From the IMG/VR virus record IMGVR_UViG_2703718857_000001, positions 1-13,485 of that record: 13,485 bases of DNA; one strand, 5' to 3'. A program made the position numbers and the translations under genes. The notes under the pieces were generated by a model that worked only from the letters and a program-made list of their open reading frames with translations, ran no database searches and was not told the origin of the DNA. Position 1 is the first letter of the stretch. The number at the start of each line of letters is the position of its first letter. Source of the stretch: a virus. Its lineage: Duplodnaviria; Heunggongvirae; Uroviricota; Caudoviricetes. Below are positions 1 to 13,485 of the stretch, piece after piece.

Positions 1-318
1 ATGAAAAAGATAGCTGCTATATCATTAATTAGTATTTTTATTATGTCTGGTTGTGCTGTGCATAATGATGAGACAAGTATCGGTAAATTTGGTCTTGCAT
101 ATAAAAGTAATATTCAGCGTAAACTCGATAACCAATACTACACCGAAGCCGAAGCTTCTTTAGCCAGGGGCAGAATATCTGGTGCAGAAAATATAGTAAA
201 AAATGATGCAGCCCATTTCTGTGTTACTCAGGGCAAAAAAATGCAGATAGTTGACCTGAAGACAGAAGGTGCAGGATTACATGGCGTCGCTCGTCTGACA
301 TTCAAATGTGGAGAGTGA
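1..318 (+). CDS. Small lipoprotein, probably host-encoded and flanking the prophage
   Basis: ORF begins at window position 1 with ATG. N-terminal hydrophobic signal peptide ending in a lipobox-like MSGC. Lies left of the candidate att core, so likely host DNA. Function unknown. Confidence 0.6.
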   Translation: MKKIAAISLISIFIMSGCAVHNDETSIGKFGLAYKSNIQRKLDNQYYTEAEASLARGRISGAENIVKNDAAHFCVTQGKKMQIVDLKTEGAGLHGVARLTFKCGE

Positions 319-380
319 GAATATTTTTTGGTAAGCGTCAAATATGCGCGTTCTGGCTGTGCGTAGCCGGAACCTGTGGG

Positions 381-413
381 AGCACGATGCCGATAAGTGA
401 AAGGCATCGTGCT
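381..413. repeat. Perfect 11-bp inverted repeat (AGCACGATGCC / GGCATCGTGCT) with 11-nt loop
   Basis: Read directly from sequence. About 60 nt downstream of the lipoprotein stop. No T-run follows, so it is not a classical intrinsic terminator. Followed by AAGGAGG and a 10-codon mini-ORF (433..465). Confidence 0.5.
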
Positions 414-476
414 ATGAAGGAGGATTCTATCGATGTGGTCAATGGAAGACGGTTACCAGAGATAGGGCTTATGCAT

Positions 477-503
477 AAAAAATAAGCCCGTGTAAGGGAG
501 ATT
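477..503. other. attL: Candidate prophage attL core (P2-type 27-bp att core)
   Basis: Sequence AAAAAATAAGCCCGTGTAAGGGAGATT matches my recollection of the P2 attP/attB core. It sits about 80 bp beyond the 3' end of int, as expected for P2-like phages. Identity is recalled, not searched. Confidence 0.6.
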
Positions 504-582
504 TAGGGTGTCACCAGTAGGGGCTTTCAACGGTACAATGCGGGTTTGAGCGGCATAAATTACCACTGAAAGCCCTTAAACG

Positions 583-1596
583 TTACTCTACTGTGGACAC
601 TGTGTGGACACTCTCGACCTCAGTACCACCTCTTAGCGGATTAAGAGAAATGGCGTCCTGAAGGTACTCTGGCGCAAAATGAGCGTAAACCATAGTTTGC
701 TCAATCCGCGTGTGACCTAGTATCCGTTGTAGCGTGATAATACTTCCTCCATTAATCATGAAATGAGTGGCAAAGCTGTGCCTTAGTGCATGTGTAGCTT
801 GCCCCATTGGCAAATCCGGTTTTATTGCTTTCATTGTACGTCTGAAGCGAGGGTAATCAGCATCAGGGAATAAAAAACCTCGTTTGTTATCCGCGATCAT
901 TTTGGCAACAGCCTCTGAGATCGGGACGGTGCGTGGTTTGTTTGTTTTCGTTTTAACAAACGTGACGCGGTTATGGATGATATTTTCTGCTTTCAAACGA
1001 GCTGCTTCTCCCCAACGTGCTCCAGTACTCAGGCAAAGAATCGCAATCTTTTTGTTGTCGCCGTCAAGAGCAGCAAGCAGTAAGGCAATTTCTTCCTGCG
1101 TGAGATAGCCTGTGTCTGGTTTTTCCTCCTTAAGCCTTTTTGTCCCTCTGATAGGGTGCTCACCAAAGAATAACTCCGCTTCAATCAGGGCTGTAAACAT
1201 GCCGCTAATACATGTTAAATCACGATTGATACTCGAAGGTTTAATACCCTGACTTCTTCGGGTGGCGCAGTACTGGCTGATAAGCGATTTCGTAATTTGA
1301 AATGCGCATGGGTCATTCGTTATTTTTGTGAAGATTTCAATTTTCCCAAGATTAGATTTCCCATGCTCTTCGTGTTTACCCTTTAAATCCCACCAGATCT
1401 GTGTCAGCTCCGACAGACGTCGCTTGTCTGTTGGTTTTGATAGCCATTCTTTATTGTGGTGGTTGTACAACGTGTATTTCTCGAAAGCGACAGCTTCGCT
1501 TTTCTTATCAAACTTCCTACGGATGCGTTTTCCATTACGTCCAGTAGGGCGGATGTCCACTTCATATCGACCATCATCGAGTTTTTTGATTGCCAT
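583..1596 (-). CDS. int: Tyrosine recombinase / phage integrase (P2 Int-like, 337 aa)
   Basis: 337-aa ORF. Tyrosine recombinase box II HxLRHSFATH and catalytic Tyr context MVYAHF. N-terminus MAIKKLDDGRYEVDIRP is P2-Int-like. RBS GGAGGG upstream of ATG on minus strand. Position at the prophage end next to the att core. Confidence 0.93.
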   Translation of the reverse strand: MAIKKLDDGRYEVDIRPTGRNGKRIRRKFDKKSEAVAFEKYTLYNHHNKEWLSKPTDKRRLSELTQIWWDLKGKHEEHGKSNLGKIEIFTKITNDPCAFQITKSLISQYCATRRSQGIKPSSINRDLTCISGMFTALIEAELFFGEHPIRGTKRLKEEKPDTGYLTQEEIALLLAALDGDNKKIAILCLSTGARWGEAARLKAENIIHNRVTFVKTKTNKPRTVPISEAVAKMIADNKRGFLFPDADYPRFRRTMKAIKPDLPMGQATHALRHSFATHFMINGGSIITLQRILGHTRIEQTMVYAHFAPEYLQDAISLNPLRGGTEVESVHTVSTVE

Positions 1597-1650
1597 CAGA
1601 AAACCCTCCGAGTGGTGTGTTTTTTTGCGACTACTAATCGCTTTTTTCGT

Positions 1651-1671
1651 GGTGGCTGAAATTTAGCCACC
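1651..1671. repeat. Perfect 7-bp inverted repeat GGTGGCT-N7-AGCCACC between C and int
   Basis: Read directly. Lies in the C-int intergenic region (1597..1711). No T-run follows on the minus strand, so it is not a terminator. Candidate protein-binding or RNA structure. Confidence 0.4.
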
Positions 1672-1711
1672 AATAGTAGGCACTTGTGATGAATATATTC
1701 ACGATGAATTG

Positions 1712-2011
1712 TTAACCAGTCTTTTGACCGGAGTGGGGCGACGTTGTTTCGTTTTGCCCAAAGTGTGCGAGAGCGGGCGCAATTTGCCCGGACTCAGGAG
1801 CGATCTGATTGGTCATGAACCATAAAGTGTATTTGGTGAATTGTGGGGTCTGCAGGATGTTCATCATGACATCTGTTGGAGGTGTTGAACGACCACTTTC
1901 ATAGTAACTCAGCGTGCCATACGGAACCCCTGTTAAATCAGCAAGTTGTTGTCTGCTCAAATACTCTGATTTTCGCATTAAGACTATCTTCTCGCTTATC
2001 GTGTTTGACAT
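1712..2011 (-). CDS. C: Immunity repressor (P2 C-like, 99 aa)
   Basis: 99-aa ORF directly upstream of int and co-oriented with it, divergent from cox. Size and position match P2 C. The sequence looks P2-C-like from memory. Confidence 0.85.
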   Translation of the reverse strand: MSNTISEKIVLMRKSEYLSRQQLADLTGVPYGTLSYYESGRSTPPTDVMMNILQTPQFTKYTLWFMTNQIAPESGQIAPALAHFGQNETTSPHSGQKTG

Positions 2012-2060
2012 GGTGTTTAGATCTCAATAGTATTTAGTTTAGATGTAGATTGTTTAGTGC
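2004..2060 (+). promoter_or_regulatory. Early promoter (Pe-like) with C-repressor operator direct repeats
   Basis: TTGACA at 2004..2009, 18-nt spacer, TAGTAT at 2028..2033, oriented toward cox. Exact 8-bp direct repeat GTTTAGAT at 2015..2022 and 2037..2044 (22 bp apart) flanks the -10. Additional GTAGAT / GTTTAGT copies follow. Confidence 0.55.
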
Positions 2061-2083
2061 TTGGATGTGGGCACTAAAAGGCA

Positions 2084-2089
2084 TTATAA
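2084..2089 (-). promoter_or_regulatory. Candidate -10 (TATAAT on minus strand) of a leftward repressor promoter (Pc-like), convergent with Pe
   Basis: Perfect TATAAT on the minus strand (complement of ATTATA at 2084..2089). The -35 is weak (TTGCGT-like, suboptimal spacing). Placement rests on the P2 face-to-face promoter arrangement. Confidence 0.35.
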
Positions 2090-2125
2090 GACATTAAACG
2101 CAATTCATGAGGGCTAGAGGACGAC

Positions 2126-2401
2126 ATGAGCAAGCAAGTAACACTCATGACTGATGCGATTCCTTATCAGGAGTTCGCAAAACTAATAGGAAAATCGACA
2201 GGAGCGGTTCGTCGGATGATCGATAAAGGAAAGCTGCCTGTAATTGATATGACCGATCCACAATCAGCTTCAGGTCGTGCAGGTGAATATTGGGTATACC
2301 TTCCGGCATGGAATAACGGACTAAAACTGGCTTATGAAAGCCGCCCTAAAGAGATTCGTGACGGCTGGTTGATGTGGTTAGGTCTCGGTGAACCACGTTA
2401 A
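2126..2401 (+). CDS. cox: Excisionase / early-promoter repressor (P2 Cox-like, 91 aa)
   Basis: 91-aa ORF, first gene of the rightward early operon, divergent from C. Size and position match P2 Cox. Confidence 0.85.
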   Translation: MSKQVTLMTDAIPYQEFAKLIGKSTGAVRRMIDKGKLPVIDMTDPQSASGRAGEYWVYLPAWNNGLKLAYESRPKEIRDGWLMWLGLGEPR

Positions 2402-2411
2402 GGAGAACCGT

Positions 2412-2582
2412 ATGAATGAGCCTCGTTGTATTGCTCAGTTACTGCGTAACGAAAGCCCCAGGGCGATTGACTTCACCATCACCCACGGTAAGGGGCGTAA
2501 GGGAATCATTATCCGCACCAAAAAACAGAGTCCGTTAAAAAAGGCTCTGACCTTTCTGAAAAGCCGGAGGGTATGGAAATGA
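2412..2582 (+). CDS. Small hypothetical early protein (P2 orf78-like)
   Basis: RBS AAGGAG at 2400..2405 followed by ATG at 2412. The longer ORF from 2388 overlaps the cox 3' end and lacks an RBS. Basic small protein. Its stop overlaps the start of B. Confidence 0.5.
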   Translation: MNEPRCIAQLLRNESPRAIDFTITHGKGRKGIIIRTKKQSPLKKALTFLKSRRVWK

Positions 2583-3079
2583 CAGTGATGACGCTCAATC
2601 TCGTTGAAAAACAGCCAGCAGCTATGCGCCGGATAATTGGCAAGCATCTTGCCGTCCCTCGCTGGCAGGATACATGTGATTATTATAATCAGATGATGGA
2701 GCGCGAACGGCTAACGGTTTGCTTTCATGCACAGTTAAAACAGCGTCACGCAACGATGCGTTTTGAAGAAATGAACGACGTCGAACGTGAACGGCTGGTT
2801 TGTGCAATTGATGAATTGCGTGGGGCATTCTCAAAACGCCGTCAGGTCGGTGCAAGTGAGTATGCATATATTAGTTTTTTAACAGTCAGCCAGCGACGTA
2901 CTTTATTTATGCACGCACGACTGACAGAAAAAGAATTCAACCAGCCGTACTGGCGAATTAATGAAGAATCATGTTACTGGCGTGATGCTTTATTCCGTGC
3001 ATTACGTGAATTATTCAGTCTGTTTGAGTATGCACCGACAATTCTGACGTCGGTAAAACCAGAGCAATATCTGCATTAA
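2579..3079 (+). CDS. B: Replication protein B (P2 gpB-like, helicase-loader-type function)
   Basis: 166-aa ORF if started at ATG 2579 (GGAGG at 2564..2568); 168 aa from 2573. Position between cox and A matches P2 B. Confidence 0.8.
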   Translation: MTVMTLNLVEKQPAAMRRIIGKHLAVPRWQDTCDYYNQMMERERLTVCFHAQLKQRHATMRFEEMNDVERERLVCAIDELRGAFSKRRQVGASEYAYISFLTVSQRRTLFMHARLTEKEFNQPYWRINEESCYWRDALFRALRELFSLFEYAPTILTSVKPEQYLH

Positions 3080-3142
3080 ATAATTAACCAGAGTTTTTAA
3101 CGCACTTAATCGTGCGGGGCTTCTTTTTGCCTGGAGAAAGTC

Positions 3143-3367
3143 ATGCATACAGTTTCTGAAAATCAGTGCGGTAAATACGCATTACTGCTGCAACAGGCCA
3201 GAACCGAAGCACAGGCCGACGCTGCGACGCGCTTTTCTTCTCATCTTGACGCCATGATTCGCCATATCACAAAGGCGGAGTTATCCCGCGTGGAGATAGT
3301 CGAGCTGCTCAGTCAGGAGTCGGAAAAATTTCACAATATCGGATTGTCTCGCGGGGAGGTGCTTTGA
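3143..3367 (+). CDS. Hypothetical early protein (P2 orf80-like)
   Basis: 74-aa ORF in early operon, start preceded by GGAGAAAG. Stop overlaps the next start (ATGA). Confidence 0.55.
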
Positions 3368-3669
3368 TGTCCTGTTCTCATTCAGTTGTATTACTGAATA
3401 ACGCCTTAAAAATCGCCGTTATGGAAAATGGTGATTTATCTCTTATTCAACTTTGTCTTGATAAAGAAAAACGCGACATAACTGAATCTGTTATCGCGAT
3501 TTATCAGAATGAATTAAACCTCCTGTCTGATGTGGTCAATTTACTTGTTAAACGCGCTGTATTCCACAAGCAAATTTCCTCCGTGGATGAACTGACAAAA
3601 TTAACGACAGAAATCGTCAGCTATTGCGCTGATGAATTTAAGAAACTGAACGACAAAAGGAACTGGTAA
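3364..3669 (+). CDS. Hypothetical early protein (P2 orf81-like)
   Basis: 101-aa ORF, translationally coupled on both sides. AT-richer codon usage than its neighbours. Confidence 0.55.
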
Positions 3670-3893
3670 TGCCGGACAACGTAGATTTCATTCAGGAACA
3701 ACAGGCTGAATTACTGGAGCGCCAGATTAACGCGGCAAGGGTAAAACATTGCGGTGTTTCTGCGCTGGTTTGCGAAGAGTGTGACGTGCCAATACCTGCT
3801 GCCCGTCGTGCGGCTTATCCGTCAGCCACGCGTTGTGTTTCCTGTCAGTCAGTCTTTGAAGCAAAAAACAAACATTACCGGAGAACGGCATGA
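3669..3893 (+). CDS. DksA/TraR-family C4 zinc-finger protein (P2 orf82-like)
   Basis: CxxC-x17-CxxC motif (CEEC...CVSC) typical of DksA/TraR zinc fingers. 74 aa. Coupled to flanking ORFs. Confidence 0.7.
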   Translation: MPDNVDFIQEQQAELLERQINAARVKHCGVSALVCEECDVPIPAARRAAYPSATRCVSCQSVFEAKNKHYRRTA

Positions 3894-4165
3894 GTATTCG
3901 TATTGAAATTGGCGAACGTTATGTCGTTACCAGTGACAGCTTTCAGTTTATTCTCCACGAGAAAAAGAGAGCGGAAAGCGGTAAAAACGCCGGTCAGGAA
4001 TGGCTGTCGGTGGTTGGTTATTACCCGAAATTAAGCCAGCTCGTTTCCGGCATGATGCATCACGATATTCTGACCGGAAGCGCAAAGTCTTTTGCTGATT
4101 TAAACGCGCAGGTTGAGCAACTCAGCAAGCGTTGTTCAGAGGCTTTTGGCTCATATGGCCGTTAA
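3890..4165 (+). CDS. Hypothetical early protein (P2 orf83-like)
   Basis: 91-aa ORF immediately upstream of A, overlapping the A start. Confidence 0.55.
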   Translation: MSIRIEIGERYVVTSDSFQFILHEKKRAESGKNAGQEWLSVVGYYPKLSQLVSGMMHHDILTGSAKSFADLNAQVEQLSKRCSEAFGSYGR

Positions 4166-6278
4166 AGCCTCCGGGCGTTTTGTCCCTCCATCAGCATTTG
4201 CCGCAGGCACCGGTAAGGCGTTTACCGGTGCTTATGCATGGAACGCGCCACGCGAGGCTGTCGGGCGCGAAAGACCCCTTACACGTGACGAGATGCGTCA
4301 GGTGCAAGGTGTTTTATCCACGATTAACCGCCTGCCTTACTTTTTGCGCTCGCTGTTTACTTCACGCTATGACTACATCCGGCGCAATAAAAGCCCGGTG
4401 CACGGGTTTTATTTCCTCACATCCACTTTTCAGCGTCGTTTATGGCCGCGCATTGAGCGCGTGAATCAGCGCCATGAAATGAACACCGACGCGTCGTTGC
4501 TGTTTCTGGCAGAGCGTGACCATTATGCGCGTCTGCCGGGGATGAATGACAAGGAACTGAAAAAGTTTGCCGCCCGTATCTCATCGCAGCTTTTCATGAT
4601 GTATGAGGAACTCTGCGATGCATGGGTTGATGCACATGGCGAGAAAGAATCGCTGTTTACGGATGAGGCTCAGGCGCATCTGTATGGTCATGTTGCTGGC
4701 GCTGCACGAGCTTTCAATATTTCCCCTCTCTACTGGAAAAAATACCGTAAAGGACAGATGACCACGAGGCAGGCATATTCTGCCATTGCCCGTCTGTTTA
4801 ACGATGAGTGGTGGACTCATCAGCTTAAAGGTCAGCGTATGCGCTGGCATGAGGCGTTACTGATTGCTGTCGGGGAGGTGAATAAAGACCGTTCTCCTTA
4901 TGCCAGTAAACATGCCATTCGTGATGTGCGTGCGCGCCGCCAGGCAAATCTGGAATTTCTTAAATCGTGTGACCTTGAAAACAGGGAAACCGGCGAGCGC
5001 ATCGACCTTATCAGTAAGGTGATGGGAAGTATTTCTAATCCTGAAATTCGCCGGATGGAGCTGATGAACACCATTGCCGGTATTGAGCGTTACGCCGCCG
5101 CAGAGGGTGATGTGGGGATGTTTATCACGCTGACCGCGCCGTCAAAGTATCACCCGACACGTCAGGTCGGAAAAGGCGAAAGTAAAACCGTCCAGCTAAA
5201 TCACGGCTGGAACGATGAGGCATTTAATCCAAAGGATGCGCAGCGTTATCTCTGCCGCATCTGGAGCCTGATGCGCACGGCATTCAAGGATAATGATTTA
5301 CAGGTCTACGGTTTGCGTGTCGTCGAGCCACACCACGACGGAACGCCGCACTGGCATATGATGCTTTTTTGTAATCCACGTCAGCGTAACCAGATTATCG
5401 AAACCATGCGTCGCTACGCGCTCAAAGAGGATGGCGACGAAAGAGGAGCCGAGCGAAACCGTTTTCAGGCGAAACACCTTAACCGGGGCGGTGCTGCGGG
5501 GTATATCGCGAAATACATTTCAAAAAATATCGACGGCTATGCACTGGATGGTCAGCTCGATAACGATACCGGCAGACCTCTGAAAGATACTGCCGCGGCT
5601 GTTACTGCATGGGCGTCAACGTGGCGCATCCCGCAATTTAAAACGGTTGGTCTGCCGACAATGGGGGCTTACCGTGAACTACGCAAATTGCCTCGCGGCG
5701 TCAGCATTGCTGATGAGTTTGACGAACGCGTCGAGGCTGCACGCGCTGCCGCAGACAGTGGCGATTTTGCGTTGTATATCAGTGCGCAGGGTGGGGCAAA
5801 TGTTCCGCGCGATTGCCAGACTGTCAGAGTCGCCCGTAGCCCGTCGGATGAAGTTAACGAGTACGAGGAAGAAGTCGAGAGAGTGGTCGGCATTTACGCG
5901 CCGCATCTCGGCGCGCGTCATATTCATATCACCAGAACGACGGACTGGCGCATTGTTCCGAAAGTTCCGGTCGTGGAGCCTTTAACTTTAAAAAGCGGCA
6001 TCGCCGCGCCTCGGAGTCCTGTCAATAACTGTGGAAAGCTCACCGGTGGTGATACTTCGTTACCGGCTCCCACACCTTCTGAGCACGCCGCAGCAGTGCT
6101 TAATCTGGTAGATGACGGTGTTATCGAATGGAATGACCCGGAGGTCTTGAAAGTGCTTAATCTGGCATTGAAAATAGAAGCATCACGTAAATGTACAAAC
6201 AAAGGAGACACACGAGCAGGCATAGTTGGCGAGTCAACCGCGATTTTCAATGTACAGGATGCTGATAATCAACAATGA
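4155..6278 (+). CDS. A: Rolling-circle replication initiator / endonuclease (P2 gpA-like, HUH superfamily)
   Basis: Start likely ATG 4155 (MAVKASGRF...); the track ORF from 4113 begins at a TTG inside orf83. HUH-like motif PHWHMML and twin-tyrosine motif GYIAKYISK, typical of phiX174-A/P2-A type Rep proteins. 707 aa. Confidence 0.9.
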   Translation: MAVKASGRFVPPSAFAAGTGKAFTGAYAWNAPREAVGRERPLTRDEMRQVQGVLSTINRLPYFLRSLFTSRYDYIRRNKSPVHGFYFLTSTFQRRLWPRIERVNQRHEMNTDASLLFLAERDHYARLPGMNDKELKKFAARISSQLFMMYEELCDAWVDAHGEKESLFTDEAQAHLYGHVAGAARAFNISPLYWKKYRKGQMTTRQAYSAIARLFNDEWWTHQLKGQRMRWHEALLIAVGEVNKDRSPYASKHAIRDVRARRQANLEFLKSCDLENRETGERIDLISKVMGSISNPEIRRMELMNTIAGIERYAAAEGDVGMFITLTAPSKYHPTRQVGKGESKTVQLNHGWNDEAFNPKDAQRYLCRIWSLMRTAFKDNDLQVYGLRVVEPHHDGTPHWHMMLFCNPRQRNQIIETMRRYALKEDGDERGAERNRFQAKHLNRGGAAGYIAKYISKNIDGYALDGQLDNDTGRPLKDTAAAVTAWASTWRIPQFKTVGLPTMGAYRELRKLPRGVSIADEFDERVEAARAAADSGDFALYISAQGGANVPRDCQTVRVARSPSDEVNEYEEEVERVVGIYAPHLGARHIHITRTTDWRIVPKVPVVEPLTLKSGIAAPRSPVNNCGKLTGGDTSLPAPTPSEHAAAVLNLVDDGVIEWNDPEVLKVLNLALKIEASRKCTNKGDTRAGIVGESTAIFNVQDADNQQ

Positions 6279-6399
6279 TAGCTATTGTGACTATGCTAAC
6301 CATATGAATCTATTGTGTGATTATGAGTAATGACTTTTTCTAATATTTGATTTTTAATGTAGTAACTTAGCTAATTTTAAAATTTGTAAAAGGATGTTT

Positions 6400-7647
6400 A
6401 TGTCGATTTATCAAGGTGGTAACAAGTTAAATGAGGATGATTTTCGTTCTCACGTTTATTCCTTGTGTCAATTAGATAATGTTGGCGTTCTGTTAGGTGC
6501 TGGTGCTTCTGTCGGTTGTGGTGGGAAAACGATGAAAGATGTATGGAAATCGTTTAAGCAAAACTACCCTGAGCTTTTGGGAGCACTTATTGATAAATAT
6601 CTTCTGGTTTCGCAAATTGATTCTGATAACAATTTGGTCAATGTTGAACTTTTGATAGATGAAGCAACTAAATTTCTTTCTGTAGCTAAAACTAGACGAT
6701 GTGAAGATGAAGAGGAGGAATTCAGGAAGATATTAAGTTCATTATATAAAGAGGTTACGAAGGCTGCATTATTAACAGGAGAACAGTTTAGAGAGAAAAA
6801 TCAGGGTAAAAAAGATGCGTTTAAATATCACAAAGAGTTAATTTCAAAATTAATTTCAAATAGACAGCCCGGTCAGTCGGCTCCGGCAATTTTTACAACA
6901 AATTATGATTTGGCCTTAGAGTGGGCTGCAGAAGATTTAGGAATACAGTTGTTTAATGGTTTTTCTGGGCTACATACACGGCAGTTTTATCCCCAGAATT
7001 TTGATTTGGCTTTCAGAAATGTAAATGCGAAGGGCGAAGCAAGATTCGGACATTATCATGCGTATCTCTATAAATTACATGGCTCACTTACGTGGTATCA
7101 AAATGATAGCTTGACTGTTAACGAAGTTAGTGCATCTCAAGCATATGATGAATATATTAATGACATAATCAATAAAGATGACTTTTATCGCGGTCAACAT
7201 TTGATTTATCCAGGGGCGAATAAATATAGCCATACAATCGGCTTCGTTTATGGAGAGATGTTTAGACGTTTTGGGGAGTTTATTTCGAAGCCTCAAACAG
7301 CGTTGTTCATAAATGGGTTTGGTTTCGGTGATTATCATATAAATAGAATAATATTAGGCGCGTTACTGAATCCATCTTTCCATGTTGTTATATATTATCC
7401 TGAATTGAAAGAAGCAATTACCAAAGTAAGTAAGGGTGGCGGTTCGGAAGCTGAGAAAGCTATTGTTACTTTAAAAAATATGGCTTTCAATCAAGTAACT
7501 GTAGTTGGGGGAGGAAGCAAGGCATATTTTAATAGTTTCGTAGAACATCTACCATACCCTGTGCTCTTTCCACGAGATAATATTGTTGATGAGTTGGTTG
7601 AAGCAATTGCTAATCTTTCTAAAGGAGAAGGTAATGTCCCTTTTTAA
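6400..7647 (+). CDS. SIR2-like (sirtuin-fold) protein, predicted NAD+-consuming effector of a SIR2-HerA-type defense pair
   Basis: Motifs seen: GAGAS (about 6496), TTNYD (about 6894), KLHGS with candidate catalytic His (about 7074), GFGFGD (about 7320). No CxxC zinc module, as in defense-type SIR2 domains. Start 6400 preferred over 6394 on RBS spacing (AAAGGA at 6388..6393). Low GC. Confidence 0.85.
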   Translation: MSIYQGGNKLNEDDFRSHVYSLCQLDNVGVLLGAGASVGCGGKTMKDVWKSFKQNYPELLGALIDKYLLVSQIDSDNNLVNVELLIDEATKFLSVAKTRRCEDEEEEFRKILSSLYKEVTKAALLTGEQFREKNQGKKDAFKYHKELISKLISNRQPGQSAPAIFTTNYDLALEWAAEDLGIQLFNGFSGLHTRQFYPQNFDLAFRNVNAKGEARFGHYHAYLYKLHGSLTWYQNDSLTVNEVSASQAYDEYINDIINKDDFYRGQHLIYPGANKYSHTIGFVYGEMFRRFGEFISKPQTALFINGFGFGDYHINRIILGALLNPSFHVVIYYPELKEAITKVSKGGGSEAEKAIVTLKNMAFNQVTVVGGGSKAYFNSFVEHLPYPVLFPRDNIVDELVEAIANLSKGEGNVPF

Positions 7648-9466
7648 ACTTACTGAAATCTCGGCTATTGGATACGTTGTAGGATTAGAAGGGGAAAGAA
7701 TTAGGATAAACCTGCATGAGGGGTTGCAAGGCAGATTAGCATCGCATAGAAAGGGGGTGAGCTCAGTAACGCAACCAGGAGATCTTATTGGGTTCGATGC
7801 AGGTAATATATTAGTTGTCGCAAGAGTGACAGATATGGCATTTGTTGAAGCGGATAAAGCGCATAAGGCAAATGTAGGCACATCTGATTTAGCTGATATA
7901 CCTCTAAGACAAATTATCGCCTATGCAATTGGCTTTGTGAAAAGGGAGTTAAATGGTTATGTTTTTATATCAGAAGATTGGCGCTTACCTGCATTGGGTT
8001 CTTCTGCTGTTCCTTTGACTTCAGATTTTTTGAACATCATTTATAGTATTGATAAAGAAGAACTCCCAAAAGCGGTTGAATTAGGTGTGGATTCTCGAAC
8101 TAAAACCGTTAAGATATTTGCAAGTGTTGATAAATTATTGTCGCGACACTTAGCCGTTCTTGGTAGTACAGGATATGGTAAATCAAATTTCAATGCTTTG
8201 TTAACGAGGAAGGTTTCTGAAAAATACCCTAACTCAAGAATAGTTATTTTTGACATAAATGGTGAATACGCGCAAGCTTTTACAGGTATTCCAAATGTAA
8301 AGCACACTATTCTAGGGGAATCCCCAAATGTTGATAGTTTGGAAAAAAAGCAGCAAAAGGGTGAGCTATATAGTGAAGAGTATTATTGTTATAAAAAGAT
8401 ACCATATCAGGCATTAGGTTTTGCTGGGTTAATTAAATTATTAAGACCAAGTGATAAAACACAATTGCCCGCATTAAGAAATGCATTAAGTGCAATTAAT
8501 CGGACTCATTTTAAAAGCCGTAATATTTACTTGGAAAAAGATGATGGTGAAACTTTTCTTTTGTATGATGATTGTCGTGACACAAATCAAAGTAAATTGG
8601 CTGAGTGGTTGGATTTATTAAGGCGTAGACGTCTTAAAAGAACGAATGTATGGCCACCGTTTAAAAGTTTAGCGACTTTGGTTGCTGAATTTGGATGTGT
8701 AGCTGCTGACCGTTCTAATGGAAGTAAACGTGACGCGTTTGGTTTTAGTAACGTGTTGCCATTGGTAAAAATCATACAACAACTTGCAGAGGATATAAGA
8801 TTTAAATCTATTGTTAATTTAAATGGAGGGGGTGAGCTAGCAGATGGTGGAACGCATTGGGATAAAGCTATGAGTGATGAAGTTGATTACTTCTTTGGTA
8901 AGGAAAAAGGACAAGAAAATGATTGGAATGTTCATATAGTTAATATGAAAAATTTGGCACAAGATCATGCTCCAATGTTACTTAGTGCATTGTTGGAGAT
9001 GTTTGCTGAGATACTATTTAGACGTGGGCAGGAACGTTCGTATCCTACGGTACTTTTGTTGGAAGAAGCGCATCATTACCTGCGTGACCCTTATGCTGAA
9101 ATTGACTCACAGATTAAAGCATATGAACGACTTGCTAAAGAAGGTAGGAAATTCAAATGCTCTTTAATTGTCAGTACTCAGCGACCCTCAGAGCTTTCTC
9201 CTACTGTTTTGGCAATGTGTTCAAACTGGTTTTCGTTACGTTTGACTAATGAAAGAGATTTACAGGCTCTCAGATATGCAATGGAAAGCGGTAATGAACA
9301 AATCTTAAAACAAATATCAGGTTTACCAAGAGGTGATGCTGTTGCATTTGGTTCTGCATTTAATTTGCCTGTAAGAATTTCAATTAATCAAGCAAGGCCA
9401 GGGCCAAAATCTTCAGATGCTGTTTTTTCTGAAGAATGGGCTAATTGTACAGAATTACGTTGTTAA
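7634..9466 (+). CDS. HerA/FtsK-like P-loop ATPase (DUF87-type), partner of the SIR2-like protein
   Basis: Walker A GSTGYGKS (about 8162..8185). Walker B hhhhEEAH as VLLLEEAHH (about 9058..9084). STQRPSEL sensor-like motif. Start ATG 7634 has strong RBS AAGGAG at 7622..7627 and overlaps the SIR2 stop (7645..7647). 610 aa. Low GC. Confidence 0.85.
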   Translation: MSLFKLTEISAIGYVVGLEGERIRINLHEGLQGRLASHRKGVSSVTQPGDLIGFDAGNILVVARVTDMAFVEADKAHKANVGTSDLADIPLRQIIAYAIGFVKRELNGYVFISEDWRLPALGSSAVPLTSDFLNIIYSIDKEELPKAVELGVDSRTKTVKIFASVDKLLSRHLAVLGSTGYGKSNFNALLTRKVSEKYPNSRIVIFDINGEYAQAFTGIPNVKHTILGESPNVDSLEKKQQKGELYSEEYYCYKKIPYQALGFAGLIKLLRPSDKTQLPALRNALSAINRTHFKSRNIYLEKDDGETFLLYDDCRDTNQSKLAEWLDLLRRRRLKRTNVWPPFKSLATLVAEFGCVAADRSNGSKRDAFGFSNVLPLVKIIQQLAEDIRFKSIVNLNGGGELADGGTHWDKAMSDEVDYFFGKEKGQENDWNVHIVNMKNLAQDHAPMLLSALLEMFAEILFRRGQERSYPTVLLLEEAHHYLRDPYAEIDSQIKAYERLAKEGRKFKCSLIVSTQRPSELSPTVLAMCSNWFSLRLTNERDLQALRYAMESGNEQILKQISGLPRGDAVAFGSAFNLPVRISINQARPGPKSSDAVFSEEWANCTELRC

Positions 9467-9623
9467 TTACCTGATGTACATGGCTAGTGCAAGTTGGTAG
9501 CGCATGTCTATATGCATTTATTTGCATGTGTTTTATTGAGTGAGCGCACAAGCTTGATGACCCGACAGGTATGTATTTAGACTGAATTTACACCTGCATT
9601 AAAACCGCCCCACGAAGCGGGCG

Positions 9624-9642
9624 GGCGAGGCGGGGAAAGCAC
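9624..9642. other. cos: cos cohesive-end sequence (P2-type 19-nt)
   Basis: GGCGAGGCGGGGAAAGCAC matches my recollection of the P2 cohesive end. It lies in the expected position between the cargo slot and Q, within a GC-rich region with short direct repeats (GCGGTGGTG at 9652 and 9748). Confidence 0.65.
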
Positions 9643-9784
9643 TGCGCGCTGGCGGTGGTGCTGATTTTATTTTTTCAGCGTCTGAGCGCGTCGTGGCGGC
9701 GTTTAGATTTTGCGCCGGGGCGTTGCTGTGTCTGCGGGCTGTTTTGTGCGGTGGTGAGCGTGTGAGGGCGTGATGACTGGGTGT

Positions 9785-9806
9785 AAAAAAGCCGCCCGCA
9801 GGCGGC
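9785..9806 (-). terminator. Rho-independent terminator downstream of Q (minus strand)
   Basis: On the minus strand: GCCGCC-TGCG-GGCGGC hairpin followed by TTTTTT, immediately 3' of the Q stop (9812..9814). Confidence 0.7.
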
Positions 9807-9811
9807 GATGT

Positions 9812-10846
9812 TCAGCCGTTGTCAGTGTCCAGTGAGTAGTTTTTAAAGCGGATGACCTCCTGACCGAGCCAGCCGTTTATCTCGCGGATCCTGTCCTGTA
9901 ACGGGATAAGCTCATTGCGGACAAAGACCTTTGCCACTTTCTCAATATCACCCAGCGACCCGACGTTCTCCGGCTTGCCGCCCATCAACTGAAAGGGGAT
10001 GCGGTGCGCGTCCAGCAGGTCAGCGGCGCTGGCTTTTTTGATATTAAAAAAATCGTCCTTCGTTGCCACTTCACTGAGCGGGATAATTTTAATGCCGTCG
10101 GCTTTTCCCTGCGGGGCATAGAGAAACAGATTTTTAAAGTTGTTGCGGCCTTTCGACTTGACCATGTTTTCGCGAAGCATTTCGATATCGTTGCGATCCT
10201 GCACGGCATCGGTAACGTACATGATGTATCCGGCATGAGCGCCATTTTCGTAATACTTGCGGCGGAACAGCGTGGCCGACTCATTCAGCCAGGCAGAGTT
10301 AAGGGCGCTGAGATATTCCGGCAGGCCGTACAGCTCCTGATTAATATCCGGCTCCAGCAGGTGAAACACGGAGCCGGGCGCGAAAGGTGTCGGCTCATGG
10401 AAGGACGGCACCCACCAGTAAACATCCTCTTCCACGCCACGGCGGGTATATTTTGCCGGTGAGGTTTCCAGTCTGATGACCTTACCGGTGGTGCTGTAAC
10501 GCTTTTCCAGAAACGCATTACCGAACACCAGAAAATCCAGCACAAAGCGGCTGAAATCCTGCTGGGAAAGCCACGGATGCGGAATAAACGTTGAAGCCAG
10601 AATATTGCGTTTAACGTAAATCGGCGAGCTGTGATGCACGGCAGCACGCAGGCTTTTTGCCAGACCGGTAAAGCTGACCGGCGGCTCATACCATCTGCCG
10701 TTACTGATGCATTCGACGTAATCCAGAATGTCACGGCGGTCGAGCACCGGCACCGGCTCACCAAAGGTGAATGCCTCCATTTTCGGGGCGCTGGCAGTCA
10801 TTTTTTTTGCCGCAGGTTGCGGTGTTTTCCCTTTTTTCTTGCTCAT
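9812..10846 (-). CDS. Q: Portal protein (P2 gpQ-like, 344 aa)
   Basis: 344-aa ORF adjacent to cos, co-oriented with and coupled to P (ATGA overlap at 10844..10848). Size and position match P2 Q. Confidence 0.9.
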   Translation of the reverse strand: MSKKKGKTPQPAAKKMTASAPKMEAFTFGEPVPVLDRRDILDYVECISNGRWYEPPVSFTGLAKSLRAAVHHSSPIYVKRNILASTFIPHPWLSQQDFSRFVLDFLVFGNAFLEKRYSTTGKVIRLETSPAKYTRRGVEEDVYWWVPSFHEPTPFAPGSVFHLLEPDINQELYGLPEYLSALNSAWLNESATLFRRKYYENGAHAGYIMYVTDAVQDRNDIEMLRENMVKSKGRNNFKNLFLYAPQGKADGIKIIPLSEVATKDDFFNIKKASAADLLDAHRIPFQLMGGKPENVGSLGDIEKVAKVFVRNELIPLQDRIREINGWLGQEVIRFKNYSLDTDNG

Positions 10847-12303
10847 CAGTAAAACTCCAGAATGGTGGATGTCAGCGGGGTGCTGATACCGGCGGTGAGT
10901 GGCTCATTTAACAGGGCGTGCATGGTCGCCCAGGCGAGGTCGGCGTGGCTGGCTTCCTCGCTGCGGCTGGCCTCATAGGTGGCGCTGCGTCCGCTGCTGG
11001 TCATGGTCTTGCGGATAGCCATAAACGAGCTGGTGATGTCGGTGGCGCTGACGTCATATTCCAGACAGCCACGACGGATAACGTCTTTTGCCTTGAGCAC
11101 CATTGCGGTTTTCATTTCCGGTGTGTAGCGGATATCGCGCGCGGCGGGATAGAACGAGCGCACGAGCTGGAACACGCCGACACCGAGGCCGGTGGCATCA
11201 ATACCGATGTATTCGACGTTGTATTTTTCGGTGAGTTTGCGGATGGATTCAGCCTGGGTGGCAAAGTCCATGCCTTTCCACTGGTGACGCTCAAGTATTC
11301 TGAATTTGCCACCGGCCACCACCGGCGGTGCCAGCACCACGCATCCGGCGCTGTCGCCACGGTGTGACGGGTCGTAACCAATCCATACCGGGCGGGAGCC
11401 GAACGGATTGGCGGCAAACGGTGCATAGTCTTCCCATTCTTCCAGCGTGTCGACCATGCAGCGTTGCAGCTCCTCGAACGGGAACACCGATGCCTTGTCG
11501 TCAACAAATTCACACATGAACAGGTTTTTAAAATCGTCGGCGCTGTTTTCGCGTTTGAGCTGCTCAATGTCGAACAGCGTGCAGCCGCCTTTCAGGGCGT
11601 CCTCAATGGTGACAATCTGCCGCCACTGGCCGTCCGCACAGAGAAGCCCACCGGCAAGGGCGTTATGACTGACGTCGATTTCCACACGTTCGGCGGCGCT
11701 GGCGCGTCCCCGGTTAAACAGTTCACCCGACCAGAACGGGTAGGCGTCGTGCGCCAGCGTGGACGGGGTGGAGAAATAGGTCGAGCGCAGGTGGCTCTGT
11801 GAGGCCATACCGGATGCCACCTTACGCAGTACCTGAAAATTCGGGATCCAGAAAATCTCATCGACGTACAGGTCGCCGTTATGGCTCTGTGCGGTGTTGG
11901 AGTTGGTGCCGAGAAAAATCAGTTTTGCGCCGTTATTACCCAGGACAATCGGGTCACCGGTCAGGTCAACGTCAACCAGCCGGGCAAAGGCGATGATGTA
12001 TTCGCGGAACACATACGCCTGCGTTTTACTGGCCGACAGAAAAATCTGGTTATGACCGGTTTTCAGGGCGCGCAGCAGCGCCTCGCGGGAAAAATAAAAC
12101 GTCGCGCCAATCTGGCGGGATTTCAGGATATCGCGGATGCGGTGCTCAAGCCCGGCGCGATAAATGCCACGCTTTACCTTTACCCTGGCCCCGAAAGCGA
12201 ACCCATTCGCGCTGCCGCCGTGAAAAAACTGGAAGCGTATATCACGGCACAGCACCGGCTGGGGCGCGACATCCGACTGTCTGCCATTTATGCCGCTTTG
12301 CAT
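10846..12303 (-). CDS. P: Terminase large (ATPase) subunit, P2 gpP-like; probably 5'-truncated, with the first ~45 codons of this ORF not genuine P sequence
   Basis: Terminase-type deviant Walker A-like motif KSRQIGAT (compare T4 gp17 SRQLGKT, lambda gpA KSARVGYS). 485-aa ORF versus ~590 aa recalled for P2 P. Its 5' end (about 12160..12303) is antisense to a protein-like plus-strand reading frame. Confidence 0.75.
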   Translation of the reverse strand: MQSGINGRQSDVAPQPVLCRDIRFQFFHGGSANGFAFGARVKVKRGIYRAGLEHRIRDILKSRQIGATFYFSREALLRALKTGHNQIFLSASKTQAYVFREYIIAFARLVDVDLTGDPIVLGNNGAKLIFLGTNSNTAQSHNGDLYVDEIFWIPNFQVLRKVASGMASQSHLRSTYFSTPSTLAHDAYPFWSGELFNRGRASAAERVEIDVSHNALAGGLLCADGQWRQIVTIEDALKGGCTLFDIEQLKRENSADDFKNLFMCEFVDDKASVFPFEELQRCMVDTLEEWEDYAPFAANPFGSRPVWIGYDPSHRGDSAGCVVLAPPVVAGGKFRILERHQWKGMDFATQAESIRKLTEKYNVEYIGIDATGLGVGVFQLVRSFYPAARDIRYTPEMKTAMVLKAKDVIRRGCLEYDVSATDITSSFMAIRKTMTSSGRSATYEASRSEEASHADLAWATMHALLNEPLTAGISTPLTSTILEFY

Positions 12304-12357
12304 GTGGAAGGCGTGCAGCGTGTCGAACTGGCTGCACCGCTGGCCGCTCTTATGTAG
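12181..12357 (+). pseudogene. 3' fragment of a phage structural gene (baseplate J-like C-terminus suspected), lacking its 5' part
   Basis: Protein-like frame ...YPGPESEPIRAAAVKKLEAYITAQHRLGRDIRLSAIYAALHVEGVQRVELAAPLAALM*. It has no own start or RBS, and upstream in frame it runs into the antisense of P. Family assignment from memory only. Confidence 0.4.
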
Positions 12358-12359
12358 AC

Positions 12360-12503
12360 CAGAGTAAAAACGAATATCACATCAGCCTGACGGGCGGTAC
12401 TGCGCCGGGGACACAACTTGATCGCCAGTTACAGGATGCGCTCGAAAAATACGAGCGGGATAAACGTGCGCGTGCCCGTGCCAGCATGATGCATGACGGT
12501 TAA
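12360..12503 (+). pseudogene. 3' fragment of the gene upstream of U (tape-measure T C-terminus suspected), in a different frame from the preceding fragment
   Basis: Protein-like frame QSKNEYHISLTGGTAPGTQLDRQLQDALEKYERDKRARARASMMHDG*, ending 15 nt before the U start with AAGGAGG in between. Upstream in this frame is not protein-like. Confidence 0.35.
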
Positions 12504-12517
12504 GGAGGTGACGAAAA

Positions 12518-12997
12518 ATGATGCTCGCGTTAGGTATGTTTGTTTTTATGCGCCAGACGCTGCCACACCAGACCATGCAGCGTGAATCAGATTATCGCTG
12601 GCCGTCAAATTCCCGTATCGGTAAACGGGATGCCTACCAGTTTCTCGGTGTGGGTGAGGAAAACATCACGCTTGCCGGTGTGCTTTATCCCGAACTGACC
12701 GGCGGCAAGCTGACGATGGCCACGCTCAGGCTGATGGCAGAGGAAGGCCGGGCGTGGCCGTTGCTGGATGGCACCGGCATGATTTACGGCATGTATGTCA
12801 TCAGCAGGGTGAGTGAAACAGGGAGTATTTTCTTTGCAGACGGCACACCCCGGAAAATTGATTTTACGCTGTCGCTCACCCGCGTTGATGAATCACTGGC
12901 CGCGCTTTATGGCGATATCGGTAAACAGGCGGAATCGCTCATCGGTAAGGCTGGCAGTATGGCGACTAAATTCACGGATATGACGGGGGCGGGATAA
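12518..12997 (+). CDS. U: Tail protein U (P2 gpU-like, 159 aa)
   Basis: 159-aa ORF with strong RBS AAGGAGG. Stop overlaps the start of the next gene (TAATG). Position upstream of D matches the P2 tail operon. Confidence 0.85.
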   Translation: MMLALGMFVFMRQTLPHQTMQRESDYRWPSNSRIGKRDAYQFLGVGEENITLAGVLYPELTGGKLTMATLRLMAEEGRAWPLLDGTGMIYGMYVISRVSETGSIFFADGTPRKIDFTLSLTRVDESLAALYGDIGKQAESLIGKAGSMATKFTDMTGAG

Positions 12998-13485
12998 TGC
13001 TGGATGCACTGACATTTGATGCAGGCAGTACGCTGACGCCGGATTACATGCTGATGCTCGACAGCAGGGATATTACCGGCAATATCAGCGACCGTCTGAT
13101 GAGCATGACCCTGACGGATAACCGGGGCTTTGAGGCTGACCAGCTTGATATTGAACTGAACGATGCCGACGGGCAGGTCGGGCTGCCGGTTCGTGGCGCT
13201 GTCCTGACGGTGTATATCGGCTGGAAAGGTTTTGCCCTGGTATGCAAAGGGAAATTTACCGTTGATGAGGTTGAACACCGGGGCGCACCGGATGTGGTCA
13301 CCATCCGCGCCCGGAGTGCAGATTTTCGCGGGACGCTCAATTCCCGCCGTGAAGGCTCCTGGCATGACACCACGCTCGGTGCGATTGTTGAGGCGATAGC
13401 CTCCCGTAACAGGCTGGAAGCCAGTGTCGCTCCGTCACTGGCCGGAATTAAAATCCCGCACATCGACCAGTCGCAGGAGTCTGAT
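12997..13485 (+). CDS. D: Tail protein D (P2 gpD-like), 5' portion only; continues beyond window end
   Basis: Open frame from ATG 12997 to the window edge (163 codons, no stop). N-terminus MLDALTFDAGSTL... is P2-D-like from memory. Follows U as in P2. Confidence 0.85.
   Translation, partial: MLDALTFDAGSTLTPDYMLMLDSRDITGNISDRLMSMTLTDNRGFEADQLDIELNDADGQVGLPVRGAVLTVYIGWKGFALVCKGKFTVDEVEHRGAPDVVTIRARSADFRGTLNSRREGSWHDTTLGAIVEAIASRNRLEASVAPSLAGIKIPHIDQSQESD

Follow-up and report, generated by a model that had tools for sequence, protein, structure and literature searches.

When a P2-type prophage has lost its particle genes but kept its means of integration, replication and packaging, is it a passenger of helper phages, a defence island domesticated by its host, or an ordinary prophage in decay? 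This question is raised by the window, the whole 13,485-nt stretch of DNA analyzed here (IMG/VR record IMGVR_UViG_2703718857_000001). A sequence-only reading had described it as a defective prophage in which a defence cassette is surrounded by cos and by genes for integration, immunity and replication, and collinearity with P2 confirmed that description. Window 476-6150 aligned with P2 (NC_001895) 24355-30029 in a gapless 5,675-nt blastn match of 97.85% identity, and outside the SIR2-HerA cargo all of the DNA was collinear with P2 at 96-98%, with no extra ORFs. Judged by its sequence, window 477-13485 is a P2-type (Peduovirus) prophage occupying the yegR/trhP attachment site of E. coli, a member of Peduovirus by descent, yet defective. 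In our assessment it probably arose recently, as a private product of decay, from an ordinary 33-kb P2-type prophage and has the role of an immunity-plus-defence island. The element marks a commonplace step in the decay of prophages and is of no new kind.

The left end of the window runs from host DNA into the attachment site:

1-318, plus strand: yegR, host gene forming the left chromosomal flank, outside the element (yegR annotation in collinear loci; Pfam YegR)
477-503: attL core AAAAAATAAGCCCGTGTAAGGGAGATT, 27/27 against the P2 attP core; the 27/28-nt core is exact at 477-504
520-593: Cox-binding region of attL, 74/74 against the annotated P2 sites
591-617: Int P' arm site of attL, 26/27 against the annotated P2 site

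The 27-mer of the attL core was also present at both attL and attR of a full-length relative (L023). Neither a tRNA scan nor an Rfam gathering scan of the window returned a hit, so the attachment site is not a tRNA within the window. At the other end, the window stops inside gene D, and the rest of D, ogr and attR lie beyond it. In relatives past the window end, D (387 aa) is followed by ogr, the attR core and trhP; where the right end is identical, the attR core lies 1,077 nt past the point matching the window end. From these relatives, an element length of ~14.1 kb is predicted.

The early region carries integration, immunity and replication functions:

583-1596, minus strand: int, tyrosine integrase, 337 aa, intact, no stops (Pfam Int_N and Phage_integrase; 2 aa different from P2 Int)
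1712-2011, minus strand: C, immunity repressor, 99 aa (100% identical to P2 C; Pfam HTH_3)
2001-2125: divergent promoters Pe/Pc with operators O1 (2015-2022) and O2 (2037-2044), 125/125 against P2 25880-26004
2126-2401, plus strand: cox, 91 aa, excision directionality factor and Pc repressor (100% identical to P2 Cox; Pfam Phage_Cox, E = 5.5e-48)
2412-2582, plus strand: orf78, protein 100% identical to P2 Orf78
2579-3079, plus strand: B, 2 residues different from P2
3143-3367, 3367-3669, 3669-3893 and 3890-4165, plus strand: orf80, orf81, orf82 and orf83, in frame and uninterrupted
4155-6278, plus strand: A, rolling-circle replication initiator, 707 aa (Pfam Phage_GPA, E = 5.8e-124)

Comparison with P2 showed none of the early ORFs to be interrupted. 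Across the orf78-orf83 block (2412-4165), each protein differed from its P2 counterpart by 0-8 aa, and relatives gave the same gene calls. A is 707 aa long here against 761 in P2, with 10 differences within the first 665 aa; its catalytic Tyr motif (Y450/Y454) is kept, and the ori nick region at ~6013 matched P2 at 60/61 positions. The P2 homology of A stops at 6150, and its last 42 codons are replaced by cargo-side sequence. Full-length-size relatives have the same replaced C-terminus, and the exact 707-aa protein was found in the 100 collection blocks listed, full-length-size prophages among them. No isolated phage in the phage collection carried this C-terminus type. These matches bore out the earlier proposals that the element keeps int with a candidate att core, a C/cox switch with intact-looking operators, and the B and A replication genes, with int and A undisrupted.

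The defence cargo spans 6151-9594, between the end of the A homology and cosR, and has a GC content of 36% against 48-56% in its flanks:

6400-7647, plus strand: SIR2 NADase of SIR2-HerA (Nezha), 415/415 residues identical to PDB 8J4U chain A (PADLOC SIR2, E = 9.9e-190)
7634-9466, plus strand: HerA ATPase/helicase of SIR2-HerA, 610/610 residues identical to PDB 8J4U chain M (PADLOC HerA, E = 1.9e-277)

The HerA ORF overlaps the SIR2 stop by 14 nt. P2-type prophages carry variable cargo between gene A and cos/portal gene Q, an interval known as the gpA-gpQ hotspot (Rousset et al. 2022, PMC9122126), and from its position the cargo here is placed in this known defence hotspot. Phage resistance has been shown for identical SIR2-HerA proteins, and the Nezha mechanism invoked below comes from the same source (PMC13434337). 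The cargo was absent from the isolated phages of the phage collection and from the plasmids searched, and a promoter scan around it performed no better than on shuffled sequence.

Beyond the cargo lie cos and what survives of the late genes:

9595-9700: cos region, with the 19-nt cohesive end GGCGAGGCGGGGAAAGCAC exact at 9624-9642; 9595-9642 corresponds to P2 33546-33593, and 9624 onwards to P2 1 onwards
9812-10846, minus strand: Q, portal protein, 344 aa, intact (Pfam Phage_portal; 5 aa different from P2 Q)
10846-12162, minus strand: P', 3' part of the large terminase gene, C-terminal 438 codons; P2 homology ends at P2 2537
12159-12346, plus strand: J', 188-nt internal and 3' fragment of baseplate gene J (P2 11939-12126 at 95.7%; 100% against J of relative L018)
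12334-12504, plus strand: T', 3' end of the tape-measure gene (P2 22127-22297)
12518-12997, plus strand: U, tail protein, 159 aa, intact (Pfam Phage_P2_GpU, E = 4.3e-44; intact prophages at this locus encode an identical protein)
12997-13485, plus strand: D, first 163 codons, with no stop before the window ends (2 aa different from P2 D)

The site described earlier as cos-like thus holds the exact P2 cohesive end, and Q adjoins it as in the P2 layout. Q is without its promoter, pP having been deleted, and a tQ-like terminator stands at 9791-9806. P2 P has 590 aa, of which P' lacks the N-terminal 152; its start codon and the pP/pO control region are gone as well, and among its Pfam domains, Terminase_6N and 6C are found and Terminase_5 is missing. 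U is likewise without its pF promoter, which is deleted. The late genes that survive, Q, P', U and D, are all without their promoters. The claim that the morphogenesis genes had been lost stood in part: two deletions removed ~19 kb of late genes, but total loss was ruled out by the intact Q and U, the open D and the remaining fragments of P, J and T.

Deletion 1 (~9.4 kb; P2 2538-11938 absent) runs from the start of P, with pP/pO, through most of J, and deletion 2 (~9.5 kb; P2 12127-22126 absent) begins at the end of J and extends across most of T. Their joins are as follows:

12158-12162: junction 1, P'/J', with a GATA microhomology (three-way alignment with both P2 flanks)
12334-12346: junction 2, J'/T', with an imperfect 13-nt repeat, GCACC(G)CTGGCCG (overlapping BLAST pieces and alignment)

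The ~19 kb of late genes would thereby have been lost through two illegitimate, microhomology-mediated events. The set of late operons (P-Q, O-S, V-G and FI-D) is incomplete, and, as read from its gene content, the element has no means of producing capsids, tails, small terminase or lysis proteins.

Window 478-9696 had 0 mismatches against two full-length-size prophages (L016 and L020), and the right end of the window (12334-13485) had 0 mismatches against intact tail regions. This absence of mismatches indicates that the deletions are very recent. They are too recent for neutral decay, so the intact int, C, cox, B and A are uninformative on selection. Reading the intact early ORFs as a sign of selection was accordingly ruled out by the zero divergence from full-length-size prophages. 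A junction-spanning megablast against 5,426 complete E. coli genomes found 0 places with at least 80% coverage for either junction, and the exact junction 33-mers occurred 0 times in GTDB representatives and 0 times in JGI metagenomes. Look-ups of the exact P' protein with three possible starts found no second copy, its 388-aa form occurring only in other, unrelated disrupted P genes. Searches with the exact SIR2, A and U proteins turned up relatives and no second copy of this truncation. The truncated element was not found at this locus in related strains, the junctions occurring in 0/5,426 complete E. coli genomes and the deletions of the relatives differing.

The relatives place the window in a series. 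The full-length prophage EC01 (NZ_CM169500.1 1742385-1775463) is collinear with window 1-12162 at 99.2%, with att cores at 477 and 33529. Among 16 cargo-bearing complete genomes checked, the prophage was of full-length size in 13 and truncated in 3, each differently. The closest relatives (99.8-99.9% identical) each carry a different deletion, and further, independently arisen deletions of this prophage at this locus were found in O18, L003, L010, L012, L014, L018, L021 and CP66-6. The parental type would appear to be viable as a phage, since it occurs at full-length size across many strain backgrounds and also at a second att site. The locus yields a decay series from the 33-kb full-length size through the 14-kb element of the window, ~12.5 kb in L010 and ~5 kb, essentially the cargo alone, in L012 to 0.6 kb in the K-12 remnant PR-X.

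Three other explanations were weighed against recent decay. The first reading of the locus had raised a helper-dependent element, and in its fullest form this would be a mini-P2 satellite that excises by Int/Cox, replicates by A/B/ori, is packaged from cos by a P2-like helper and so spreads SIR2-HerA. The parts present in the window (attL, int, cox, B, A/ori and an exact cos) are all intact, and two 14.1-kb copies would measure 28 kb, or 84% of the P2 length. There is precedent in Sp13, a P2-like prophage of O157 Sakai that is excised, amplified and inefficiently packaged (PMC2669165), and in sid-deleted P4 phasmids, apparently packaged as dimers in P2-size capsids at low titre (bioRxiv 10.64898/2026.03.30.715334). 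Cox of P2 Hy dis, a heteroimmune relative, can also act on P2 in trans (PMC3936717). However, genes for exploiting a helper are lacking, all DNA outside the cargo being collinear P2 DNA, and the junctions occur in no other genome searched, which leaves no sign of past movement as a unit. The related truncated copies all differ, with cos/Q gone in L018 and int through A gone in L012; attR of the present element lies outside the window, and the recency of the deletions accounts for its intact early genes. A cell carrying a P2 remnant with C is immune to helpers of P2 immunity, and P2 Int depends on transcription from Pc, a promoter that Cox represses. The P2 C repressor is not known to be SOS-inducible. 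Given these three properties, induction and excision should be rare. We therefore consider a mini-P2 satellite improbable, and the helper-dependent element is unsupported as originally stated, its junctions being unique and its parts list the one that any young P2 late-region deletion would leave. More doubtful still is that the ~14-kb remnant works as a mini-P2, derepressed by a heteroimmune Cox or by P4 epsilon, self-replicating and packaged as a dimer by a helper. Occasional helper-assisted transfer, by analogy with Sp13 and the P4 phasmids, is mechanistically possible.

Domestication by the host, in which late genes were lost and the rest was kept by selection for defence and P2 immunity, seems unlikely, though somewhat less so than a satellite. 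Its cargo is a proven anti-phage system identical to a solved complex, and across 20 complete genomes the cargo is more conserved (99.5-100%) than the backbone (97.5-99.2%). L012 keeps essentially A'-SIR2-HerA-cos-Q' alone between yegR and trhP, and the same possibility has been raised for defective P2 elements (PMC13586616). Yet no clade-level persistence is seen among the 5,426 complete genomes, and zero substitutions over 9.2 kb relative to intact prophages leave nothing on which selection could be measured. The examples were found through look-ups of the cargo or the A protein, and the retention of cargo is thus partly an ascertainment effect. Moreover, an 11-nt deletion shortens SIR2 to 389 aa in L022, the rest of whose prophage has full-length size over the extent of the locus, and the K-12 remnant at the same site has wholly lost its cargo region. 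As put forward earlier, domestication is unsupported, with the junctions in 0/5,426 genomes and no divergence from intact prophages. That both junctions are assembly misjoins within a normal full-length prophage is hardly credible. They are unique to the window, as an artefact would be, but the joins are collinear and in the same orientation, their 4-nt and 13-nt microhomologies, far shorter than what would confuse an assembler, are of the sort seen in genuine illegitimate deletions, and many independent deletions of like kind occur at the same locus in finished genomes.

Recent decay of an ordinary prophage leads to the following picture of how the element may work today. In the repressed state, Pc would drive C and confer P2-type superinfection immunity, while SIR2-HerA would be expressed from its own AT-rich upstream region. 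Infections by other phages would be aborted by SIR2-HerA through NAD+ depletion, together with nuclease/helicase activity once ATP drops. The element would thus behave as an immobile immunity-plus-defence island, and int, cox, B, A, ori and cos would be intact merely through the youth of the deletions. If attR is intact, derepression could excise and replicate a ~14.1-kb circle, and a co-infecting P2-like phage might occasionally package this circle as a dimer, a by-product and no evolved lifestyle.

Herein, the window is a textbook example and no discovery: a P2 prophage very soon after the loss of its virion genes, with a fully characterised defence system in a known hotspot. Its modest value is that of one point in a single-locus decay series, which illustrates how phage-borne defence genes can become chromosomal islands. 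If helper phages do move such young remnants, defence genes would have one more way to spread, and satellites a possible way to originate. A working mini-P2, if real, would capture, in nature, a satellite-like hitchhiker with defence genes that had formed directly from its helper phage through deletion.

Among known systems, both cargo proteins are identical in sequence to SIR2-HerA/Nezha (PDB 8J4U, 8SU9 and others), and the context, a truncated prophage, differs. Satellite P4 (11.6 kb) has a cos core in common with P2, encodes an integrase and replication functions of its own, bears a defence hotspot adjoining cos and is packaged by P2. In contrast to its dedicated alpha, delta, epsilon, sid and psu genes and its architecture conserved across genomes, the window consists of plain P2 DNA without these genes or equivalents, and its reduced architecture does not recur. 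Sp13 of E. coli O157:H7 Sakai (PMC2669165) is likewise P2-like, is without most morphogenesis genes and was shown to be excised, amplified and packaged with the help of other prophages; a P4 epsilon-like gene is thought to explain its induction, whereas the window, known from sequence alone, has no such gene. Defective P2 prophages with conserved defence genes have already been described as 'uncharacteristic genomic regions' (NAR 2026, PMC13586616); there, replication functions are often pseudogenised, whereas in the window they are intact and the loss is confined to late genes. EC01-like full-length P2-type prophages share the att site, gene order and cargo (100% over 3,316 nt) of the window, which differs from them in missing 9.4 kb and 9.5 kb of late genes, making particles impossible. 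The defective P2-related prophage of E. coli B offers a further comparison. PR-X of E. coli K-12 (ogrK and yegZ, a D fragment) occupies the same site, from yegR to cyaR/trhP; at 0.63 kb, and without int, immunity, replication, cos or any cargo, it stands further along the same path of decay.

Alignment of the window to P2 (NC_001895) with blastn yielded five collinear pieces, all on the same strand. P2 DNA begins at window 476, and the sole non-P2 stretch, 6151–9594, has a GC content of 36%, compared with 48% in the early region and 56% in the late region. The window contained no tRNA genes in a tRNA scan and no Rfam families in an Rfam scan. The features are listed below.

Layout of the window, with the corresponding P2 coordinates in brackets.
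1–318: host gene yegR, at the window start
476–6150 (P2 24355–30029): attP core, int, C, cox, orf78, B, orf80–83 and A; 97.85% identity, gapless
6400–7647: SIR2, overlapping HerA
7634–9466: HerA, overlapping SIR2
9595–9642 (P2 33546–33593): right side of cos
9624–12162 (P2 1–2537): cos, Q and the 3′ part of P
12159–12346 (P2 11939–12126): piece of J
12334–13485 (P2 22127–23279): end of T, U and start of D

The integration and immunity region is nearly indistinguishable in sequence from that of P2. The 27-nt att core (AAAAAATAAGCCCGTGTAAGGGAGATT) matches the P2 attP core exactly at window 477–503. Identity to P2 reaches 74/74 in the Cox-binding sites, 26/27 in the Int P′ arm and 125/125 in the Pe/Pc/O1/O2 region (window 2001–2125). 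C, Cox and Orf78 show no differences from the P2 proteins, Int and B each differ at 2 residues, and no early ORF is interrupted. The A protein comprises 707 aa versus 761 in P2, with 10 substitutions within residues 1–665 and the catalytic Tyr motif retained; the ori nick region (~6013) is 60/61 identical. The final 42 codons of A fall past the P2 homology break at 6150, which places the left edge of the hotspot inside A. Cargo exchange replaced these codons (window 6150–6278), and this explains why the NCBI pipeline tags A as “incomplete, missing C-terminus” in these prophages. The same 707-aa A is present in many full-length-size prophages. It may be that P2 gpA does not need its C-terminal ~96 residues, or else that the annotation is mistaken.

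The cargo occupies the interval from gpA to cos/gpQ, a defence hotspot of P2 (Rousset et al. 2022, PMC9122126). Where P2 carries tin and old, the window carries SIR2-HerA. SIR2 is identical to PDB 8J4U chain A (415/415) and HerA to chain M (610/610), the structure of the E. coli SIR2-HerA “Nezha” complex, an abortive-infection system (PMC13434337). Of the 5,426 complete E. coli genomes, 20 carry the cargo, with 99.5–100% identity in all, and it was not found in the isolated phages of the phage collection or in plasmid records.

To place the deletions, the coordinates of E. coli EC01 (L023), the closest full-length relative among those examined, were used. The window lacks EC01 12163–21563 and about 21752–31300. 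Junction 1, between the P and J fragments, lies at a GATA microhomology, and junction 2, between the J and T fragments, at an imperfect 13-nt repeat; the 33-mers across the two junctions are CTCAAGCCCGGCGCGATAAATGCCACGCTTTAC and GGCTGCACCGCTGGCCGCTCTTATGTAGACCAG. Microhomology at both junctions is typical of illegitimate deletion and speaks against an assembly error. A 158-aa chimeric ORF (window 11881–12357, plus strand) runs antisense to the P fragment into that of J and ends just beyond junction 2; although a gene caller could annotate it, this ORF is almost certainly spurious. EC01 has two perfect copies of the 27-nt core, one at 477 and one at 33529, which bound a prophage of 33.05 kb. 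Window 12334–13485 is identical, except for one gap at the junction, to eight same-locus prophages, which continue with D (387 aa), ogr and an attR core starting 1,077 nt past the position equivalent to the window end. The window stops inside D. Because the attR core sits 1,077 nt beyond the matching point in these eight relatives, an element of ~14.1 kb is predicted by extrapolation from their matching right ends.

The sequence-only reading had described a defective prophage that lost its morphogenesis genes but kept integration, immunity, replication and cos around a defence cassette. This observation was borne out, with the corrections that Q and U are intact and that D is open up to the window end. 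At window 9624–9642, the 19-nt cohesive end matches that of P2 exactly. Deletion has taken the start codon and first 152 codons of P together with the pP/pO control region, and the F operon no longer has its pF promoter. Since these promoters, as annotated in P2, are gone, the remaining late genes are probably silent. About 105–110 nt at cos (window 9591–9700) match 41 plasmid records, the majority of them large conjugative plasmids from Escherichia and Klebsiella, at 95–98% or lower. Plasmid-borne cos sequences of P2 or P4 type are the probable source of these matches.

Truncation of this prophage is a recurrent event. Among 16 examined cargo-carrying genomes, the prophage is of full-length size in 13, and O18, FG92-1 and CP66-6 are truncated, each in its own way. 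Further independent variants were taken from exact-protein look-ups: related loci with a deletion joining fragments of P and D (L010), a deletion within P (L014), a deletion from cos/Q to V (L018) and a rearrangement (L021). Locus L012 (9120–14320, GCA_946408745.2) reads yegR, half attL core, A fragment (205 aa), SIR2, HerA, cos, Q fragment, attR core and trhP. There, Q is fused to the end of ogr, the attR core is intact, and int, C, cox, B and most of A are missing, making it the closest to a cargo-only end state among the loci seen. K-12 MG1655 retains at the same site a 0.63-kb remnant, PR-X, consisting of ogrK and a D fragment. Together, the independent variants and PR-X show a full decay series at this locus. 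Preservation of the cargo is not universal. In L022 (12246–13469, GCA_030004665.1), a counter-example, an 11-nt deletion shortens SIR2 to 389 aa in a prophage that, over the extent of the locus, otherwise looks full-length in size.

Several other arrangements were observed. The annotated PR-X (L034 2615–3312; K-12 MG1655 2167114–2167811) begins within the cyaR sRNA gene, 18 nt short of its end, so the P2 att core at this site overlaps the cyaR 3′ end. In some strains, yegR and attL are set apart by an additional 170 nt of AT-rich sequence that the window (position 323) lacks, at L002 6323–6493 and L020 5999–6169 in two related loci. In L011 (GCA_964056545.1) and E. coli A17 (NZ_CP028757.1), the B-A-SIR2-HerA-late module lies behind a different int/C/cox module and also at another attachment site, with a pflB flank in A17. 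Their homology to the window begins right after cox (break at window 2412), as if the integration and immunity block had been exchanged as a module. The prophage of E. coli N58 (NZ_CM165884.1, about 1754699–1790397) is flanked by yegR on the left and pflB/focA on the right, suggesting that a chromosomal rearrangement joined two P2-like prophages lying at different att sites.

Window 478–9696 has 0 mismatches to L016 and L020, two related prophages that are full-length in size over the extent of their loci, and the right end has 0 mismatches to intact prophages. Differences from L016 and L020 are confined to the host flank and the Q/P stretch. In the latter (window 10700–12162), mismatches to the closest relatives are clustered, at 24–38 per kb-bin in some loci, and P2-like prophages that carry other cargos, such as retron or AAA+/S8 peptidase, share exactly the last 388 aa of P. 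This pattern indicates a recombinational mosaic. The identical prophage adjoins diverged yegR flanks, which suggests recent movement of the parental phage between strains. As no substitution has accumulated since the common ancestor, the intact state of int, C, cox, B and A is what would be expected by default and is uninformative on selection for mobility. Searches of the 5,426 complete E. coli genomes, GTDB representatives and JGI metagenomes found neither junction; thus, there is no sign of the horizontal spread expected of a satellite or the clade-level retention expected of domestication. The interpretation given in the sequence-only reading is only partly supported: the element is a defective P2-type prophage, but neither of the proposed meanings, helper-mobilisable or host-domesticated, is supported as stated.

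Helper-assisted transfer of the remnant would draw on cis and trans parts that, as far as visible in the window, are all intact. However, gpA acts in cis and the terminase uses monomeric closed circles, both of which count against mobilisation. The remnant’s repressor is also P2’s own and non-SOS-inducible, so helpers of P2 immunity should be excluded, and int lies within the Pc operon, repressed by Cox (PMC3936717). In favour of mobilisation, Cox of P2 Hy dis, unlike WPhi Cox, can act on P2 in trans (PMC3936717). Also in its favour, Sp13 of O157 Sakai, a defective P2-like prophage without most morphogenesis genes, was excised, amplified and weakly packaged (PMC2669165), and P4 phasmids deleted for sid seem to be taken up as dimers by P2-size capsids, at low titre (bioRxiv 10.64898/2026.03.30.715334). 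Some helper-assisted transfer detectable in the laboratory is conceivable but rather unlikely, and as a maintained lifestyle it is highly improbable. The element is a defective P2 prophage with a conserved defence cargo, a kind that has already been described (PMC13586616).

What the first reader, a model, noticed from the sequence alone, without database searches (positions are those of the whole stretch)
6279..9623. Compositional island: the cargo slot is far more AT-rich than the P2 backbone
Short hand counts give roughly 33-36% GC inside the SIR2/HerA genes against roughly 54-59% in flanking A and Q sequence. The boundaries fall at the A stop (double stop TGATAG at 6276..6281) and just before cos. 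This points to horizontal acquisition of the cassette into the conserved variable locus of P2-like phages, the same position where P2 carries the exclusion genes tin and old.
Basis: partly seen in the sequence, partly recalled or inferred. Interest (0 to 1): 0.6.

Follow-up and report, generated by a model that had tools for sequence, protein, structure and literature searches.

The report
P2 prophage defence slot carrying SIR2-HerA
The AT-rich stretch is real, but it is the already described variable "defence hotspot" of P2-like prophages, here holding the already solved E. coli SIR2-HerA (Nezha) anti-phage system, so it is a textbook case and not a discovery.

Summary
The compositional island is real. 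GC is 36.6% in 6151-9594, against 53% in gene A and in Q and 57% further right (z = -17). GC3 is 25-28% in the cargo against 54-71% in the backbone. The edges need correcting. Homology to P2 stops at 6150, inside the A reading frame and 128 nt before its stop, and resumes at 9595, 29 nt before cos (9624-9642). The last 42 codons of A are therefore island DNA, and A lacks a roughly 95-residue C-terminal domain that 14 of 17 relatives keep.

The two cargo proteins are 100% identical to PDB chains of the E. coli SIR2-HerA (Nezha) complex. The slot is the gpA-gpQ hotspot of Rousset et al. 2022, whose Table S5B already lists SIR2+DUF87 there. Sixteen relatives with 16 other cargos, including P2 old/tin, all show 35-43% GC between 53-55% flanks, so low GC belongs to the slot's cargo in general.

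Exchange is shown directly. The island is 99.5-99.97% identical among carriers, while their adjacent cos-Q flanks differ by 0.4-5% and their A flanks by up to 3.5%. Only 20 of 2249 backbone-bearing E. coli genomes carry it.

Verdict: interpretation supported, already known, low interest.

The parts
4155..6278 (+). Replication initiator gene A, 707 aa. Positions 4155-6150 are conserved backbone (53% GC). The last 42 codons (6151-6278) are island DNA, and the conserved ~95-aa C-terminal domain of other P2-like A proteins is missing.
   Evidence: Pfam Phage_GPA E = 6e-124. 97.1% identical to P2 up to 6150. Tail comparison with 17 relatives. PGAP marks it 'missing C-terminus' in six carriers.
6013..6013 (+). 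Inferred position of the P2 ori nick site (P2 coordinate 29892), about 140 nt upstream of the left junction.
   Evidence: Coordinate transfer through the gap-free 97.85% alignment of window 476-6150 with P2 24355-30029 and the P2 annotation. Not tested further.
6147..6177 (+). Left junction zone. Nucleotide homology to P2 ends at 6150. An in-frame, AT-shifted remnant of A sequence continues to about 6176. A 14-nt exact copy (6152-6165) of 6095-6108 lies here.
6151..9594 (+). The compositional island (variable cargo segment), 3444 bp, 36.6% GC.
   Evidence: Likelihood changepoints at 6146 and 9604. Homology breaks at 6145-6159 and 9589-9596 against 17 relatives. Both junction segments occur only in the same 20 complete E. 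coli genomes.
6279..6399 (+). Allele-specific AT-rich leader (24% GC) upstream of SIR2. The cassette's own promoter is presumed to lie here but was not identified. Homology between SIR2-HerA alleles begins at 6388, the ribosome-binding region.
6400..7647 (+). SIR2 NADase gene (415 aa from MSIYQ; the listed ORF starts two codons earlier at 6394).
   Evidence: 100% identical over 415 aa to PDB 8j4u_A, also 8su9, 8sub, 8suw, 8sxx, 8uae, 8uaf. Pfam SIR2_2. PADLOC SIR2 E = 4e-190.
7634..9466 (+). HerA ATPase gene (610 aa). Its start overlaps the SIR2 stop by 14 nt, so the two form one operon.
   Evidence: 100% identical over 610 aa to PDB 8j4u_M. Pfam DUF87. PADLOC HerA E = 2e-277.
9467..9594 (+). 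Allele-specific 3' spacer between the HerA stop and the conserved cos-proximal sequence.
   Evidence: Found only in the 20 carrier genomes. No homology to P2.
9595..9655 (.). Conserved cos region. The 19-nt cohesive-end sequence is at 9624-9642, next to a G+C-rich hairpin at 9605-9624.
   Evidence: Matches P2 cosR/cosL. About 60 bp also match other sites in many E. coli genomes. Hairpin.
9812..10846 (-). Portal gene Q, the right-hand conserved flank (53% GC, GC3 65%). Its terminator-like hairpin is at 9791-9806.
   Evidence: Pfam Phage_portal. 97.4% identical to P2. Terminator scan and the P2 tQ annotation.
10846..12162 (-). Terminase gene P with its 5' end deleted. This is context showing that this particular prophage is a remnant.
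   Evidence: Homology to P2 1221-2537 only; a full P gene runs to P2 2993.

Best explanation
Window 6151-9594 is the cargo of the cos-proximal variable locus of a P2-like (Peduovirus) prophage integrated next to yegR in E. coli. This is the gpA-gpQ 'defence hotspot'. The cargo is a two-gene operon for the SIR2-HerA (Nezha) abortive-infection system. According to the literature, a HerA ATPase ring assembles with a SIR2 NADase ring, and on phage infection the complex depletes NAD+ (with ATPase, helicase and nuclease activities), so the infected cell stops growing before the phage completes its cycle.

The low GC is a shared property of the accessory genes that circulate through this slot. It does not mark this particular cassette. 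Cassettes are swapped between P2-like genomes by recombination in the conserved sequence on either side, namely the 3' part of A and the cos region. This leaves a near-identical island sitting in backbones that have diverged.

In this allele the left crossover or deletion fell inside A and removed A's C-terminal domain.

Shown here: the composition, the boundaries, the identity of the cargo, the variability of the slot, and the uncoupling of island and flank divergence. Inferred: the recombination mechanism, expression from a promoter in 6151-6399, and the defence function in this native context.
For: - Composition and codon usage.
- Flanks are 96-98% identical to P2 and about 100 phage records, with the middle differing in all of them. 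P2 has orf91/tin/old at the same place.
- Sixteen relatives with 16 different cargos all have 35-43% GC between 53-55% flanks. P2's A-stop-to-cos segment is 35.3%.
- SIR2 and HerA are 100% identical to PDB 8j4u and the 8su9 series. [quoted passage not shown]
- The hotspot is described in PMC9122126, whose Table S5B lists 'SIR2 | DUF87' as system 14 with 188 occurrences.
- The backbone is in 2249 of 5426 complete E. coli genomes, and this island is in 20.
- In 16 carriers the island is 99.5-99.97% identical. A is 96.5-100% and cos-Q is 95.0-99.6%. One carrier has a different integrase/immunity module.
- Four alleles (77-86% aa identity) all lie between A and cos in P2-like prophages, all at 36-40% GC.
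Against: - No experiment was done here, and expression and defence in the native prophage are not shown.
- No promoter stood out. The number of promoter-like hits in 6000-9900 equals the shuffled expectation.
- No isolated phage genome in the 50,697-record collection carries this cassette, and A is truncated, so transfer as a viable phage is not demonstrated.
- Higher divergence of the flanks could also come from the flanks recombining with other resident P2-like prophages, without any movement of the island. Both routes are recombinational uncoupling.
Confidence: 0.9

Rival explanations
1. The low GC marks a recent, one-off import from an AT-rich donor outside the P2 family, such as a low-GC bacterium or its plasmid. 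Under this view the composition simply has not yet drifted towards that of the host.
For: GC3 of 25-28% is far below the E. coli and P2 backbone values. The island is nearly identical among carriers, which fits a recent spread.
Against: Four alleles 14-23% diverged in protein sequence all sit in the same P2 slot and all remain at 36-40% GC. In Scandinavium the cargo proteins (86% identity) are as diverged as A, Q and P (78-84%), yet cargo GC3 is still 29-34% against 58-73% for the backbone. No plasmid has a HerA above about 40% identity, and no phage record has a close homologue. Every other cargo in the slot is equally AT-rich.
Confidence: 0.07
2. The island is a self-mobile element, such as a transposon, an integron-like cassette or an integrase-borne islet, that inserted into the A-cos interval.
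For: Sharp boundaries. A 14-nt exact direct repeat lies at the left junction.
Against: The island holds no transposase, integrase or recombinase ORF. Its only long ORFs are SIR2 and HerA. No terminal inverted repeats or flanking target duplication bracket 6151-9594, and both copies of the 14-nt repeat lie at the left end. The neighbouring leader and A tail differ between alleles, and inter-allele homology starts only at the SIR2 ribosome-binding site. PMC13586616 reports that transposable elements are almost absent from these hotspots.
Confidence: 0.02
3. The GC dip follows from the amino-acid composition or function of the two proteins and says nothing about their history.
For: The cargo proteins are somewhat richer in FYMINK residues (28.8% vs 25.1%) and poorer in GARP residues (23.7% vs 29.3%) than A/Q/P.
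Against: The largest difference is at synonymous third positions (GC3 25-28% vs 54-71%). The non-coding leader is 24% GC. Unrelated proteins in the same slot show the same low GC.
Confidence: 0.01

Closest known systems
P2 tin/old locus, i.e. the gpA-gpQ cos-proximal defence hotspot of P2-like phages (Rousset et al. 2022, PMC9122126; 2026 follow-up PMC13586616)
   Same: Same flanks (A on the left, cos and Q on the right), same position, same AT-rich composition (P2 35.3%, window 36.6%), and the same role as a slot for anti-phage cargo. SIR2+DUF87 is already listed there as system 14 with 188 occurrences.
   Different: The cargo genes differ and read in the opposite direction: P2 old/tin are on the minus strand, SIR2-HerA on the plus strand. 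In this allele the variable DNA starts 128 nt before the A stop and removes A's C-terminal domain.
E. coli SIR2-HerA / Nezha anti-phage system (PDB 8J4U, 8SU9, 8SUB, 8SUW, 8UAE, 8UAF)
   Same: Both proteins are identical residue for residue over their full lengths of 415 and 610 aa.
   Different: None at the protein level. This work adds only the native genomic context.
Other SIR2-HerA alleles in P2-like prophages (E. coli MB7671 and Combat13F7 types; Scandinavium lactucae V105_6)
   Same: Same slot, same gene order and overlap, same low GC (36-40%). Homology starts at the SIR2 ribosome-binding site.
   Different: 77-86% amino-acid identity. The leaders differ (54-202 nt) and so do the fates of A's C-terminus, which is full length in MB7671 and Scandinavium and truncated in Combat13F7 and the window.
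Other AT-rich accessory loci of P2 (orf30, Z/fun)
   Same: GC of 34-35% within a 53-57% backbone. Z/fun is annotated as a lysogenic-conversion gene.
   Different: They lie elsewhere in the genome and are absent from this window, because the late region is deleted here.

Membership tests
P2-like gpA-gpQ (cos-proximal) variable/defence hotspot | Left flank is the P2-type replication gene A | tested here: met
   Pfam Phage_GPA E = 6e-124. 97.1% nt identity to P2 A up to window 6150.
P2-like gpA-gpQ (cos-proximal) variable/defence hotspot | Right flank is cos followed by portal gene Q | tested here: met
   Exact 19-nt P2 cos at 9624-9642. Window 9624-12162 matches P2 1-2537 at 97.4%. Pfam Phage_portal.
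P2-like gpA-gpQ (cos-proximal) variable/defence hotspot | Close relatives with conserved flanks carry unrelated cargo in the interval | tested here: met
   16 relatives with 16 different cargos, flanks 96-98% identical.
P2-like gpA-gpQ (cos-proximal) variable/defence hotspot | Cargo provides anti-phage defence in its native lysogen | not testable with these tools
   Only inferred from 100% identity to the characterised system.
SIR2-HerA (Nezha) defence system | SIR2_2-domain protein encoded next to a HerA/DUF87 ATPase in one operon | tested here: met
   Pfam SIR2_2 and DUF87. PADLOC SIR2 and HerA models at 4e-190 and 2e-277. 14-nt gene overlap at 7634-7647.
SIR2-HerA (Nezha) defence system | Sequence membership in the experimentally characterised E. 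coli clade | tested here: met
   100% identity to PDB 8j4u chains A and M. PMC13434337 names 8J4U as Nezha.
SIR2-HerA (Nezha) defence system | NAD+ depletion and abortive infection on phage challenge | not testable with these tools
   Taken from the literature.
Self-mobile genomic islet (transposon or integrase-borne) | Own recombinase and terminal repeats or a target-site duplication bracketing the island | tested here: not met
   No such ORF in 6151-9594. No bracketing repeats.

The most novel reading that the evidence does not exclude
The slot may be hypervariable because it lies between the phage's two programmed DNA breaks. The A-protein nick at ori falls at about window 6013, 140-165 nt left of the junction. 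The terminase cut at cos falls at 9624-9642, 29 nt right of it. Break-stimulated recombination would then drive cassette exchange. Left crossovers recur at one point inside A: homology is lost right after the ALK/RLK codons, '..ATTAAAA.A', in three independent truncated-A variants. These crossovers sometimes remove A's conserved C-terminal domain, which would then have to be dispensable, since the 707-aa A sits in many otherwise complete prophages.
Probability: 0.2. Interest if true: 0.5.

Novelty: already known. Interest (0 to 1): 0.15.

Why it matters
It matters little as a discovery. The slot, its cargo diversity and this very cassette are published, and the two proteins have solved structures.

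It is useful as a clean worked example. Composition alone located the cargo of a phage defence hotspot to within about 10 bp of the homology breakpoints.

It also shows that low GC here is a stable property of the circulating accessory genes and does not date their arrival. The side observations could feed the open question of how these hotspots recombine. Those are the truncation of A, the recurrent breakpoint next to ori, and the near-identical island sitting in diverged backbones.

Tried and rejected
- Promoter scan of 6000-9900: 11 hits against 11.6 expected, with nothing convincing in the leader. No promoter is claimed.
- Rfam scan of the whole window: no family reached threshold.
- Repeat search for att-like or transposon ends bracketing the island: none found. 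It turned up only an unexplained 14-nt repeat, with both copies at the left junction.
- tblastn of HerA against phage records: only a 31%-identity partial match to a Blautia phage terminase. Against plasmids the best was about 40% identity. No outside donor was found.
- Scan of one genome per species: only two loci, one Scandinavium prophage and one probably mis-binned E. coli contig. The method finds close relatives only, so absence elsewhere is weak evidence.
- Literature searches for a function of the A C-terminal domain and for older statements on the GC of old/tin returned nothing usable. That older P2 papers noted the low GC of the non-essential genes is from memory only.
- tblastn of the conserved A tail against 6100-6420 in all frames: no frameshifted remnant beyond about 6189. 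The domain is therefore deleted, not merely out of frame.
- Search for the window's own late-region deletion junctions in complete E. coli genomes: none found.
Full report
**Observation.** A 400-nt sliding window shows GC of 0.52-0.56 across 4000-6200. It falls to 0.33-0.40 across 6200-9600 and returns to 0.51-0.58 to the end of the window. The values by segment are below.

| Segment | GC |
|---|---|
| A core, 4155-6150 | 53.3% |
| A tail, 6151-6278 | 40.6% |
| Leader, 6279-6393 | 24.3% |
| SIR2 | 36.0% |
| HerA | 37.2% |
| Finding's span, 6279-9623 | 36.7% |
| Q | 53.0% |
| 10847-13485 | 57.0% |
| Early block, 1-4154 | 44.6% |

The island against its A/late flanks gives z = -17.4. A two-changepoint likelihood fit places the edges at 6146 and 9604 and beats a single composition by 157 log units. 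The shift is strongest at synonymous sites. GC3 is 27.6% in SIR2 and 24.7% in HerA, against 54% in A, 65% in Q and 71% in P. Synonymous codon usage differs with chi-square 501 on 41 df.

**True boundaries.** BLAST against P2 (NC_001895) aligns window 476-6150 with P2 24355-30029 at 97.85%. It aligns 9595-9642 with the cosR end and 9624-12162 with P2 1-2537. Against 17 relatives, homology always stops at 6145-6159 and resumes at 9589-9596. The island is therefore 6151-9594.

The left edge lies inside the A reading frame, which runs from 4155 to 6278 (707 aa). The last 42 codons are island DNA. In 14 of 17 relatives A ends with a conserved domain of about 95 residues (…VVRALRGALK…RWELEALARG…DEW…). 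That domain is absent here, truncated differently in pro483, and truncated near the same point in two prophages with other cargo or another allele. A faint in-frame remnant of A sequence runs to about 6176, and nothing beyond that survives in any frame. NCBI's pipeline marks A as 'missing C-terminus' in all six carriers inspected.

**What the cargo is.** Two overlapping plus-strand genes fill the island. SIR2 (6400-7647) hits Pfam SIR2_2 and a PADLOC SIR2 model at 4e-190. HerA (7634-9466) hits DUF87 and a PADLOC HerA model at 2e-277. Both proteins are identical over their whole length to PDB chains 8j4u_A/M and the 8su9/8sub/8suw/8uae/8uaf series. PMC13434337 identifies 8J4U as the E. coli Sir2-HerA/Nezha system. 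[quoted passage not shown] The mechanism is taken from that literature and was not tested here.

**What the slot is.** P2 carries orf91, tin and old between the A stop and cos. Rousset et al. 2022 (PMC9122126) describe this interval between gpA and gpQ as a hotspot, with 1,650 gene arrangements in 18,150 occurrences. Their Table S5B lists 'SIR2 | DUF87' as system 14 with 188 occurrences, annotated as SIR2 + HerA. The representative in that table is a different allele, 77% identical to the window's HerA. A 2026 study (PMC13586616) confirms that many P2 defence systems lie in the GpA-GpQ hotspot. It reports rapid swapping of these loci without pseudogenisation and says the recombination process remains to be elucidated.

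**Survey done here.**
- The A-to-Q backbone matches in 2249 of 5426 complete E. coli genomes. Only 20 of them match across the whole query.
- A spread sample of the rest carries many other cargos. They include DUF7380, a single SIR2 protein, an ImmA/IrrE peptidase, reverse transcriptases, DprA, HEPN, a DEAD-box helicase, Dcm+ParB and PP2C plus kinases.
- About 100 phage records show the same pattern, and none holds this cassette.
- In 16 fetched relatives the variable segment is 35-43% GC between 53-55% flanks.
- P2's own A-stop-to-cos segment is 35.3%. P2 orf30 and Z/fun are 34-35%.
- Low GC is therefore general to P2 accessory cargo and not special to this cassette.

**Direct evidence for exchange.** Both junction segments (6140-6399 and 9440-9600) occur only in the same 20 genomes, so the island is a single unit with fixed ends. 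Across 16 carriers the island is 99.5-99.97% identical to the window. The adjacent A core is 96.5-100% identical and the cos-Q segment is 95.0-99.6%. One carrier has a different integrase and immunity module. Island and backbone are thus unlinked.

E. coli also holds two further alleles, about 73% identical at the nucleotide level, in 26 genomes. Scandinavium lactucae holds a fourth. One representative locus of each further allele was inspected, and all lie between A and cos of P2-like prophages, at 36-40% GC. Homology between alleles starts exactly at the SIR2 ribosome-binding site (window 6388) and ends 27 nt before the HerA stop, with different leaders and A tails.

In Scandinavium the cargo proteins are 86% identical to the window's. 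That is as diverged as A (82%), Q (78%) and P (84%). Even so, cargo GC3 stays at 29-34% against 58-73% in that backbone. The low GC has therefore persisted over substantial divergence and cannot be read as a sign of recent arrival.

**Rivals.**
- An outside low-GC donor is not supported. No plasmid exceeds about 40% HerA identity and no phage record has a close homologue.
- A self-mobile islet is not supported. The island has no recombinase gene and no bracketing repeats.
- A purely protein-level cause is contradicted by the GC3 values and by the 24% GC leader.

**Unresolved.**
- No promoter could be named. Promoter-like hits equal the shuffled expectation.
- No Rfam family matched.
- An exact 14-nt repeat, AGTGCTTAATCTGG, occurs at 6095-6108 and again at 6152-6165, the first bases of the island. 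My arithmetic gives roughly 0.03 such pairs expected by chance in this region.
- Three independently truncated A variants lose homology just after the same ALK/RLK codons. That point is about 165 nt downstream of the ori nick position transferred from the P2 annotation.
- The slot is thus bracketed by the phage's two programmed break sites. This is offered as a speculative reading only.

**Context of this particular copy.** The window's prophage is a remnant. P is cut at 12162 and is followed by a 188-bp fragment of gene J (12159-12346). The end of T, then U and the start of D follow at 12334-13485. This implies two deletions of about 9.4 and 10 kb relative to P2. No complete E. coli genome shares these junctions. 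Ten other assemblies encoding the identical HerA have the full late gene set, and the 707-aa A is called in five of them.

**Verdict.** Everything essential is already published, so novelty is 'already known' and interest is low.

Noticed in passing
window 10846-13485: This prophage is a deletion remnant. Terminase gene P is cut at 12162. A 188-bp fragment of baseplate gene J follows (12159-12346 = P2 11939-12126), then the end of T, U and the start of D (12334-13485 = P2 22127-23279). About 19 kb of head, lysis and tail genes are missing. The junctions overlap by 4 and 13 nt. No complete E. coli genome shares them.
   Followed up: partly
window 6151-6278 (end of gene A): A is 707 aa and lacks the ~95-residue C-terminal domain conserved in 14 of 17 relatives. 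NCBI annotation calls it a pseudogene. Even so, among ten other assemblies with the full late gene set, the same 707-aa A is called in five. Whether it still supports replication is unknown.
   Followed up: partly
window 6095-6108 and 6152-6165: An exact 14-nt direct repeat, AGTGCTTAATCTGG, has its second copy at the first bases of the island. Window 6147-6176 still aligns in frame with P2 A but carries AT-enriching changes. This may be a templated patch at the recombination junction. It remains unexplained.
   Followed up: partly
L026 (E. coli MB7671), L027 (E. coli Combat13F7), L007 (Scandinavium lactucae): Three further SIR2-HerA alleles (77-86% aa identity) occupy the same A-cos slot. The two E. 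coli alleles are in 26 complete genomes. Homology between alleles starts exactly at the SIR2 ribosome-binding site.
   Followed up: yes
L007 8040-10158: In the Scandinavium prophage about 2 kb lie between cos and Q. They include a 401-aa minus-strand ORF (8439-9644, 46.6% GC) with pentapeptide-like repeats followed by a glycosyltransferase-like region. This would be a second cargo site, on the other side of cos. The domain reading is by eye only.
   Followed up: no
L006 (contig JAEYGZ010000011.1, labelled 'Bacillota bacterium' MAG): The contig is 98.6% identical to window 5894-11727, so it is probably an Escherichia contig mis-binned into a Bacillota MAG. It joins cox-region sequence to the 3' end of A, deleting the equivalent of window 2335-5893.
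   Followed up: partly
window 9589-9655: The ~60-bp cos core matches many other single sites in E. coli genomes at 91-96% identity. One is next to a retron reverse transcriptase. These are probably cos sites of P4-like satellites.
   Followed up: no
window 1-4154: The yegR side, attL, int, C, cox, B and orf80-83 block is only 44.6% GC. The ORF at 3364-3669 (Orf81/DUF5405 homologue) is 36% GC. The 'P2 backbone' therefore has at least two compositional levels. attL corresponds to about 476-502 by alignment with the P2 attP core.
   Followed up: partly
L022 (E. coli strain O18, NZ_CP007275): Another carrier is decaying independently. It has a fusion of truncated gpO to truncated gpJ, a frameshifted DUF5405 gene, and altered HerA and portal lengths.
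   Followed up: no

What the first reader, a model, noticed from the sequence alone, without database searches (positions are those of the whole stretch)
6400..9466. SIR2-like NADase plus HerA-like ATPase operon in the prophage cargo slot (candidate anti-phage system)
Two overlapping, co-oriented genes sit exactly where P2 carries tin/old. Gene 1 has the sirtuin-fold NAD-binding motifs (GAGAS, TTNYD, KLHGS, GFGFGD) but no zinc-binding CxxC module, as expected for NAD+-degrading defense SIR2 domains rather than deacetylases. Gene 2 has HerA/FtsK-type Walker A (GSTGYGKS), Walker B (LLLEEAHH) and an STQRPS motif. This pairing is the described SIR2-HerA defense architecture, thought to act by NAD+ depletion and abortive infection. 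What could be new is the specific variant: I cannot tell whether these proteins are close to characterised members or a diverged subtype.
Basis: partly seen in the sequence, partly recalled or inferred. Interest (0 to 1): 0.85.

Follow-up and report, generated by a model that had tools for sequence, protein, structure and literature searches.

The report
Known SIR2-HerA (Nezha) defence operon
The two genes are, residue for residue, the E. coli SIR2-HerA ("Nezha") anti-phage system whose structure and activity are already published, sitting in the already described defence hotspot of a P2-like prophage, so the finding is correct but not new.

Summary
Window 6400-7647 (+) encodes a 415-aa SIR2-like protein and 7634-9466 (+) a 610-aa HerA-like ATPase. 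The genes overlap by 14 nt.

The interpretation also holds: PADLOC SIR2 scores 1e-189 and PADLOC HerA 2e-277, and NCBIfam SIR2_antiphage is above its cut-off.

It is the characterised member. Both proteins are 100% identical over their full length to PDB chains 8J4U_A/M, which also occur in 8SU9, 8SUB, 8SUW, 8SXX, 8UAE and 8UAF. They correspond to RefSeq WP_021577683.1 / WP_021577682.1. This is the E. coli "Nezha" system studied by Tang 2023, Shen 2023 and Liao 2024.

The location is also known. The operon lies between gpA and cos/gpQ of a P2-like prophage, and Rousset 2022 lists SIR2|DUF87 as system 14 of that hotspot.

Two side observations: the carrier prophage is defective, with about 19 kb of structural genes deleted, and two of eight related loci carry different deletions that also start in gene P.

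Novelty: already known. Interest: low.

The parts
6400..7647 (+). sir2: 415-aa SIR2-like NADase (WP_021577683.1; PDB 8J4U chain A). Asn168 lies in TTNYD and His227 in KLHGS.
7634..9466 (+). herA: 610-aa HerA-type ATPase/helicase (WP_021577682.1; PDB 8J4U chain M). Walker A is GSTGYGKS 177-184 and Walker B is LLLEEAHH 474-481. It overlaps sir2 by 14 nt.
6279..6399 (+). AT-rich intergenic region upstream of sir2. It presumably holds the native promoter, but no convincing sigma-70 consensus was found. The RBS AAAGGA is at 6388-6393.
   Evidence: the promoter scan is no better than shuffles
6151..9594 (.). Whole non-P2 cargo segment of the hotspot (36.6% G+C). It is bounded by the break in P2 homology inside gene A and by the cos-proximal sequence. 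The left boundary is identical (P2 position 30029) in 8 other SIR2-HerA loci and in prophage 720R8, which carries different cargo; the right boundary also falls next to cos in all of them, at locus 9225 in the 8 loci and at window 9609 in 720R8.
4155..6278 (+). Left flank: P2 replication gene A, 707 aa. The last 43 aa are not P2-like. RefSeq marks the gene as missing its C-terminus.
9595..9642 (.). Right flank: P2 cos region (cosR/cosL junction as in a prophage).
9812..10846 (-). Right flank: portal gene Q.

Best explanation
This is the E. coli SIR2-HerA (Nezha) abortive-infection system, carried as lysogenic-conversion cargo in the gpA-cos-gpQ hotspot of a P2-like prophage integrated next to yegR.

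Mechanism, taken from work on these same sequences. Twelve SIR2 subunits and six HerA subunits assemble into a complex of about 1 MDa. Assembly switches on the SIR2 NADase and nuclease activities and the HerA ATPase and helicase activities. Physiological ATP keeps NADase, helicase and nuclease masked. When ATP falls during phage replication, the complex hydrolyses NAD+ to ADP-ribose and nicotinamide. The infected cell stops growing before phage progeny are made.

What is shown here: sequence identity, operon anatomy and genomic position. What comes from the literature: complex assembly, the enzyme activities, NAD+ depletion and phage protection. What is inferred: that the copy in this window is expressed from its own promoter in the lysogen.
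For: - Identity. There is full-length 100% identity to PDB 8J4U_A (415/415) and 8J4U_M (610/610). The same sequences occur in 8SU9, 8SUB, 8SUW, 8SXX, 8UAE and 8UAF. The SIR2 sequence has 84 chains in 7 entries, i.e. 12 per entry.
- Accessions. 100%-identical DNA in NZ_CM149595 is annotated WP_021577683.1 and WP_021577682.1. Liao 2024 and Zhang 2026 give these accessions for the E. coli system of Tang 2023 and Shen 2023.
- Profile matches. PADLOC, NCBIfam and Pfam all hit.
- Activities and ATP gating of Nezha. PMC13434337; PMC11472057 reports ATP-inhibited nuclease in EcSIR2-HerA.
- NAD+ depletion and an abortive-infection phenotype for SIR2-HerA in E. coli. bioRxiv 2021.12.14.472415 and 2024.02.11.579819.
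- Catalytic residues. Asn168 and His227 lie in the conserved TTNYD and KLHGS motifs. N168A and H227A abolish defence in the V. cholerae homologue.
- Location. The hotspot position is shown.
Against: Nothing here contradicts the identification. The remaining uncertainties are these.
- No promoter or terminator could be assigned to the operon, so expression of this particular copy is not shown.
- The HerA protein scores 710 bits against NCBIfam HerA_antiphage, below that model's 800-bit naming cut-off. This is why RefSeq calls it only 'ATP-binding protein'.
- The phage-derived trigger of Nezha is unresolved in the literature. It is also unresolved whether NAD+ depletion alone, or also the nuclease and helicase activities, account for protection.
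- The two primary Mol Cell papers could not be read here, so their content is cited second-hand.
Confidence: 0.97

Rival explanations
1. A diverged SIR2-HerA subtype (for example E. coli types I-III of Zhang 2026, or the ~73%-identical second allele) with different triggers or activities.
For: E. coli does carry several SIR2-HerA lineages. A second allele at ~73% nucleotide identity occurs in 26 complete genomes. The Rousset hotspot representative is 76% identical in HerA over its first 399 aa.
Against: The window proteins are 100% identical to the Nezha structures. Types I-III share only ~13-22% identity with Nezha.
Confidence: 0.01
2. The genes are intact but silent relics in a decaying prophage and give no protection in this strain.
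For: The carrier prophage has lost about 19 kb of structural genes. No clear promoter was found.
Against: Both ORFs are full length and identical to the active proteins. The same allele is conserved at >=99.5% in 20 complete genomes, and the exact protein sequence is seen on 605 (SIR2) and 399 (HerA) contigs. Published clones with native promoters were active. Cargo genes of P2-like prophages are expressed in lysogens, as tin and old are.
Confidence: 0.04
3. A housekeeping sirtuin deacetylase paired with a DNA-repair HerA helicase, unrelated to defence.
For: Both domains have housekeeping relatives. There are weak NCBIfam hits to archaeal repair HerA.
Against: There is no Zn-binding CxxC module. 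The best profile matches are the defence-specific models, by more than 100 orders of magnitude. The genes sit in a low-GC cargo segment in a prophage defence hotspot. The NADase and defence function is published for the identical sequence.
Confidence: 0.01

Closest known systems
E. coli SIR2-HerA / Nezha (WP_021577683.1 + WP_021577682.1; PDB 8J4U, 8SU9, 8SUB, 8SUW, 8SXX, 8UAE, 8UAF; Gao 2020, Garb 2022, Tang 2023, Shen 2023)
   Same: Everything testable matches. Both proteins are 100% identical over their full length, the gene order and the 14-nt overlap are the same, and the DNA is 100% identical to annotated RefSeq loci.
   Different: Nothing in the two genes. Only the state of the carrier prophage differs: this copy has internal deletions not seen in 5,426 complete E. 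coli genomes.
P2 hotspot system 14, 'SIR2 | DUF87 = SIR2 + HerA (Gao et al., 2020)', Rousset et al. 2022, Table S5
   Same: Same slot between gpA and gpQ next to cos, and same two-gene architecture.
   Different: The representative HerA printed in that table is a sister allele, 76% identical over the first 399 aa. It probably corresponds to the ~73% nucleotide-identity group found in 26 complete genomes.
P2 tin / old (cargo of the reference phage)
   Same: Same locus and the same role as lysogenic-conversion phage-exclusion genes.
   Different: The proteins are unrelated, they are on the opposite strand, and they work differently (Old is an ATPase/nuclease; Tin blocks T-even phages).
SIR2-HerA of Paenibacillus sp. 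453MF and Staphylococcus aureus; E. coli types I-III; V. cholerae Nezha
   Same: The same SIR2 NADase plus HerA ATPase pairing, with NAD+-depleting abortive infection.
   Different: - Paenibacillus shares only 28% and 23% identity and has a SIR2 tetradecamer interface.
- Types I-III share 13-22% identity. Type III uses a HerA nickase and is triggered by the phage SSB Gp2.5 and by Gp5.9.

Membership tests
SIR2-HerA (Nezha) anti-phage system | A SIR2-family protein of the defence (NADase) type with the conserved Asn and His catalytic residues | tested here: met
   Pfam SIR2_2 4e-10. PADLOC SIR2 PDLC02186 1e-189. NCBIfam NF042942 SIR2_antiphage 507 bits against a cut-off of 500. N168 and H227 lie in TTNYD and KLHGS. 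Identical to 8J4U_A.
SIR2-HerA (Nezha) anti-phage system | A HerA/FtsK-type ATPase with Walker A and Walker B motifs | tested here: met
   Pfam DUF87 2e-20. PADLOC HerA PDLC02185 2e-277. Motifs located. Identical to 8J4U_M.
SIR2-HerA (Nezha) anti-phage system | HerA reaches the NCBIfam HerA_antiphage (NF042943) equivalog cut-off | tested here: not met
   710.3 bits against a cut-off of 800. This is a naming threshold rather than a biological criterion, and the structurally characterised protein itself is this sequence.
SIR2-HerA (Nezha) anti-phage system | The two genes are adjacent and co-oriented in one operon | tested here: met
   14-nt overlap on the same strand. The same arrangement is seen in 8 of 8 other contigs.
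SIR2-HerA (Nezha) anti-phage system | Assembly into a 12 SIR2 : 6 HerA complex | not testable with these tools
   Solved for the identical sequences. The SIR2 sequence has 84 chains in 7 entries and the HerA sequence 33 chains in 6 entries. The stoichiometry is stated in PMC11559045.
SIR2-HerA (Nezha) anti-phage system | Phage protection with NAD+ depletion and an abortive-infection phenotype | not testable with these tools
   Published for E. coli SIR2-HerA. Not tested for this copy.
P2-like prophage gpA-gpQ defence hotspot | Variable cargo lies between replication gene A and cos/portal gene Q of a P2-like element | tested here: met
   Alignment to P2 NC_001895. The hotspot is defined in PMC9122126, and SIR2|DUF87 is listed there with 188 occurrences.
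Sirtuin protein deacetylases | Zn-binding Cys4 (two CxxC) module | tested here: not met
   Three Cys in total and no CxxC.

The most novel reading that the evidence does not exclude
The genes themselves hold nothing new. The most novel reading left open concerns the carrier.

Among nine SIR2-HerA-bearing P2 prophages examined (the window plus eight loci), three carry different internal deletions. All three start inside terminase gene P. All three keep int through A, the defence operon, cos and Q.

This could mean one of two things. The defence module may be retained by selection while the phage is being domesticated. Alternatively, Nezha may be costly to its own prophage's lytic cycle, so that defective carriers are favoured.
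Probability: 0.1. Interest if true: 0.3.

Novelty: already known. Interest (0 to 1): 0.07.

Why it matters
It matters little as a discovery. This is the reference allele of a defence system that already has cryo-EM structures, biochemistry, phage-challenge data and known phage counter-measures (the NAD+ reconstitution pathways). Its residence in the P2 hotspot is catalogued.

The practical value is annotation. The HerA partner is labelled only 'ATP-binding protein' in RefSeq because it falls below the NCBIfam cut-off. The window also gives the native genomic context of the much-studied Nezha proteins.

Tried and rejected
- Structure prediction and fold search were not run, because experimental structures exist for the identical sequences.
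- The large homology searches (search for homologous proteins, the search of protein representatives) were not run, because identity to a characterised system settled the question.
- The promoter and terminator scan of 6100-9850 gave no more promoter-like sites than shuffles (11 against 11.3). No convincing site lies in the 6279-6399 spacer, so the operon's promoter is unassigned.
- Rfam found nothing in the window at gathering thresholds.
- DNA searches of 50,697 deposited phage genomes found neither the operon nor its left junction. tblastn with HerA found only distant partial hits, such as terminase-like ATPases. This allele is therefore known from prophages in bacterial genomes only.
- Shen 2023 (PMC11418745) and Gao 2020 (PMC7985843) are not held. 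Their content is cited through later papers.
- I considered that the 12162 and 12346 junctions might be an assembly artefact. The microhomologies are only about 4 and 8-13 nt, and the fragments are colinear with P2. This favours real deletions, but it cannot be proved from one sequence.

Full report
**Observation.**
The window holds two long co-oriented ORFs at the stated place. One runs 6394/6400-7647 and the other 7583/7634-9466, both on the + strand. The sequence around the starts shows AAAGGA 6 nt before ATG 6400 and AAAGGAGAAGG before ATG 7634. These starts give proteins of 415 and 610 aa and a 14-nt overlap.

- SIR2: GAGAS (aa 33-37), TTNYD (166-170), KLHGS (225-229) and GFGFGD (306-311).
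- HerA: GSTGYGKS (177-184), LLLEEAHH (474-481) and STQRPS (514-519).
- The SIR2 protein has three cysteines and no CxxC.

The two genes lie in a low-GC segment. It has 36.6% G+C over 6151-9594, against 47.9% to the left and 56.2% to the right.

**Family assignment.**

| Library | SIR2 protein | HerA protein |
|---|---|---|
| Pfam | SIR2_2, 4e-10 | DUF87 "Helicase HerA central domain", 2e-20 |
| PADLOC | SIR2 PDLC02186, 1e-189, end to end | HerA PDLC02185, 2e-277, end to end |
| NCBIfam | SIR2_antiphage, 507 bits (cut-off 500) | HerA_antiphage, 710 bits (cut-off 800) |

HerA_antiphage is the top NCBIfam hit for the HerA protein but falls below its cut-off. This explains why RefSeq labels the gene only "ATP-binding protein".

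**Identity with a characterised system.**
The SIR2 protein is identical at all 415 positions to chain 8J4U_A. The same sequence occurs in 8SU9, 8SUB, 8SUW, 8SXX, 8UAE and 8UAF, with 84 chains in 7 entries, which is 12 per entry. The HerA protein is identical at all 610 positions to 8J4U_M.

The operon DNA with its flanks (6280-9520) is 100% identical to loci in complete E. coli genomes. There the genes are annotated WP_021577683.1 and WP_021577682.1. These are the accessions that Liao et al. 2024 give for "EcSIR2-HerA" (PMC11472057). Zhang et al. 2026 give WP_021577683.1 for the E. coli Sir2 protein previously reported by Tang et al. 2023 and Shen et al. 2023 (PMC13434337; references). Zhang et al. 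also name PDB 8J4U as Nezha. The locus is therefore the reference allele of Nezha, not a variant of it.

**Genomic setting.**
Aligned to phage P2 (NC_001895), the window breaks down as follows.

| Window | Matches | Content |
|---|---|---|
| 476-6150 | P2 24355-30029 (97.9%) | attP core, int, C, cox, orf78, B, orf80-83, most of A |
| 6151-9594 | no P2 match | cargo segment with SIR2-HerA |
| 9595-9642 | P2 33546-33593 | cosR |
| 9624-12162 | P2 1-2537 | cos, Q, part of P |

Window 1-318 is yegR. The operon therefore replaces the end of A, orf91, tin and old.

Unlike tin and old, which are on the minus strand of P2, the operon runs in the same direction as A.

Rousset et al. 2022 defined this gpA-gpQ interval as a defence hotspot (PMC9122126). 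Their Table S5 lists "SIR2 | DUF87 - SIR2 + HerA (Gao et al., 2020)" as system 14 with 188 occurrences. The HerA printed there is a sister allele, 76% identical over its first 399 aa.

Eight of eight other contigs that carry the exact SIR2 protein show the same neighbourhood. They have the same left boundary at P2 position 30029, and P2 homology resumes at the same point just before cos (locus 9225 = P2 position 1). Prophage 720R8, which carries unrelated cargo, breaks at the same left position and at window 9609 on the right, next to cos.

**Distribution.**
- 20 of 5,426 complete E. coli genomes carry this allele at >=99.5% nucleotide identity.
- 26 more carry an allele at about 73% identity.
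- All copies are chromosomal.
- The exact SIR2 sequence is seen on 605 contigs of the large protein collection, and the exact HerA sequence on 399.
- None of 50,697 deposited phage genomes carries it.

**Mechanism.**
The mechanism comes from the literature on these same sequences and was not tested here.
- SIR2 and HerA form a supramolecular complex of 12 SIR2 and 6 HerA subunits. The PDB chain counts agree.
[quoted passage not shown] - ATP falls during infection of Nezha-carrying cells. This is proposed to release the activities, leading to NAD+ collapse and abortive infection.
- ATP-inhibited nuclease activity was also seen for EcSIR2-HerA by an independent group.
- NAD+ depletion and an abortive-infection growth phenotype were shown for SIR2-HerA in E. 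coli MG1655.
- Phages can counter the system by rebuilding NAD+.
- In the V. cholerae homologue, N168A and H227A abolish defence. Asn168 and His227 in the window protein lie in TTNYD and KLHGS.

The phage-derived trigger of Nezha is still unresolved in the literature. So is the relative weight of NAD+ depletion against DNA-directed activities.

I infer that this copy is expressed in the lysogen from a promoter within 6151-6399. I could not locate that promoter, because the consensus scan was no better than shuffles.

**Rivals.**
- A diverged subtype is excluded by the identity result. E. coli types I-III are only 13-22% identical to Nezha.
- A housekeeping sirtuin plus repair HerA is excluded by three things: the absent zinc module, the defence-specific profile matches and the published biochemistry.
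- A silent relic remains a small possibility, because the carrier prophage is defective. Against it, the ORFs are intact and the allele is highly conserved.

**Side observations.**
- The prophage in the window is defective.
  - After P2 position 2537, inside terminase gene P, comes a 188-nt piece of baseplate gene J (P2 11939-12126). The end of T, then U and D follow (P2 22127 onward).
  - Two colinear deletions of about 9.4 and 10 kb have therefore removed the capsid, lysis and most tail genes.
  - The junctions share only about 4 and 8-13 nt of microhomology.
  - No complete E. coli genome in the collection spans these junctions.
- Two of the eight related loci carry other deletions that also begin in P. 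L004 joins P2 2627 to 18220, and L011 joins P2 2118 to 23191.
- Gene A is 707 aa here, against 761 aa in P2, and has a 43-aa non-P2 tail. RefSeq flags it as lacking its C-terminus.
- Rfam found no known RNA family in the window.

**Verdict.**
The novelty class is "already known": identical proteins have been solved, assayed and named, and the prophage hotspot location is catalogued. Interest is low. The only mildly open thread is the repeated but different decay of the carrier prophages around a retained defence operon.

Noticed in passing
window 12159-12346 and flanks (junctions near 12162 and 12334-12346): The carrier P2-like prophage is defective. Terminase gene P is cut at P2 position 2537 and joined to a 188-nt fragment of gene J (P2 11939-12126). 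That fragment is joined to P2 22127 onward (end of T, then U and D). About 19 kb of capsid, lysis and tail genes are missing. The junctions have only short microhomology. No complete E. coli genome in the collection contains these junctions.
   Followed up: partly
L004 11848-11853 and L011 11342-11344: Two of eight other SIR2-HerA-bearing P2 prophages carry different internal deletions that also begin inside gene P. L004 joins P2 2627 to 18220 and L011 joins P2 2118 to 23191. Both keep int through A, the defence operon, cos and Q. With the window, that makes three independent decay events among nine loci.
   Followed up: partly
window 4155-6278 (boundary at 6150): Homology to P2 stops inside replication gene A, 290 nt before its stop and after the ori nick site. 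The window's gpA is 707 aa with a 43-aa unrelated C-terminal tail, and RefSeq marks it as a pseudogene 'missing C-terminus'. The same break point (P2 30029) is used in 8 other SIR2-HerA loci and in prophage 720R8, which has different cargo and a 759-aa gpA. The C-terminus of gpA therefore behaves as part of the variable hotspot.
   Followed up: partly
window 7634-9466: The structurally characterised HerA scores 710 bits against NCBIfam NF042943 HerA_antiphage, below that model's 800-bit cut-off. RefSeq therefore names it only 'ATP-binding protein', which is an annotation gap for a reference protein.
   Followed up: no
window 6282-6325: A short direct repeat, CTATTGTG(A) ... CTATTGTGTGA, lies just downstream of the gpA stop in the AT-rich spacer before sir2. 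It could be an operator or promoter element or it could be chance. I read it by eye and did not test it.
   Followed up: no
E. coli genomes H65-H81 (e.g. NZ_CP100987 3183341-3186383): A second SIR2-HerA allele group at about 73% nucleotide identity occurs in 26 complete E. coli genomes. In one of them (NZ_CP142710) it is interrupted by IS903B. It probably corresponds to the representative printed in Rousset's P2 hotspot table.
   Followed up: no

Follow-up and report, generated by a model that had tools for sequence, protein, structure and literature searches.

The analysed stretch of 13,485 nucleotides (IMGVR_UViG_2703718857_000001:1-13485; hereafter, the window) very probably carries a genuine deletion scar in a P2-like prophage, in which two junctions of short homology mark the loss of about 19 kb of the late region. 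By its sequence, the window covers the left-hand 13 kb of a P2-like (Peduovirus) prophage at the yegR/trhP(yegQ) attachment site of Escherichia coli. An earlier note on this DNA had proposed a deletion scar at which a truncated terminase gene abuts tail and baseplate fragments. Our analysis upheld the scar but resolved it into two junctions, not one, each with microhomology (Table 1).

Table 1. Features of the window and their counterparts in P2 (positions counted from the first nucleotide of the window)
Feature	Position	Strand	Description
yegR, E. coli chromosome	1-475		flank of the prophage
att core, 28 bp	476-503		aligns to P2 attP core from 24355
attP core, int, C, cox, B, orf80-83, A	476-6150		P2 24355-30029 (BLAST)
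SIR2 protein	6394-7647		PADLOC PDLC02186, E 4e-190, profile 2-408/412
HerA-type ATPase	about 7634-9466		PADLOC PDLC02185, E 2e-277, profile 2-582/585
cos cohesive-end sequence, GGCGAGGCGGGGAAAGCAC	9624-9642	+	retained; window 9624 = P2 position 1
cos, Q, 3' 1317 nt of P	9624-12162		P2 1-2537 (BLAST)
Q, portal protein, 344 aa	9812-10846	-	intact; Pfam Phage_portal
P', 3' 1317 nt of the large terminase gene	10846-12162	-	gpP residues 153-590
Junction 1, P/J	12159-12162		4-bp microhomology GATA; P2 2534-2537 (P), P2 11939-11942 (J)
J', internal piece of baseplate gene J, 188 bp	12159-12346	+	gpJ residues 217-278; P2 11939-12126 (BLAST, E 1e-83, DNA level)
Non-native 47-codon extension of the P' frame	12163-12303	-	open to ATG 12303; antisense to the J fragment
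T 3' end, U, D 5' part	12334-13485		P2 22127-23279 (BLAST)
Junction 2, J/T	12340-12346		perfect 7-bp microhomology CTGGCCG; imperfect 13/14 from 12334
T', 3' end of the tape-measure gene	12347-12503	+	gpT residues 762-815 and stop; out of frame with J'
U, tail protein, 159 aa	12518-12997	+	intact; Pfam Phage_P2_GpU 1-120/120
D, 5' part, first 163 codons	12997-13485	+	colinear with P2 22791-23279; runs off the window

The window was compared by BLAST with the reference phage P2 (NC_001895) and with an intact relative in E. coli EC01 (NZ_CM169500.1). Four segments of the window matched, all colinear and all in the same orientation, with 95.7-97.9% identity to P2, and Pfam matches to Phage_portal, Terminase_6N/6C and Phage_P2_GpU likewise support membership in the P2-like phages (Peduovirus). 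The element is in its integrated form, as the att core adjoins int at the known chromosomal attachment site and the flank is yegR. This core is identical to the attR copy of EC01 (L005 34437-34464), the right end of the intact sister prophage; the window's own attR lies outside the window. The EC01 prophage, which sits at the same chromosomal site and carries SIR2-HerA as well, is 99.2% identical over window positions 1-12162; between about 1500 and 9500 the two hardly differ (3 mismatches in about 8 kb). At the cos end, window 9595-9642 aligns to P2 33546-33593, and cosL is annotated in P2.

The terminase gene is truncated, as had been claimed. P' is identical to residues 153-590 of P2 gpP at 438 of 438 positions, and residues 1-152 are missing, including the Terminase_5/HTH domain (12-69 in full-length gpP); the match to P2 ends at 12162. 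The ATPase and nuclease domains are both complete in P' (Terminase_6N 2-215/215 and Terminase_6C 1-154/155). The minus-strand open reading frame (ORF) that contains P' continues to 12303 (10846-12303, 485 aa), and before residue 48 it has no homology to gpP. These additional 47 codons are probably not a real N-terminus. ATG 12303 has no Shine-Dalgarno-like sequence upstream, an exact look-up of the 485-aa ORF gave no match, and a set of 5.8 billion protein clusters held no P'/antisense-J fusion protein. Searching that set with the fusion N-terminus returned separate matches only, namely ordinary P fragments and one short match to the first 62% of the query, a match that we read as an antisense-J ORF; none spans the junction. 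A plus-strand ORF at 11881-12357 (158 aa) was also considered as a gene and rejected; it has no Pfam match and consists of antisense P running into the J fragment.

On the other side of the terminase, the switch from minus-strand to plus-strand coding had been placed at about 12150-12185, and junction 1 was found within that interval. The plus-strand, protein-like fragment that follows comes from J, with 95.7% nucleotide identity to P2 and 98.4% to the J gene of EC01 (blastn). Its protein is identical to gpJ up to residue 278 (62/65 across the full alignment), and its frame closes at a TAG (12355-12357) ten bases past junction 2, out of frame with T. Both ends of J are deleted, and J' is without the last 24 codons of the gene. 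The second short fragment runs from junction 2 to the native T stop codon (12501-12503) and matches the C-terminus of P2 gpT at 54 of 54 residues. These comparisons with gpJ, gpT and gpP exclude a full-length P and an intact gene at 12181-12503. The earlier note had further listed U and D as intact. For U this is borne out by a full-length Phage_P2_GpU match, and the gene keeps its native ribosome-binding site AGGAGG (12503-12508); D could be checked over its first 163 codons only, with 98.2-98.4% identity to EC01 and P2. Q and U have open frames, as has D as far as the window shows it.

Parent genes were identified for all fragments at 95-100% protein identity, and the T-U region of the window is 99.8% identical at the nucleotide level to E. 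coli Combat13F7. The exact Q protein is recorded in 4229 blocks of the public collection, with full-length P adjoining Q in 9 of 10 places among the matches listed; for the exact U protein, recorded in 396 blocks, full-length T adjoins U throughout the matches listed. Apart from one unrelated remnant, these look-ups returned common alleles within intact prophages.

The junctions, which are known from one assembled sequence, were mapped by a base-level three-way comparison of the window, P2 and EC01. The alignment against P2 and the search for the fragments' parents that the earlier note had suggested were thereby carried out, and they gave the two junctions of Table 1 and the genes J and T. 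Junction 1 joins minus-strand P at codon 153 to plus-strand J at codon 217. With a slash marking the breakpoint, the parents read ...GGCGCGATA/CCAG in P and ...CCAGATA/AACGCC in J, and the window reads ...GGCGCGATAAATGCC. At junction 2, J codon 278 meets T codon 762. The window was aligned here with J and three T alleles, one of which has 99.8% identity to its T-U segment; the parents are TGCACCGCTGGCCG/ACAT in J and GGCACCGGCTGGCCG/CTCTT in T, and the window has TGCACCGCTGGCCGCTCTT. Relative to P2, the window lacks P2 2538-11938 at junction 1 (9,401 bp, and also 9,401 bp in EC01 coordinates) and about P2 12127-22140 at junction 2 (about 10.0 kb; 9,563 bp in EC01 coordinates). Of this whole region the window keeps just two pieces, from J (188 bp) and from T (about 160 bp), and the architecture of the window is that of P2 minus two intervals.

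One copy of the repeat is kept at each junction and inserted DNA is absent, which is the pattern of a microhomology deletion. Classical studies of deletions in E. coli established that a single retained copy of a short repeat, with neither a mobile element nor long homology, marks deletion by slipped strands or a template switch, independent of RecA. No filler DNA, insertion sequence (IS), terminal inverted repeat or target duplication was found at either junction, nor any long direct or inverted repeats, and P, J and T sequence together account for all of 12100-12520, which speaks against deletion by an IS or transposon. Two RecA-independent illegitimate recombination junctions, P/J across GATA and J/T across CTGGCCG, would account for the removal of about 19 kb; judged by the scar, they most likely arose when replication slipped, or switched template, between short direct repeats. 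Taken alone, the four-base microhomology at junction 1 is weak evidence. It is scarcely credible that a mobile element, or homologous recombination between two co-resident P2-like prophages, made the rearrangement. Many E. coli do hold more than one P2-like prophage (the T region occurs in up to 3 places per genome), and IS damage is known from the prophage remnant in APEC O1, but both junctions are free of mobile-element traces, the parents share just 4 and 7 bp against the tens to hundreds used in RecA-dependent exchange, and the P/J and J/T gene pairs are non-homologous.

Secondary structure may have helped at the T end. In all native T alleles the sequence CAGCCGGT-N6-ACCGGCTG lies directly before GCCG and forms a perfect 8-bp stem, and the 3' end of this hairpin coincides with the crossover at junction 2 (DNA folding -10.5 kcal/mol, z -2.3 to -3.1). 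DNA folding at the other three breakpoints found no structure. An M/T junction in another prophage remnant, that of strain EC2001, falls in the same CTGGCCG heptamer, and the EC2001 T fragment is 4.3% diverged from that of the window. Among 1,571 records, 3 had a truncated best match within a 401-bp interval around the T breakpoint, which gives no population-wide hotspot signal. With only two cases, and these 3 of 1,571 truncated records, the evidence for a hairpin-assisted breakpoint in T is no more than suggestive.

Both junctions are missing from 5,426 complete E. coli genomes (megablast of 11800-12800; top query coverage 48%), and the exact junction-1 and junction-2 patterns are absent from GTDB species representatives, JGI metagenomes and IMG/VR. 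This absence from every other public sequence searched would fit an assembly artefact, that is, a mis-join or a collapsed or chimeric contig from a genome whose real prophage is intact. We consider this highly improbable, because the shared 4 bp and 7 bp (13/14) are far below an assembler's k-mer or overlap length and the junctions contain no repeat, because two mis-joins 188 bp apart that both keep order and orientation would be odd, and because comparable real deletions exist at the same locus in finished genomes.

A genuine scar could also have arisen in a single complex event, in which a polymerase switched template twice, copied 188 bp of J and skipped 19 kb in one step, by fork stalling with template switching or by microhomology-mediated break-induced replication. 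Both junctions have microhomology and the short kept segment is colinear, as this route would have it. An island of 188 bp between two independent deletions of about 10 kb each would be about 1-2% likely (a rough estimate assuming uniform endpoints), and no intermediate with just one junction was found among the 5,426 genomes or in the other collections searched. The tiny island and the missing intermediates lean slightly towards the single event; the latter carry little weight, since the entire scar is confined to a single strain. Against it, successive deletions are the route usually assumed for prophage decay, the EC2001 remnant was remodelled in several steps, and no sequence feature tells a one-step from a two-step origin. 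We regard the single event as possible but hold it tentatively.

On the sequences compared, the scar is private to its source strain and evolutionarily recent. In P', 18-27 codons differ synonymously and none nonsynonymously from four of five relatives; for the fifth, EC2001, the counts are 25 and 1. The five changes in P' that are private to the window are all at third codon positions, and all differences of J' and T' from P2 are synonymous. Since the differences are almost exclusively synonymous, these genes were under purifying selection until very recently.

The deleted particle and lysis genes are O, N, M, L, X, Y, K, lysA, lysB, lysC, R, S, V, W, I, H, G, FI, FII and E/E'; by the P2 annotation, the 5' end of P, orf30, fun(Z), both ends of J and 761 codons of T are lost besides. 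No genes for scaffold, major capsid, small terminase, head completion, lysis, baseplate, fibre, sheath, tube or tape measure remain in functional form. The claim that capsid, lysis and most tail genes are missing thus holds by comparison with P2 and EC01, with the qualification that one head gene, the portal gene Q, is retained. With particle and lysis genes absent and P, J and T truncated, the element is by gene content a defective (cryptic) prophage. Its gene content implies that it could not package DNA, the small terminase and capsid genes being gone, and that it could neither assemble the heads and tails of particles nor lyse the cell.

According to the P2 annotation, all four late promoters (pP, pO, pV and pF) lie inside the deleted intervals. 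The start of P and its late promoter had been predicted to lie in the missing DNA, and both do: P2 2538-11938 holds the P start, the transcription start of the P operon (P2 3016) and the activator-binding site that pP and pO have in common (P2 3057-3087). U and D are also without a native promoter, because all four late promoters are lost. A consensus scan for promoters and terminators across 9400-13485 gave a single promoter-like site, located in U, where shuffled sequence would lead one to expect more; no such site was near the junctions or able to drive P', J', T' or U. With all four of these Ogr-dependent promoters lost, the leftover genes Q, P', U and D have no promoter and are probably silent. 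In an annotation they should be entered, together with J' and T', as remains of a crippled prophage and not scored as functional phage.

The lysogeny and replication modules (int, C, cox, B, A and ori) are intact, and so are cos and the SIR2-HerA cassette. The cassette lies in a non-P2 stretch (6150-9590) of the gpA-gpQ interval and consists of two adjacent proteins with full-length model matches (6394-9466; Pfam SIR2_2 and DUF87/HerA), for which a defence role is predicted. This interval is a described defence hotspot in P2-like phages, and P2 itself carries old and tin there (Rousset et al. 2022, PMC9122126). For annotation, the cassette next to the scar is still a bona fide defence locus.

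This combination raises the alternative of a selected domestication, in which lethal and costly late genes were shed to leave a satellite-like island of about 14 kb that can excise and replicate, bears cos and could be packaged by a helper. Early genes, cos and defence genes are all intact, 1500-9500 is near-identical to the intact sister, the lost set includes precisely the lysis genes and all late promoters, and the cargo sits in the defence hotspot. Still, we judge this origin quite unlikely. The scar is found in one strain and shows no sign of spread or long maintenance, the kept pieces of Q, P', J', T', U and D have no evident purpose, and satellite-specific functions (capsid-size redirection, helper derepression, an own primase) are absent. 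A genome of 14 kb would also fall far short of the approximately 33 kb that P2 heads package. A combined reading, in which a structure-driven hotspot in T (the hairpin, and the same heptamer in EC2001) yields a product of about 14 kb (int, cox, C, B, A, ori, SIR2-HerA and cos) that persists as an excisable, helper-packageable defence island, is very unlikely; if true, it would describe a route from P2 helpers to satellite-like elements.

Compared with known systems, the window resembles P4-like satellites and the P2-P4 hotspots (PMC9122126) in its cos-proximal defence cargo between gpA and gpQ and in having cos without the capacity, by its gene content, to build particles itself. It differs in being a truncated helper phage without genes of the sid, psu, delta, epsilon or alpha type; all of its ORFs are P2 genes or SIR2-HerA cargo, and its junctions indicate accidental loss and not a dedicated architecture. 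Intact prophages of the P2/EC01 type have the gene order and orientation of the window at 96-100% nucleotide identity, a figure that covers att/int, C, cox, B, A, cos, Q, the 3' part of P, U and D.

Deletions between short direct repeats, including palindrome-assisted ones, were reportedly described in E. coli lacI by Albertini and colleagues in 1982 and by Glickman and Ripley in 1984. Like these, the window junctions keep one repeat of 4-7 bp without filler, and one endpoint is at the base of a hairpin; unlike in those cases, the two deletions (9.4 and about 10 kb) take out far more DNA, and the mechanism is read from the scar.

Other close counterparts are independent remnants with different junctions at the yegR/trhP site in EC2001, O18 and APEC O1. 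The EC2001 remnant combines a deletion with an inversion and keeps pieces of N and M, indicating multi-step remodelling. In O18 and APEC O1, O is joined to J, with a CGCC microhomology at the O18 junction, and APEC O1 has ISEc12 in the tail-fibre region. As in the window, the late region of these remnants was deleted internally, both prophage ends were kept and the junctions have short microhomology, whereas each remnant has its own junctions and none has those of the window. A further remnant, in GCA_052260675.1, lies elsewhere in the genome than yegR/trhP and joins P' to FI' with a 7-bp overlap. Since independent remnants occur in other strains, such deletions recur naturally. At yegR/trhP, where numerous strains have P2-derived remnants in differing states, E. 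coli K-12 has what we take to be a remnant reduced to part of D, ogrK and attR, which is far more reduced than that of the window. Reviews on the decay of 'grounded' prophages give the same pattern (PMC6379469). The scar is a new, strain-private case of the known erosion of P2-like prophages by internal deletion and does not differ from it in kind. It provides a base-resolved example of P2-type decay, in which late promoters, lysis genes and structural genes are lost and the ends and cargo are spared, and it adds one more data point for repeated, independent erosion at the yegR/trhP site, in keeping with current understanding.

The deletion in the window created two long chimeric ORFs, one on each strand across the P-J junction, and neither showed any family support. 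Gene callers could nevertheless list both as proteins.

Coordinates of features in the window and in related P2-like prophages (L005, intact E. coli EC01 prophage; L002, L004 and L010, defective remnants)
Feature	Location	Strand	Remark
158-aa ORF	window 11881-12357	+	antisense P reading into the J fragment
47-codon leader	window 12163-12303	-	antisense J, on truncated P
T breakpoint	window 12334-12346; L005 32198-32223; L002 15637-15638		CTGGCCG heptamer
Replication gene A	window 4155-6278		P2 gpA match up to about residue 662-675 only
SIR2 (417 aa) and HerA-type ATPase (~610 aa)	window 6394-9466		anti-phage system, intact
Scrambled remnant	L002 13000-18000		E. coli EC2001 (NZ_CP133811.1), same site as window prophage
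Tandem units, about 5 of ~38 bp each	L004 18891-19062		E. coli APEC O1 (NC_008563.1), between truncated O and truncated J
P-FI junction	L010 5765-5771		GCA_052260675.1, another independent P2 remnant; 7-bp overlap

The same CTGGCCG heptamer contained the breakpoint in the tape-measure gene T in both the window and the independent EC2001 remnant. A perfect 8-bp hairpin, conserved among T alleles, has this heptamer at its 3′ base, and on these two cases the site may represent a structure-assisted deletion endpoint. The EC2001 remnant consists of truncated P, an inverted T 3′ end, an inverted N-M piece, and truncated U followed by D and ogr, a layout explained by an M-T deletion first and a subsequent inversion with loss at both ends. 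A cox-A fusion was also present in this remnant, and its cargo differs from that of the window in carrying a different SIR2 family protein.

When window positions 1-12162 were compared with the EC01 prophage, divergence was mosaic along the length, with 3 mismatches across approximately 1500-9500 and 1.5-4% divergence in int (500-1500) and Q-P (9500-12000). Because of this mosaic pattern, and because the segment from truncated T to U was closest to a prophage of a different strain, Combat13F7 (99.8%), sequence comparison indicates that P2-like prophages recombine with one another.

The SIR2-HerA cassette sits between A and cos, the old/tin hotspot of P2; it was 99.9-100% identical to that of EC01, and approximately 19 complete E. 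coli genomes carry it as well. Beyond gpA residue 662-675 or so, the C-terminus of the window A protein differs from that of P2 and is shorter (707 vs 761 aa), and the hotspot boundary seems to fall inside the 3′ end of A. This A allele was also found in the otherwise intact EC01 prophage and in that of strain O18, where PGAP labels it a pseudogene without the C-terminus.

The GCA_052260675.1 remnant occupies another place in the chromosome, close to cpxA, and has its own cargo, including a DNA methylase. In it, the final 236 nt of P run straight into the 3′ portion of the sheath gene FI. Each tandem unit of APEC O1 matched a 27-bp stretch at the 3′ end of FI (EC01 28845-28871). The O18 remnant shares an identical J breakpoint with APEC O1 but joins O directly to J, without the tandem repeats.
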